A stretch of 64,000 nucleotides of DNA from an uncultured Nitrososphaeraceae archaeon (lineage in GTDB: Archaea > Thermoproteota > Nitrososphaeria > Nitrososphaerales > Nitrososphaeraceae). Position numbers and translations under genes: made by a program. Location: assembly GCA_963825865.1 (NCBI GenBank), contig CAWGVG010000009.1, positions 1 to 64,000 of the forward strand, written 5' to 3'. The notes under the pieces were generated by a model. The model was not told where the DNA came from and did not search any database. It saw only the letters and a list, made by a program, of their open reading frames with translations. This document shows, piece by piece, positions 1-64,000 of this stretch. Positions within the stretch are counted from its first letter, which is position 1. Every line of letters starts with the position of its first letter.

Positions 1-121
1 ATAGTTAAGGGGTAAAAATGGTTGAATAGAAAGGGAATGGCTACTGCCAATTTTCCGAGGTGGCTGCTCACATTAGTGTGAGGCTGTTCTGAACATTATT
101 ACCGTCTTTAATAGAATTGTT

Positions 122-724
122 CTATGGAATAATCACTAACTGCCCTGTCATAGCTACTGGATGGTATTTACAAAAGTATTGAAATATGCCTTCATGATCT
201 GCCTTAAACTTTATAACTGCGTGTTCGTTCCCAGCTAAATCACTATCTATTTTGTATGGCGCTCCAATTGTAAATGAATGTCTTTCATTTTCATCAATTT
301 CTAGATTATAGAAATGAACAGTTACGTTATCTCCTTTATGAACAACCATTGTATGTAAATTGTATGTATCACCTGGTATACCTAACTTTGTCTCATTAAC
401 TCCTTCATTCTCAGAGCTAAACAAGTAGAATGTCTTATTGCCTGTAAAAGGTGATTCTATTGCTTTTTCTATTACTGCTGTTTTACTTTGGTTTAAAAGT
501 TTCAAATGAGATGTTGCATTCTGATCTGCAATTGTAGATGTTGATTTATTAGCAGCAGTTTGCTGTAATGCAAAAGCAAGCGTATTTGAAGTCTGTAGTG
601 ATAGCATTATTAATCCTGATATCATTGAAAATGACAATACGATTATAGGAGCCATAATTATAGCCAATGTAGCATGCACGATGAAGTTGTTATTATTATT
701 TTGAAACCTGAATATCTTGTTCAT
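122..724 (-). CDS. Membrane-anchored cupredoxin-domain protein
   Basis: N-terminal hydrophobic helix; C-terminal type-1 Cu-like motifs HSF...YFCKYHPVAM and V-x-KGDNV-x-V-x-F-x-N. Confidence 0.8.
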   Translation of the reverse strand: MNKIFRFQNNNNNFIVHATLAIIMAPIIVLSFSMISGLIMLSLQTSNTLAFALQQTAANKSTSTIADQNATSHLKLLNQSKTAVIEKAIESPFTGNKTFYLFSSENEGVNETKLGIPGDTYNLHTMVVHKGDNVTVHFYNLEIDENERHSFTIGAPYKIDSDLAGNEHAVIKFKADHEGIFQYFCKYHPVAMTGQLVIIP

Positions 725-808
725 TTTTATAATCAGATGATTACGGTAATTATATAGTTTTTTTCATTTAAATGAAATTACATGATATGGGTGACAATGA
801 CAACGACA

Positions 809-960
809 ATGACAGCATATGTCTTAATCAACTGTGAACTATGATCCGAATCTATGATAATGGATGAATTGAGACGATAATACTTTAGTATTAAACTGAG
901 GGAGCCAATAATGATATACAACCTTTGTGCATGATTAAAATCAAGTAAAGTAAAGAAAGA
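809..960 (+). pseudogene. Lrp/AsnC ligand-binding-domain remnant
   Basis: ATG at 809 reads MTAYVLINCEL*SESMIMDELRR*, resembling the N-terminus of thaumarchaeal Lrp/AsnC proteins; in-frame stops. Confidence 0.45.
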
Positions 961-1284
961 GTGGATTTTACTATGCACAAAAATTTATTATTTATAGAAA
1001 AAACCCAAGATTATAATCCTAAAATAGTAAATATCAAATTTCCTTTGTCCATCCACAGTTGTAAGCAGATTAACTTTTAGCTGTTCTCATCTTAATTGTG
1101 GAATCTATCAATGCCTATTCCACATACCACTTTGAACGCCCTTGGCTACTTCAACGGGATAAATCTCCTCAAATTTGAAAAATTATAACATATTCGTGTA
1201 TATCTTGAATGATCTGTATAAACTACCAAAGAGTTAATTGTTATAGCCTCCTATATTTTACTGAGGGAAAAGGTCATAATTGTA

Positions 1285-1793
1285 TACCATGGTAACGGTA
1301 GGTAAGTTGAATATCACCTATTTCATACTTTAAAGATATTGGGAAAGATGAGCAGACATTACCATTACCACCCAAGCAAGCAACCTCAGAATTAGACTTA
1401 ACTGCCCCAACTGCATATAAGAGAATTCTTGTTGTAGACGATAATGCGGATATTACTTTAACCTTCAAATCAGCGTTGGAAGGGTATTATGATGATGGTA
1501 AAAGATTTGAAGTATACACATACAATAACCCTTTAGTAGCATTATAGGAATTCAAGCCACACTTTTACGATCTATTGCTAACTGATATTAACCTACCAGA
1601 TATGAATGGCTTTCAATTTTCTGAAAAGATATTGGAGTTAGATGTCAACGTTAGAGTTTGCTTTACAACTGCAGGTGAAGTAAATATTGAGGCGTTGAGG
1701 GAAATACATCCAAAAATAAATTTAGGATGCTTTATCAAAAAACCAGTTTCAATAGATTATTTGGTTAAAAGGCTAAGGGCAGAGTTGGATTAA
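1285..1793 (+). pseudogene. Receiver-domain response regulator with in-frame TAG, paralog of 10401-10955
   Basis: RILVVDD...LLLTDINLPDMNG...FIKKP; TAG at ~1546 where the paralog has TCG (gcattataggaattc vs gcattatcggaattc). Confidence 0.8.
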
Positions 1794-2514
1794 TGTAGTA
1801 TTGGTAGTAGTAGATATTCATTATAAGTGATTCTATAGATGAAATGAAGAGTTCAGTTAGATAATAATAGGTTGTAAAGTTTTATGTCAAATACAATAAA
1901 AGGGCCTATTTGTACCTATTTGTATAAGGTCTTTATTTTATGCAGCAACAAAAAAAAGAAAAAAGGCTGGTAGTAATACCTTACCACGTAGTAGCAGCTA
2001 CAGATGTTATTCTAATCGCTTTCACTTACACACTCGTCATGCATTCATTCCAAAATCGACCAATCGTTGAAGGTAGGAGGTCCATTCAGTCTCAATAATA
2101 ACTTGCTCTGCTGCTGTTAATTTTTTATAGGATACAGCATCGTTATAGAAACCCTTATTTTCGGGGTTAGTTAATATTTTATTTGATATCATTTTGGGTT
2201 CCCACTTGAAATGATGAACGAGAGGGATTAGATACTGGTTGGCCGACCGACTCTACGCATTTACTTGCATGTGGCCTTTAAGTTATGTCAAGTCACATAT
2301 GACAGGCGGCGCATCAAAATTTGGTTAATGAGATTATTATGAAGGTTTTAGATAGAATTCTATTTTTTAATGTATACATATGTAGAGCTAATATTACATC
2401 ATTATAAAAAATAATGATTTCAGCGGTATTAAATAAGCATATCCTAGTTTCTTCAATAATGATTACAGGTACTTATAATATGTATATCAAGCATTTTCGT
2501 AATAACAACAGCGT

Positions 2515-3293
2515 ATGGCCAAGATGCAGACTCCAACTGCTGATGCAGGTCCAACACAAACAGTAAACGCAGGAGATATGGTTACACTTGATGCAGGTAA
2601 TAGTAATGATCCAGATGGAGACAACTTGAATTATCATTGGAGACAAGTTACTGGCAAAAATGTAATGTTGTCAGATATTCATATAGCAAATCCTACATTT
2701 AATGCACCAAATGTTAATAGTCTGACTCATTTGAAATTTGCACTACTAGTCGATGATGGCATTTATAGTAGTTCGCCTTCGTCTGTAGAGATAGTTGTCA
2801 ATCCATTACAAAAATCATCAGCTGCAATGCAATCAGATTCTAATTCCATCACAATCGCAACAATCATCAAGTATCAATTTAAGACTGTTAGTGTTCCTAC
2901 TATTGCTTTTTTCAGCTGCCTGCTTGGTATGTATTACGTGGACATAGAAAACACCGAGAAAGACGATATTTTCCTGAATCAGTAAAAAGACAAAAGTTGC
3001 GTGAGCAGAACTACAAGTGTATTATATGTAAAAGAAGTGCCGGGGTATGGGATTATGATCATATTGATGGTGACAGATCCAATAATAATCCGCGCAACCT
3101 CCAAGCGTTATGTCCTACTTGTCATGCGAAGAAAAGCCGTGGACTATTAAAACAAGAAAAGAGATCTTCATTTTCACGATGGTTAAAAATAGCAGGTATA
3201 TTATTTTTTATAATATTGCTAATAATAGTAATTATGAATAATAATGAGTTAATACGTACATCTTTATCACGCTCTCTTCTTCCTCCCATGTAA
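2515..3293 (+). CDS. PKD-domain / TM / HNH endonuclease / TM protein, probably one gene split by frameshifts
   Basis: PTADAGPTQTV...LDAGNSNDPDGDNLNYHWRQ (PKD); alternate frames give LRLLVFLLLLFSAA then WYVLRGHRKHRERRYFPESVKRQKL running into CIIC...DHIDGDRSNNNPRNLQALCPTCH (HNH); C-terminal hydrophobic helix. Confidence 0.65.
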
Positions 3294-3373
3294 AACTAAA
3301 AATGACAACATTGCTCATATCACATGCTTGACAGGTTAACATCCTGTGGTCTGCGATGACATTCTATTATATT

Positions 3374-4421
3374 AGATCTCTTGTGTAATTAGAAGCTTAG
3401 AGCTATATTCCTCTTCACATAGGATATCTATCTGACAAGCTCTTTGATGTCCTATAGCAAATTATGTAAGAAACCTTTGATATTCAGGTCATTTACCGGA
3501 GTAACTGTATCTGAATTTGAATCCATTTGTAACGAAATTGAACATAACTACGAAGAGCACGAAAGAAGACGTCTTCTATCAAGGACGAGAATACGGGATA
3601 TAGGTGCTGGTAGACCATTTAAGCTTAAAGTTAAAGAAAGATTCGTTATGCTTCTAGTATACTACAGATTATACATTACATATACATTATCAGGATTTCT
3701 GTTTGACCTTGATCAAAGCAATGTTTGTAGAGATATATCAATGATGGAACCACTTATCAAGGAGTGTATTCCATTGCCAAAGAAGATATACAAACATGTA
3801 CTAGGAGATTAAGAACTATAGATGAAGTAGAAGAGTACTTTCCTGGATTCAAGGCTTTCATAGACTCTACAGAACAAGAAATTCCAAGACCTAAGAACAA
3901 AAGAAGAAGGAAGAGTTACTATTCAGGTAGAAAGAAGAAACATACTGTCAAGACACAATTGATGGTAAACAGTGAAGGATTGATACTGCATAAGACAGGT
4001 CACAGAAGTGGAAGAAAACATGATTATGACATTTACAAACACAATCATTCTATAACTCCATCACAAGTTGAAAACATAGTTGATCTTGGTTATCTTGGCA
4101 TTGAAAAGGACTTTCCCACTGTAAAGCTGTACTTTCGTATCAAAAAGAAAAAGGGTACATTGCTTTCATGTGATGAAAGAACTTACAACAAGAATCATTC
4201 TAGGCTAAGGATCATAGTAGAACATACCATATGTAAGATCAAAAAGTTTGGAATAATGGGTACTAAATTTAGAAACAGATTAAGGAAGTACAATAACGTA
4301 TCTGATATAATATCCGGTCTCCTGAACTTCAGAGTTATACAGTCTGACAGCATTTCAATCTAAGAAGACGGCTAAAACAAGTAGGGTGTTAGACTATAGC
4401 TCCTAATTACGCAAGAGATCT
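3374..4421 (+). mobile_element. IS5-family element (HTH_Tnp_4 + DDE_Tnp_4 type transposase, 3444-4363, frameshifted)
   Basis: IDSTEQEIPRP...YSGRKKKHTVK...DLGY...RIIVEHTI; TIRs agatctcttgtgtaattagaagct / agctcctaattacgcaagagatct; ATT on both flanks. Confidence 0.9.
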
Positions 4422-4424
4422 ATT

Positions 4425-4900
4425 ATCGACAGAATTAAAGATCGTACTGAAGATCCTTATGACATTCTAAATAGTTATAGCGCATATCTGAAGAATAGAG
4501 GTATTTCTATACTCACACTAAAACAGCGTGTTGTAACTGTAAAGAATTTTCTTGAATACTATGATGTTGATCTAATTCCAAGGAAGTTCAAATTAAAAGT
4601 AAAACTACCTAGGGCAATTATACAAAACAAAGAGGCTTTATCAAAGGAAGATATCGTTGATATTTTAAACGCATGTTCCGAGATTAGATTAAAAACCTAT
4701 GTAATGCTGCTAGCTGGAACTGGAATGCGTGCTGTAGAAGCATTATCCATCCGTATCAAAGACATAGATCTTTTGTCTAATCCTGCTAGACTTTTTGTTA
4801 GAGGTGAAACTACTAAAACCAAAGTCGATAGAATGATATTTTTAAGTCAAGAAATGGTTCAACAACTAAAATCTTGGTTGGAATATAAGTATAGAAAACG
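4425..4900 (+). pseudogene. Tyrosine recombinase/integrase fragment
   Basis: DPYDILNSY...VTVKNFLEYYDV...EALSKEDIVDILNAC...LLAGTGMRAVEALSIRIKD...TKTKVDR; truncated at both ends, abuts the IS. Confidence 0.8.
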
Positions 4901-4904
4901 GAGC

Positions 4905-5312
4905 GGAAATAATGGCCATACATGTTATCGAACCTGAGCATACTGGACTCTCATACCGGATGGTAGAGCTGAAGCAAAGGAAGAGGCAAGAGAAGAAGAA
5001 GCAGGAAGACAGGCTGAACAATTACTTAATGAAATCGATACTTTAGCAAAGAAAGAAGGCCGGAATATAAAAAAGGAAGTTGTCCAACCATCTGATCTTT
5101 TGGCAAAGAAAGAAGGCCTGAATATAAAAAAAGGAAGCTCTCGAAGAATCTGATATAGTTGGAAAAGCAATTATTGATTACGCTAAGAAAAACAACATTG
5201 ATGTTATAGTAATCGGTACTAAAGGTATGACTGCAGTACAAGAATATTTTTTGGAAGCGTTGCCACCAAAGTCATTCACCATGCACATTGTCTAGTATTT
5301 GCAATCCGTTGA
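4905..5312 (+). pseudogene. Universal stress protein (UspA) remnant
   Basis: VGKAIIDYAKKNNIDVIVIGTKGMTAVQEY...GSVATKVIHHAHC; frameshifts and an internal ~40-bp duplication. Confidence 0.7.
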
Positions 5313-5486
5313 TACATCTGGAATCAACAGGTCATCTCCATGGATTTTATTCAAAGAATCAGTTTCGTCAGAACAAAAAATTGATCCTTTTCCTTGATAT
5401 TACTTTATAATATTATTTTTAGATCATGAGGTGAATAAGCGATGATGTCAGAAGGGATATAGATGCTTTATTGCCATTGCTTTTTT

Positions 5487-5915
5487 CTATGAATGTATTA
5501 TTCTACCTATATGCTCTATTAGAACTTCATTTTCAATTGGTAATCGGATAAATCTGTCTTGATATCCTTGACTAAATGGATCAAATCGAACTTTGCTAGG
5601 GATTTCCCCAGCTGTCAGAAAGCATATCTTGACCTTGTCATCTACTTTTCTTATTTTTTCAGATAATTCAAACCCATTCATCTGAGGCATTACAATATCT
5701 ATAATCAATAGGTCGTAAGAACCGTTTTTAAAATTCTTCAATGCCAGAATAGGATTGTTAAAGGAATCAACTTTGAAAGTGCCCTCATCATCTTTTTCTC
5801 GTTCTCCCTCCTCCAAAGCCAGCTTTAGTGCTAAATTAACATCCTCCTCAGAGCTTACTAGTAAGATCCTCTTTGCTACTGTTTTTACTGTCTGTACATG
5901 ATTTTTTATATACAC
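5487..5915 (-). CDS. Receiver-domain response regulator (atypical acidic pocket)
   Basis: RILLVSSEEDV...YDLLIIDIVMPQMNGFEL...ICFLTA. Confidence 0.8.
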   Translation of the reverse strand: MYIKNHVQTVKTVAKRILLVSSEEDVNLALKLALEEGEREKDDEGTFKVDSFNNPILALKNFKNGSYDLLIIDIVMPQMNGFELSEKIRKVDDKVKICFLTAGEIPSKVRFDPFSQGYQDRFIRLPIENEVLIEHIGRIIHS

Positions 5916-6132
5916 CTGCTGCCATCGGTTGAGTTTGTTGTTTTTGCTGTTGCATCATGTCATTACCCATTCTACTAAGCACCATCTACTGTAGAACTGC
6001 CTGGTTGATTTCTTATACTACACCGTCTTTCTTATTTTTCAAATTTGCTGCCTTATTATTATTATTATAGATAGAGTTCAGAAGCCTTAGGGATAAAGGA
6101 TTAGCTAAAACAAACACCAAATACTCTTGAAA

Positions 6133-7950
6133 TCATTGGTGAATTGCAGATACGGTGTTTGAATCGTAGTTGGCCACGTATATGTCGTGGTTATCAGGAT
6201 TATAAACAACGCCGTATGGATGGGTGTCAACTGGTATAGTTGCAACCACGTTGTTGTTTGAGCCGTCTATTACAGAGATATTATTTGAAAATGTATTGGC
6301 CACGTATATCTTACCATTGTCAGGGTCATATGCAACTCCATTTGGTCCAACGCCTACTGGTATAGTTGCAATTACTTTATCCGTTGAACTATCTATTACA
6401 GATACGGTGCCTCTAGAGTGAGCTAACCCGCTATTGGCCACGTATATCTTACCATTGTCAGGGTCATGAGCAATTGCAGAAGGAGCTGCACCCACCGGTA
6501 TAGTTGCAACCACGTTGTTATTCCTTAACGTGTTTATGACTGACACATGTTTGCTTCCTTATTAGTAACGTATATCTTACCATTGTCAGGGTCATATGCA
6601 ACTCCTGCAGGATTGAAAAAGCCTTTGATATTGCTATCAACCTTGTTTGTTGAACCATCTATTACAGATACGGTGCCCGAACCAAGGTTAGTTACGTATA
6701 TCTTACCATTGCTAGAGTGATATGCAATGCCAGCTAGAACTGTTGCCCGGAAGATTATCAACTGGTATAGTTGCAATCGCATTATTTGCTAATTTGTTTA
6801 TGACTGACACATGTTTGAAAATGTATTGGCTACGTATATGTTATTATTACCAGCATCATATGCTATTGCCTGAGGCTTTTTGCCAATTGATATAGTGTCA
6901 ACAACTCTATTTGTTGAGCTATCTATTACAGATACCTTCCCTGCTAAATCGTTATTGCTGCCTGCTTCCATAGTTAGTCACGTATATGTCCTTGTTAGTA
7001 GAGTCATAAGCAAGCCCTAAAGGACCTGAAAGCCCTTTAATGGTAGTAATGGTATTCGGAGGTAGTTTTTTAGCCTCATTGCTTACATCACATACCCTAA
7101 TCTGATCAGCATCTATTCTGCCAGAACAACCTGACGAAAAGCTTGAGGTATAACCAGATGGTCCAGTTTCAGTAACCTTGTAGGAACCTGGTCTTAGCAA
7201 TACGGTAGTACCACCTCCCCCTTGCCCATTACCGCGGAATGAACTAGGTGAAGGGTGATTGCCAGATACAGTCATGGTAAAGTCTGACGGATTTTTATCA
7301 CCGATACCGTTGTTGATGACCTTTTTAATAACTATCAGCTTTGCCATAGTTGGATTTGTCTGATATACGTTGGTAATGGAACATTTGATTGGCACACCCC
7401 CGCTAGCATCACCAGAGCAGCCTGAAGAATAGCTGGTACTGTAACCAGTAATACCATTATCTTCAGTCACCTTGTAGCTACCAGATCGTAGTGTAACAGG
7501 GGTACCACTAGATGAGCCGGGAAATGACTTTGGTGATGGATTATTCCCAGAAACAGTTATGGTAAAGTCTGAAGGTTTCTTGGTACCTATGTTATTGTTA
7601 ATAACCTGATTGACTACGTTTAAGAATGTTGATGATCCAGGTGGACGTGGAGTAAGAGTTGGCTTTGGACATTTATCATTAACTGGTGAAGAGCCATCAG
7701 GACATGTAGGAGGTGGTGTTTGGGTTTCACTGTTACTGCTACTACTACCTCTGCCAAACCTGTTGACACTATCACTAGTGTTGCTGATGGATCGTGTGGT
7801 TGCTATTTCTGACCCGTCTTTCTTTTTTGCAAAAACCAAATGAGATTGTTGCTCTAATAATGTTAAAGCAATTGTTGTTATGGACGAAATAAGTACAATT
7901 ATTGAAAATAAGGCAATGCTTTTCGAAATATATTTGTGATTCGTGCAAAA
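6133..7950 (-). CDS. Secreted surface protein: two SpaA/prealbumin-like domains plus YVTN beta-propeller repeats (frameshifted)
   Basis: Duplicated KKVINN...PSDFTITVSGN-PSP...GSYKVTE...SSGCSG units; repeated IYVTN/IYVAN...VSVID; hydrophobic leader near 7860-7930. Confidence 0.8.
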
Positions 7951-8332
7951 CCTTTATGTGACTTAATATTTTAGGTTTTAAAATCTTTTTTCTTTGTTTT
8001 TATATTAGTTAAAGAATCTTATTTTAGCTCCTTGAAAAAAGTATGTCTAGCCCAGCTATAAGAACTCAGGCAGATAAATTCAAATCAAAATATAGCAATT
8101 CTGAGGTCCAGAAATACTATACAAAATTTGATGCAGGTGTAGAGCTCACTCTGCAGCAAGAACAAAAGGATAGAATGACATAGATATTACATATTACATC
8201 ATTTCATTCCCAAAAAAAGTAGCATGATATGTTGTTGATACAATACAAACATGTAAAAATATAATTAGGAAAAATTCATGCCATGAAATTGGTACATATT
8301 AACGCTATATTCTGAGCTCAACTAAACTATCA

Positions 8333-8421
8333 TGGTAACAGTTGGAAGCAGCTGATATCAGAGGCAATCGAGTGGTAGCAATGGTAACATAAATGTGGTA
8401 ACAAGTGGTAACAGCTTTAAG
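8333..8421 (+). promoter_or_regulatory. Direct repeats TGGTA(A/G)CA upstream of a TATA-like box
   Basis: Copies at 8333, 8373, 8382, 8396, 8406, then TTTAAG at ~8416, upstream of the 8459 ORF. Confidence 0.55.
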
Positions 8422-8458
8422 CTACTATTTGGATTATTAGGTATAGCAAAAAAGAAAG

Positions 8459-9038
8459 ATGTCAATGACCAGGCAAGAAAGAGAAAGGGCTGTTTTAGAC
8501 CTTTATCATAATCAAGGTAAAACTATTCTCGAAATAGCACAAGAGGTTAGGATGTCATTTAGGGATATAGGTACCATTTTGAACAAGGCAGATGAAGGGC
8601 GAGTGAAAAATAATAGTAATGATATCGAGAACAAAAAGCAACAACAAGGACAAGAACAGCAGGAGCAGTTATCTCTGTCTACTCAAGCCTACAAGCTATT
8701 TTCCGACGGTAAATCTCCAATACAAGTAGCAGTTGCATTAAACGTAAGAGTCAGAGATAACCAGATTCTACAAAGAGTATATCAAGCTAAGCCAAATGCA
8801 CGACCTCAATATTGTTTATGAAGAGCTTAAAGGCGATATCATACCTTTTCTCAAAATGTATAGGTCAGCTAGATCTGCAGGTATGAATGAATAACATGTA
8901 GTTAATCTACTCAGAATTGCTAATAGTGATAATGTCAACTATAACACTAACAATAATCTACCAGCAGTAGAATACAGATACAACAGGCTCAAACAAGAGG
9001 TAAATGCATTAGAAACAAAGAAAACTAAATTCAAATAA
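8459..9038 (+). pseudogene. HTH / coiled-coil protein, frameshifted and truncated
   Basis: N-terminal HTH (GKTILEIAQEVRMSFRDIGTIL), second HTH-like (GKSPIQVAVALN); reading continues in another frame with a stop. Confidence 0.6.
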
Positions 9039-9039
9039 G

Positions 9040-9241
9040 GATTTACAGGATTTCTGCTTGCTACAAATATTATAGAAAAGATGACAAAAATCGTAATGTT
9101 TAGCCAGATCGGAAGTCTGACTCCGCTGTATGAAGAGAATTCCACAATAGTTGAATCAAATACAACAATTGTTGTGAAAATCAAAATGAAGATAAGTGAA
9201 GTCTTTTTACTCAGCGTTAAGATGACGGCATAACTAATCAT
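9040..9241 (-). pseudogene. N-terminal fragment of a membrane protein
   Basis: Two hydrophobic helices, then runs into the antisense of the neighbouring gene. Confidence 0.35.
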
Positions 9242-9382
9242 CGTTTTTTTCCTTCACTTTGTGAGATAGAATGTATATGTACACATACAACTGTCTCTAT
9301 ATGAGAAGCATATATTACACTACTAGTTTAGGTTATCGAAAAGTAGTAATAACAGGAATATTGAATCAAATAAATCAAAATC

Positions 9383-10195
9383 ATGGCTATCAATAACAGG
9401 ATCATTTGTGAAATTAAGAAATTAAATGGATCAACTTGTATTTTGGTTATTACATTATTTTTGGTTTTCTCAATTCTCTTTGCATTTACTGGGCTGCGTA
9501 ACGTCTATGGTGCTGAATTGTTTTCAAAAGACGAAAAACCATTCGGCATATCATATGATGATTGGATTGCTAAATATTGGAATTGGGACTTTTCGTTGAA
9601 TACAGATCAATTTACTCCTAATCCAGACGGATGCTTGATCAATAAGTCAGACTCAATGATTATGCTAATGAACACAGTAGTAAAAGGCTCTCCTCATCAG
9701 GTATGCAAGATCTCATAAAAGCAGGGTATCATGATACCTCTGTGGATCGCATGGTGTTCCACTTCAAATAAAGGGCATGAACATGATTCGGATGTACAAT
9801 TAACAAAATGTGCAAGAGAAGTATTCAACCTAGGAAATATAAGGTCGGATGTTAAGGTTGATGGCCTTCCTGTTGCAAAGCTTGACGTAAGAATGTCTTT
9901 GATACCAGGATCTGGAAAATTAGATTATAATATAAATTCTCCTCTGACTAACATTACCGAATTTTACTCAAAGGGATTTAATATTACGATACCATCTGAC
10001 ACTCATCAAGCATATCAAGTACCAGGAACATGGCGTGCAGGTGCTCATGGATGGTGGGTCTTTCTGAAGCCACTACCTCCCGGAGAGCATACAATCTTTT
10101 ACAATATTCGCATCACACCAACAGGGGCACTCACCTCACCTGGTACTAGTCCTCATTTTGCAGATATTACATACAAACTTCAGGTAGAGAAATAA
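9383..10195 (+). CDS. Exported hypothetical protein interrupted by one in-frame TAA
   Basis: ORFs 9383-9718 and 9731-10195 are in the same frame; signal anchor; [16 protein letters not shown] and [16 protein letters not shown]. Confidence 0.6.
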
Positions 10196-10400
10196 AAGCA
10201 TCCTAATCATCATCATCATCATTCTTTATTGCAGCTCAAGCGTCTTATTGTTGTATTGCCAAATTGTCTTGCCTAAACTATTTAATTCAAATGTCTGTAC
10301 CCAAAAACAGTGTCAAAAAAAGAAAATATCAAATCAATAGAAATCTTACCCTAATAGCTTATTCTATGTATTATTCATGCTATAATAATACCTACTACTA

Positions 10401-10955
10401 CTAATCTAGCTCTGCACTTAGCCTTTTAACCAAATAATCTATTGAAACTGGCTTTTTGATAAAACATCCTAAATTTATTTTTGGATGTATTTCCCTTAAC
10501 GCCTCAATATTTACTTCACCTGCGGTTATAAAGCAAACCTTGACGTTGACATCTAACTCCAATACCTTTTGCGAAAATTGAAAGCCGTTCATATCTGGAA
10601 GGTCAATATCAGTTAGCAGTAGGTCGTAGAAATGTGGCTTGAATTCCGATAATGCTACCAACGGGTTATTGTATGTGTATACTTCAAATCTTTTATCATC
10701 ATGAGAATACCCTTCCAAAGCTGATTTGAAGGTTAGAGTAATATCAGGGTCATCGTCCACAATGAGAATTCTCTTATATGCAGCTGGGGCAGTTAAATCT
10801 AATTCTGAGGTTACTGGCTTGGGATTATTTCCGGTACTGCCAGTTGTGTCTTGTAATTGTGGTGTCGGTGATAATGGTAATGTCTGCTCATCTCTCTCTA
10901 TATCTTCAGAGAAAATGGTGACATTCAACTTACCTACCGTTACCACGATATACAA
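10401..10955 (-). CDS. Receiver-domain response regulator
   Basis: RILIVDDDPDI...LLLTDIDLPDMNG...FIKKP. Confidence 0.85.
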   Translation of the reverse strand: MYIVVTVGKLNVTIFSEDIERDEQTLPLSPTPQLQDTTGSTGNNPKPVTSELDLTAPAAYKRILIVDDDPDITLTFKSALEGYSHDDKRFEVYTYNNPLVALSEFKPHFYDLLLTDIDLPDMNGFQFSQKVLELDVNVKVCFITAGEVNIEALREIHPKINLGCFIKKPVSIDYLVKRLSAELD

Positions 10956-11137
10956 TTATCACCTTTTGCCTCTAAAATTTATGGAGCTATAACACTTAAC
11001 TATTTACTAGCGCAGAACAGCCAAAAGTCAATGCTTGTAACTGTGAATGGACAAAAGAATCTAATATTTCCTATTTTAGGGATATGATTTCTTTACTGTT
11101 ATTTTACATACAAAATAATTTTTATGTATTGTAATCT

Positions 11138-11566
11138 TTAACCCTTCATTATCCCAATAGCAAATCCCATTGCTGTACTACCAGTTAGCGGAATACCAAG
11201 ATTTGCCAATGTAGCAGTTGTTGTCATTGGCAAGATAGCAGAAGCAGCTGCTGTTGTTGAATTATTGCCTAAAATAGCTTGAATTGACCCTATCCCTCCT
11301 CCACCGGTAGTTGACGTTGCATTTGTTGTTGTTGTTGCTGTTGTAATTGTCGATAAAACACTATTTGATATCGTTTGCAGCCTATCCCAGTTTACATTCA
11401 CTATATGTTGAGATTCTAAATACATAAGTGCCGCAAAAAACACTCCTGCAATTACAGCCAATATTTTCATTATCCGCTTCAAGGCAAATCCAACCAAGAA
11501 ACCTACTATACCACCAAAACCAATAGTACTTACAAATGGCATAACGCTACTCTCGATGCCGCTCAT
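11138..11566 (-). CDS. FUN14-family membrane protein
   Basis: GFGGIVGFLVGFALKRIMKILAVIAG...YLESQHIVNVNWDRL...GFAIG. Confidence 0.8.
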   Translation of the reverse strand: MSGIESSVMPFVSTIGFGGIVGFLVGFALKRIMKILAVIAGVFFAALMYLESQHIVNVNWDRLQTISNSVLSTITTATTTTNATSTTGGGGIGSIQAILGNNSTTAAASAILPMTTTATLANLGIPLTGSTAMGFAIGIMKG

Positions 11567-11570
11567 TTTC

Positions 11571-11765
11571 TTATTTCCTCCTACTTTTTTTGGTTGCTGC
11601 CACCGCTTTATTGCTGTCAATACTGTCTAGGTCTTTGCTCTTACTACCAAGATATCTTTCAACTGCCCTCCGGATATACCTGCTCCTAGGGATATCGCCA
11701 CACTTTTGGTCGATCTTTAGTATGGTTGATTTAGGCAGAGTGATTCCAAGTTTTACAGTCATATC
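11571..11765 (-). CDS. Ribbon-helix-helix (CopG-like) DNA-binding protein
   Basis: MTVKLGITLPKSTILKIDQKCGDIPRSRYIRRAVERYL. Confidence 0.7.
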   Translation of the reverse strand, partial: DMTVKLGITLPKSTILKIDQKCGDIPRSRYIRRAVERYLGSKSKDLDSIDSNKAVAATKKSRRK

Positions 11766-11978
11766 CACCGTAGCAGCAACAATAGTACTACTCGTAATAC
11801 TAGTATAATGTACTACACACATAGCTAAAAGGTTTTTGATAGCAAATTGTTTAAGATTATTATGGTATTATATTGTGTATATTAATTAACTTTTCTTTTT
11901 GTATGTATTAGAACAATATATCTATTAAATTAAAATACACAATTGCTAATCAGAATCACACATTCAAGTAGAATACTA

Positions 11979-13083
11979 GACTCAATAACATTAATTCGCT
12001 AACTCACAATCCTAGATAGATATTTGACTATGTCTAGTTTGAACCGTCTTGTTCTATAGTAATTGGCTATAGTATGTCTGAAATTTGCAAAGTTTGGATA
12101 GTATTTTGATACAAGCAGATCATATTTTCCTTGTCTCCAGCATTCTTCTATAGCATTAAATTCAGACGAACCTTTTGGAAAATATATTACTTTCAGAACA
12201 TCTTTGTTTTGCTCTATGTATTCTCTTATCATGATAGACCGGTGATGTTGACGTGCTCTGTCTATGAACAATATTAGTTTTCCAAACTTTCTTTGCATTT
12301 GTATAAGATAATTCAGAAAAGTATATTGGTTAAAGGATTCATACTGACGAAAGAACTGTCGTCCATCTATACATAGTGCACCAAATACACATGTCCTTTG
12401 GTGTGATCCAGTAATAGTTATGATTGGTCTGACTCTGTCAGCAGTCCACATCTTCCTTCGAACCAAAGAATCATGTATGAAGATGGATTCGTCCATAACG
12501 GCAATAGTGAATCCTCTAGGTATACGTGAGATTATCCTTTTTGCCTTTTTCGAAATTTATTTTTCTCTTGCTTTGATGCAGCACTAACAAATCTCATTTT
12601 TGGTACCTTAGAACTGAAACCCCATCTATGTAATAGTCTGTAGATATGAACTTCATGATACTTGACTCCTGTTCTTTCATATATATTAAATTCATGACTT
12701 CTTTAGTCATCCATCCTGATTGATTTTCTGACAATTCTTTTCTAATCTTGGCAGTTGCTTCTTCCGATACTTCTGGAGGCCTACCACTTCTATGCTTATT
12801 CTTTAGTCCGTTCAAACCAGCATTATCAAATCTCTGAGCCATTTGTAAGCCCACCACCATCTAGATCTATGGAATTCCTTTTCAGCTGACATGGATGCTT
12901 CTTTCTTATCTTCTCTAACAAGCCTTACTAGTAGAATTCTTTCCCTTAGGTCAGCATCTTTTTCATTTCTATAGGCTTTGCTCAAAGCTGCAGTCGCCAA
13001 CAGATTAGCTACACAATGTCCTCAAGCTAAATTTGTATTGGCCAAGACCATCAGACAGTTGTATCAAATTATGTTAGGCAGTA
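11979..13083 (-). mobile_element. IS630-family element (frameshifted transposase 11999-13000)
   Basis: HTH part RSGRPP; DDE: DESIF...IDRARQH...SEFNAIEECW; imperfect TIRs flanked by TA at 11977-11978 and 13084-13085. Confidence 0.85.
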
Positions 13084-13296
13084 TAGTTTCTAAAATTACA
13101 TTCTTTGTACTCTATTACATAGTAATAAGAGATTGCCATAAAACACCAATAATAGCTAAATGAATAACTACACTTGATTTTATAACCTGAATAGTTATAC
13201 GAAATAAGTCAGCATTATATCATATTAAATAAATCAGCATTAACTTACTCAAGTCAAATATACAGATGATATTGTAATGCTTATGACGAAATTTAC

Positions 13297-13694
13297 ATGA
13301 ACAACACAAGAACTCTAGCAATAGTTGCTGTCTTAACAGCAGCAACATTAGTAGTAGGACTAACAGTCGGAGCAGCAACGCCATCAGCATTTGCTGGTGG
13401 GAATAAAGAAAGACAGGACAAATACATGAAAGGAGGACATGATGATTACAAGAAAGCAAGACAAACTAATGGAAATGATGGCGCTAAGGCGAATGGTAAC
13501 ACAGTTACCGTCCAGGCAGCCAAACAACACGGCATAGTGAGTGGATTTGATAACACAGCAGAACAAGAGGCTCAAAACCTGATATGTACCTCATCCAAGT
13601 TCAACCTGTGTAAGTGAAGGCGAGCGAAACTAACGCAACTAACGCAACTGACAACAACAATGATGGCGGCCCCGCTGGCGATGGCAACGGATAA
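13297..13694 (+). CDS. Small secreted protein (frameshift near C-terminus)
   Basis: Signal peptide MNNTRTLAIVAVLTAATLVVG...SAFA; SGFDNTAEQEAQNLICT. Confidence 0.6.
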
Positions 13695-13898
13695 TAGTAT
13701 AAAGTGGATCACAGGCAGGATCATTTTAACTAATTAATCAAAATGCCTTGAGAGAGGGAATAAGAAGCCTATCCCATTTATTTTTTATAAAAAATACAAT
13801 ACAATAAACAAATTTAAATAGAAAGATGTATAATGTATATTGCTTATCTTTTCTCTATGTATTAGATTTGTTGGCTCATAATTAAATTACACACTTTT

Positions 13899-14159
13899 TT
13901 AATTTATTAAAAGTGACAAATTACATTCTTGGCAAAAGTAGCAAAGCCCATTAAAATCAGATGATAATGACATTATATCATAACAGCGAGGACATTCGAT
14001 TTCCTGTTCTAAATCTTGCAGCATTTTCTTTTCTCCCTTGTTATCCTCAATTTCTTTCACATTTTGCAAAGGATTAAGATCGACTTGTTGTGGTTGCTGT
14101 TGCTGCTGATGCTGCTGCTGCAATAGCAATTTCTTGCTCCTCATTTTTTTGACTAGCAC
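13899..14159 (-). CDS. Small zinc-ribbon protein, divergent from radA
   Basis: CPRC...CQEC; poly-Q. Confidence 0.65.
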   Translation of the reverse strand: MLVKKMRSKKLLLQQQHQQQQQPQQVDLNPLQNVKEIEDNKGEKKMLQDLEQEIECPRCYDIMSLSSDFNGLCYFCQECNLSLLIN

Positions 14160-14349
14160 TGATTGGCTTGAGTTACTATTATGTCCTGAATCACTATAAG
14201 GGGAGGAAGTCTCTACTTGTATTGTACCTAATTAGAATGGTATATTACGATCAATGTACCTCTCTCCCCCTGTACCCAAGTAGCTTTCTTAGTTATATGC
14301 AAGACAAAGTCAATGCAATATCAAGAGGTCAGATAAAATCACGTCTCAT

Positions 14350-15450
14350 GTCAGTGAATTGCGGCTAGAGGACCTACCTGATGTTGAACCATATTTGATA
14401 AATAAACTAAAAAGAGCTGGAATACAATCAGTTTTAGACCTAGCCGCATCAATCCCCATTGAACTTGCAGGAGGAGGAGATTATATCGATGATGACAACT
14501 CCGCAATTACAGCTGACATAGAGACAATATCACAACTTGTAGGAAAGGCCAAAAAGGCCCTTGTAGGTTTCGGCGTACTTAATAAAGAGTTCTGTACAGC
14601 TGAAGAGTTTCTTGAAAAAAGGAACAATCTCGTCAGATTTACAACAGGATCTGTAAACCTGGATGCATTTTTGAAAGGTGGAATAGAATCACAAGCAATT
14701 ACAGAGATTGCTGGGGAATTTGGTTCAGGAAAAAGTCAGTTATGTCATACTTTATGCGTTACTGCTGCTGGCTAATAAGGAGAAAGGAAAACGAGTGGGA
14801 GGAGCAGTAGCAGGAGACCTTAACAGGAATAATAATAATAATATAATATTCATAGATACAGAAAACACCTTCAGGCCAGAGAGAATTCACCAGATAGCTG
14901 AAGGCAGAGGTCTCGAGCCAGAGGAAATAATGAAAAGAGTGTTTGTATGCAAAATATACAATAGTGCTCATCTTGAAGCTATAATAAAAAATCTTGGCAA
15001 GTCTATAGAACATTACAAAGCCAAGCTTGTCATAATTGATAGCATTATCTCGCTTCACAGAGCAGAATTTCCAGGAAGGGAAACTCTGGCTGAAAGACAG
15101 CAGAGGCTCAATGTTATGCTACATAGACTGATAAGACTAGCAGAAATTTACAATGTCGCAGTAGTTCTTACAAATCAAGTTCAGTCACAACCAGATAATT
15201 TCTTTGGCGGTATTGGTGGTGGAAACGATCCAACGTGCGGCTGGTGGTAATATAATGGGACATGCTTCTACATACAGGATTTTTCTTAGAAAGGCTGGAC
15301 GTAATAGAATAGCAATAATGCTTGATTCGCCACACCACGCATACGGTCAAGCTAAGTTTACAATAAGTGAAAAAGGAGTCCAAGATACTGACGAGGAGGA
15401 GAAAGCAAGATCAGGGAAAGCAGTAACAATACAGTGAGTCTGGCTGGTAG
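14350..15450 (+). CDS. radA: RadA/Rad51-family recombinase (frameshifted; start uncertain)
   Basis: HhH N-terminus [20 protein letters not shown]; FxxA motif FCTA; Walker A GEFGSGKS; [12 protein letters not shown]; Walker B LVIIDS; [12 protein letters not shown]; [17 protein letters not shown]. Confidence 0.92.
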
Positions 15451-15473
15451 GTAGGAGGTAGTAGCCTAGCAAC

Positions 15474-17360
15474 ATGACCCCTGGAGACAACAACATATTA
15501 CGGACTATTCCTCAGGAAAAAGATTATCCTCTTGATCCAAATACAATTCCCGTACCACCATCATCCCAGCAGCCAAGACCGCAGGTAACATTATCCGAAT
15601 TAATTCCAGGGAAATATGTCTCTACTAGCGCAAGAGTAGTTTATTTAAAGACCATTGAAAGACAGGATGCTCTTGGGAGTAAGGTGCTATTTTCTGGAAT
15701 ATTAGAGGATTCTACTTTCAAAGTTCCTTTTATTAGTCACAGGATTTCATATCCTTTGATAAGGAACTCTGTCTACAAATTCAACTCTGCTTATGTACAT
15801 GAATTTTCGTCCTCAGATAAATCGCTTTTACTAGTAATAACAGAGCACACAAAGATAGACTCCAAGAATATTGAAGAATACAGAGAATTTATTTGGAGTC
15901 CCAAGATTGAGTCAATAAAAAGGCCAGTTAGAAACCTTACTTTGCAGGGATTAATCACAACAGTACATAGTAATTCTGGGCTAGTCAAAAGATGTAACAA
16001 ATGCAAATCAATAATCTATGATTCGTGTCCCAGTAAATGTCCTGAAGAGGAAGGGTGGGGTTGGGACCTCAGAGTGTCCTCAAGGCTCTACGACGGTTCA
16101 GGCGCTATTAAGATGGTTTTGACAAAGGATATTGCATCAAAGGTCTTACACATGAATTTAGCAGAGTTAATTTTACTTGCAACAACAACATCGCACAGTA
16201 GTATTCCAGCCCAAAGATACAGCAACGGCCAAAACCATCACCAATTTCAACCACCATCTGTATTTACGATAAGGATACCGGATAGCATCGATATAATAGA
16301 GGCAGTAACAGAGAACAATATTTTGTCGTCAACTTATAGAAGCAGTGAAAAGCTCATAGTAACTGATGGACGAAACCTTGTCTACTTTCCACCAAATGAG
16401 GAGAATGAGCAAAAGTTCTCAGAATCTGTCAAGAGGCCATTAAAGGCATCTGATGTAGAGGATAAAAAGATAATCAAAAGGCTGGTTGAAAAAGCACTTG
16501 ACATTAGCCTAAGAAAAGTTACTGGCAAAAGGATGATGCAGGGGATTTATCTCCTTGAAGAGCCTATTTCCCTTTATAGATGTGAAAGGGCGAAACTATA
16601 CCTTGGATTTTCAGTTAAGTTGAATATAAAAGAAAAGGAAAAAGAACAACAAGATAACGCGGCAGTTGTAACAACGACGACTGCTGTAATTGAGACTACT
16701 CCACAAGCCCATGTTAGAGAAAGCGTGCTTGATTATATTAAAATGAGAAGGGAGCGTGGTGCATCTGCAAATGCCATTATACGTAACTTGTTAACATATA
16801 GAAATAAAGTGGTTGTGGCGCCATCTGGAAATTACGGTAGTATTGTTGATGTAATCATAAGAAAGGCAGAAACCCAACTCGTTTCAGACACCGACAAGAG
16901 AAACTTGGTAGAATTCTGGAAACAGATCTATGGTATTGACATATCATCTGACGAAATTCCACTACTAAAAGTAAAGATGATGAATTCTGAGAATACCTTT
17001 ACCTATCCCCCAAGTATGTGCTTTTTTGGGAGCGAATCTCTAATTATTCAAGCAGACGTTCAAAAATTCATTGAGAGCAAAAAGTCCACACTCAAAGCAA
17101 GAATGGATGACACTATCAAAAAGGCAATCATAACACAAGATCTGACGATTGGACCTACAAAACTAGAATTTGATGAGGAACAGAATGGTTCACAAGGGCA
17201 GCGGCAGCCAGGTGACATTCAAAGCCACATTCTGCAAGAAATAAGACAGAAATTATTTGGGAGGAACGTTACAGCTAGAGGTTCAATCATGTTTGTTCAT
17301 GATGAGCTTTGGTTCTTTCCATACCAATTGAGAGCTTTCATAGAATGTGGATGGTCATGA
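15474..17360 (+). CDS. RPA-like OB-fold/Zn-ribbon protein with inserted Argonaute-like L1-PAZ region
   Basis: OB1 (SELIPGKYVSTSARV...GILEDST); OB2 with SGLVKRCNKC...C...DLRVSSRLYDGSG; LYLGFSVKL...ESVLDYI...LVEFWKQIYGIDISSDEIPLLKVK...YPPSMC; C-terminal IRQKLFGRNVTARG. Confidence 0.75.
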   Translation: MTPGDNNILRTIPQEKDYPLDPNTIPVPPSSQQPRPQVTLSELIPGKYVSTSARVVYLKTIERQDALGSKVLFSGILEDSTFKVPFISHRISYPLIRNSVYKFNSAYVHEFSSSDKSLLLVITEHTKIDSKNIEEYREFIWSPKIESIKRPVRNLTLQGLITTVHSNSGLVKRCNKCKSIIYDSCPSKCPEEEGWGWDLRVSSRLYDGSGAIKMVLTKDIASKVLHMNLAELILLATTTSHSSIPAQRYSNGQNHHQFQPPSVFTIRIPDSIDIIEAVTENNILSSTYRSSEKLIVTDGRNLVYFPPNEENEQKFSESVKRPLKASDVEDKKIIKRLVEKALDISLRKVTGKRMMQGIYLLEEPISLYRCERAKLYLGFSVKLNIKEKEKEQQDNAAVVTTTTAVIETTPQAHVRESVLDYIKMRRERGASANAIIRNLLTYRNKVVVAPSGNYGSIVDVIIRKAETQLVSDTDKRNLVEFWKQIYGIDISSDEIPLLKVKMMNSENTFTYPPSMCFFGSESLIIQADVQKFIESKKSTLKARMDDTIKKAIITQDLTIGPTKLEFDEEQNGSQGQRQPGDIQSHILQEIRQKLFGRNVTARGSIMFVHDELWFFPYQLRAFIECGWS

Positions 17361-17367
17361 CGTAAGA

Positions 17368-18203
17368 ATGAGCATTTATACAATCAATGAACCAAACAAT
17401 AATAATAATCAAATCTCCTTTGAAATGTATTCGGCCTTAGAGCAATTTAATGAACAGAGAAACACCTTAAAGATGACTACTGGATCTGCAGACCTTGACT
17501 CGTTAATAGATGGTATACAAGAAGGGTTGTTCTATCTATTTTATGGCAACAACCATGCAGTACAGGATTCCCTTGTGTACAGATTCCTTGTGAACTGTGT
17601 ACTGCCAATAAAACAAAAACATGGTTTTGAATCAATGGGAGTTTGTTTTAATAATGCAGAATATTACAATAGTAGAAAGACATCTCTTAGCCCAGAAAAG
17701 TTAGGAGTTGCAGCAAAATGTGCTAGCATCGATCCAAAGATTGTTTTTAAGAACTTGTACATCCATACATGCATATAATGAGCAGCAACAGCTATTGGTT
17801 GCAGAACAGGTTGCTGACCTAATAGAATCTAACAAGGACATCAAGTCTGCTAGTAGTTAATAGATTAACAAGATTTTTCAAAGAATCAAAAAAGAAAATG
17901 GAAACCGCCAATGTCTTGAAACAGGTTGTAGGAATAATTTGCAAGGCTTGTGCTAAGAACAAAGTAGCACTAGTATGCACTGGTGATTCAAATTTAACAA
18001 GTAAAGGTGTAATACCAAGGCCCACGGGGGGAATATACCTAAAGCATGCAGCAAATGTGATTGTACATATTAAAGAGTATCCTAACAGTACTGCTGCCAT
18101 TCCTTCATTTAAGGCAACATTAGTTAAACATCAGTATATGAAAACTCCAAAATCAGCAATTCTTTACCTTAGAAAGTGTGGAGGAATGATGCTTTTAGAT
18201 TGA
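17368..18203 (+). CDS. RadA-like protein lacking Walker A (frameshifted)
   Basis: MTTGSADLDSLIDGIQEGLFYLFYG followed by no GKS/T; C-terminal GGIYLKHAANVIVHI...ATLVKH. Confidence 0.75.
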
Positions 18204-18221
18204 TGTGGCGGTGTTGGAGAT

Positions 18222-18594
18222 ATAGGCAGAATAACGCCATCATTTCGTCAGTTATATGAAGAAACGATATCAGAGCTAAGAATGGAGCTGCAGGCAGCAC
18301 TTGTAGATTTAGGTCATAAGAGTGCATTTGAATTGCTGTTAAAGGAAGCCTGGAATCCAGAACAGGCTGCTATGGGTAATTCTACACTTACCAACGGTTA
18401 GTGACAAACTAAATGTCATGGCATCAATACACAATAGAAAGCTTATTGCAGTATTGGCAAAGGAATTGAAGGAAAAGGATGTTGAGATAGAGGAACTCAA
18501 GCAGAATATCACGTTACTTCAAGATAAATTAAATGACATACACATGGAAATGAAACCCAAGGGAGACAAGCAACTACAGCAACAGCAACAGTAG
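18222..18594 (+). CDS. arCOG07300-like small PolB2-associated protein (ATA start, one frameshift)
   Basis: (M)GRITPSFRQLYEETISEL...AFELLLKEAW...; directly upstream of polB; the copy at 40451-40822 is intact. Confidence 0.7.
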
Positions 18595-18625
18595 TAGGAA
18601 TAATTGGAGCCATAATATAATAACA

Positions 18626-21073
18626 ATGTCAAGTTGTACCGGCTGGCTCTTTGATATTTCTATAGAACATAATCAAGCTGTCCTGTGGATAAAAACTATC
18701 GATAGACAGATCCTTAAGCTAATAGACACTTATCAGCCAAGGTTCTACATATTACCTAAAAATGAAACTGATGGATTACATCTTTTCCAAATATTATCTC
18801 AACAACCCATAGTGGCTAAAGTTAGATGGGAGGAGGACAAGCTTACAAATCTTTTTGATCATGATTGCACTACAACAAAAAAGAAAAAACTAATTTGTGT
18901 TTATCCACAATCCACACAGTATTATGCGCCCATTCTAAAAATATTAGAAAAAGACCAGCGAGTCAAGCAATTGTTCAATACAGATCTCTCACATATCCAG
19001 CAATATTTGTTTACCAAATTGAGAATTGAACCTACAAGCAAAGTTGAAGTCGAGTATGAGGGTACTAAGTTACTTAGAATAAGCAAAATTGATGATGAAC
19101 AAGAGGTATCTCCACCGCCCTTTTCATTACTATATTTTGACGTTCAGACATTTTCAGGAAAATTTACTTTTGAAGATCCGATTAGAATGATAAAGGTTAG
19201 GTATGAAATTGGTGATGCAAAGGAATGGAACATGTTTCATTCCAAAGCAATGCAGAAAACATCATCCTTCAGGATTTCTCTAATTACGTGCTAGATAAAG
19301 ATCCAGACATTATTGTTTGCATAGAGCGAATCTGAGAGTAAAATATTTCATTACCTATTTACACGAATAAAGAAACTTGGGCTTGACTTGCAACTTGGGA
19401 GAGAGGGCTCAGTAAAGGATCTCATGAATTTAAAGCGCCCAATGTCCAGAGTGGATCAAAGGTAGAATTTGCATTGAAAGCAGATGATGGTAATGGTGGG
19501 ATTAATAGACAACATTCAACATTTGATAATTTTGGGCTTGCAGGATTAATAGAAAGATCAAAGTTCGGTTTCGTTCCTTTGAGAATAGCTGCAAGATATG
19601 GTATAAACCGTCTAATAGATAGCAGAAACTGTTATCAATTAATCCAGAGAGGCTTTGTTATTTCAAAGAATAATCATTCTGGTGGAAGCAAGCAATAGCA
19701 ACAACAACCATGAACGCATCAGGACTTTAGAGGAACTAGTCTCAAGGGATAAGGGCGGTATGATAATTTCTCCTCAGGTAGGCCTGCATGAAAATGTTGT
19801 ATCACTAGATTATGACAGCGAATACGCAAATCTAATAGTGAATCACAATCTAAGCTATGAAACTGTTACTTTACAGCAAGATGGAGTAGTCGTAGTACTA
19901 CAACAATCCAATGACAACGAAGAAAGGCTTACTGCCAACAGTAGTGGAGAAATTTCTCAAAAGACGGCTCTATTTCAAGAGACTATTAAAAGAACTATTC
20001 AAAAGAGAGCATGGAGTCTCTCTGGTGCGAACAGCGTGTCAATTCACTAAAGAACATACTTGTTTGTCTTTATGGTACAACTGGTTCCCTTTGGAATAGA
20101 TATGGTAATGTGCTTGTATTTGAGGAAATTAACAAGATATCTAGGGAAATATTGATAAAAACAAAGGATATTGTTCAGCAGTTAGGCTATGAGCTGGTAT
20201 ATGCTGATACAGACTCGGTATTTATTAAAAAGAAAGATGCCGCTACTGCTGACACAGACCACAAGCAGTTATGAACAAGTTATAGATATGCTGTGCAAAG
20301 AAACAGGCCTTTCAATCTCTATTGATTATAATTATAAGTTTTTAGTTCTATTACCTTGGAAGCTGACGAAAACATAGAGGCACTCAAGCATTACTATGGG
20401 ATTACGCAACAAGGAGAACTAGTTGTTAGAGGTATAGAAATTAGGAGACATGATATTCCAAACTTTATAAAACAATTTCAAACTGAATTGCTATACACGC
20501 TTTTTGATTGTAAAGATTCAGCTGAGGTAGATAAGCAAAGGATATGAAAATGGTCTTTTATTGGTTACCAAGGCAATAGATAAAATTATGACAGGTGAAG
20601 ACTTTCACCAAGAGGATCTTGTAATCTCCAAGTTGCTTGGACAGGATATAGAAAAATACAAGAGCTTATTTCCTCATGTGTCCGCTGCCATTCAATTATT
20701 AAGCAATAAAGAGAGGAGGTAAATACCCAACAAAAGGCGACACTATCCAGTATATCTATACAAATTCAAAACACAACAATCCTCTTTGCAGAGTTGTACC
20801 TTTAGAGATTTTACAAAAAGAGGAGGAAAAAGGAAAGACAGCAAGGAGAATGGTAAAACTCTGAATTATGACAAGGATAAGTACAGAGAAATGATACTTG
20901 ATGCTGCAGAAACTGTTCTAGGTTATTTCGGCTTTAATAGGACTGTTTATGGAAATCCTGGGAACGATAGAAAGAAAAAGAGAAAATGGTATGAGGAATT
21001 GTATGAAGAAAGAACAAAAGATATTCAAGCAGAGATGATGATGGAAAAACAACAACATGGTAAAGCCCAATAA
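18626..21073 (+). CDS. polB: Family B DNA polymerase, PolB2/G2-like (multiple frameshifts)
   Basis: GWLFDI N-terminus; DKGGMIISPQVGLHENV; motif A LDYDSEYANLI; motif B KNILVCLYG; motif C YADTDS; KHYYG, RGIEIRRHD, YDKDKY. Confidence 0.9.
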
Positions 21074-21145
21074 TAAAGCCCATCGCAGTACTACCAGTCA
21101 GCAGAATACCAAGGTTTGTCATTGGACGTTATTGGTAAGATAGAA
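21055..21145 (-). pseudogene. Remnant of the 3' end of a FUN14 gene
   Basis: TNLGILLTGSTAMGFIIG vs ANLGIPLTGSTAMGFAIG at 11140-11210. Confidence 0.7.
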
Positions 21146-21302
21146 ACTATAGTTTTGTGATAAAATCCTAAAATTCTCTACTGATATATGATTACAGATT
21201 CCATCATAGTTTTCAATATTGAATTCCTTAGTTGCATCGGTAGGGTATTCCACTGTCTAACAAATATAAAAATTATGTCGGGTTTACCAATGGTATATTA
21301 TC

Positions 21303-22740
21303 CTACATTACATCTACATCATGTGGCTGGCTTTCCATATAGCCCGGCTGCGCTCATTGTGATAAATTCTGCATTCTTTTGCATTTCTAAGATTGTTTTA
21401 GCACCACAGTAGCTTAAGCCAGATCTTAAGCCACCTACAAGTTGCCTAATAATCTCAACTACGCTGCCTTTGTATGGAACCATTGCTTCTACTCCTTCTG
21501 GGACATAGTCGTTCAAGTCATCTGAATCTATGACCTGTGACCCTTCTTCTCGGTATTTTCTACCAAGGGATGCATAGAATGATGCCATTCCTCTATACAT
21601 TTTAAACTTTTTTCCATTCTTGCTTAACGTTTTGCCTGGACTTTCATCTGTCCCGCCAAATAGGCCACCAACCATGATGGAAGATGCGCCAGCTGCTATT
21701 GCTTTTGCTGCATCTCCTGACGTTCTAATGCCACCATCAGAGATAACAGGAATATCATATTCTTTTGCTACTTTAACACTGTCCATGATTGCTGTTAGTT
21801 GGGGAACGCCTGACCCGGTAATTATTCTTGTGATGCAAATGGACCCTGATCCTACGCCTACCTTTATTGCATCTACTCCTGCTTTAATCAAGTCATTGGC
21901 ACCTTCGCCAGTGGCAACGTTTCCAGCAATAAGTTGACAATTTGGAAAAACCTTTTTGATCATATGTACTGTATTGATTGCATTTTCACTATGACCGTGG
22001 GCAATATCTACAACTATTGTATCGGAGCCCGCTGCCAAAAGTGCTTCTGCACGTTCTAAATAATCACCTTTCACTCCAACCGCTCCTCCAACTAGTAGTC
22101 TACCCTTTTTGTCTTTAGAAGCATATGGATATTGATCCATTTTTAAAATGTCTTTACTTGTAATAAGGCCAACTATTCGTTTCTTGTCGTCGATTACAGG
22201 TAATTTTTCGATTCTATGAGTGTGCAGGATCTCTTTAGCTTGATCTATTGTGGTCCCGTCCTTAGCAGTGATAACGTCTTTGCTCATGAGATCTGAAACT
22301 TTGCTTTTTAAGTTTTTTTCAAAGGTGATATCTCGTCTGGTAATAATGCCTGCAAGTTTTTTTCCATCCTCTTCAACTAGCAAACCTGAAACCCCATATT
22401 GACCCATCATGCTCTTTGCATCATGAATCATCATATTTGATCTGATAGTATACGGTTGTTCGATGATAACTGATTCAGATCGTTTCACTTTTAGAACTTC
22501 ATCTACTTGATCTTCAATTGTCATAAATCTATGAATAATACCGATGCCTCCTTCTCTTGCCAAGGCAATAGCCATCCCAGATTCTGTAACTGTATCCATA
22601 TTAGCACTAATTAGTGGTATATTTAGTGTAATATTTCGTGATAGTTTTGTTTTTAAATCAGTCTGAGATCTAGAAATTATGGGCGATCGCTTAGGGACAA
22701 GAAGCACGTCATCAAATGTTAGGCCATTTTTAATTTCCAA
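21303..22740 (-). CDS. guaB: IMP dehydrogenase
   Basis: LTFDDVLLVP, SANMDTVTE, CBS pair, GVGSGSICITR, YRGMAS, VPEGVE; frameshift near C-terminus (true end ESQPHDV). Confidence 0.97.
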
Positions 22741-22791
22741 TATTCCATGCTGTCTAGTCCCTATGTAGGATTATAAGCGTTTTCCTTCTCC

Positions 22792-22957
22792 GGATGTGTC
22801 GAATAACTACGACTACGACTGGAAATAATAGCCGATTGATCTTTGTCTTGTTACACCATCTTGCTCATGAACATATTATAGAGGGACGCTTTTAGAAAGA
22901 TTCTGCTTTGGACCATCATATAGCTTGTTTGGAGACGATTAGTTATTCAACACACCA
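22792..22957. mobile_element. 166-bp IS5 (ISH1-group-like)-derived MITE
   Basis: TIRs ggatgtgtcgaataacta / tagttattcaacacacca; 8-bp TSD CCTTCTCC at 22784-22791 and 22958-22965; minus strand retains KASLYNMF, the transposase C-terminus. Confidence 0.75.
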
Positions 22958-23037
22958 CCTTCTCCTAATAATATGCAGTTTGAATATTGAGCATTTGTTT
23001 TGAGTCAATATTAACCCAAATAGAAAAACGTTCGACC

Positions 23038-23895
23038 TTAATGAAGTAGCTCTAACATTGTCAGGGCTTGTACTGTTTCTTTTACATTGTGGGTTCTGAT
23101 AATGTTCGCACCATTCAATACAGATATTACTTCTGACACCACTGATGGAATTAAGCGTCCTTTGGTTTTCAAGTTAAATAAATTGCCTATAAATGATTTT
23201 CCTGAGATTGATATACAGATTGGTTTTGATAATGTTTTAAGTTCATTTAGCTTTGAAATAACTTCAATATCGCGGATATACCATGGAAGATCTTTTATTT
23301 TTGTGAAGAATGGATTTTTGCCTTCTGCTCTAAAAAAGCCGATAGAGGGATCGATAATTATATTATCATTAGCAATTTTTGCTCTTTTTGCTATTAATAG
23401 ACTTTGTTTTAAAGTTTTTATTGTGCCTGAAATCTTGCCTAAAGCAGATAGTGATTGATTGTTTCCAAATGCGCCAATAATCACCGGCAGTCTTGATTCC
23501 GATACAATATCTGCTAGATTGACATCATACTTTAATCCCGTTATATCATTGATTGCATCTGCACCAAATGTGATAGCTTCCTTAGCTACACTAGATCTTG
23601 GAGTATCTACTGACACTGGAAGGTCGCAACTGCTCTTTACAGCCTTTATCGCCAGTTCCATCCTTTTTGTCTCTTCTTCCACTGAAATAGTAGTTTCAAG
23701 ATAGGGTGCAGTAGACATGGCACCGACGTCGATGATTTCAGCTCCACTATCTTGCATCTTTCTTGATGTTTTAGCGATTTCTTCATTAGTAATCTTGATA
23801 GAATCCTTGTAAAATGATTCTGGACTCGCATTAATTATGCCCATTACTTTCACTGGGACTTGGTCTCCGATCAATACCTTGCCAATAGCTGTCAA
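23038..23895 (-). CDS. folP: Dihydropteroate synthase
   Basis: VMGIINASPESF, IIDVGAMST, SVDT, INDITG, IDPSIGF, SGKSFIG, IIRTHNV. Confidence 0.9.
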   Translation of the reverse strand: MTAIGKVLIGDQVPVKVMGIINASPESFYKDSIKITNEEIAKTSRKMQDSGAEIIDVGAMSTAPYLETTISVEEETKRMELAIKAVKSSCDLPVSVDTPRSSVAKEAITFGADAINDITGLKYDVNLADIVSESRLPVIIGAFGNNQSLSALGKISGTIKTLKQSLLIAKRAKIANDNIIIDPSIGFFRAEGKNPFFTKIKDLPWYIRDIEVISKLNELKTLSKPICISISGKSFIGNLFNLKTKGRLIPSVVSEVISVLNGANIIRTHNVKETVQALTMLELLH

Positions 23896-24210
23896 GTTAT
23901 AAGGTTACTTTATTTTCTATTACATACTCTTATCTATTTTCTCTCTACCACAAGATCACCCAGCATCCTTCACGGCGGAGGCTCATATATATATATATTT
24001 ATATATGATACAATATCCTTCTTTTCTGGTCTAGTTCGACATGTATTAATTAAGTACTACTATTTTTTTCAGGAAATAAATAATATTTTTTATGCGTAAA
24101 ATACATTTGATATAAATGTATTATATTTTTAAGCTAATTTTGTAGCTTAAAATTTAAGAGGGTAACACTTTGATCTTTGATATAGAAGTGTTGAAGTTAC
24201 AGGTCAAATC

Positions 24211-26911
24211 GTGATGGTTAGGACAATTGATAAAGCTCATACCGTGCTCTCGTATATTGAGGGAAGTTTAAAAAATGTAACAATAGTTAATGACAAGATC
24301 ACATGTCATGGATTTATTTTCTCTTTACTAAATCCACCAGTTCCCTTAGGAGGCAATATTGTGTCTCTTGACATTTATACAGATGAAATTCCAGTTTCAA
24401 AAAAGTCAATTTATATTGCAACTTCGGAGGACGTTGTCAATTCGTCCATACTATCTGAAGACCGGCCTATATCGTTTAAGCCATTCCAAAGTGCAAGATT
24501 CCTAATAATAAATGAAGGACCATTAGAAGAAAAAAAGAAACACAAAGTTGTTATCTTGAGTAAACTTGAAGGATTTGAACAGATAATTATTCCTTTTACA
24601 TTTAGCGATTATGTTCAAGATCAAAGAGAAAGAATCTTTATTCCTTCGGACCTATTTGATGACCATCAATCTATTACAACTAATGAAGATACTATATTTA
24701 AAAACTTCACAACTCCGTTGATACTATCCGGGAAAAAAGCATATATAGTATGTTCATCAAACGGTGCACTTTCAGCTAATTGGACTTGGATGGGAGCAAG
24801 ATATGATAACGGAGGGTTATATGTTCCACCTGCGCGAGCTTTTGGTAGAATCATAGTAGAGATATCGATGAATGAGGGAGTAACGTAAAAGACTTCCAAA
24901 TTTCGTCACATCTTCTAGACATGAGAACGGACTTCTTTACACAAGGCACGAGGTATCCGGATTAGAAGTAAAAAGGACATTGTTTGTACCAATTGAAAAC
25001 AAAGGGTTTGTTATTGTCCTAAATCTTGATCTGTTAAACGGACATAATAGTAACAGTAACAATATAGATTTTACAAAATTAAGTTTGAAGAAGAAATCAG
25101 AAAAATCGAAAAGAAAGATTCGTGTACATTTCATCATTGATGGTAATATCACAAGCTATGGTTTAGCTGCAATTTCTCAAAGTAATTTTTGTAAATTGCT
25201 TACGACGGAAAATTGCTTACAAATTCAGACGGCTGCAAAAAAGGGTATTGCACACTATTTTGGAGCAATTGGAATAGCACCAAAGGGTTTGAAACCTAAG
25301 GTTATATCAGATTCTTTTAATAATGATCTGGAGCTATCGTATGACCTTGAAATTGAATCAGGCATGAATAGCGAGATTGCACTGATAGCTGCTGGTAGCT
25401 TTAGCACTACTACAGATTGCTTAGATGAATACCGGTTTATCAGAGACAATTACAGATCTCTTTTAGAGGACACTAAGAATCATTTCAAGACTGTTTCACA
25501 TTCTACTCTGCAGATGGGATCAAATCTGAAGCAAAGTCCCACTACTTTAAAACTGGTCAGAGCCTTCGAAAAAGCAAAAACTAGTATGGAATATTTAAAA
25601 GCAGATTACGACGGACTTGGAGCAGGAATTTGCGCAGGCCTTCCAAGGTTTCCTAATTACTGGGCTAGAGATACAGGTTGGTCGCTAAGGGGATATCTCT
25701 CTATGGGTGATTATAATTTTGCCTTTGCAACCATTGAGAACTTTCTGCGCCGCCAGGCTAAAAAAACATCTACGATCGCAGCGAAAGGAGAGCTACCGAT
25801 GATAATTAGTGGCAGGGCTTTTCTTCACAATACTACTTATGGGTCAGCTGATTCCACTTTTCTTTTCCCTTGGGCAATACGCGAATATGTATTTGCGACC
25901 GGGAATGTAAATTATTTGAAAAAGAGATGGAACTCTATCACTGACCTCATTAATTGGGGATTTTTGAAGGATACAGATGGAGACGGACTAGTTGAACATG
26001 GATTTACAGGAATTGCAGAAAAACTGCCTATTCAGGATTCTACATGGATGGATCATATCGATAGGAGGAAGAGTGCAAACGATATTCAAGCATTATTTTA
26101 TGAGAATTTGAAAATTGGAAGCGAGCTAGCAAGAATTGTTGGTGATAATTATAATCAAGAAAGATGGCTCAGATATGCCGAACAACTACAAAGTAAAATT
26201 GATTCCCAATATTGGGATGCTAAGACCAAGTTCTACTATGATACTATTCGAAGAGATGGTTCAAAGGATCCCAGTATAAGGCCTAATGCCCTTGTTCTTT
26301 TGCTGGCAGATACAGTAAGAGATAGTAGTAAAGCGGAGTCTGTTCTTACAAGAATCGAAAAAAATGATATTACTACGACTTGGGGAGTTAGAACATTAAG
26401 TTCTACGGATCCGAAGTATCATCCAAGCCTTTATCACGATGGTGCTGTATGGCCTCTTGTAACCGGTTGGTGTGCGGTTAGTGAAATTAAATTTGGCAGG
26501 AAAGAACAAGCTCTTTATTACATTGAGTCTATGGCAGAACGAATTCTGTCTGAAAATGGTATGTTTGCTGAAACGTACAGAGGTGATCGACCCGAACCTT
26601 TTAACTCATGTATACTTCAAGCATGGTCTGTTGGAATGTATATTTATGCAATACGCGAGATGATGCTTGGTATGAAGTTGAATATGATTGAGAATAAGAT
26701 CCAGTTTGAACCTCAAATTCCCGAGTCTTTGAGAAACAACGCTGTGCCTATTAATTTTGAACATAATATAGATACTCTAGAAGGCACGAGAAGATTCCAA
26801 ATTGTTGTTGATCCCAATCGTGAAAAAATATCTATTATATTTAAGAATAGTGGCGTTAAGATAGAGCCAGAAATTTTTAGTAATTCCTACTCGGTTGAAA
26901 TTGAAAATTGA
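24211..26911 (+). CDS. Amylo-alpha-1,6-glucosidase (glycogen debranching family), frameshifted near 24886
   Basis: AGLPRFPNYWARD, GSADST, TWMD, WGVRTLS, YHDGAVWP, QAWS. Confidence 0.85.
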
Positions 26912-27213
26912 ACTGCTAGAAGATAAGAAAGTCTCCATCATATAGATACTTGAGTTTGGATATGCTTACAACAACAACAACAAAAGAGCATAACACACAT
27001 AGACACAATACGGCAGACAATAGGGCAATTTTCTATAATTTCGTATGGTTTAAATTAAATTTAAGATCTTCCTAGAATCAAAAAATTGATGATACAGGTT
27101 GATCTGGCGAGAAAGAGAGTCTGTATTTATTGGCTGAACTATAAAGCGTTATATTTGAATTTTTGCAAAGAAGGCAATGACTTTCTCTCTCTTTTCATGG
27201 TGAAGTAAACAAT

Positions 27214-28219
27214 ATGATATTAATAGATGAAAAAAGAATATTTAAAATAATAAATGAACAAAATCCGCGCTCAGTAGCGCTTAACGGACCAGAAGGTCTC
27301 ATACCGAAAATCCAGGATAGCGCAAATAATATTACAGAAAAGTTTGGTATTCCTGCATACATTATTGGCGATGCGTGCTGGGGGTCATGCGACTTGAATA
27401 CACATGCGGCAGACATGTTGGGTGCTGAAATTTTGTTCAATATCGGTCATACTATTACGATGGAAACATTTGGTAAGAAAATAGTAATGATTGATGCTTA
27501 TGATGATGTCAGTTTTGACATAGTGGCAAGAAAATGTGCAGTAGGTCTTAAAGATCAAAAGTACAAATCAATATCATTGGTAACCGATAGCCAGCATCTC
27601 AACCAAATTGCTCATGTAAAAAAGATTTTTGAAGAATATGGCTACCATGTAATCATAGGTAGAGGAAAGGGACAGCTAAGTGATGGGCAAGTTTTTGGTT
27701 GTGAATTCTATCCTGCCTATGGTATTCAAAAACTAGTCGATGCATACATTTTTCTTGGTCAAAGTATGTTTCATTCAGCAAGTATTGCAATGTCAACTGA
27801 AAAACCAACATATATGCTGGATCCATACTTTGAGGAATACTCTAGAATTAATGAATTTGCACAAGGTCTTCAAAAAAAGGCTATTTTATCAATCTATAAA
27901 GCCTTGGATGTAGAAAGAATTGGTATTATAATTGGCTTGAAGGAAGGACAGTTTGCCCAAGTACCGAGCACTCGAATTGAAAAAGTCATTTGAGCAATTA
28001 GGAAAGAAGATACAGTTAATTGCATTGACAGATATTACTGATGACCGGCTGCAGAACTTTAAAGGAATTGATGCTTTTGTACAAGTTGCCTGTCCCAGAA
28101 TAGCTACAGATAATCCTTTTAAAAAGCCCATGCTTTCAGTTCCTCAAGCATTGGCTCTGATCAAACTGCTTAAAAAAGAGCCAATAGACGATTTTCTAAA
28201 AATTCAGCATTGGCTTTAA
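27214..28219 (+). CDS. dph2: Diphthamide biosynthesis protein Dph2 (frameshifted)
   Basis: GPEGL, CWGSCD, GQVFGC, GLKEGQ, VACPRI. Confidence 0.92.
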
Positions 28220-28763
28220 GTGGAATAGGAGCTGATGAACCATTACAAAGGATTTATCGTTTGAGATAATCTGACTTTCATAAAATTTTTTATCTTTATC
28301 ATGATTAATTAATATATCTGGACGATAGGCAAATAATATCATATTTACTTATTATTATTTTCCTCTCATAGTGCATTCTTTAAGTAGACTACAATATTTG
28401 TCTATGCAAATAATGCATTTTATAGACGATTTTAATCCTATTTAATTGCAGTTCTTATTGAACTTTTGCAAAGTCTACGTAAGCAGAACAAAAATATAGT
28501 ACAAATGCTTACATTAAAAGAGATCCAGTCTACATTAATATTAATATATATAATAATATTTGTACTTATATATGGAAGTCTCGAACGACAATAACTTATT
28601 GAATTGACACGTAATGTTTTTGATTATTTTATTTCACATAAGTCAAACTTAAAAAATAGTAGAAAAAATGAATTTTTAGGCATGTTCTCCATTGTTTTAT
28701 GGTACTCTGCCTTTTGAAATATGATGTATGTTTGCTCGCTGTGATATTCTAGTTATATTATGG

Positions 28764-29589
28764 TCAGCCTGTGCTATCTCCGCCTGTGGTTCCTCCTGCT
28801 CCTCCGCCGCCTGTGGTTCCTCCTGCTGCTCCTCCGCCGCCTGTGGTTCCTCCTGCTGCTCCTCCGCCGCCTGTGGTTCCTCCTGCTGCTCCTGCTCCGC
28901 CTAACGTGGTTCCTCCTGCTGCTGCTCCGCCTAAGCTAGCTGCAGAAGTAGCACTAGTTATATTGTTCATTGTTTGAGCCTGGCTTGTTTGCGCAGTAAC
29001 AGAATATGTTGCTATGAATGGTGAGCTACCTGAGCCGTGAAGAGCAAGTGCATTACCTGAGAATGGGATAGAAGCTGAAACTACGGCTTTGTCAGGTACC
29101 AGTGCTGTAGAAATGATTCCTTTACCGGAAGGAGATACTGATACTGGTATTGCTCCAAATGCTTTTGGTATAATGGTTGTAGCCGGATTTATACCCGTCA
29201 ATTGGTGCCATAGTTCTGCTTGTACGCCTTTGCTCGCTGTGAATGTGATTACACCAGTATAGACTGCACCATCTTTCCTAAGTGGCAAAACTACTGCAAC
29301 CTGCTCCTTTTGATGTCCTGCTAATGGACTTATGGTAGAAGCAACCGTTCCCTGTAATACAACATTCTTACCTACGGGTGATGCTGATGGGTTGGCCGCT
29401 GCCAGTGGACGCTGCCCCACTAGGGGTAGGTTTAGGGGCCGGACTGGGTGAAGCCTGTGCGAATGCTTGTTGTGATAATTGACTGCCAGTGATTAACGAG
29501 GATGTTACAAGTATTGCAGAAATTGCAATCCCTGCTAATATCGCGCTATTAGTCTGCTTTTTATTCATCATTGCAAACAGCTTGGGCAT
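28764..29589 (-). CDS. Secreted protein with Gly/Thr-rich repetitive tail (frameshifted)
   Basis: Signal peptide ending QQAFAQ; thaumarchaeal-type domain (LPLRKDGAVYTGVITFTASK...FSGNALALH); GGTTGGGGAA repeats. Confidence 0.7.
28778..28932. repeat. ~30-bp GC-rich coding tandem repeat
   Basis: cctccgccgcctgtggttcctcctgctgct, about 5 copies with variants. Confidence 0.9.
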
Positions 29590-29884
29590 TAAATTTATTT
29601 GTTTCCTTCCTCTATTACGATATTACATTCAGTTTCCATTTTCTATAAGAAGGTTACATAGATAAGAAGAGTTATCTTCTATGTAATCAATACACAATAA
29701 ATGAATTAAAGCATCTCATCATTTGATCTCTTTATTAAACAATAAAGTATCCTGATACTTGATTCTATAGTTTTAACTCTAGTTTATTATAAATCTAATA
29801 AGGAAAATGTATTTGTATGTATATCAAGCATTCATATGTCTTTTATAAACATAGACTCTTTCTCTCATAGGAATTTAGGTAATT

Positions 29885-31063
29885 GAGACATGGGCATAAT
29901 TCATTTCTATATTTTTCATCTATCATTTAGTGCTCGCATTAACTACATAACATGTGTTTGATTGATTTTGGTCGTTGACTAGGTCTGGTTTTATAATTGT
30001 AGTAGACAAGGATTTGATACAGTAGTACTGACAGAAGTACTATTCCAGGCAGCCTTCTGATAGCCTCTTACCGGTAATGGGTCTATTCTAAAAATAGATT
30101 TAATATGTTCTATTAGTGGTTCTATCGATTTACTTCTCCAAGAGTAAATAGCCTGTCCTAACTCAGATTCATAGAATTGTATCAGCTCTAGTCTATTCTT
30201 TGGGGTATTTTTGTACCTTTGTACTGGACATACCAGTTCAAATCCTCTTTTAGTACTCAAATCATATAGTTTATTGTCGTCATACCCAGAATCACCTATC
30301 ATGAAACATGTTTCTAGGAACAGAGATGATGATGATGATGATATCATAGGATTGTACATTTGATTATCCTGTACATTAGCAGTTGTAAAATCTGCTGCAA
30401 AGGTACTATGGTAGAACCAGTACTTGATATCAAATGTAGTTTGTAACCAAATATCCAACCTCTGGTATGACTGAATCCCCACCTGGCATCTGTATCTATA
30501 CCTGAACGTGGTACTATTCCTTTATCCATAGATGATTTGTGCCAAACATGTCCTCTGGCTTTGAGCAATGTACTATCTATTGCAACAATATAAGGGTCTA
30601 TTATCTTCCCATTTACTAATAGACTAGTCATAGTAGCAATCCTTTCCTTGATGTCTATGGATATGGTCTTAAGACGTCTGTCAAATGTTCGTCTATCTGG
30701 TATTTGGGTAAGACCACATCTTTTCATTATCTTCTTATTGTAAGGGTAATCCATTCCTAGGAATTCATGTAATGCGTTGTTAGAATCCATTCTAAACCAC
30801 AATCTGACTATGAAACATCGTAGTATGACAGTAGAAGAATAGACGTATGGTCTACCTCTTTTTTTCATCTTTTGTGATTCTGGCCATGGTATCAAGCCTA
30901 TCAAATACAGAATACCAATAAGGATGGATTCTGAACTATCATGTGCTGTCCTTTGAGGATGTTTTATTATATGTCATCACAAATTCAGACATCCAAAGGA
31001 TAGCTTTAGCCTAATTCATCAATATATATTTGCAAAAAATAGAGCTGGATTTATGTCCAATCG
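29885..31063 (-). mobile_element. DDE_Tnp_1-type IS (transposase ~29990-30960, frameshifted)
   Basis: RGRPYVY...IPDRRTFDRRL...VAIDSTLL...DARWG...GYKLH...GDSGYD...IEPL; ends only approximately placed from weak inverted similarity. Confidence 0.8.
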
Positions 31064-31661
31064 TCAGGTAATTTGAAGAACCCAACCCTCAGGTAAGAAT
31101 TTAGTTTTATTCTTCTTATCTCCAATTGCAGTTGCATATCTCCATACTTCAGTTTTTTTATCAACATACATTTCTGCTTTAATTTTAGTCAAGGCTTCAA
31201 TTTCACGCTCGCAAACCATCCTTGTCGGCATTCATCGAAAATTTTCTACAAAACAGACATTTTCTATCTAATAATACAGATTTGCTATTTTCATTATCAA
31301 TAACAGGATAGGCGCGACACGCAAATGGGCGTTGTTTGTAAATTCTACATTTAAAGCCCCCATGCGGTGATCTTTGTGAACTTTCTATCCCTAGAAATGG
31401 ACAGAGATTACCATCTGAGTTCTTGCCTAGCATTTGATAAGCTATTATTTTTTTTGGACCATTACCTTTCCCATTCTTTCCAAGCCCTAATCTTGGAATA
31501 ATTTTTACGTCTATACCCATTTTCCATGCCAACTCTTCGATTCTTGATTTTTCTTCTGGGAGTATCAAAACCCCTATTTTTCCATATCCGATAGAAGGAT
31601 AATAATCTCGATATATGCAACAATCTGAGCAGTCATTAACACAGCTAAACTTTTGGAGCAT
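31064..31661 (-). CDS. YkgJ-family cysteine cluster protein (frameshift near 31205)
   Basis: FSCVNDCSDCC...CPFL...CRIYKQRPFACRAYP; continues to EGWVLQIT*. Confidence 0.8.
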
Positions 31662-31668
31662 TAGGTTG

Positions 31669-32169
31669 TTACCCCTGATTTTGATGAATACATTTCCATG
31701 CTATGCTGTCAGTTTTAAGATCAGAATATTGCAGGAATTTGATATCATAAACCGATTTCGATTTTTTTAAAAGCTCAAGGTCAAACTTTTTATCTTCTTC
31801 TACCTTTCTATTTCTATTTTCTTTATAAATGCCAAATCGTAAAATGACTTTCTTTTCGTAACCTTCTTTGAACCGGTAATAGTTTTCTGACATTGGAATA
31901 TTTTTTACAAGTCCACTATTATTATCTTTATATTCTGAACCACCATAAAGAATAAACCAGTAACTACTATCTCTTTCAATGAATCTAAGTTTAATTTGAT
32001 CATCGGGCCACCACTCTATAGTTTTTTTCCATAGTCTGAACGCATATATTTTATCCTCGAACACAGGAAAAACATTCATGTAAACATCGTGATAACGATA
32101 ACCCACACCAACAAAACCGCTGAACCATGTTATGGGTTTCTTTGACATCAATATCAATAGATCTATCAA
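31669..32169 (-). CDS. Conserved hypothetical protein
   Basis: Intact ORF in operon-like arrangement with the YkgJ gene. Confidence 0.6.
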   Translation of the reverse strand: MIDLLILMSKKPITWFSGFVGVGYRYHDVYMNVFPVFEDKIYAFRLWKKTIEWWPDDQIKLRFIERDSSYWFILYGGSEYKDNNSGLVKNIPMSENYYRFKEGYEKKVILRFGIYKENRNRKVEEDKKFDLELLKKSKSVYDIKFLQYSDLKTDSIAWKCIHQNQG

Positions 32170-32573
32170 AATATATATCTAGGGAGATATGTCTGTTTCT
32201 CGATTAGAAGAATCTTATTTTATTAATCAATATATTTGAAGTGTGTTTATTATAATTAGCCAATTCATGAATAGATATAAGACTTGGCTAAGAAGAATTT
32301 GCATACGGTATTAACTTAGCAAACATTAAAAGATCTAATTAACTTTTTGATTGGGAACATTCTTTACTTTCCTACCGAAGAGGAAACTAACAAACTAAAT
32401 AACTTGTAATTTTTTGGAACTAATATCTGGATATCAGATTGACTATTGTTGAAAGAAAAGATAACAGAAATAATTCAATGTTGATTTAAACAACAGATAT
32501 TGTAAAACAAATACACACCAACAAAACCTAAATTATTATTATCTTTTGATATTTTTGCCCATCTATCTCTGCT

Positions 32574-32801
32574 TTAAATCGATGTGACTCCAAATTTACG
32601 ATACAGTACCTGTCTTTCTTTTTTCACCAGCAAAACTCTGTTTGAGGGTATAAGCTCAAAATTTTCTGACATATTTATAAATTCTAGAAGTGAAACTTCA
32701 ACAACCGAACTAAAGTCACGATAACTTACGGAATAAAGATCAGGGTTATCAGCATACAGAGCTTTGCTAAAAATTTCTTGGAGTCGTCCTTTCCTTGTCA
32801 T
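32574..32801 (-). CDS. DUF504 / MJ1316-like small protein
   Basis: YSVSYRDF...IPSNRV...VLYRK; overlaps the leuD stop. Confidence 0.6.
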   Translation of the reverse strand: MTRKGRLQEIFSKALYADNPDLYSVSYRDFSSVVEVSLLEFINMSENFELIPSNRVLLVKKERQVLYRKFGVTSI

Positions 32802-33292
32802 ATATTATCATAGTTCATTAATCCGCCTACTTCAACTATCTTTGCAATTAGCTCCGGAAATGCTTTCATGGAATAAGATTCCTTACTTGTTAAATTAGTA
32901 ATTTTATTCTGTTTGATATCAATTTCAAGTTCGGCTTTATCTGAAATTTTTTTCATAGTCGATTCCTCAATTTCTATTGGAAGCAAGTAGCCTCCATCTA
33001 CAGCATTTCTATAAAAGATTCTCGCAAACGAGGGAGCCAAAATCGCCTTGATGCCAGCATATGAAAGAGCAATAGGTGCATGCTCCCTACTTGAACCACA
33101 TCCAAAGTTATTTCCAGTTACCAAAAAATCACCTTGCGAGACTTTCTCTGGAAATTTAGGATCGATTCCTTCCATAGCATGTTTAGATAATTCTTTGTGA
33201 TCATGAATCTTAAGGTAAGGACCAGGAATGATAACATCAGTATCAATATTTGCCCTTTCGTATTTGTGAACTGTACCTCTCATGACATTCAA
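32798..33292 (-). CDS. leuD: 3-isopropylmalate dehydratase small subunit (LeuD/HacB family)
   Basis: NIDTDVIIP, NFGCGSSREHA, SFARIFYRN. Confidence 0.9.
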   Translation of the reverse strand: MNVMRGTVHKYERANIDTDVIIPGPYLKIHDHKELSKHAMEGIDPKFPEKVSQGDFLVTGNNFGCGSSREHAPIALSYAGIKAILAPSFARIFYRNAVDGGYLLPIEIEESTMKKISDKAELEIDIKQNKITNLTSKESYSMKAFPELIAKIVEVGGLMNYDNI

Positions 33293-34573
33293 TCCATTAG
33301 ATCCCTTGGGTCTGTAATCTTGCCTGTAATGGCAGATGCTGCGACTACAACTGGCGATGCCAAATAAGTTTGTGATTCTACATGTCCCATTCTGCCAGGG
33401 AAGTTTCTATTTGTTGTACTGACACATATCTCATTTTTTCCTAAGACCCCCATATGAGCTCCACAACAGGCTCCACATGTTGGCGGTCCGACTACTGCAC
33501 CTGCTTCTATGAATATACTCACCAGACCTTCTTTTATGGCCTTTATGTAAATTGATTGAGCTGCTGGTAAAACTTCTGTCCTTACCTTTACTTTCTTGCC
33601 TTTGAGTAGTTTGGCGGATAATCGTAAGTCTTCAAGTTTTGCACCTGTGCATGAGCCAATGTACGCCTTGTCTATTTCTACTCCTTGCAATTCTCTGGCT
33701 GCACTAATATTATCAGGAGAAAACGGCTTAGCCACAGTAGGTTCTAATTTATCAATTTCATAAGTGTACAATTCAGAAAAGTCTGCGTTAACATCTCCTA
33801 GCACCGGAGAATATTGAGCGTCAGTTCTGTCATGCAAGTATTCATTAGTTGTGACATCTGGCTCAATAATTCCATTTTTTGCTCCAGCTTCTGTAGTCAT
33901 GTTAGTAAGTGTGAGACGTTCATCAATTCCAAGTTCTTTTATTATATCTCCAGAGAACTGCATAGCCTTATAATTTGCACCATCAGTTCCTACGTCACCA
34001 ATAATTTTCAATATAATATCTTTTGCCATTACATAGTCTGGTTTTTTGCCTGTTAGTTTGAACATCATCGTCTCAGGGTACTTTGAACCAGATCTGCCCA
34101 TTCATCAGAACATATGCAATATCTGTATGACCAAGTCCGGTAGCAAATGCTCCCATTGCTCCAGTAGTATTAGTATGGGAATCTCCTCCAACATATACCT
34201 CACCTGGAAGTACCAATGCCTCCTCGTGTGATAAAGTATGGCAAATGCCGTACTGTCCCAATCCATATTTAAAATGTTTCTTTATACCAAATTTTTTTGT
34301 CCAATTAGAGAGTGCAATTACGTTCTCTGCAGAAACTCTATCTACAGCAGGAACAAAATGATCTTCTGTTATCCACACCCTGTCTGGATCCCAAATACGT
34401 TCAAGTTTTTTTCCTTTCTTTTTTTCCAACTCGCTAAATACTTTAATGACTCCTGGTCCAGAAACGTCATGCATCATTACTTTATCTATTTTTGCAAATA
34501 CTACATCTCCAGGTGAAACTTTGGATTTGCCTGAGGCTTGTGCAAGTATTTTTTCGGTAATTGTCATTCCCAA
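33289..34573 (-). CDS. leuC: 3-isopropylmalate dehydratase large subunit (LeuC/HacA family), frameshifted
   Basis: MTITEKIL, GICH, DSHTNT, IGSCTG, CGACCG, NRNFPGRMG. Confidence 0.9.
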
Positions 34574-34749
34574 GCCAGATTCACTATATACAAGCCCAGG
34601 TTTAATGACGGATTAAAACTTTTTGCATGGGATAGCATGTAGCTCAATTCATTTATGAAATACTCCACAATATTGGTTTTAACTTCCTAAATTGCTTCTG
34701 GGTTACAAGCTGATGGATTTTATTGTATAACATTACTTTCAATCCAGCT

Positions 34750-35606
34750 TCTGCTTTCTGAGCACTGAAATTCTTTGAAAGAAAGAAGGTTCAGCCAGTA
34801 CTCTTTTGATTGAAGAAAATGCTATTTCAGATATCCACCTTCTGCCAGCATCTTTTAGCTGCTTCCATCCTTCAAACCAAGCTTTTTGATATGGAAAACC
34901 TCATCCTTTCGTAATAGACATCCTTTAATCTTTTAGATGCATTCTTCATAATTCTTATTTCTGGCCCTGCGTTTATGTCATGTCATCCGGTATATTGAAG
35001 TTCTTTCTGTTGTCAATTGCTTTGTCTGCAGGTACTCTGTCTATATCGTATTTTCAGCAGTTTATTTTACCAGAGGACCAAACTTTTTTGTGTCATGAAT
35101 ATGCCCTTTAGTTATTCTAAAAGAAACGACTTTTTTTAATTTTTCATCAACAGCAATATGCAGTTTGATGAAATCCTTTTTCTCTCGTATCCATTTGTCT
35201 TCTTCTATGTAACTGCCTTTCTTTGATACTGTTAGTGCTGATGCATCAACTATCAGTGTTAGTGGTTCCTCATTTTCGAAAACCATCTTTTCTTCAATAG
35301 ATGGCTTGACCTTTAACATCCTTTTCCTCATATGCGTAAAACGCGTATCCTCAATCTTAACATAATCTGATAATCCACGTACTATACGTTGAACTGTACA
35401 GGTACGGAATCTTGAAGCCAATCTTCAAGAATGCAAGGAACTGGATGTAAATATCACCATACTGAAATGGTGCTCTACCTTGTTTTCATTCATCTTTTTG
35501 ATTTCAAAATTGGTAGATTTAGGAAACTAACATCAATCAGAACACGACCACATTCAATCAACGATTCATTGTACTAATGCCATGATGATGACTTGTTTCC
35601 TGCCAT
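34750..35606 (-). pseudogene. Decayed IS5-family transposase
   Basis: YNESLI, IVDASALTVSKKGSYIE...FIKLHIAVD...HDTKKF, RRWISEIAFSSIKR; many stops. Confidence 0.75.
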
Positions 35607-35699
35607 GTTATTAGAATAATAGTGGTTTAGCTTTAAGAATTGCGCTACAATCTAGCAATGGGAGAAAACCACAAAAGCATGAAGATCATATCTAATTGA

Positions 35700-36446
35700 G
35701 TGGAAATTCTGCCAATATCAGTCTCAGTAAAAAAAAGTAAGTTTGATCTTTTTGATAGTTTAAATCTATCTGGTTTTAAATTCAGAGAAAATGACATTCT
35801 GATAGTTTCAAGCAAGTATGTTTCAATGAGCGAAGGATCGGTTATGAATCTGGATAAAATAAAGGTTAGCAAAAGAGCGAAATCTCTTGCTTCTGAATAT
35901 CATATGAGTGCAAAACTTGCCGAGCTCACATTACGGGAATCTGATTATATTTACAAAGGAATTCCGGGTTTTTTGCTTGCTATCAAAAATGGAATAATAG
36001 CTCCTAATGCAGGTATTGACAAGTCCAACGTGCCTCGAGGATTTGTCATACTATATCCAAGTAAGCCTTTCAGATCTGCAGAGAACTTGCGACGAAGATT
36101 CCTTGTTAATCGGGGTATTAAAGTTGGTGTTGTTATAGCAGACAGTCGTTTAATGCCTACGCGAATCGGTACTATCGGAGTAGCATTAGCTAGCGCAGGA
36201 TTTGAACCTGTTGAAGATCAAAGAGGGAAAAAAGATTTGTTTGGGAATATTCTCAAAGTTACACTTAAGGCAGTTTCAGATAGCCTAGCTGCTATGGGAG
36301 TAGCAGTTATGGGTGAAAGTAACGAATCCATACCCATTGCTGTTATAAGAGGTATAAAGGTAATTACTACAGATAGAAAGCTCTCTTGGCATGATATGGC
36401 AGTAGATGCAAGACAGGATATTTATATCAGAGGATTACAGAGTTGA
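35700..36446 (+). CDS. cofE: Coenzyme F420-0:L-glutamate ligase
   Basis: DILIVSSKYVSMSEG, PNAGIDKSN, IADS, DQRGKKDLFG, MGESNESIP. Confidence 0.88.
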   Translation: MEILPISVSVKKSKFDLFDSLNLSGFKFRENDILIVSSKYVSMSEGSVMNLDKIKVSKRAKSLASEYHMSAKLAELTLRESDYIYKGIPGFLLAIKNGIIAPNAGIDKSNVPRGFVILYPSKPFRSAENLRRRFLVNRGIKVGVVIADSRLMPTRIGTIGVALASAGFEPVEDQRGKKDLFGNILKVTLKAVSDSLAAMGVAVMGESNESIPIAVIRGIKVITTDRKLSWHDMAVDARQDIYIRGLQS

Positions 36447-36530
36447 ATTATTTCTCCTTCTTAGGATGAACAGATTTTCATGACATAGCGTTTTAATATT
36501 CCATATTATAAAATATGATTGCCATAATAC

Positions 36531-37085
36531 ATGCCCGAATTCCTGACAAGCTATCCTAGACGTATAAATGTGGTAAAGGGATTGCAAGATTTTATACACC
36601 GTGAAGAAATAGAACTTGACCATTTAAGTTTGATGGTAAAAATAAAGAAAGACGAAATAATCAGAACGTTAATTTCAGAGGGTTTCAGACGAGTCAAATT
36701 AGAAAACAAAAAATCTACCCAGATTGGTAACGGATTTACAAAGAAACTCATTAAACCTTGGGAAATACATGTTAGGCTATTGGATATTCAGCAGGGTTTG
36801 ATTGCAATTCAGGCCGAAGTAGAAATCTCCCGGAAATATATCCAACATATTCGCTCGGTAAGAGCGCCAGTTATCTACGAAATAGAATCTATTCTCAAAA
36901 ACCATAGCATAGAATATCAAATCTGGAATGCAAAAGTCAGAGATTATATTACCAACATTATTGACAATCACCAGATTAAACTCAAAGCTCCAAAACTACC
37001 GGCTATGCCTTGGATACCCATGATATGTTTTGGAATAACTATAGCGACACTTGATGCATTAAAATTTCTAGGAGTGCTTCGATAA
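36531..37085 (+). CDS. Conserved hypothetical protein with C-terminal membrane anchor
   Basis: Intact ORF, PWEIHVRL, hydrophobic C-terminus. Confidence 0.6.
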   Translation: MPEFLTSYPRRINVVKGLQDFIHREEIELDHLSLMVKIKKDEIIRTLISEGFRRVKLENKKSTQIGNGFTKKLIKPWEIHVRLLDIQQGLIAIQAEVEISRKYIQHIRSVRAPVIYEIESILKNHSIEYQIWNAKVRDYITNIIDNHQIKLKAPKLPAMPWIPMICFGITIATLDALKFLGVLR

Positions 37086-37086
37086 A

Positions 37087-37890
37087 TTAGTGTTTATTTT
37101 TCAGACTACCTTCATTATCACCTTTGTATAGATGTAATCCGTATTTCCAATTATGTTTTTCCATGTCATCTATAAAGGAAAGCAGAACATCCTCTATGGC
37201 TTTTAAGGCCTTCTGCCCTTTCTGAACAGTTGCTTTCCTTGGCGCTCCTGTTACCCCTGTATTTGTTAGCTCATTAAATCTCCAGTATATTCTTATATTC
37301 TTTGGTAACTTTGGAAATATTTCCTGCGGTGCATATTTCATGTCTACCAAATCAGGACGGGCTGCGAGCATTGCGGAAGTCTCTGCTTCCCCACCATGGC
37401 CAAGTCCATTCCATACATCAAAAAGGTTTTTTGTAATTTCACCAACTAGTACCCACCAAGCTTCTAAACAAGCAATTGCTACTTCGGGGTATTTGTCCTT
37501 TACCACTCTTGCAGCTAGCTCTATGGGAGCAATGTTCCCATCATGTCCGTTTATGACAAGAATCTTTTTTATATCATTTTTAACCAGACTTGCAAAAAGA
37601 TCTTCTATGACTCTTACAAGTGTTTCCGGCTCCAAACTTATGGTCATCTGAAAATCCATATGATGTAAACTAACTCCATATGGAACAGCTGGAAGTATCA
37701 AAACATTCTTATTCTTGTCAGACCTTTCAGCGACCCTTTTTGCTAACTCTATTGGGACAAGGAAATCTGAGCCAAATGGCATATGATCACCGTGGTTTTC
37801 ACATGCACCAAAAATAAGTATTGCCACAGTTTGTCTATTTACATTTTTTCTTACCTGTATTGCATTCATTTCTTCAAGCATACCATGCAA
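37087..37890 (-). CDS. Creatininase-family amidohydrolase
   Basis: GACENHGDHMPFGSD, INGHDGN, HGGEAETS. Confidence 0.88.
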   Translation of the reverse strand: MHGMLEEMNAIQVRKNVNRQTVAILIFGACENHGDHMPFGSDFLVPIELAKRVAERSDKNKNVLILPAVPYGVSLHHMDFQMTISLEPETLVRVIEDLFASLVKNDIKKILVINGHDGNIAPIELAARVVKDKYPEVAIACLEAWWVLVGEITKNLFDVWNGLGHGGEAETSAMLAARPDLVDMKYAPQEIFPKLPKNIRIYWRFNELTNTGVTGAPRKATVQKGQKALKAIEDVLLSFIDDMEKHNWKYGLHLYKGDNEGSLKNKH

Positions 37891-38040
37891 ATTAATTAGT
37901 CGCCTGGTTATTACGGTAATATAATGGTGAATTTAAGTATATAAAATGCATTAAACATTGAGAATACAATCAGACAACTTTTCATGCCCCTGTTATGAAT
38001 GTATGATTTGAATAAGACCTTGTGTTATTAAAAACCTTTA

Positions 38041-40419
38041 TTACAACAGCTCCGCTTGGATATCTCTTGTTCTTTCTTTATGCAATTCCTCATACCATTT
38101 TCTTTTTTTCTTTCTATTATTCCTAGGATTTTCATAAACAGTCCTATCAAAGCCAAAATACCCTAGAACAGTTTCTGCGGCATCAAGTATCATTTCTCTG
38201 TACTTATCCTTGTCATAATTCAGAGTTCTCTTTTCCTCCTTACCGTCTTTTTCTCCATTTTGCAAAATCTCTAAAGGTACAACTCTGCAAAGGGGATTTT
38301 TGTGTTGTGAGTTTGTGTAAATATACTGAATAGTATCACCTTTTGTTGGATACTTTCCTCCTTTATTGTTTAATTGATAGCATTGAATAGCAGCAGAGAC
38401 ATGAGGAAATAAGCTCTTGTACTTTTGCATATACTGTCCAAGCAACTTGGAGATTACAAGATCCTCTTGGCGAATCTCTTCACCTGTCATAATTTTATCT
38501 ATTGCCTTGGTAACCAGTAAAAGAGCATTTTGATATCCTTTGTTTACCACTTCAACTGAATCTTTGCAATCAAAAAGTGTGTATAGCAATTCAGTTTGAA
38601 ATTCTTTTATAAAGTTTGGCCTGACTCTTTGGATAATCTATCTACAACTTGTAGATAATCGCTTATTGTTTTTGTAGTTGTACCAGGCAGCAGCAGCAGC
38701 AGCATCTTTCCTTTTAATAAATACAGAGTCTGTATCTGCATATACCAGCTCATAGCCTAACTGCTGAACAATATCCTTTGTTTTTATCAATATTTCCCTA
38801 GATATTTTGTTTATTTCCTCAAAAGCAAGCACATTACAATATCTATTCCAGAGAGAACCAGTTGCACCATAAAGACAAACTAGTATGTTCTTTAGTGAGT
38901 CAACACGCTGTTGACACCAGAAAGACTCTATGCTCTCCTTTGGTAGTTCTTTTAATAGTCTCTTAAAATAGAGCCGTCTTTTGAGAAATTTTTCCACTAC
39001 TGTTGGCAGTAAGCCTTTCTTTTCGTTGTCATTAGATTGTTGTACCTATGACTACTCCTAACCCTTGTTCTTGCTCCAAGGTAACAGTTTCATAGCTTAT
39101 TGTGATTTACTATTAGATTTGCGTATTCGCTGTCATAATCTAATGCGACAACGTTTTCATGCAGGCCTACCTGAGGGGAAATTATCATACCGCCCTTATC
39201 CCTTGATACCAGTTCCTCTAAAGTCCTAATGCGTTCATGGTTGTTATTATTGTTCTTGCTTCCACCAGAATGATTATTCTTTGAAATAACAAAGCCTCTC
39301 TGGATTAATTCATAACAGTTTCTGCTATCTATTAGACGGTTTATACCATACCTTGAAGCCATCCCCAAAGGAACGAAACCGAACCTTAATCTCTCTATTA
39401 ATCCTGCAAATCCAAAACCATTAAATGCTGGGTGTTGTTGTTGTCTATTGATCCCACCACTACGATCACTGCTTTCAAGGCAAATTCTGCCTTTGATCCA
39501 CTCTGATAATGGGCGCTTTAAATTCATGAAATCGTCTGCTGAGACCTCTCTACCTAGTTGCAAGTTAAGCCCAAGTCTCTTTATTCGTGTAAATAGGTAA
39601 TGAAATATTTTACTCTCAAACTCTCCCACGCAAACAATAATGTCTGGATCTTTATCAATCACATAATTAGAGAAATCCTGAATGATGGTATTTTCTGCAT
39701 TACTTTGGAATGAAACATGTTCTCCATTCTCCTTTGAATCACCGCTTTCATACCTAACCTTTATCATTCTAATCGGATCATCAAAAGTAAATTTTCCTGA
39801 AAATGTCTGAACGTCAAAATATAGTAATGAAAAGGGCGGTGGAGATACCTCTTGTTCATCATCAATTTTGTTTATTTTAAGTACCTTAGTACCATCGGTA
39901 CTCGACTTTAACTTTGCTTGTGGGTTCAATTTTCAATTTGGTAAACAAATATTGCTGGATATGAGAGAGATCTGTATTGAACAATTGCTTGACTCTCTGG
40001 TCTTTTTCTAATATTTTTAGAATGGGCGTATAATACTGCGTGGATTGTGGGTAAACACAAATTATACCAATTAACATTAATTCGCTAACACTTTGCTAAT
40101 ATTTTGAGTTGAAATACGTCGATAGTTGTTAGCGAACTTTTGTTAACTGGTATAGTTTTTTCTTTTTTGTTGTAGTATTATCATGATCAAAAAGATTTGT
40201 AAGCTTGTCCTCCTCCCATCTAACTTTGGCCACTATGGTTTGTTGAGATAATATTTGGAAAAGATGTAATCCATCAGATTCATTTCTGGGTAATATGTAG
40301 AACCTTGGCTGATAAGTGTCTATTAGCTTAAGGATCTGTCTATCGATAGTTTTTATCCACAGGACAGCTTGATTATGTTCTATAGAAATATCAAAAAGCC
40401 AGCCGGTACAACTTGACAT
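38041..40419 (-). pseudogene. polB: Second copy of the PolB2-like polymerase, disrupted
   Basis: Near-identical motifs to 18626-21073; 88-bp MITE insertion; ~150-bp deletion removing KHYYG/RGIEIRRHD. Confidence 0.88.
40065..40152. mobile_element. 88-bp IS630-type MITE inserted in polB copy 2
   Basis: 26-bp TIRs matching 22/26; TA duplicated at 40063-40064 and 40153-40154; empty site visible in copy 1. Confidence 0.88.
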
Positions 40420-40450
40420 TGTTATTATATTATGGCTCCAATTATTCCTA

Positions 40451-40822
40451 CTACTGTTGCTGTTGCTGTAGTTGCTTGTCTCCCTTGGGTTTCATTTCCA
40501 TGTGTATGTCATTTAATTTATCTTGAAGTAACGTGATATCCTGCTTGAGTTCCTCTATTTCAACATCCTTTTCCTTTAATTCCTTTGCCAATACTGCAAT
40601 AAGCTTTCTATTGTGTATTGATGCCATGACATTTAATTTGTCACTAACCGTGGGTAAGGTAGAATTACCCATAGCAGCCTGTTCTGGATTCCAGGCTTCC
40701 TTTAACAGCAAGTCAAATGCACTTTTATGGCCTAAATCTACAAGCGCTGCCTGGAGCTCTGTTCTTAGCTCTGATATCGTTTCCTCATATAGTTGACGGA
40801 ATGATGGCGTTATTCTACCTAT
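40451..40822 (-). CDS. arCOG07300-like small protein, copy 2 (ATA start, 123 aa)
   Basis: ATA GGT AGA ATA ACG CCA TCA TTC CGT, open to the stop at 40451. Confidence 0.7.
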   Translation of the reverse strand: MGRITPSFRQLYEETISELRTELQAALVDLGHKSAFDLLLKEAWNPEQAAMGNSTLPTVSDKLNVMASIHNRKLIAVLAKELKEKDVEIEELKQDITLLQDKLNDIHMEMKPKGDKQLQQQQQ

Positions 40823-40859
40823 ATGTCAACACCCCAAATCAATTTTTTTGGTTCAGAAT

Positions 40860-41405
40860 TCAATCTAAAAGTGTTATTCCTCCACTAAACTTTCTAAGGT
40901 AAAGAACTGTTGATTTGGGAGTTTTCATATACTGATGTTTAACCAATGTCGCTTTAAATGAAGGAATGGCAGCAGTACTGTTAGGATATTCTTTAATATG
41001 TACAATCACATTTGCAGCATGTTTTAGGTATATTCCCCCTATGGGCCTTGGTATTACACCTTTGCTTGTCAAATTCGCATCACCAGTGCATACTAGTGCT
41101 ACTTTACCCTTAGCACAAGCCTTGCAAACTATCCCTACAACCTGCTTCAGGACATTGGCAGTTTCCATTTTCTTTTTTGAGTCTTAAAATCTTGTTAATC
41201 TATTAATTACTAGCAGACTTGATATCCTTGTTAGATTCTATTAGGTCAGCAACCTGTTCTGCAACCAATAGCTGTTGCTGGTCGTTATATGCTGTATGTA
41301 TATACAAGTTCTTAAAAACAATCTTTGGATTTATGCTAGCACATTTTGCTGCAACTCCTAACTTTTCTGGGCTAAGAGACGTCTTTCTACTGTTGTAATA
41401 ATCTA
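40860..41405 (-). pseudogene. 5'-truncated copy of the RadA-like gene
   Basis: Matches 17660-18203 (YYNSRKTSLSPEKLGVAAKC...ATLVKHQYMKTPKS); N-terminal third absent. Confidence 0.8.
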
Positions 41406-41818
41406 CATCCAATTTTTCTATACAAGCCTTTTGTTGAGAACAGTTTATTTCCTTTCAAACCCGGCGAAGATTTGCTCGTAAAGATAGGTAACCACAAGCT
41501 AAGTGTTACAAAACTAATAGATTAAAAATACAGTACAATAGTGATAAATAAAAGGCAAGCTAGTTAATAAACGATAACAATAAAAATTTGCAAAATATAC
41601 AATACTTCAATTGCCTTGTGCTAACATGATTACGGAAAAACTAAGTTGGAGTTAGTTGATAGTGTAAGAAAAATCATTTATAATTAATTTGATTTTAATG
41701 AGCCCTTTTAAGAAACAAAACTATATTTTGTGAAGACACATAGTGTTCTCGTTTACTTATAAGCATTCATTAGTATCATATGAATTCGTAAATAAGATGT
41801 TGTGATATAATTATTATT

Positions 41819-42031
41819 ATGGGACAAAGAGGAAAAGTAACTGATATTTCAGAACAAGCCACCTGTGAAATATGTGGTTTGACAGCTCGTACCAAAGATG
41901 AAATTGAAGAACATATAAGTCGTGCACATGAGACCAAAGGATCGAAAGTCTCATCAGAACAGAAGGTTGATCCCTTTCCAAAAAATATTAAGATATCAAC
42001 AACCGGCGAAAAAGAAGAACAACGTGAGTAA
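41819..42031 (+). CDS. C2H2-type zinc-finger protein
   Basis: CEIC-x12-HISRAH. Confidence 0.65.
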   Translation: MGQRGKVTDISEQATCEICGLTARTKDEIEEHISRAHETKGSKVSSEQKVDPFPKNIKISTTGEKEEQRE

Positions 42032-42174
42032 TCTGATATTTGAAAACAAAACTTTAGGAAGATCCTCAGCCACAAAACTTGAATTAAGGGCTACTGCGAA
42101 GTCATATACAAATATAGCTAACGAGAGATCTGCATTAGTATTCGGTTTGCCAATAACATCAGAATGATACGGAC

Positions 42175-42558
42175 ATGATCTTTAATTTTATCATAACCAT
42201 AATTGTCAAAGCCTTTGCTATTGTCTATAGATGGTTAGATCAATATCTGATAGCATATCTTCTCAACTTTGTCAAAGGATTTGAATTTGCGATAATCATT
42301 ATGTCTATGATATTGTTTCTACTGATTAGTGTATTCTTAACAATAAGACACCTAAAAAAATTGCCAAAATACTACATTATAGAAATTGTAGATGCCTATG
42401 GCAAGAAGACTACAATTGATGACTTAAGACTAATTTTTGCAACTTATGATGCTGCCGAAAGTTATGCCCGTTTTTATCGTGATATATATAAAGAACAATA
42501 CAAATTCAGAGTCATTGGTCTTAAGGATGAACGTATTGTTAACGAAAACAGGCCATAA
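42175..42558 (+). CDS. Hypothetical membrane protein
   Basis: Hydrophobic N-terminal half, small soluble C-terminal domain. Confidence 0.5.
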   Translation: MIFNFIITIIVKAFAIVYRWLDQYLIAYLLNFVKGFEFAIIIMSMILFLLISVFLTIRHLKKLPKYYIIEIVDAYGKKTTIDDLRLIFATYDAAESYARFYRDIYKEQYKFRVIGLKDERIVNENRP

Positions 42559-42872
42559 AGAACAGGACATTTGAAGAATTTAATAGTACAAAATGCAAAC
42601 ATAGAGGTTTCCTTGAATAGTATTCTATTGTTACAGTATTAGAAGCAGAACCAAACGAACTCATAATTTTTGAAACATAGTCCATGATATAAGCAGATTT
42701 GCTTACCATTTTCTTTGAGCAATATATTACGCAGATTCTCAATATTGCTATTTTCATCCATCTTAACAGGGCATTGCAAATGTCCCCTCAGGTAGTTATA
42801 AAGTATTACAATCCAGTATCAAAGTTTATGTTTAATTTACAGATCAATTCAATATGCATATAATACAGGACT

Positions 42873-43480
42873 ATGATGAAATCAAAAGTAGTGGTGCATC
42901 TCTATGAAAGCATATTCTCAAATCTAATCCATTAAAAGATCATATAAAAGAGATCTGATAATATATCTTCCTCCTGGTTATTCTCAATCTTATTCAAAAA
43001 GATATGTTACTGTTTTTGGACTTCCCGGTTTGGGTAGTCAAGGAATGACATTATTAAATGCAGGATCCTCTAGGAGAGAATATTGAAGAAAGAGTGAATC
43101 GTTTGATTCAGGGAAAAAATGTGGCCAATGATTTTGGTGTTAGTGGATTGCTTTACGAGGTTTGGACAGCGTCGATTTACCCTTTAACACGAAAATAGTG
43201 GAAATGTTGCAAAACGCATGGAATCGCTGGCTCTCTTGGGATCCAGTCAGAATGGTTGAGAAGTATGGTAAGAATCTAAATAGGCTAAAATTTATCTGTC
43301 TTGACTGTGGAACTCGAGATGAGTTCAATCTCCACTGGGGAGATAGGATACTTCACTCTAAGCTTGAAAGTACAAATATAAAGCATTATTACGAAGAGTT
43401 CAATGATGGACACATGCAAACTATCGATACGATCAATCACTACCAAAAATTTATTCTGCACTGTCATATGTCGTTTGGAG
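42873..43480 (+). pseudogene. Putative esterase (alpha/beta hydrolase) remnant
   Basis: LKSNPLKDH...IYLPPGY...LVDCFTRFG joined directly to WNRWLSWDP...LDCGTRDEFNLH...EEFNDGH; catalytic middle appears deleted. Confidence 0.65.
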
Positions 43481-43563
43481 TCGATACGGTACAGACGACA
43501 ACGCCCTAAGAGTAACAGTTGTAACCATCATAAATATACTCTGGAATAGAGATTAAGCGAAGG

Positions 43564-44496
43564 TTATGATTTTGTCGCCTTTATCAACACATAATCAATA
43601 ATTCCTTTTTCGGATAAATCTTTCATCTTCAATGCTGATTTATAGACAATATTTTCTGCCCTGTTATAAAGGATATTTTGGAAGTAAGATTGACGTTCCT
43701 TCATAATTATATCTTTGAATATTTTTCTATTTTGAATATAATAATTGGTTAGAGGTGCATATACATGCGATCCTATGAATAGAATATCTTTGATCGTAAA
43801 ACCCTCGTTTGCAATTATTGATTTAATGTTTGTTAATTTATAATGCTCTGATGCCCAAGTTAAAGAAAGAATTCCGAGTTTTATAAATTGCATTAGTGAT
43901 GCAGTGAGAACAGTTGTTATGACTGGGATGGCAATAACAAGCAATCCATCGTACTTCAAGACTCGCCTAGATTCTCGGATAAATTGTATTAATGGTTTAA
44001 AATGCTGCGCAGATTCTAAAGCGACTACTCTGTCTACACAATGATCTACAAATGGCAATATTGTGGCAGTAGCATTTGCTAGTGTTATAACACCATTAAT
44101 ATCAATAGTTTGGCTAATTGATGCATCTTTATAATATGCAATACTGGGAACTATTTTTGTGGCAGCTTCCAGTTGCTGAAGATTGATATTTATACATACA
44201 ATAGTGAGGAAGTTATACCTTGATTTCCAATGTATTGCTGGTGCGGAAAATCCACTTCCAACATCCATCACCTTTCTTGCAGAATGTAAGTCGGCAAATT
44301 CTCCCATTAACGTACAGAGTTCATATTGTGCCTGTAAAGGATTCTTAGTGTTTTTATTCCAGTATCCAAAATTAATCATATTTCCGCCCGTAGCGACCTG
44401 TACAAATGGTGTCAGAAAATTGTAAAAGTTAACAATATCTCGCTCATTTCTCCTGAGCATCCACAAAAAGGAGTTAAGTGGATTTAATAAAACCAA
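43564..44496 (-). CDS. Class I SAM-dependent methyltransferase
   Basis: MINFGYW, VMDVGSGFS, LESAQHF. Confidence 0.85.
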   Translation of the reverse strand: MVLLNPLNSFLWMLRRNERDIVNFYNFLTPFVQVATGGNMINFGYWNKNTKNPLQAQYELCTLMGEFADLHSARKVMDVGSGFSAPAIHWKSRYNFLTIVCININLQQLEAATKIVPSIAYYKDASISQTIDINGVITLANATATILPFVDHCVDRVVALESAQHFKPLIQFIRESRRVLKYDGLLVIAIPVITTVLTASLMQFIKLGILSLTWASEHYKLTNIKSIIANEGFTIKDILFIGSHVYAPLTNYYIQNRKIFKDIIMKERQSYFQNILYNRAENIVYKSALKMKDLSEKGIIDYVLIKATKS

Positions 44497-44912
44497 CGTT
44501 ACTATCTTTTAAGTGTTTTAATACGATATAACGGTTGTTACGCGTGTTGCGTTTGAAGAACTGATATAATGATAATAATATGTCTTGTTTTTATGACGAG
44601 TTTCGAAATTTTCATTCTCAACTACTTCAACAACATAAAAGTAATCACGTATTACTAGTATTCTAACTATCTTTACTGCCGTAGTAAAACTCAGCACAAG
44701 GTTTTAAACAATAAAAAAAGTTCGTTACATGCTTGTTTGGTATTTCTTCTTCAGAAAAGTAAAAATTGTTTTTGTTGAGATTGTACTTAAACCTTAGAAT
44801 CGACTTACGCTAACTCCGCCTCCTGTGGCTTGACATAGTATTCAGAAATTAGTTGGCTACTCTTCTTATATATTGATATATACTACCAAATGATGAATTA
44901 TAGTAATTAATA

Positions 44913-46431
44913 TTGTCACGGAGGATAAATTCTAGAATTTCTCTGAAGATAGGAATTCTAGTAGTCATTGAAATCATCTCTATTATTAGTAGTTTTGGCA
45001 TACTTGCATATTTTCAATCCCAAGGAACATTTTTAGGCAATTCTATAAATATTGCAGGCAAAAATCGATTTCTCACATCTAATCTTCTTTTGCAGACAAT
45101 AGAACGTATTACAGGATCTCCCAATAATGTTCCATTGCTAAATGCTGCAATGAACAAATTGGAATCAAATATATCACTCTTAAAGCAAGGCGGAAAAATT
45201 ATTTCTGACATAGAGATAAAGCCACTTCCTTCACAGTTCTTAGATCAATGGAAAATAATTGATGAAAAGTGGCATGTCTATAAAGAGTTTATTATAGATA
45301 AAGTAATCAACAAATCAAATCAACTAAAAACGACAATGACGGCAACAACAATTGATCAATCGACAAAAAGTGAATTGGAATCGATGGCTTTTAGCTTGGT
45401 TGATTCATCGGATAAATTAGTTGCACAGTTAGGAGAACTTGCGACAAAAAATTCCCAGAATTTAATGGTACTACAGATTCTTTTTGGAATTTTAAATATA
45501 GGTATCCTTATATTTATCCTATACCTTGTAATGAAAATCATCAGACCAATATATGCTCTGACATATGCAACATCTGAAATTAAAAAAGGAAATCTTGATG
45601 TGTCAATAAAGTGTAAAGGCAACGACGAACTTTCAATTCTCAGCGAGTCATTCAATTCCATGGTAGATTCTATAAAAAACTATGTTAAAAATCAGAATGA
45701 GTTAGCAAATGAGCTGAAAGAAGCAAATGAGCAATTGAAAGATAAAGATCGATTAAAAGATGAATTCATTAATATCGCAGCCCATGAGTTACGTACTCCT
45801 ATCCAACCTATACTTGGGTTGTCGGAAATACTTCTTCGTTCTCGTAAGGTAAATGGTAAAACTGATACAGAAGGAGAACAATCCCTAGAAGCTATCATTA
45901 GGAATTCAAAAAGATTGTTCCGACTTTCACAAGATATTTTAGATGTTTCAAAAATTGAAAGTCATTCTCTTGACCTAAAGAAAGAACGATTCAATCTAAA
46001 TGATGTGATTCTTGAATATCATCGAAGATTATATCAATCAAGCTGAAAAAGAAGGAAAGAGAGATATTAAGTTATTATATGAACCAAGGGAAGATATTTT
46101 TGTAGAAGCAGACAGAGGAAGGCTAAACCAGGTTATTTCTAATTTGATTAGTAACGCTGTCAAATTTACTAAAGAAGGAACTATATTTGTCAATGCAGAA
46201 AAGAAAGACAAACAACAGGTTATCGTTAGCATAAAGGATAGTGGCATTGGTATAGATCCCCAAATACAACCAAGGCTTTTTACAAAATTTGCTACAAAAT
46301 CACATACAGGTACTGGGTTAGGATTGTTTATCTCCAAAAATATCATAGAAGCTCACGGTGGCAGAATATGGGCTGAAAACAATTCTAATGGCAAAGGAGC
46401 TACATTTTCATTTAGCTTTGCCAATAAGTAA
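44913..46431 (+). CDS. Sensor histidine kinase: PilJ/NarX-like periplasmic domain, HAMP, HisKA, HATPase (frameshift ~46015)
   Basis: TM, INIAGKNRFLT, TM, DELSILSESFNSM, AAHELRTPIQP, NLISNAVKFT, DSGIGI, GTGLGL. Confidence 0.9.
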
Positions 46432-46636
46432 ACAACAGCAGACAGACGTAAAGGAAACTAATCATCTTTAACACCATCAAGAATAAAAACATTGCTTGTG
46501 AATAACCATCAGAGATAAAATGCTTTAGAATGTTTTTAAAAGATATACTGCTTTGTATTTGATGCGTTCTACGAACCTATGTCTGGCATTATAATTTATT
46601 TGTTCTATTACTCCCCAGGCGACATATAAGATTTTG

Positions 46637-47107
46637 TTAATCTGGTCCCACAATAGGCAACGCCTTACTAGGTGGTAAGTTAAAAGTATTTTGTTCTCGC
46701 TCTTTCTCTATTACTTTTTCAAACTCAATTGAGATCTCTACTGGTGCATTGAATTTTAGGCTCAGTTCATTGGCAAGGATTCCAATAGATTTTGGGTCAG
46801 CAAATTCTTTTGAACCATTCAAGAAGACCCTTGTCTGACTATACAAAACCTTGCCGCCAAATTTTGCGTGAAGAAAATTTACAAGCTCTTGAACAATTTT
46901 TGGTGGAATTTCGTTATAGTAGAACGATATACCGTGAACAGGCTCGTTCTCATAAGGTGTGCCGTACTTAAACCAGAAAATACCGACTTGCTGATATTCA
47001 CCTAGAATACATTTGATCTCCCAGTGATTAGTCTTTTCAATAGGATACCTTGCCTCTAAAACATCAGTAATGCCTAATCTCCAATATCTGACACGCATAT
47101 TTACCAA
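46637..47107 (-). CDS. Conserved hypothetical protein
   Basis: Intact ORF among core genes. Confidence 0.6.
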   Translation of the reverse strand: MVNMRVRYWRLGITDVLEARYPIEKTNHWEIKCILGEYQQVGIFWFKYGTPYENEPVHGISFYYNEIPPKIVQELVNFLHAKFGGKVLYSQTRVFLNGSKEFADPKSIGILANELSLKFNAPVEISIEFEKVIEKEREQNTFNLPPSKALPIVGPD

Positions 47108-47592
47108 ATGTAATTTGATAGCTTTGTATAATAATGTACTACAGCACTCAATCTTACAGACTAGGGAAAGTCAACAATTCTGATATTATCATTCATTTTC
47201 ATGATCTTGCAAAGTTATTATATTGTCAGTATTTTTTGCAGATATACAGAGCTAAGCAATATTGCGATACCATTATAGAATTTGTATCGAACATGATAAA
47301 CGACTTTGCCATTGCTTTTTTCTTAGAAATGATATTCTAAGAAGGTTGTTATTAGAATTTGAATTGTTCTCTTATTTAGTATAATGAAATTTGATGTAAT
47401 TTGATTCCATTAGCAATAACTAAGTGTAATAAATAACTGATGTATGACAGAAGACAAGAAACAATCAATCGATCGAATCTAGTTATTTTTATGAGCTGTT
47501 TTTAACAGTTTCAGATGAAGAATTATTGTTAATTTATTCTATAAACACATATTATATATTTGCTCGTCATCTCATCCCATTGGTATTAAAAT

Positions 47593-48096
47593 ATGATCAA
47601 TGAAGAATATGTACAATTTCACGGGAGGATGAAATTATTAGCAGAAATGGAAAAACAGTTTGATAATCAAAATGAACAATATTTCAAGTGCCTACTGACT
47701 CATACTGATAATGTAATTAGAACGCGTGCAGTATGCATTTTAGCCGATCTAGCTGGTGAAGATGCAGTCGAACCTATAAGTCAAGTTCTCAAGAAAGACA
47801 ATAATGCATTAGTTAGACACGAGGCAGCGTTTTCACTTGGTCAACTTGGTTTTACGAGCGCAGTAAATGCGCTCTCTGATGCGGTAAAGTTAGATCCAAG
47901 TCTATTTGTTAGACACGAAGCAGCAATTGCTTTGGGAGTAATAGGTTCTGAAGAAGCAAGGAAGATCCTTAATAAAGCATTAAATGATGATGAGAGTGAA
48001 GAAGTAAAAAGCTCTGCAATCATCGCACTTGCAAATCTTGACTATATCTCAATCATGAAAAGAAATAATGAATTCACTAAAATGACAGGAGGATGA
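47593..48096 (+). CDS. HEAT-repeat (PBS lyase / DOHH-like) protein
   Basis: VRHEAAFSLGQLG and VRHEAAIALGVIG repeats. Confidence 0.8.
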   Translation: MINEEYVQFHGRMKLLAEMEKQFDNQNEQYFKCLLTHTDNVIRTRAVCILADLAGEDAVEPISQVLKKDNNALVRHEAAFSLGQLGFTSAVNALSDAVKLDPSLFVRHEAAIALGVIGSEEARKILNKALNDDESEEVKSSAIIALANLDYISIMKRNNEFTKMTGG

Positions 48097-48144
48097 GTGA
48101 TTCGCTTATACCTCTATCTTTACTATAAAATATGCAAACATCAA

Positions 48145-50247
48145 CTAGTGAGCTGAGACAATTGAACCATCAGTACCCATAACAAATTGATAAATATTAT
48201 CAACATTGGAATCTTCAAAGATTTGCGCGTCATGCGTTATTATTACAATTTGAGATAGAGGTCCAACTCCTTCTCTGAATGCATCTGAAATAATTTTCAC
48301 TAGAGCTTTTCGTCTTTCGTCATCCAAATTGGTTGTTGGTTCGTCCAAAAAAATGAAATCCAGTTTGTTTGAACCCATCATATATGCAATTGCCAATCTC
48401 AGTGCAAGTGCCACTGCAACTTTTTCGCCTCCACTTAGAGAATCCATATCAATTTCGCCGTGCCTTCCAAAACACATCACCTCTACGTCTCGCGCCTTTT
48501 CTGTTAAGTCTATTCTTGAAATGCCAATATTAAACATTGAAGCATAGTCTGAGGCCTTCAAAGATATCATTTTCAATGCCCATGAACGAAGACTCAATCC
48601 AACAAATCCGTCCCTGTTAAATACTTCTGACCTGATATCTTCCAGCGTATTGACGTATTCAGCAGCATGTTCAAGTTCAGCAAGAATCTTGTTTGATGTA
48701 TCTATAATTTCTGTGGCCTCTTGAATAGATCTCTGCGATGCTCCTATTTTTGTATTGATTTCAAGAAGTTCGTTTGAAAGCCTCGTACGATTGAGCTTTG
48801 CATCTGTATATTCTTGTATTTTTAGTTCTTTTGTTTGCTCTCTCATTATACTGATTTTTTCAGCCAAGGACTTTGAAAAGTCATCAATTCCCAGCTGGAA
48901 GGGACCTTTTTCTACCTTTATGATATTCTTTGGAAGTTTTGATAAATCAGCTTTCTTTTGAAGAAGTTCTTCCTCTAATGATACTATATCTTGAAGGTTT
49001 GCAATACAATTTGTTGCTAGGAACTTTTCAGCTACTGCGACTTTCCTTTCTTTTTCTTCAAATGTATTTTCTTCCCTCTTAAGATTGGCCCTTTCTTTTA
49101 GTTCTTTGGTTTGCTCATCTATTTTCTGTTTTATTTCTTTTTGAATATGATTCACATCGAATACTTTATTAATTGTAGCAACGGATGAACTACAAACAGG
49201 ACATTTCCCATCCTTAATTTCTAGCCTGCTAGTACATTCTAACAATCCTTTTAGTCTTCCAGATTCTCCTTCATTATTGACAATTCTCTGTTGCACGTCT
49301 TCTAACTCTGCTCTTATCATCTGAAGGTTGATTTTGATTCCATCCTTTTCTGAGAAAATTACTAGGGAGTTACGGCCCTCCTTGGTAATACGCTCTAGTT
49401 TTACAATGTCACTGTAAATGCGATCTTTTGTTTCATTTACATATTTGACAAGAGCATTCTCAATTGTCTGTAGTTCCCGCGCTTGTAGAATCAAAGGTTC
49501 CATACGTTCGATCTCTTTTTCGATACAACGTAATTTTCCGTCAATTACATTACTATGATTTTTTAATTGGTTCAGAAGATGTTCTAATTCATAAAGATCT
49601 GCCATCTTTTGTTTGATTCCTCTTCTAATTGATTCAATTTGTTTGTCATCAAACCCTCCATTATGATCACGCAATCTTTCTCTAAAGCCGTCAATCACAT
49701 CGTGCATAGTCTGATAAGCAAGATCTAGCCTGTCAATGCCAATCAAATTGTTCAGCAACTCTTTGAATTCCTTAGGCTGTGACTCAATTATTTTGCTGAG
49801 CTCTCCTTGCTGGATGATTGCGGCTATTTTTAATTTCTTATAATCCATTCCGAGCACCTTTGCAACCTCTGCAGTCATAGATTCACCAAATTGCTTTCTT
49901 TCCCCAGAAATTATAATGCGTCGGTTGATATTGTTGTCCTCCCCGCCAGATAAGAATTCAAATTTCGCTGATATAGACTGTCCGGAACCGCCTAACTGTC
50001 TGTATGCGCTATATTCTCTGGAGCCAATAGAAAAGTTCAGATGTACATATGATGATGATGTGCCTCTACGTATAAGGTTCTTGTTTGATTTTCTTGTATG
50101 CTCTCCAAACAAAGCGAATGTTATTGCATCAATTACGCTCGATTTACCTGAACCATTATGACCAACAAAAATTGTAATTCCCTTATCGAACACTAGTGTA
50201 GTATTATTATGTGAAATGAAGTTATGTATCTTTATGTCTTTCATCAT
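48145..50247 (-). CDS. rad50: Rad50 ATPase
   Basis: GHNGSGKSS, Q-loop IQQGE, zinc hook CPVC, LSGGE, FLDEPT. Confidence 0.93.
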   Translation of the reverse strand: MMKDIKIHNFISHNNTTLVFDKGITIFVGHNGSGKSSVIDAITFALFGEHTRKSNKNLIRRGTSSSYVHLNFSIGSREYSAYRQLGGSGQSISAKFEFLSGGEDNNINRRIIISGERKQFGESMTAEVAKVLGMDYKKLKIAAIIQQGELSKIIESQPKEFKELLNNLIGIDRLDLAYQTMHDVIDGFRERLRDHNGGFDDKQIESIRRGIKQKMADLYELEHLLNQLKNHSNVIDGKLRCIEKEIERMEPLILQARELQTIENALVKYVNETKDRIYSDIVKLERITKEGRNSLVIFSEKDGIKINLQMIRAELEDVQQRIVNNEGESGRLKGLLECTSRLEIKDGKCPVCSSSVATINKVFDVNHIQKEIKQKIDEQTKELKERANLKREENTFEEKERKVAVAEKFLATNCIANLQDIVSLEEELLQKKADLSKLPKNIIKVEKGPFQLGIDDFSKSLAEKISIMREQTKELKIQEYTDAKLNRTRLSNELLEINTKIGASQRSIQEATEIIDTSNKILAELEHAAEYVNTLEDIRSEVFNRDGFVGLSLRSWALKMISLKASDYASMFNIGISRIDLTEKARDVEVMCFGRHGEIDMDSLSGGEKVAVALALRLAIAYMMGSNKLDFIFLDEPTTNLDDERRKALVKIISDAFREGVGPLSQIVIITHDAQIFEDSNVDNIYQFVMGTDGSIVSAH

Positions 50248-51443
50248 ATGCTGGTTTTCGATTCTCCTAATACTCTATTGTTAGCTGTCTTCTTAGTATC
50301 ATTATAGATTTTCCACAAAATATCCAATGCTGCACTTGCATCTCCACTACCTGCCAAAGGTAGAATATCGTTTATAGCAAGTGACGCCAGACCTTCCGAT
50401 TTTAATGCTTCCTTTGCAAGTCTTTTCAATTCGCTATCTATATCAACAGGTTTTCCATTATAGGATAGCGGAGACGACGAAGACTGCTGCTCTATTGGCT
50501 GCCAAACATAATGCAGACAGGAATTATTTAGTTTTACGAGTTGTGTTGCTACAACTTTGGAATCAATTTGCTTTCCTGATATCTTTAACATTGCTATGGG
50601 TTTCTTTTTATAACCCATAGTTTTTTTAATAATACCTAATAATTCATCTGCAATTGATTCATAATTTATGTCTGCAGCAAACTGTGCTCTTCTTTTCTCT
50701 AACTTTACCCAGTTTGTTGTTACTTCTTGTGCAGACATATCTGTCAGAAAGAATCCCTTCTCGACTTCCTTAATTCCCTCACTCGGGCTCAGATCAATTG
50801 AACCTGGATAAGATATCAACCCATCGAGGTAATCAAATCTCTTTTCGATATGATCATGATAATGTCCCATAGCATAGTAGTCAATTCCCTTCGGAAGGTC
50901 AGTAGAATTCAGTTCCCCCGCAAATCTGTTAAAATCTGCAAGACCCTGATGAAGCACAAGAATATTCTTGTTATTCTTTGCTCCATCGGCACCTTTTTGT
51001 TGTTTTGCTAGCTGCTCCGTAGTTTTGAATTGTTGCAAAAGACTCTCAATATTAGTTTTCCTCTCTTTATCAAAACCAAAAATAGTTATATTGCCATATC
51101 GTATAGGCTGATTTTCCTTTAGTCTGGTAGCCAATCTGAGGTTATGAAAGACGTATGGAACAGGAACATCCTGCATTCTGTTAATATCGTGTTCTCCAAG
51201 AATGAAATATACAGGGATAGCCATCTCCTTAAGTTTTTTGAGTTGATTCGCTAGCTTGATTATTGACGCCCCGCTTGGTCGCGGAGTATGAAAAATATCG
51301 CCTGCAAGTATAATTATTTCTGCATGTTCTTCTATTGATTTGTCAATTGCCTCTTCAAATATTTCATAAATGTCTTCTTCTCTTTCCTGTAGATTGAATT
51401 GTGAGTATCCAAGATGAATATCAGAGATATGGGAAATTAACAA
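50244..51443 (-). CDS. mre11: Mre11 nuclease
   Basis: SDIHLG, AGDIFH, GEHD, HQG, MGHYH, YPGS. Confidence 0.92.
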   Translation of the reverse strand: MLISHISDIHLGYSQFNLQEREEDIYEIFEEAIDKSIEEHAEIIILAGDIFHTPRPSGASIIKLANQLKKLKEMAIPVYFILGEHDINRMQDVPVPYVFHNLRLATRLKENQPIRYGNITIFGFDKERKTNIESLLQQFKTTEQLAKQQKGADGAKNNKNILVLHQGLADFNRFAGELNSTDLPKGIDYYAMGHYHDHIEKRFDYLDGLISYPGSIDLSPSEGIKEVEKGFFLTDMSAQEVTTNWVKLEKRRAQFAADINYESIADELLGIIKKTMGYKKKPIAMLKISGKQIDSKVVATQLVKLNNSCLHYVWQPIEQQSSSSPLSYNGKPVDIDSELKRLAKEALKSEGLASLAINDILPLAGSGDASAALDILWKIYNDTKKTANNRVLGESKTSI

Positions 51444-51738
51444 AGCAAACTTTCAAAGAAAGTTATACACGATATAATATTATATCTGTTTTCATATCTT
51501 TTTTAATGCCGTTCTACGTTGTTAAGAGGAGCCTATAACACCCAAGACAGCTGCCGCTATAATCATGTAGGCATGCATGATCGATATTTGAGTAGATGTG
51601 TCACATGCACTTGAGCCGTTACTTAAAAGAAAGAAGTCCATCCTTCGATATGGCATTTAGAAGAAGCTGCTTTTTTGATGATCTTCTGTCATAGTATATA
51701 CATACAGAAATACACTCACACATAGAGAGGCCATTATA

Positions 51739-53293
51739 TCAATCCTGGACGTAGCCTTTCCTAATATATGATTGGGTCGATTCTCTGGCCATTTGGTTTT
51801 GAATTTGACTATTTTTCCATTCTGCAACTGGATCTCGGATCGGCTCCCATCATCCGATCCTTTGCCTCATCTATCCTGGCAAAAGAGGGCAAATTGACCC
51901 ACTGGCCTATCAAAAGAGCTTCTCCTGGATTAAGAGAAGGTAGCTGTTCTAAGAGCTTAGGACTCAATGATTCACTTGCTGCTGCTACTTGGGTTTGATC
52001 TTCCTGTTGAACAATTTTCATTATTGCTAATGAACCCATCTGACTTAAGACAGCAGAATCAATTGAACGAGGGCGCTGAGAAACTACGATTAAACCCATA
52101 CCAAATTTCCTTCCTTCTCTTGCAACTTTTGCAGCAAAATATTTTGTATCAGTATACTCTTGTTTGGGAATAAAGACATGGGCTTCTTCAATCACTACTA
52201 ATATTGGGTTCTTGAATCTGACAAAATCGCTGCCATTATTATTGTTTTTATTGATATTTTTTGCATTCTTACGATCCGCAAGTAAGGATTCCAAGTAAAA
52301 AGCTATTGCTATATTTGCCTGTTTTTCAGTTAATTCTAGTAAACTGATTATGTTTACCTTGCCTTCCTTTATCATTGCCACTGGGTCGGATGCATCCGCT
52401 TGTAGGATATTCCTGAGTTTTCTACGTGCTTCCTTGACTTTGTCCTTAACCCTTTCTGCAGATGATTTAGTACGCTTTTCCATTTTCTCTATATTTTCTA
52501 TATTTTCTTCAAGGGTCTGCCAAAAGTCATCTTCTACCCTCTGCTTGAGATCATCATCAAATGCCTTTGATAGGATAGTTTTTTGGACGTCTGCAATATC
52601 TCTGATTTCTATAACTTCGGCAAATTTATCAGTGGATAATAACCTTGGATTTATCTTTGCAGGAATAAGATTTGCATTTCTTATATTGAGTCCTTTATAG
52701 TCATCATGATAATCAAAAATAGTCATTGTTCCTGGAATTTCTGAAACAGCTTTCGCAATCAGTGTAACAAGGTTGCTTTTTCCCATCCCTGTCATGGCAA
52801 GTATTCCAAGGTGTCTTGTAGTCACCTTATTGATGTTGATTTTAACCTCAACATCTTTTTGTCTAAGTAATGTTCCAATTCTTAGCCATTCATCCTTCAC
52901 TGGCTCAAAAATAATTTTCAATTCATTGGGTCTTGTTTCGAAAACTTCAGTTCCTGGCAAGGGAGGAATTTCTGGAATTATTGTTTTACATTTTTGTAGC
53001 TCTTCAATAAGACCCAAGATTTTTACATTTGCTTTATAGCTCTTGTCACGTCTATTTTCGGATGCTATCTGTTTGCTCTCCAGCGCTTCTTCAAAGTTAG
53101 AAATATCATCACTCAGAGCCTCACTTTCAATTGAAGAGGATTCAACAACTCCGAGAACTTTTCTGCCTTGTGAATTTAGTATAACAACATATTCGCCAAG
53201 ACTTATAGGGCGTCTGGCTTCAAACGTCACCCGGTCTGGTTTCGTGGGACCTACGACAATACCAATTTCCAAAGATCCATTGTTATCGTTCAT
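51739..53293 (-). CDS. herA: HerA helicase/translocase (frameshift near C-terminus)
   Basis: HAS barrel, HLGILAMTGMGKS, IEEAH, AREGRKFG, SQRP; corrected end YIRKGYVQD*. Confidence 0.9.
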
Positions 53294-53587
53294 TCAGAGC
53301 ATCAGCCCACACAGTATATCTTACCAATAAACTATAGGGATCATAACCCTGCCTGCTATATATCTTCATTATGTATTTTGCATGTTTGGACTATAACAAG
53401 CTAGCCTAAAAATTTTGATACGTTTTTTAAAATAGTAGTAGCATCATCAGGAAAGACCTTCTAATAATAATATATAGAGGTATTTTGCGTATGACTATTA
53501 TCGCTGCTGCATTCTTTTTTTGCTCATTGCAGTAATTTCGTTAGTGATCACACAAAAAAATAGAAAACAAAAAATTATTCAATAAGA

Positions 53588-54644
53588 CTACGTCATTATC
53601 TCACTGAGACGTCCTTTTTTGCTCGCTATTTTTATTTCACGTGCTATTCTTCTTCCCATACTCATAGGTTCATTAAAAATTAATCCAGAATAAGGCGAGC
53701 CATCGAGATAGAGGTTTGTTCCTGCAACGATCCTTGCCGAAAACTCAAATGCGATAAATTTTCCTTCTCTGTCATATACACCTTCAAGGCAAAAAGGACC
53801 TGTCATAGCTGGTGGCGGTACAAGGCGTTTTGCTCGCCTCTACAAATCTTTCTCCCATCGCATAAGCTTCCACAAGTAATGATTCTCTTAAAACAAGTGG
53901 AATGTTGCCCACGACGTTATATGATGGCTCCAATTCCACACCAAGCTGTTGTTTAGCAGGAATTCTGCCTATACCGTCAATATCAGATTCGTACCTTTTG
54001 TCGACACCCATCAGCTCTAGCTCATTAGTTAATGGGGAATAAAAGAACTGCAGATAGGTTGGAACGCCCATGACATATTCCTGGATATATAAATCATCTT
54101 CATTTTTGATCGCATTCTGCTCAACCAATTTCCTAGCACCTTCTTCGAAAGTTTTCTTATTCCAAGCCAGAAAATAACCACGTCCACCTGCTGCTCCATG
54201 CAATTTTACAATACATAGTTTCCCAATATCGTTTTTCGATTTGATGTGTCTTGGAGTAATCAATTGGGATTCCTCCATTAGTTTCTGTTTTAGTTCCCTA
54301 TCTGCTTCCCATCGCAGAATCCATTTGTTTCCAAAAATTGGAGTAGTGAGGCTTTCGATCTGTTCACTGTTCATATATGCAATTAATGTCCCAATAGGAA
54401 TGATGATAGAATTAGTTTGACTGAGACGTTGTTGACACGAATGACCTAAAATTTCATTAAAATTTTCCACTACAATCATCTCATCGATAAAGTTAAATCT
54501 TTTGTAAAGACTGAGTCGTCTTTTCTCACAGACTAGCAGTGTTCTAAAACCTTCAATTTTTGCACCTTTTAGCACTTGGAGCGAACAATGGGATCCTAGT
54601 GTAGCGATTGTATAGCTTTTTTTGTTTAATGCCTTTTTTATCAA
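53588..54644 (-). CDS. purP: PurP-family formate-dependent AICAR formyltransferase (frameshifted)
   Basis: [50 protein letters not shown]. Confidence 0.9.
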
Positions 54645-54722
54645 GACATGATATAACTATATTCGAGAGATTAAAATACTTCTTCGTAATGAATATACTG
54701 CTCCAACACTTATGAGGTATTC

Positions 54723-55694
54723 ATGTATAACAAGATAGCACACACTGCTGAGCATGCTTTTATAGGATCACTACAAAAGTTACTTGGTCAAACGGTAAAA
54801 GTCAGAAAGGTAGAGCATTATGAATCTTCTAATACAGCCTTTATTACTATTTCCCAACTCGATTTAGATTTACTATTAAGAGCAGAATCAGAAGTAAATT
54901 CTCTTATTACAACAGGAAGGAAAATTACGGTCTATTCGTTTGAATCATTAAGCGAAGCAAAAAAATGTCTACCTAAATTACGTGCAAACGAAGAAAGAAT
55001 AACAACATTCCAACCAGTACGTGTCGTAGAAATTGAAGGTCATGATCAATGCGCATGTACAATGGATCATGCAGAGAATATCAGTGATTGTGAATTCTTT
55101 CTCGTAACTAGGATATCTAAAAGTGGTAACGAACATGAGGTAAATTTTGTAGTAGGAAAACAGGCTAAAGAAACTGCAATCACATTATCAGTAAAACTAC
55201 TAAAGGTTTGTAACGAAATAGGGGCAAACTTAAACACAGTTGAGAACACAGTAAGAAAATTGAAAATTGAAAATGAAGACAATCTTAACAAGTTAAAAAA
55301 GCTAACTAGAGAAAAGCTCGATAGCCTCAGGTCCGATAACAACAATAATAGTGGAATATCAATTATTCAAGGAATATTTTCTGGGTTAGAAGAGGAAGAG
55401 ATTCGTAAATTTGCAGGTACGAAGATTGCTGAATCAAAAAATACACTAATCATCGTTGTCAATTCAAATAACGATTCAGATGCTAATGCGAATATTGTAT
55501 TAGCAAGAAACGAGGAGTCGCTAAACGTTGACTGCAATAAATTGTTCAAACAAGTCTCTGGTGCCGATGGAAAGGGTGGAGGAAAACCTCATTTTGTTAC
55601 AGGTATGATAAAAAAGAATAGAGTACATAATATTATGAACGAAATTATTCAAGAAATCATTAAGCATAAAAGTACAATAAAACACATAGTCTGA
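54723..55694 (+). CDS. AlaX-like tRNA editing protein with DHHA1 domain
   Basis: HTAEH, HDQCACTMDH, GKGGGKPHFVTG. Confidence 0.8.
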   Translation: MYNKIAHTAEHAFIGSLQKLLGQTVKVRKVEHYESSNTAFITISQLDLDLLLRAESEVNSLITTGRKITVYSFESLSEAKKCLPKLRANEERITTFQPVRVVEIEGHDQCACTMDHAENISDCEFFLVTRISKSGNEHEVNFVVGKQAKETAITLSVKLLKVCNEIGANLNTVENTVRKLKIENEDNLNKLKKLTREKLDSLRSDNNNNSGISIIQGIFSGLEEEEIRKFAGTKIAESKNTLIIVVNSNNDSDANANIVLARNEESLNVDCNKLFKQVSGADGKGGGKPHFVTGMIKKNRVHNIMNEIIQEIIKHKSTIKHIV

Positions 55695-55780
55695 TCGAGG
55701 GGGCATCGCTTTTATGTAAATATTTAGAATTATATATGTTATCATAGAGACAGCAGAAGAGGAACAATCAATTGCTAAAA

Positions 55781-55981
55781 TCAATGTTTTTTACCAACTG
55801 AGCTGTTATCAGTCTCTTTCTCTACAGCTTCTATATGACATTGATGACCTCTATGTTCCTTATCCAACATTCTTGCTTCTTCATTAGAGATGGGGAATTG
55901 TCCTTCATGAAGATGCGATTCTCCTTCCTTTTCTAAAAGAACTTTTTTGCAATTATCACAGATTAACTGTTGTATTATCAT
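55781..55981 (-). CDS. Small putative zinc-binding protein
   Basis: CDNC...HRGHQCH. Confidence 0.6.
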   Translation of the reverse strand: MIIQQLICDNCKKVLLEKEGESHLHEGQFPISNEEARMLDKEHRGHQCHIEAVEKETDNSSVGKKH

Positions 55982-56300
55982 TCTAAGAGTATTTTTAATC
56001 TCAATAATATTTAGACTATTCCTTTTTCATAATTTCTATACTGCATTAATTCTGTAAGGCTATTGAATATTTATTTACCAAAAAAGAAAATCTAATTCCG
56101 CTAAAAAATAACGAAATGACAGACACTGCAAAGTTTTTTTCATTATTGCCTATAAGCAAAACAATTAGTTCATTCATGTGTGTATTATTTTTTGAGTAAT
56201 GATAAGTCTTCCATCATATGCTTGTCCAAACAAGCATTGGCAATGGATTATTCAAAAAAAAGCTATAAAAGATTACATCATATGTCTAAAGCGCTAGCTT

Positions 56301-56606
56301 TTACTTCTTTAATATTCCTTTAAAAGTGTTACGCACAGTTCCAATCATCCCTTTCCGATTTTCCTTCTTTGCAACTAATTTGAAACACTCTGGGCATAAT
56401 GCACGCAAATTAGCCGGGCGATTGTCTTTCAAAGAGCCACTGATATGCTCAAAGTGAGGATGAATACTTGCACTAAATTTTATCGAACACTTTTGGCATC
56501 GATGGTGTGCCCTTTCCAAAACTGTTTGCCTTATGCTCATTGTAAGCCGCTCATATTTGCTTTTATCAACCTTCTCGCTTGGAGTCCCCCCGAAAAATGA
56601 CAACAT
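56301..56606 (-). CDS. Small HNH-like protein
   Basis: RQTVLERAHHRCQKC...FEHI...NRPANLRALCPECF; final His replaced. Confidence 0.65.
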   Translation of the reverse strand: MLSFFGGTPSEKVDKSKYERLTMSIRQTVLERAHHRCQKCSIKFSASIHPHFEHISGSLKDNRPANLRALCPECFKLVAKKENRKGMIGTVRNTFKGILKK

Positions 56607-56999
56607 TTTATATCAAATTACCTTAAACTTATTTCTTACTGAATGGTTAGAGAGGATTAGATTCTTTGCTTTGATTATGATAGAATATATTATATCTAAA
56701 TAGTTATACACAAATGGTATTATTATTAACTTTACTCTGAATATTGCTCTTATTACTCTTGCATTTTAGTACACGTAATAACAATACAAACATCATTAGG
56801 TAAGCATTTGTTATCATTATATTATATTTATTTTTAAACTTGTTTTTTGCTAATTTGTCTGTCATTTGATTTCTTATAAGGAGTATTTTCATGTACAAAA
56901 CGATATCAGGTAAAATATTTTGATAGCAGCTTTGATAGCAGAAAATGGGATAGATATATTTATATCCATTTGGGATATTATCATTTCATTGATATAAAA

Positions 57000-57788
57000 T
57001 CATTTTAATGTAGCAACATCTATTTTTGCATATATCTTTTGAAATTTATTCTCCATTTCTTCACGCATAGCTTTCATATCTTGCATTTCTTTATCTTTCT
57101 CATAATTTAGACTCCACACTTTTACCACTAGCTTCCAAAGTTGAATAGTCCAAAAACGTCAGATACTTCATACATTTACTAACATAAATTTCTCTTCTCG
57201 CTGGCTCCTTCCTTGTGTAATAAGGGCTCTTGTTATGGTCTAAAAACCACTTAGAGTAATCTGTATTTGTTTGGTCGCTAATTACAGACTTGAGAAATCT
57301 GCGAAAAGAATGCAAAGTTATTTTTCTTCGTCTTTGCTTCCCTTCTTTTCTTTGATCTAAACCTACTATCGTAAGTAACTTTTCGAATCAACAATATTTT
57401 GATATATGCCATGTGGATTAACACTCTTATTATTGTAAATACTAGATCTTCTTCATTTCTAATTCTTGGTCTTTCTTCATTATTATATTTCCATTCCAGC
57501 CATTGTTTAAAGTATTGCGTTGCTTCATCTGAGATGTAAATATTCCTTGCAGTTTTTGTCTTTGAATATTCCTTTCTGATATGAATTTTAGTTGGGTTAA
57601 CTGTAAATCAACATCTTTTAACCTAATTGCCAGACCCTCTATTGCTCTCATACCACCACTAGCCAAAACTAACAGGTATGCTTTGAGTCGTCTATTATTA
57701 CACGAAAGTAAAATCTTTCTAATATCTGAGGCATCTAGGGCTTCATCTTCTCTATATAATTTTGGCATCTTCACCTTTCTCTCCCATG
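57000..57788 (-). pseudogene. Tyrosine integrase remnant, 5' end replaced by an IS5 fragment
   Basis: EALDASDIRKILLSCNNRRLKAYLLVLASGGMRAIE...LHSFRRF...WFLDH...Y; coiled-coil tail. Confidence 0.85.
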
Positions 57789-58390
57789 TGATTGCTCTTG
57801 ATAGTACTGGTATCAAAGTAACTAACAGAGAGATGAGTGGCTGCCTCATAAATGGAATGTAAGAAAAGGATATCTCAAGATACACATAGCTGTTGATATT
57901 AAGAAAAAGAAAATTGTTTCACTTGATGTCACAAGTGAAGAAGTACATGATGGCAGCAGATTAAAGAAACTTGTAGACAATGCTTTAGAAAACAACACTC
58001 TGAAAAAAGTAATTGCAGATGGAGCATATGATAATAAAGAAAATTTTCAATATCTTTTAGATAATAATATTGAGGCTGCAATCAAAGTAAGGAAAAACTC
58101 TACTACATATGACAGATCGATAGGCTGTTATTCAAGAAAAATAGATGTGCTGAAGCAGCTAAAGCATTTTGAAAAATGGAAGACCAAAGTTAGTGATAGC
58201 TCTAGGTGGATAGCTGAAACAGTATTCTCATCTTTAAAACGTATGTTTGGAGAACATGTGTCTACAAGGAAGTTTCCAAACATGGTTAAGGAAATGATGC
58301 TAAAAGCATCGTTATACAATATGTTTATTGTAGAAAAATAGATTGTGAAGGCGACCTCACATAGTATGGTCAGGAGTTATGCAACAATGC
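57788..58390 (+). mobile_element. 5'-truncated IS5-family (ISH1-group-like) element
   Basis: VIALDSTGIKV...YLKIHIAVD...HDG...ADGAYD...RWIAETVFSSLKRMFGE...KASLYNMF; terminal gttatgcaacaatgc. Confidence 0.85.
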
Positions 58391-58546
58391 ACATAACCTC
58401 TATTATTTTTTCAATTTTTAATGAATAAGAGTGAGTGAGTAGACTCGCTGTACACTCTTAAAATTTTGTGTTTTAATGCTTCCTTTGTGGTGGTGGTTGG
58501 TCAACTAGCTAGTAGTAAAATACTTCCTACAGTCTACTATTTCATA

Positions 58547-58726
58547 CTAAAATATTTCCTCATCCTTCCTTATTCCTGCTAAGCCAGTCTTGATCCCTAC
58601 GGCACATTCCATACAGACACTTGTTGAGAATGGAAAGTTCTTCATACAACTTTTGCAGGTAGGTCTTTTGCATGTTGGACAAGGCTTTGTAAATGTCTGC
58701 ATATTACATAAGTAACAGAAGCTCAT
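58547..58726 (-). CDS. Small cysteine-rich zinc-finger protein
   Basis: CYLC...CPTC...CKSC...CMEC. Confidence 0.55.
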   Translation of the reverse strand: MSFCYLCNMQTFTKPCPTCKRPTCKSCMKNFPFSTSVCMECAVGIKTGLAGIRKDEEIF

Positions 58727-58839
58727 ATACAATATCAAATACGCACTTCTTACCTAAAAGTTTATTTGAGTATTTATGTGCAGATGATGGTTTAAAAGAG
58801 AATTGTGTTTATTTTATTATCACTTAACTAATAGTAGGC

Positions 58840-59036
58840 TATGCAAAGCAGGAAAGACATTAAGTAACGTGCAGGTAATCACTCACTTCTACGATATCAA
58901 TGGCAATAATGTCGGAGGACTCCAGCAAGTACCAATCAGCCCTACAACGCTAAAGTCATTTCAATCTGGAGTATTTAATATTAAAGCGCCCACATCAGCA
59001 ATGAGTGTAACGCCATCGTTCCAAGATATGAGATGA
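58840..59036 (+). pseudogene. FxLYD-like domain fragment
   Basis: LSNVQVITHFYDINGNNVG...PTTLKSFQSGVF; no proper N-terminus. Confidence 0.45.
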
Positions 59037-59049
59037 TGATAAATAATAA

Positions 59050-59617
59050 CTAAGCAAGAGCTCCAAGACGTTGTGGTGCCTGCTGTGAACCAGGTAGGAT
59101 TTCATCCATTTCTATACCAAAAGGATCTGTTATCGTTCTGCGGGAAGAAGAACACTATTCATCTTGAAGCTTATATCCCGCTGACCAGAGGGTACAGTTA
59201 ACAGCATTGTAAATATCCATCTAGTTCTTTTGTGTAAAGTATCATTGGTTATTATGAACGAGATTCCACCTTGATGGCGATAGTGCTTCTTCTATAGAAC
59301 CGCTATGAAACCATACAACTTGTCCATTTTTCGAATTCTAATTAACCACCGAGACTTTACAGAAAAGAGTATCTATTACTTTACAATACTCTTAACCACC
59401 CAACTATTCTAGCAGTAGCAAAGAAGCATGGCAACAAAACGCCAGCCCAGGTATTGATACGCTGGAGCTTGCAGACATGGCTTGGTCGTAATTCCAAAAT
59501 CCATACGCAAGGACCGGATCCATAGAACATCCAGGTGTTTGACTTCCAGCTTGGACATGAAGATATGAGAATCCTAGACTCGCTGGACGAGAATTTGCAG
59601 ATAGACAGAGGCCGTTA
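59050..59617 (+). pseudogene. Aldo/keto reductase remnant
   Basis: [46 protein letters not shown]; interrupted by a 190-bp insertion. Confidence 0.8.
59202..59391. mobile_element. 190-bp MITE-like insertion
   Basis: TTAA on both flanks (59198-59201, 59392-59395); TIRs cagcattgtaaa / tttacaatactc (10/12). Confidence 0.65.
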
Positions 59618-60305
59618 AAATAATAATTGGGTCAAGGTTTATGACAATGTTGCCCAATGGTATACAAAATAACTAAGAACTACAAGGAAGAAAAGATGAA
59701 TACACAATAGTCGATGTACGACTCATGATTTCAACAAACCAAACTGCAAATCACATATCGACCAACAATCCAAGAGTTGAGTCATAGTCAGCCTCATCTA
59801 TGAGGTATGGATTATCATCATCACCCACATTAACAGATCTATGTGTTAGTCTGATTGACTTTATAACTGGCATATTAATAAATGAAGTGTCTGAATTTAT
59901 GTCGTTATTTGTTCATAACATAACCTAGATTTGGAAATAGTTAAAGCTTAGCAAAGGACATATTTTCATTCTGTGAATCATCCTTCCAAACTCAAACTTA
60001 CCATAGGACAGAGGAACAAATTAAAGTCATTTATGAAGAATACGGGTAACAAAAAGGAATACCGTAGGCATTGTTAATAGGAGCTGTTCTCATAGTTCCA
60101 AGGATTCTACATGTAGAAAAGCTATGGAAATCTAAAGGTAGTATTGATGGCATTACGACAGCAACTTTCTTTGGAGCAGCAGGTATGGGCAGCATTTATG
60201 AATTTATCTCCCATAGTGAGGGCTTTTGCAGTAGGTATGCCTTTAGTCGAATTTTTATAAGTTTACACGAGGTCTAAAAAGGAACAGATAAGCACAGTTG
60301 CAAAC

Positions 60306-60350
60306 TGACGCTTTTGACGAGGTATTTGACGCTTTTGACGAATATTTTAA
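60306..60350 (+). promoter_or_regulatory. Direct repeat TGACGCTTTTGACGA x2 upstream of a TATA-like box
   Basis: Copies at 60306-60320 and 60327-60341 (21-bp period), followed by TTTTAA. Confidence 0.6.
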
Positions 60351-60380
60351 TAGATCTTACTTCTACAATTACATCATATA

Positions 60381-62076
60381 ATGCCTTCCAAACTTCCTGA
60401 TAATCTTAAATCGCAGGTGATACAAGACTGGCTAAGTGGTAAGCAAAGAGATAAAATCGCAGGAGATAATGGCCTTAGTGCGGGAGCTGTAACAAACACA
60501 GTGAATGAATGGAGACTTGCCTTAGGTTTTTCTGCAGCAGACGGATTGAGGGAGCTTGCTGTTACTCTAAAGAAGATTGGCATCACTCCTGCTCAATGTG
60601 CTCTAGGTTTTAGAATTGCAATGACGATGAATAGATTGGGAGTAAGAGAGGATAAGTTTGAATCATTTATGTCTGATGTTTACAACCGCTGCAACAACCT
60701 GTGGGCTAACGCCAGAAAGCATCGCTTATTATATGACTAACTTGATTGAGTTTTCAAAGACTATACCATTTTCTCAGATATCGGAGTTCATTCAGCAAAA
60801 GGCAGAAGAGAAAATAAAGTTAGAAGAAGAAACCCAAAAGTTAAAGGACCAAATAAAAATTCTAAAGGAGGAAAAATCAAGTAGTGAGGCTCGTCGTACC
60901 TCTGCTTTATACGAAGAAAACATTACTACTGTTCAAGCTAAAATCGTATTCGGAATTAAAAGAATCACTTGGCGGGTACCGGATATCTATCGATGCTGAC
61001 ATTCCAAAATTTGCTAAAGTAGTTCATGGAATAAGTCAAAAGGGTTATGATGTTGGTGAAGTTATAAAACAATTCTCAGATTTAGAATCAGCTGAGGACT
61101 GACTATTGGTCTTATAAAGCATCAATCCCAGATTTGAAAAAGAAATATGATGACTTGAACCAAGAATGTTCTACACTAGAGCAGTCGGTGAATTCCTATA
61201 ACCAAAAACTTTCTTTGTATGATGAGCTGCAAGCTATGGGACTTGGTCTTAAGGAGCTGAAACTGTTGCGCAATACTATTAACGAGATTGCATATGCAAA
61301 TAATATACCTGCAGATCAGGCTCAGCAAAAGTTCTATAAAGATATTGAGGAACATTACGATGATAAGATAGGTTTTGAATTGCAGTTAAATAAACTTCGG
61401 TCCGAGATTTCTACTGTTAATATCAACTTAAATGTCTTACGAACAGCATTGCTTGCTCAACCATTGGTCGCACCATCGTTACAAAGGCTTTTTTCCAAAG
61501 GAGTAGTCGAGCAGGATATTGTTGAGCTTGCAAACTTCTTATTTGAAATATTTAATGTTATCGATGGTGGGAGGAGCACCAATGCAGATAAACAATCTCT
61601 TATGAGCGGATTGCAGAAATATGGTGGCGTAAAAACTATAATACAAAAATTAAATCAACAAGCAGATGAATTAAGAAATCAAATATATCAACTACAAAGA
61701 CAGAAGCAAGATTTGAAGGAACAGAACCAAAAGATGCTTTCCATTTTAGCATATTCAAAGCCGCTTGTTGAGTTTTTAGATGGATCGGCTCATTCATTTA
61801 GTAACGATGAAGATAATATAACACCCCTCACACTGATTGCATGTATTTTGTATATTTTGTACCTTCGTTACGTAGGAGTTGAAAAATTGGCAGATGATGA
61901 TCTTAACAAATTATTTGTAACTGCTGCTAGACGCTGCCAGAGGTGAAAGCTGTTTCTATTCCAGATTTGAAGTTGGCTATCGGAAAAGCTCTTAGAGCTT
62001 TGATAGACAAATTAGATAGCAAGTCGCAGCCTAACGAAGATATTTCGCTGATTAATAACCAGCAAAACAAGCAATA
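60381..62076 (+). CDS. N-terminal HTH plus long coiled-coil protein (multiple frameshifts)
   Basis: WLSGKQRDKIAGDNGLSAGAVTNTV (HTH); heptad-rich segments in consecutive ORFs. Confidence 0.7.
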
Positions 62077-62640
62077 ATGTGGTGTATATCTGGTACAGTA
62101 TTTGACGTCAAATCAACATATCAGAAATATCGAAAATTACCGGAATACAAAGCCAAACTATACAAGCATATTCTTGCTAATTCTTGAGTTTCGCTTCAGA
62201 ATGTGACACCTAATCTTTCTCAGCCTTGAATATATGTATCGGTTATCCTATCTAATGATAAGATGATGATGGTAATAGTATTATTGCCGTTGAAAAATAT
62301 ACCAGCAGAGAGTATGACAACGAAGACTGTTATCCTATTATTATTGGTGAGTACATCATTACATTTTGTATATTTGGTCATTACATTAACACGTGACGCA
62401 AAATTGTTATAAAATTATATCCTTTAACGGTTAAAGTTAAGGTTGAAGCATGAATATTTGGTTTACGTTTAGTTAATGATAGCAGGTAGAAATTCGATGT
62501 TTTTCATTGGAAACACAATGAATGCACTAAAAATCACTTTTTTTAACATTTTTAGTAAAAGAAAAAAAGAAGATAGTCCCTGTGATATTTCTTCTTGGTT
62601 GTGCTGCACTTAATGCAGCAAACCAATTAGGTGTTGAAGA

Positions 62641-63754
62641 CTAGGCTGTAGCTGTCGCATTAGTAGATGGTCCTGCAACTACTTCACTACCCTTTGGAGG
62701 TACCCATGTCCCTGCTGGATGGTCAGTTGCAGTTGAACTAGCATTAGCTATTACAGCAAATGCTCCACCTTTCAAAACATGGTTCATAGAATGATCGACT
62801 CCTACATAGATACCTGCTTCTGGAAATGTTGATTCAATAACTGAAGCTGAACCTGGTGGAATCCACCATGTTTGTCCGTTCTCAAGTTGGGTGCCATATC
62901 TATTCTTAATTGAACCATCATGTACACTAATTATTCCACCGATGAAAGTGAAATGATACGCCGTTATTGGGACCTGCATTGACAACATACCATCTTGTGA
63001 GTTCACCTGGCTTGACCATGAATGGTTTAGCATCCTTGTTAAGCTCAATTTTGACAATTTGGCCGATTGATGGTACATATTTAAAAGCCATGCCATTGGT
63101 TAAGCTCAAATCTGGTTGGTCATTGACGAATTTAGTCATATTAAATGAACCAGTTTTCCCGTTCGTTCCTATGAATAATCCTTTGTCTGCACTGTTGTAA
63201 TTTTCACCAAAAACCATATAGAATTCTTTGGCTGGTTGTTCATTTTGTGGATGTACTACAATACCACCATACATGCCGCTAGCAATATGTTCCCATATAC
63301 CATTAAGAGCGTCGGCACTGCAGTGATAAAAGAAAACACCTGCATAATCACCTTGCAATGACCAAGTCTTAGATTCACCAGGTTTTACAGGACCAGAATT
63401 TGCCTTGGTGGCACCAAACCCTGCATGAAAGTCCATACTATGTACGAGTGTACCATTATTCTTTAGTGTGATTTCCAATGTATCTCCCTGATCAATAGCA
63501 ATTACTGGACCAGGAATCGTACCGTTGAAAACCATCGCATTATATTTTATTCCACCCGGATGAAGCGCGTCATCTGGAGCAACCTGCACTACTTTTTCAC
63601 TTGCAACTAATAGAACTTTTTTTGTTTTTCCTGTAGGTGCTTGTGCGTGTGCCTGGAATGGAGACTTCCCCAACATAACAGGACTAAAAAGAAGCCCCGC
63701 AATAAGAACACCCGCTACAATACCTGCAACAATAACCTTGTTCATCGAGGCCAA
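62641..63754 (-). CDS. nirK: Copper-containing nitrite reductase, AOA-type (frameshift ~62935)
   Basis: FNGTIPGP, HSMDFH, YHC...EHIASGMYG, NAGPN...FHFIG, YVGVDH. Confidence 0.88.
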
Positions 63755-64000
63755 TTGATAGATTTCACTATTAAAAAGCTTTCGATATTTCTATGTAGTA
63801 TTTCTTACATTACATTATTAATAGGAAAACAGTTTAGCTCTTTAATATATACTTTTATCTATCTGTTACGCTTTACTCCTATAATTTGTCACCATTTTTA
63901 TCATCCTTAAGTAAATCTATTATTCCATAGATTGGTTGTCCTTTAAAGTAATTGGCAGTTATATTAGAGTCTAGAGCAATGTATATTGTATTTAGCCTTT

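Follow-up and report, generated by a model that had tools for sequence, protein, structure and literature searches.

Prokaryotic Argonaute biology has been centred on PIWI, and the short systems keep MID and PIWI and outsource an N-lobe that lacks PAZ. In prokaryotes, Argonautes that are short or truncated have partners of N-L1-L2 type, the AfAgo-N and APAZ proteins (PMC10954474). iRadA, PPB2 and PolB2 have been described as a unit with a role in damage tolerance (PMC11791011, PMC4104785). The main text of PMC11791011 makes no mention of PAZ, RPA, Argonaute or an OB-fold, and RPA is likewise unmentioned in the main text of PMC4104785.

We analysed a stretch of 64,000 nucleotides (hereafter the window) from an uncultured Nitrososphaeraceae archaeon (assembly GCA_963825865.1, contig CAWGVG010000009.1, positions 1 to 64,000 of the forward strand). 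It carries the opposite piece: a PAZ-bearing Argonaute-like N-lobe without PIWI, built into a predicted ssDNA-binding protein and encoded in a DNA damage tolerance operon. We found no published description of such an RPA::Argonaute-lobe protein in the literature, and every source that gives its relatives a name calls them 'hypothetical protein'. Our main reading, of a chimeric ssDNA-binding RPA that has an Argonaute N-lobe in its second OB fold, belongs to the PolB2 operon and hands over 3' ends, has as a whole a probability of about 0.6.

The gene and its RPA part

The features of the gene and its product are listed below.

15474..17360, + strand: RPA::Argonaute-N-lobe gene, 628 aa, single ORF
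15615..15866, + strand: OB fold 1 (aa 48-131), from AF2 strands, a PDB profile match and hhalign to RPA
15927..16187, + strand: OB fold 2, N-terminal part (aa 152-238), with strands 1-3, Zn ribbon and two helices
15993-16040, + strand: Zn ribbon (C174, C177, C185, C189), aligned to the RPA ribbon
16203..17219, + strand: Argonaute N-lobe-like module (aa 244-582), from Foldseek, a PADLOC pAgo profile and Atlas
16857..17030, + strand: PAZ core (aa 462-519), from Pfam PAZ PF02170 and conservation
17220..17336, + strand: C-terminal segment, predicted strands 4-5 of OB fold 2 (aa 583-621), from hhalign and the AF2 hairpin
17331..17332, + strand: 1-nt insertion shifting the last codons of the ORF, from a second copy in the same assembly and soil-run contigs

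The earlier note on this DNA had described the ORF as uninterrupted. This was correct for the single frame of 628 aa and incorrect as to freedom from indels: comparison with the second copy and with contigs of four soil runs placed the insertion at 17331/17332 five codons ahead of the native stop, where it turns the usual C-terminus ...QLxLS into ...QLRAFIECGWS. A gene fusion made by the assembly was ruled out, since 37 genomes and 240 stretches of metagenome DNA showed the same architecture.

We compared 228 family members with four annotated haloarchaeal SSB/RPA proteins by hhalign. Residues 37-243 aligned to residues 166-366 of a haloarchaeal RPA (99.0% probability, E 5.5e-18) and form an RPA-type OB pair with a Zn ribbon in the second OB, which bears out the likeness of aa ~35-236 to euryarchaeal Zn-finger RPA that had been proposed from the letters. 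The CxxC...CxxxC/H ribbon was conserved: among the 228 members, ligands C174, C177 and C185 were present in 100%, while the fourth was a cysteine in 60% and a histidine in 24% (together 84%). NCBIfam replication factor A / SSB models covered aa 37-238 with E-values of 2.7e-16 and 3.1e-16, at scores far under the equivalog cut-offs (59.8 bits versus 556, 59.4 versus 447 and 37.7 versus 353). The full-length AlphaFold model (pLDDT 82.4) matched Pyrococcus abyssi RPA (8oej_A) in Foldseek with an E-value of 6.5e-10, and OB fold 1 matched the Ta0387 OB domain in a profile search of PDB sequences (E 1.4e-5). The RPA part of the protein probably binds ssDNA. A search of the genome of origin with the OB part revealed no second paralogue, and this gene was the only multi-OB RPA-model match found there.

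Position of the insert in the second OB fold

The segment that normally completes the OB fold had been said to reappear at aa ~590, some 350 aa being inserted within OB2. The results of our profile comparisons agreed with both statements. When a profile of aa 578-621 was aligned to the haloarchaeal RPA, aa 583-606 aligned best to residues 371-394 (score 25.4, E 5.7e-4), so that the RPA alignment resumes at residue 371, four residues past its break at residue 366, and co-linearity is kept on both flanks of the insert. None of 300 column shuffles reached this score (mean 11.4, sd 2.3, maximum 24.8). When one Thermoproteota RPA served as the target, the profile aligned at the expected place but with a score no better than that of shuffles (12.2 versus a mean of 11.9), and the last 50-54 aa, scanned by themselves with NCBIfam, returned no RPA model.

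In the AF2 model, the C-terminal hairpin (598-608/611-621) had a pLDDT of about 91-93, and the strands followed the OB order: strands 1 to 3, helix, insert, strands 4 and 5. A predicted complex of aa 140-240 with aa 586-628 scored 0.26 (mark 0.32), which favours neither outcome. In a mutual-information analysis of 228 sequences (effective number 47), pairs between the C-terminal columns and the N-terminal part of OB2 made up 6 of the top 30, the expected share being 18%. As judged from the alignments and the predicted model, the insert occupies the loop of the second OB fold that joins strand 4 to the helix following strand 3, and completion of OB2 by the C-terminal hairpin (aa 598-621) is supported by the same two lines.

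The inserted Argonaute N-lobe

The module at aa 244-582 is composed of an N/L1-like sheet and long helix, the invariant GF378-379, PAZ and a helical L2-like part. The full-length model matched Hili, Siwi, MILI, hAgo2, KmAgo and PfAgo in Foldseek; the PIWI/Ago matches extended over 330-440 columns with E-values from 2.9e-9 to about 1e-7, a probability of 1.00 and an identity of 10-15%. The insert was therefore matched to Argonaute in predicted structure, as the note had anticipated, and, as far as the analysis reached, neither of the two outcomes that the note had named as refuting its reading was observed. Its "L1-PAZ lobe" was right as to Argonaute likeness and too narrow in extent, the module resembling a whole N-lobe (N-L1-PAZ-L2). 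A model of the insert by itself, built with 18 close sequences, was poor (pLDDT 59.6, and below 50 in the PAZ part) and was used for its confident N/L1 part only; in this search Argonaute, AfAgo-N or APAZ-partner chains nearly filled the top 50 matches listed, next to a few with generic titles. The PADLOC pAgo models matched 4 of 9 members through the N-terminal part of the profile (positions 70-273, best E 1.4e-5). In the Atlas of language-model features, the insert fell among PAZ-bearing clusters with a top score of 0.96. The fold of an N-L1-PAZ-L2 lobe is thus predicted for this protein.

The PAZ-like stretch claimed for aa ~375-520 was recovered by Pfam PAZ PF02170 on aa 462-519 (profile positions 46-102 of 123), with an E-value of 1.5e-4 and 22.1 bits, below the gathering score of 28.8. 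The domain was found at E <= 0.1 in 30 of the 43 aligned relatives (best 1.7e-5), at E <= 1 in just 2 of 10 members from distant branches, and as a precomputed match in 3 of the 120 homologues listed. A profile search of PDB sequences returned the PAZ of Piwi-like 2 at E 0.38, which is not significant alone, and a search of PDB with the single sequence gave no match. F481, W482, Y486 and Y511, which we take to be equivalent to aromatic pocket residues of solved PAZ domains, lie within the stretches aligned to Piwi-like 2. W482, E494 and P496 of the PAZ core are invariant, and F481, Y486 and T510-Y511-P512-P513-S514 are conserved. Outside the Zn ribbon, the sole residues conserved in 100% of the 228 members (G378, F379, G429, P450, G452, W482, E494 and P496) are all in the L1-PAZ region.

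Two other assignments of the module were rejected. PAZ as a mere third OB fold was ruled out because the Argonaute matches extend far beyond the PAZ domain, and a Dicer-type platform-PAZ was ruled out because no Dicer chain occurred among the 50 PDB matches listed for the full-length and for the insert-only search. A search of the viral fold library gave OB/SSB-type matches only, such as baculovirus LEF-3.

Absence of MID and PIWI

A protein of 628 aa has no room for MID and PIWI in addition to these domains. Pfam Piwi was found neither in the window, as had been stated, nor in the rest of its genome (81.8% complete). Extension of the search to five further carrier genomes (97-99% complete) gave 0/5, so that all six carriers were negative for the stand-alone MID-PIWI partner whose search had been suggested, while genomes with Argonautes, used as positive control, were detected.

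The PolB2 operon and distribution of the family

The PolB2 translesion operon, which lay outside the earlier note, is the decisive context of this gene. The order is RadA paralogue with an intact Walker A, RPA::Argonaute-lobe gene, iRadA, PPB2 and PolB2. The four neighbours in the window are as follows.

14338..15437, + strand: RadA paralogue, Walker A GEFGSGKS, in three frame pieces here, from Pfam Rad51 and tblastn to an intact relative
17347..18203, + strand: iRadA, a RadA homologue lacking Walker A, fragmented here, from Pfam Rad51 and tblastn
18222..18552, + strand: small PPB2-like protein, about 124 aa where intact in relatives, from operon position versus PMC11791011
18620..21040, + strand: family B DNA polymerase of PolB2 type, fragmented here, from Pfam DNA_pol_B and tblastn

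The three pieces of the RadA paralogue matched Pfam Rad51 with E-values of 4.5e-18, 3.2e-37 and 1.6e-11, and contigs of 4 soil runs have an additional C behind 15418. The first piece of iRadA matched Rad51 at E 1.4e-4; a relative has an intact copy, and the soil contigs differ by 1 nt at 17770 and at 17846. The ORF of 124 aa in the PPB2 position was 64-87% identical among relatives and had no Pfam or NCBIfam match, and BLAST found none in distant branches; its identification as putative PPB2 (arCOG07300) is by operon position between iRadA and PolB2. The polymerase belongs to family B (PF00136, E 9.2e-35, motif YADTDA), PolB2 being a putative label, and the DTD motif is kept in the polymerase of an intact relative (P0272). 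In an intact relative (locus L027), the genes of the operon overlap or are 6 nt apart.

This arrangement was conserved. iRadA was downstream of the gene at 18 of 19 genome loci, and RadA was upstream at 16 of the 17 that had the flank. In a survey of 80 metagenome loci, where the testable subset differs for each neighbour, RadA was upstream in 55/59, a RadA-like gene was downstream in 67/69, and PolB was found within 2.6 kb in 31/33. Walker A was kept in all full-length copies of the upstream RadA (44/44) and the motif GxxxxGK[ST] was present in none of the 50 full-length downstream ORFs. Among 200 genomes of the family Nitrososphaeraceae, 29 of the 31 positive for PPB2 contained the gene. Orc1/Cdc6-like and DUF72 genes were close by, and the conserved neighbours included no nuclease, TIR or Sir2 effector. 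The gene has a constant place in this operon of five genes, which extends the known damage-inducible PolB2 translesion 'mutasome'. Other archaea have PolB2 operons that function with no protein of this kind, so the polymerase does not strictly require it.

The distribution of the family was patchy, with carriers in 37 of 201 Nitrososphaeraceae genomes, several copies and fragments in some of them, and none among 300 genomes sampled from elsewhere in the phylum. By source labels, members also occur in Bathyarchaeota and Thermoprotei bins. The family comprises at least 876 clusters at 90% identity, and one scan gave 240 metagenome loci; its abundance in soil ammonia-oxidising archaea implies that the biology it represents is widespread. 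Two single-protein scans of genome contigs found no related locus, a phage collection gave no match, and a plasmid search gave matches to haloarchaeal RPA only. In a search of sequencing runs, the best DNA runs held at most 0.20 of the words and no RNA run was among those listed.

Proposed role and alternative explanations

The protein is most likely a dedicated subunit that binds ssDNA and 3' ends in PolB2-dependent damage tolerance. We infer that it binds nucleic acid, with specificity for 3' ends, and contacts other proteins of the operon. The OB folds would grip the single-stranded template at a gap or stalled primer, while the PAZ pocket would catch a free 3' end, belonging either to the primer or to an invading strand. 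Such capture would mark the primer-template junction, would position or limit a filament of the RadA paralogue, and would pass the 3' end to the iRadA-PPB2-PolB2 complex. We propose tentatively, at rather less than even odds, the further step that an Argonaute N-lobe, acting outside any guide-target system as part of an RPA, reads the free 3' end in a recombination intermediate or at the junction of primer and template, and delivers it to a translesion polymerase that depends on a recombinase. Taken furthest, this proposal would have the lobe dock on PolB2 at its inactivated exonuclease domain, for which we assume an RNase-H-like fold, and so rebuild a bilobed Argonaute-like clamp round the primer end.

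The lobe could instead be only a scaffold, tethering the RPA portion to the RadA filament, to iRadA or to PolB2, with a PAZ pocket that binds no nucleic-acid end. In short Argonaute systems, MID-PIWI is the docking site of N-L1-L2/APAZ proteins, the insert-only model matched PAZ-less AfAgo-N and the APAZ of SPARDA/SPARSA, the operon partners are always there, and detection of PAZ in distant branches is weak. Conservation across the whole protein nevertheless peaks in the PAZ region (100% for W482, E494 and P496, with conserved aromatics at 481, 486 and 511), as one would expect of a ligand pocket more than of a relic, and we consider a pure scaffold unlikely. The ligand might also be an RNA 3' end (of primers, R-loop RNA or small RNAs), in which case the protein would link recombination and synthesis by PolB2 with RNA primers or RNA-DNA hybrids. 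The strongest matches in structure are indeed RNA-guided PIWI-clade and eukaryotic Argonautes and the nearest Atlas neighbours are eukaryotic PAZ proteins, but the DNA-guided prokaryotic KmAgo, PfAgo and TtAgo matched about equally, the operon partners are all DNA-transaction proteins, and no result here separates RNA from DNA; we regard both the RNA ligand and this link as improbable.

A role in guide-dependent defence, as the N-lobe half of a split Argonaute with its MID-PIWI half elsewhere or too diverged, is suggested by known split Argonautes (AfAgo with AfAgo-N, short pAgo with APAZ) and by the patchy, multi-copy occurrence of the gene. It is very hard to reconcile with the lack of Pfam Piwi in the six carriers against positive controls, with conserved neighbours that are RadA, iRadA, PPB2 and PolB2 rather than effectors, and with the outcome of the phage and plasmid searches. 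That the gene encodes the main, housekeeping RPA of its hosts, decorated in a lineage-specific way, would agree with its being the only multi-OB RPA-model match in its genome. Its restriction to 37 of 201 genomes of the family and none of the 300 others, its copies and fragments in some genomes and its constant location within an accessory operon leave this with a very slim chance.

The operon link, for its part, points to an unrecognised job of an Argonaute module in DNA repair. If the subunit that we propose reads DNA 3' ends with its PAZ pocket, this would give a translesion polymerase a new route to its primer and the Argonaute module a new use in the cell; a PIWI-independent, repair-related role of a PAZ lobe would then exist in archaea.

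Comparison with known systems

Comparison with long Argonaute/PIWI proteins showed that the predicted fold matches their N-lobe (N-L1-PAZ-L2) over 330-440 columns, whereas here the lobe is embedded in an OB fold, and MID and PIWI are absent from both protein and genome. The AfAgo-N and APAZ proteins are likewise pieces of an Argonaute N-lobe encoded apart from PIWI, and their chains 8olj, 8old, 8pvv, 9qbp and 8in8 were among the matches of the insert-only model. However, they lack the PAZ that is kept here, and as far as is known they always occur with a MID-PIWI protein and often with an effector, while no PIWI partner was found here.

The nearest language-model neighbours of the insert are eukaryotic PAZ-bearing proteins of the DUF4708 / C18orf63 type (scores 0.93-0.96, from features alone), with 146-188 shared features and PAZ on part of each cluster. 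Dicer_platform occurs on 20% of one Atlas cluster. Pfam DUF4708 had no match in any member tested, including 10 from distant branches, and in the literature covered we found no functional characterisation of the eukaryotic family. The protein may be related to these proteins.

The haloarchaeal RPA of PRK07218 type (about 425 aa, annotated 'Single-stranded DNA binding protein') likewise has an OB followed by a Zn-ribbon OB and is co-linear with our protein on both sides of the insert. The protein described here differs from it by about 340 additional aa between RPA positions 366 and 371, by its lack of the OB folds found at the N-terminus of that 425-aa protein, and by its place in a PolB2 operon, the PRK07218-type RPA being encoded with an RPA-associated protein.

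The Escherichia coli Pol V mutasome (UmuD'2C-RecA-ATP), as outlined in the text of PMC11791011, is also a recombinase-dependent translesion polymerase acting in an ssDNA context. Its proteins are unrelated, namely a Y-family polymerase and the bacterial RecA and SSB. We know of no PAZ-like 3'-end module in the Pol V mutasome.

The closest likeness in gene content is to the PolB2 mutasome operon as set out in the texts of Timinskas et al. 2025 (PMC11791011) and Makarova et al. 2014 (PMC4104785). The three downstream genes agree in order and properties, with a RadA homologue lacking Walker A, a putative small helical protein and a family B polymerase, the DTD motif of PolB2 is intact as in some TACK members reported for that operon, and DUF72 and Orc1/Cdc6-like neighbours are common to both. 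In contrast to the operon of these texts, the loci described here have two extra upstream genes, which encode the Walker-A-positive RadA paralogue and the RPA::Argonaute-lobe protein, and the PolB2 mutasome, so far modelled as three proteins, would thereby gain two unrecognised components.

Architecture of the predicted protein

The RPA::Argonaute-lobe gene and the segments of its product, as delimited by AlphaFold2 secondary structure, are as follows.

15474-17360, + strand: single open reading frame of 628 codons
aa 48-131: first OB fold
aa 152-238: three strands, Zn-ribbon region and two helices
aa 241-257: disordered linker
aa 262-594: large mixed alpha/beta module
aa 598-608 and 611-621: final beta-hairpin (pLDDT ~91-93)

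The full-length model, made from an alignment of 43 sequences, had a mean pLDDT of 82.4 and a pTM of 0.62. Foldseek comparison of this model with the PDB gave two kinds of matches, RPA and Argonaute/PIWI, all with a probability of 1.00. The first included Pyrococcus abyssi RPA (8oej_A, E 6.5e-10, 223 columns; also 8aaj_A), while Argonaute/PIWI chains were aligned across 330-440 columns and included Hili (7yfx_A, E 2.9e-9), Siwi (5guh_A), MILI, human Ago2, PfAgo (1u04) and KmAgo (8xhv_A, rmsd 6.9, 330 columns). Eukaryotic RPA70 chains were aligned over 640-641 columns whereas the query has 628 residues, so the alignment must start in the N-terminal OB folds and reach the C-terminus across a long gap.

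The insert modelled by itself, with 18 closer sequences, was poorly predicted (pLDDT 59.6, the PAZ part below 50). Its confident N-terminal half matched prokaryotic Argonaute N-L1 regions, AfAgo-N (N-L1-L2) and APAZ partner chains, and, a few entries with generic titles aside, the best 50 fold matches contained nothing else. The only Pfam match of the 628-aa protein was PAZ at aa 462-519 (E 1.5e-4), with 22.1 bits for a gathering score of 28.8; PAZ was matched in 30 of the 43 aligned family members at E <= 0.1. Residues 37-238 matched replication factor A/SSB models of NCBIfam (E 2.7e-16 and 3.1e-16), far under the equivalog cut-offs. Weak but consistent sequence-level backing for the predicted Argonaute lobe came from the PADLOC full-length pAgo models, of which N-terminal profile positions 50-273 were matched in four of nine members (best E 1.4e-5), and from the Atlas, which grouped aa 258-597 with PAZ-bearing clusters (0.96 for the best; ArgoL1/PAZ/ArgoN clusters 0.87-0.89). 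The nearest language-model neighbours of the same residues (16245-17264) were eukaryotic clusters with PAZ, Dicer_platform and DUF4708 (C18orf63-like), with scores of 0.93-0.96; in the literature found, DUF4708 proteins seem to be uncharacterised.

Position of the insert and conserved residues

We used hhalign to compare a family alignment of 228 sequences (effective number 47) with four genes from haloarchaeal plasmids that carry the annotation 'Single-stranded DNA binding protein'. The main alignment paired aa 37-243 with RPA residues 166-366 of 427 (probability 99.0%, E 5.5e-18), and the third alternative alignment paired aa 583-606 with RPA residues 371-394, immediately downstream. When a profile of aa 578-621 alone was used, the same RPA stretch came out best (score 25.4, E 5.7e-4), and no score this high arose from 300 column-shuffled RPA alignments (mean 11.4, sd 2.3, maximum 24.8). 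Since RPA is aligned on both flanks, RPA positions 366 and 371 are separated in this protein by about 340 residues (aa 244-582). These alignments place the insertion, which the earlier note had read within the second OB fold (OB2), between the helix following strand 3 and strand 4 of this Zn-ribbon fold. The hairpin is predicted to complete OB2 physically on the basis of topology and co-linearity. With one Thermoproteota RPA, the N-terminal part was aligned at E 4.7e-4 and the C-terminal piece scored no better than shuffles. On the haloarchaeal plasmids (L142-L145), a 'hypothetical protein' gene of 1737-1854 nt (~580-617 aa) comes next after the RPA gene and overlaps it by 4 nt.

Among the 228 members, C174, C177 and C185 were invariant and the fourth ligand was C or H in 84%. 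The remaining invariant residues were all within L1-PAZ (G378, F379, G429, P450, G452, W482, E494 and P496), and in the PAZ part F481 was kept in 89%, Y486 in 78% (H in 18%) and Y511 in 84% (F in 12%), as was P512-P513-S514. This conservation speaks for selection on the PAZ module and against its being a relic.

Composition and constancy of the operon

In an intact relative (L027), the operon consists of five genes, with neighbours either overlapping or separated by no more than 6 nt.

RadA: 348 aa, PRK04301, 310.9 bits (cut-off 259)
RPA::Argonaute-lobe gene: 613 aa
RadA homologue without Walker A: 308 aa
Small protein: 124 aa, matching no family
Family B polymerase: 735 aa, YADTDA motif kept

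The last three genes fit the published PolB2 operon, iRadA-PPB2-PolB2 (PMC11791011, PMC4104785). The operon RadA is an extra, more divergent copy, scoring 311-346 bits versus ~400-424 for the other copies. The terms 'PAZ', 'RPA', 'Argonaute' and 'OB-fold' do not occur in the main text of PMC11791011, nor does 'RPA' in that of PMC4104785, and the supplementary neighbourhood tables of both may list the gene. No such gene was described in literature joining iRadA, PPB2, PolB2 or Dpo2 with PAZ or RPA, which gave only a single mention in each of two reviews, one of them general on H. volcanii.

Among 19 genomes of the family, iRadA was downstream in 18 of 19 loci, and 16 of the 17 loci with sufficient flank had RadA upstream; L013 was the exception for both. 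In a metagenome set of 80 loci, with identity down to ~31%, RadA was upstream in 55 of 59 testable loci (Walker A in 44/44 full-length copies) and a RadA-like gene downstream in 67 of 69 (Walker A in 0/50 full-length copies), while a family B polymerase was located within 2.6 kb downstream in 31 of 33. PPB2 was not detected by BLAST in distant branches of this set, in which the iRadA ORF is longer, and a fusion of iRadA with PPB2 is thus possible there. One distant branch (L037, L046, L047, L049, L064) has another RadA-like gene lacking Walker A after PolB2, and its iRadA ORF, at ~380 aa, may be a fusion with PPB2.

Orc1/Cdc6-like P-loop genes, named from motifs by reading, were near the operon in 11 of the 80 loci (L053, L054, L056, L062, L064, L065, L074, L077, L099, L100, L115). 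A large helicase-like gene, also named from motifs, was found in four of the 80 (L048, L053, L057, L062). DUF72-like genes recurred near the operon, and DUF72 neighbours are among those reported for PolB2 neighbourhoods in PMC11791011.

Distribution

The word-indexed search (7999 candidates scored) gave 876 clusters of relatives at E <= 1e-3, with 67-93% identity for the best 120; the named relatives among these 120 were all 'hypothetical protein' from Nitrososphaeraceae bins. When the 50%-identity representatives were searched exhaustively, 352 matches were obtained, including full-length proteins with identity as low as 27-37% and unchanged length and layout. Within the family (Nitrososphaeraceae by organism names), 37 of 201 genomes, from 9 of 18 genera, had the gene, often as several copies or fragments per carrier; none of 300 genomes sampled elsewhere in the phylum had it. 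PPB2 had nearly the same pattern (32/201), and 29 of 31 PPB2-positive genomes, counted without the window's own assembly, also had the RPA::Argonaute-lobe gene; the tallies for both genes take in unpublished genomes G376 and G460. Distant members were labelled as Nitrososphaerota, Bathyarchaeota (1.4-Mb contig), Thermoprotei and, once, 'Methylomirabilota' bins. The member with this last, bacterial label (P0279, cluster of P0134) may reflect mis-binning or transfer. The phage collection gave no match to the family, and among plasmids haloarchaeal RPA was the sole match.

State of the window and further copies

The RadA, iRadA, PPB2 and PolB2 genes of the window are all broken by 1-nt frame shifts, and a 1-nt insertion at 17331/17332 rewrites the last codons of the RPA::Argonaute-lobe ORF. 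Contigs from four independent soil runs, 90-99% alike, did not share the window's indels in the span 14300-21100, positions 15418, 17331/2, 17770 and 17846 being indel-free in several runs and 19693 and 20529 in one or two. The most likely explanation of these breaks is thus assembly error or changes private to this strain rather than decay of the operon, and the assembly (completeness 81.8%) probably carries many single-base errors.

The whole five-gene operon is present a second time in the same assembly, on another contig (G000:C10:64800-71600; loci L002 and L004), with ~95% protein identity. This copy is far more disrupted by frame shifts and stops, with 11 stops within the match. The window contains two other features.

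38053-41409, - strand: partial iRadA-PPB2-PolB2 copy with truncated iRadA, intact 124-aa PPB2 (40496-40822) and PolB2 in pieces
13899-14159, - strand: small divergent ORF upstream of the operon, 86 aa, with a glutamine run, two CxxC pairs and no Pfam match

Neither RadA nor an RPA::Argonaute-lobe gene was found upstream of the partial copy. The assembly gave 12 RadA-like and 22 family B polymerase matches, unusually many and scattered across contigs, which suggests that PolB2-type modules were repeatedly duplicated.

Discussion

In this protein the RPA-type OB folds carry an Argonaute N-lobe within OB2, MID-PIWI is absent, and the operon with the RadA paralogue and the PolB2 module is obligate. 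A PIWI partner hidden elsewhere is unlikely given the Pfam Piwi searches, which found no match in the window's genome (81.8% complete) or in five carrier genomes, each 97-99% complete, and picked up Argonaute-bearing control genomes in both cases. The counts of loci and the distribution among genomes likewise make a housekeeping RPA role and an assembly artefact unlikely. Under the main rival explanation, the lobe would serve only as a docking scaffold.

Under the reading that we propose, the OB folds would bind the single-stranded template, the PAZ would bind a 3' end, and the protein would mark the junction for the RadA paralogue and for the PolB2 complex. The analogue is the Pol V mutasome, a recombinase-dependent system discussed in PMC11791011.
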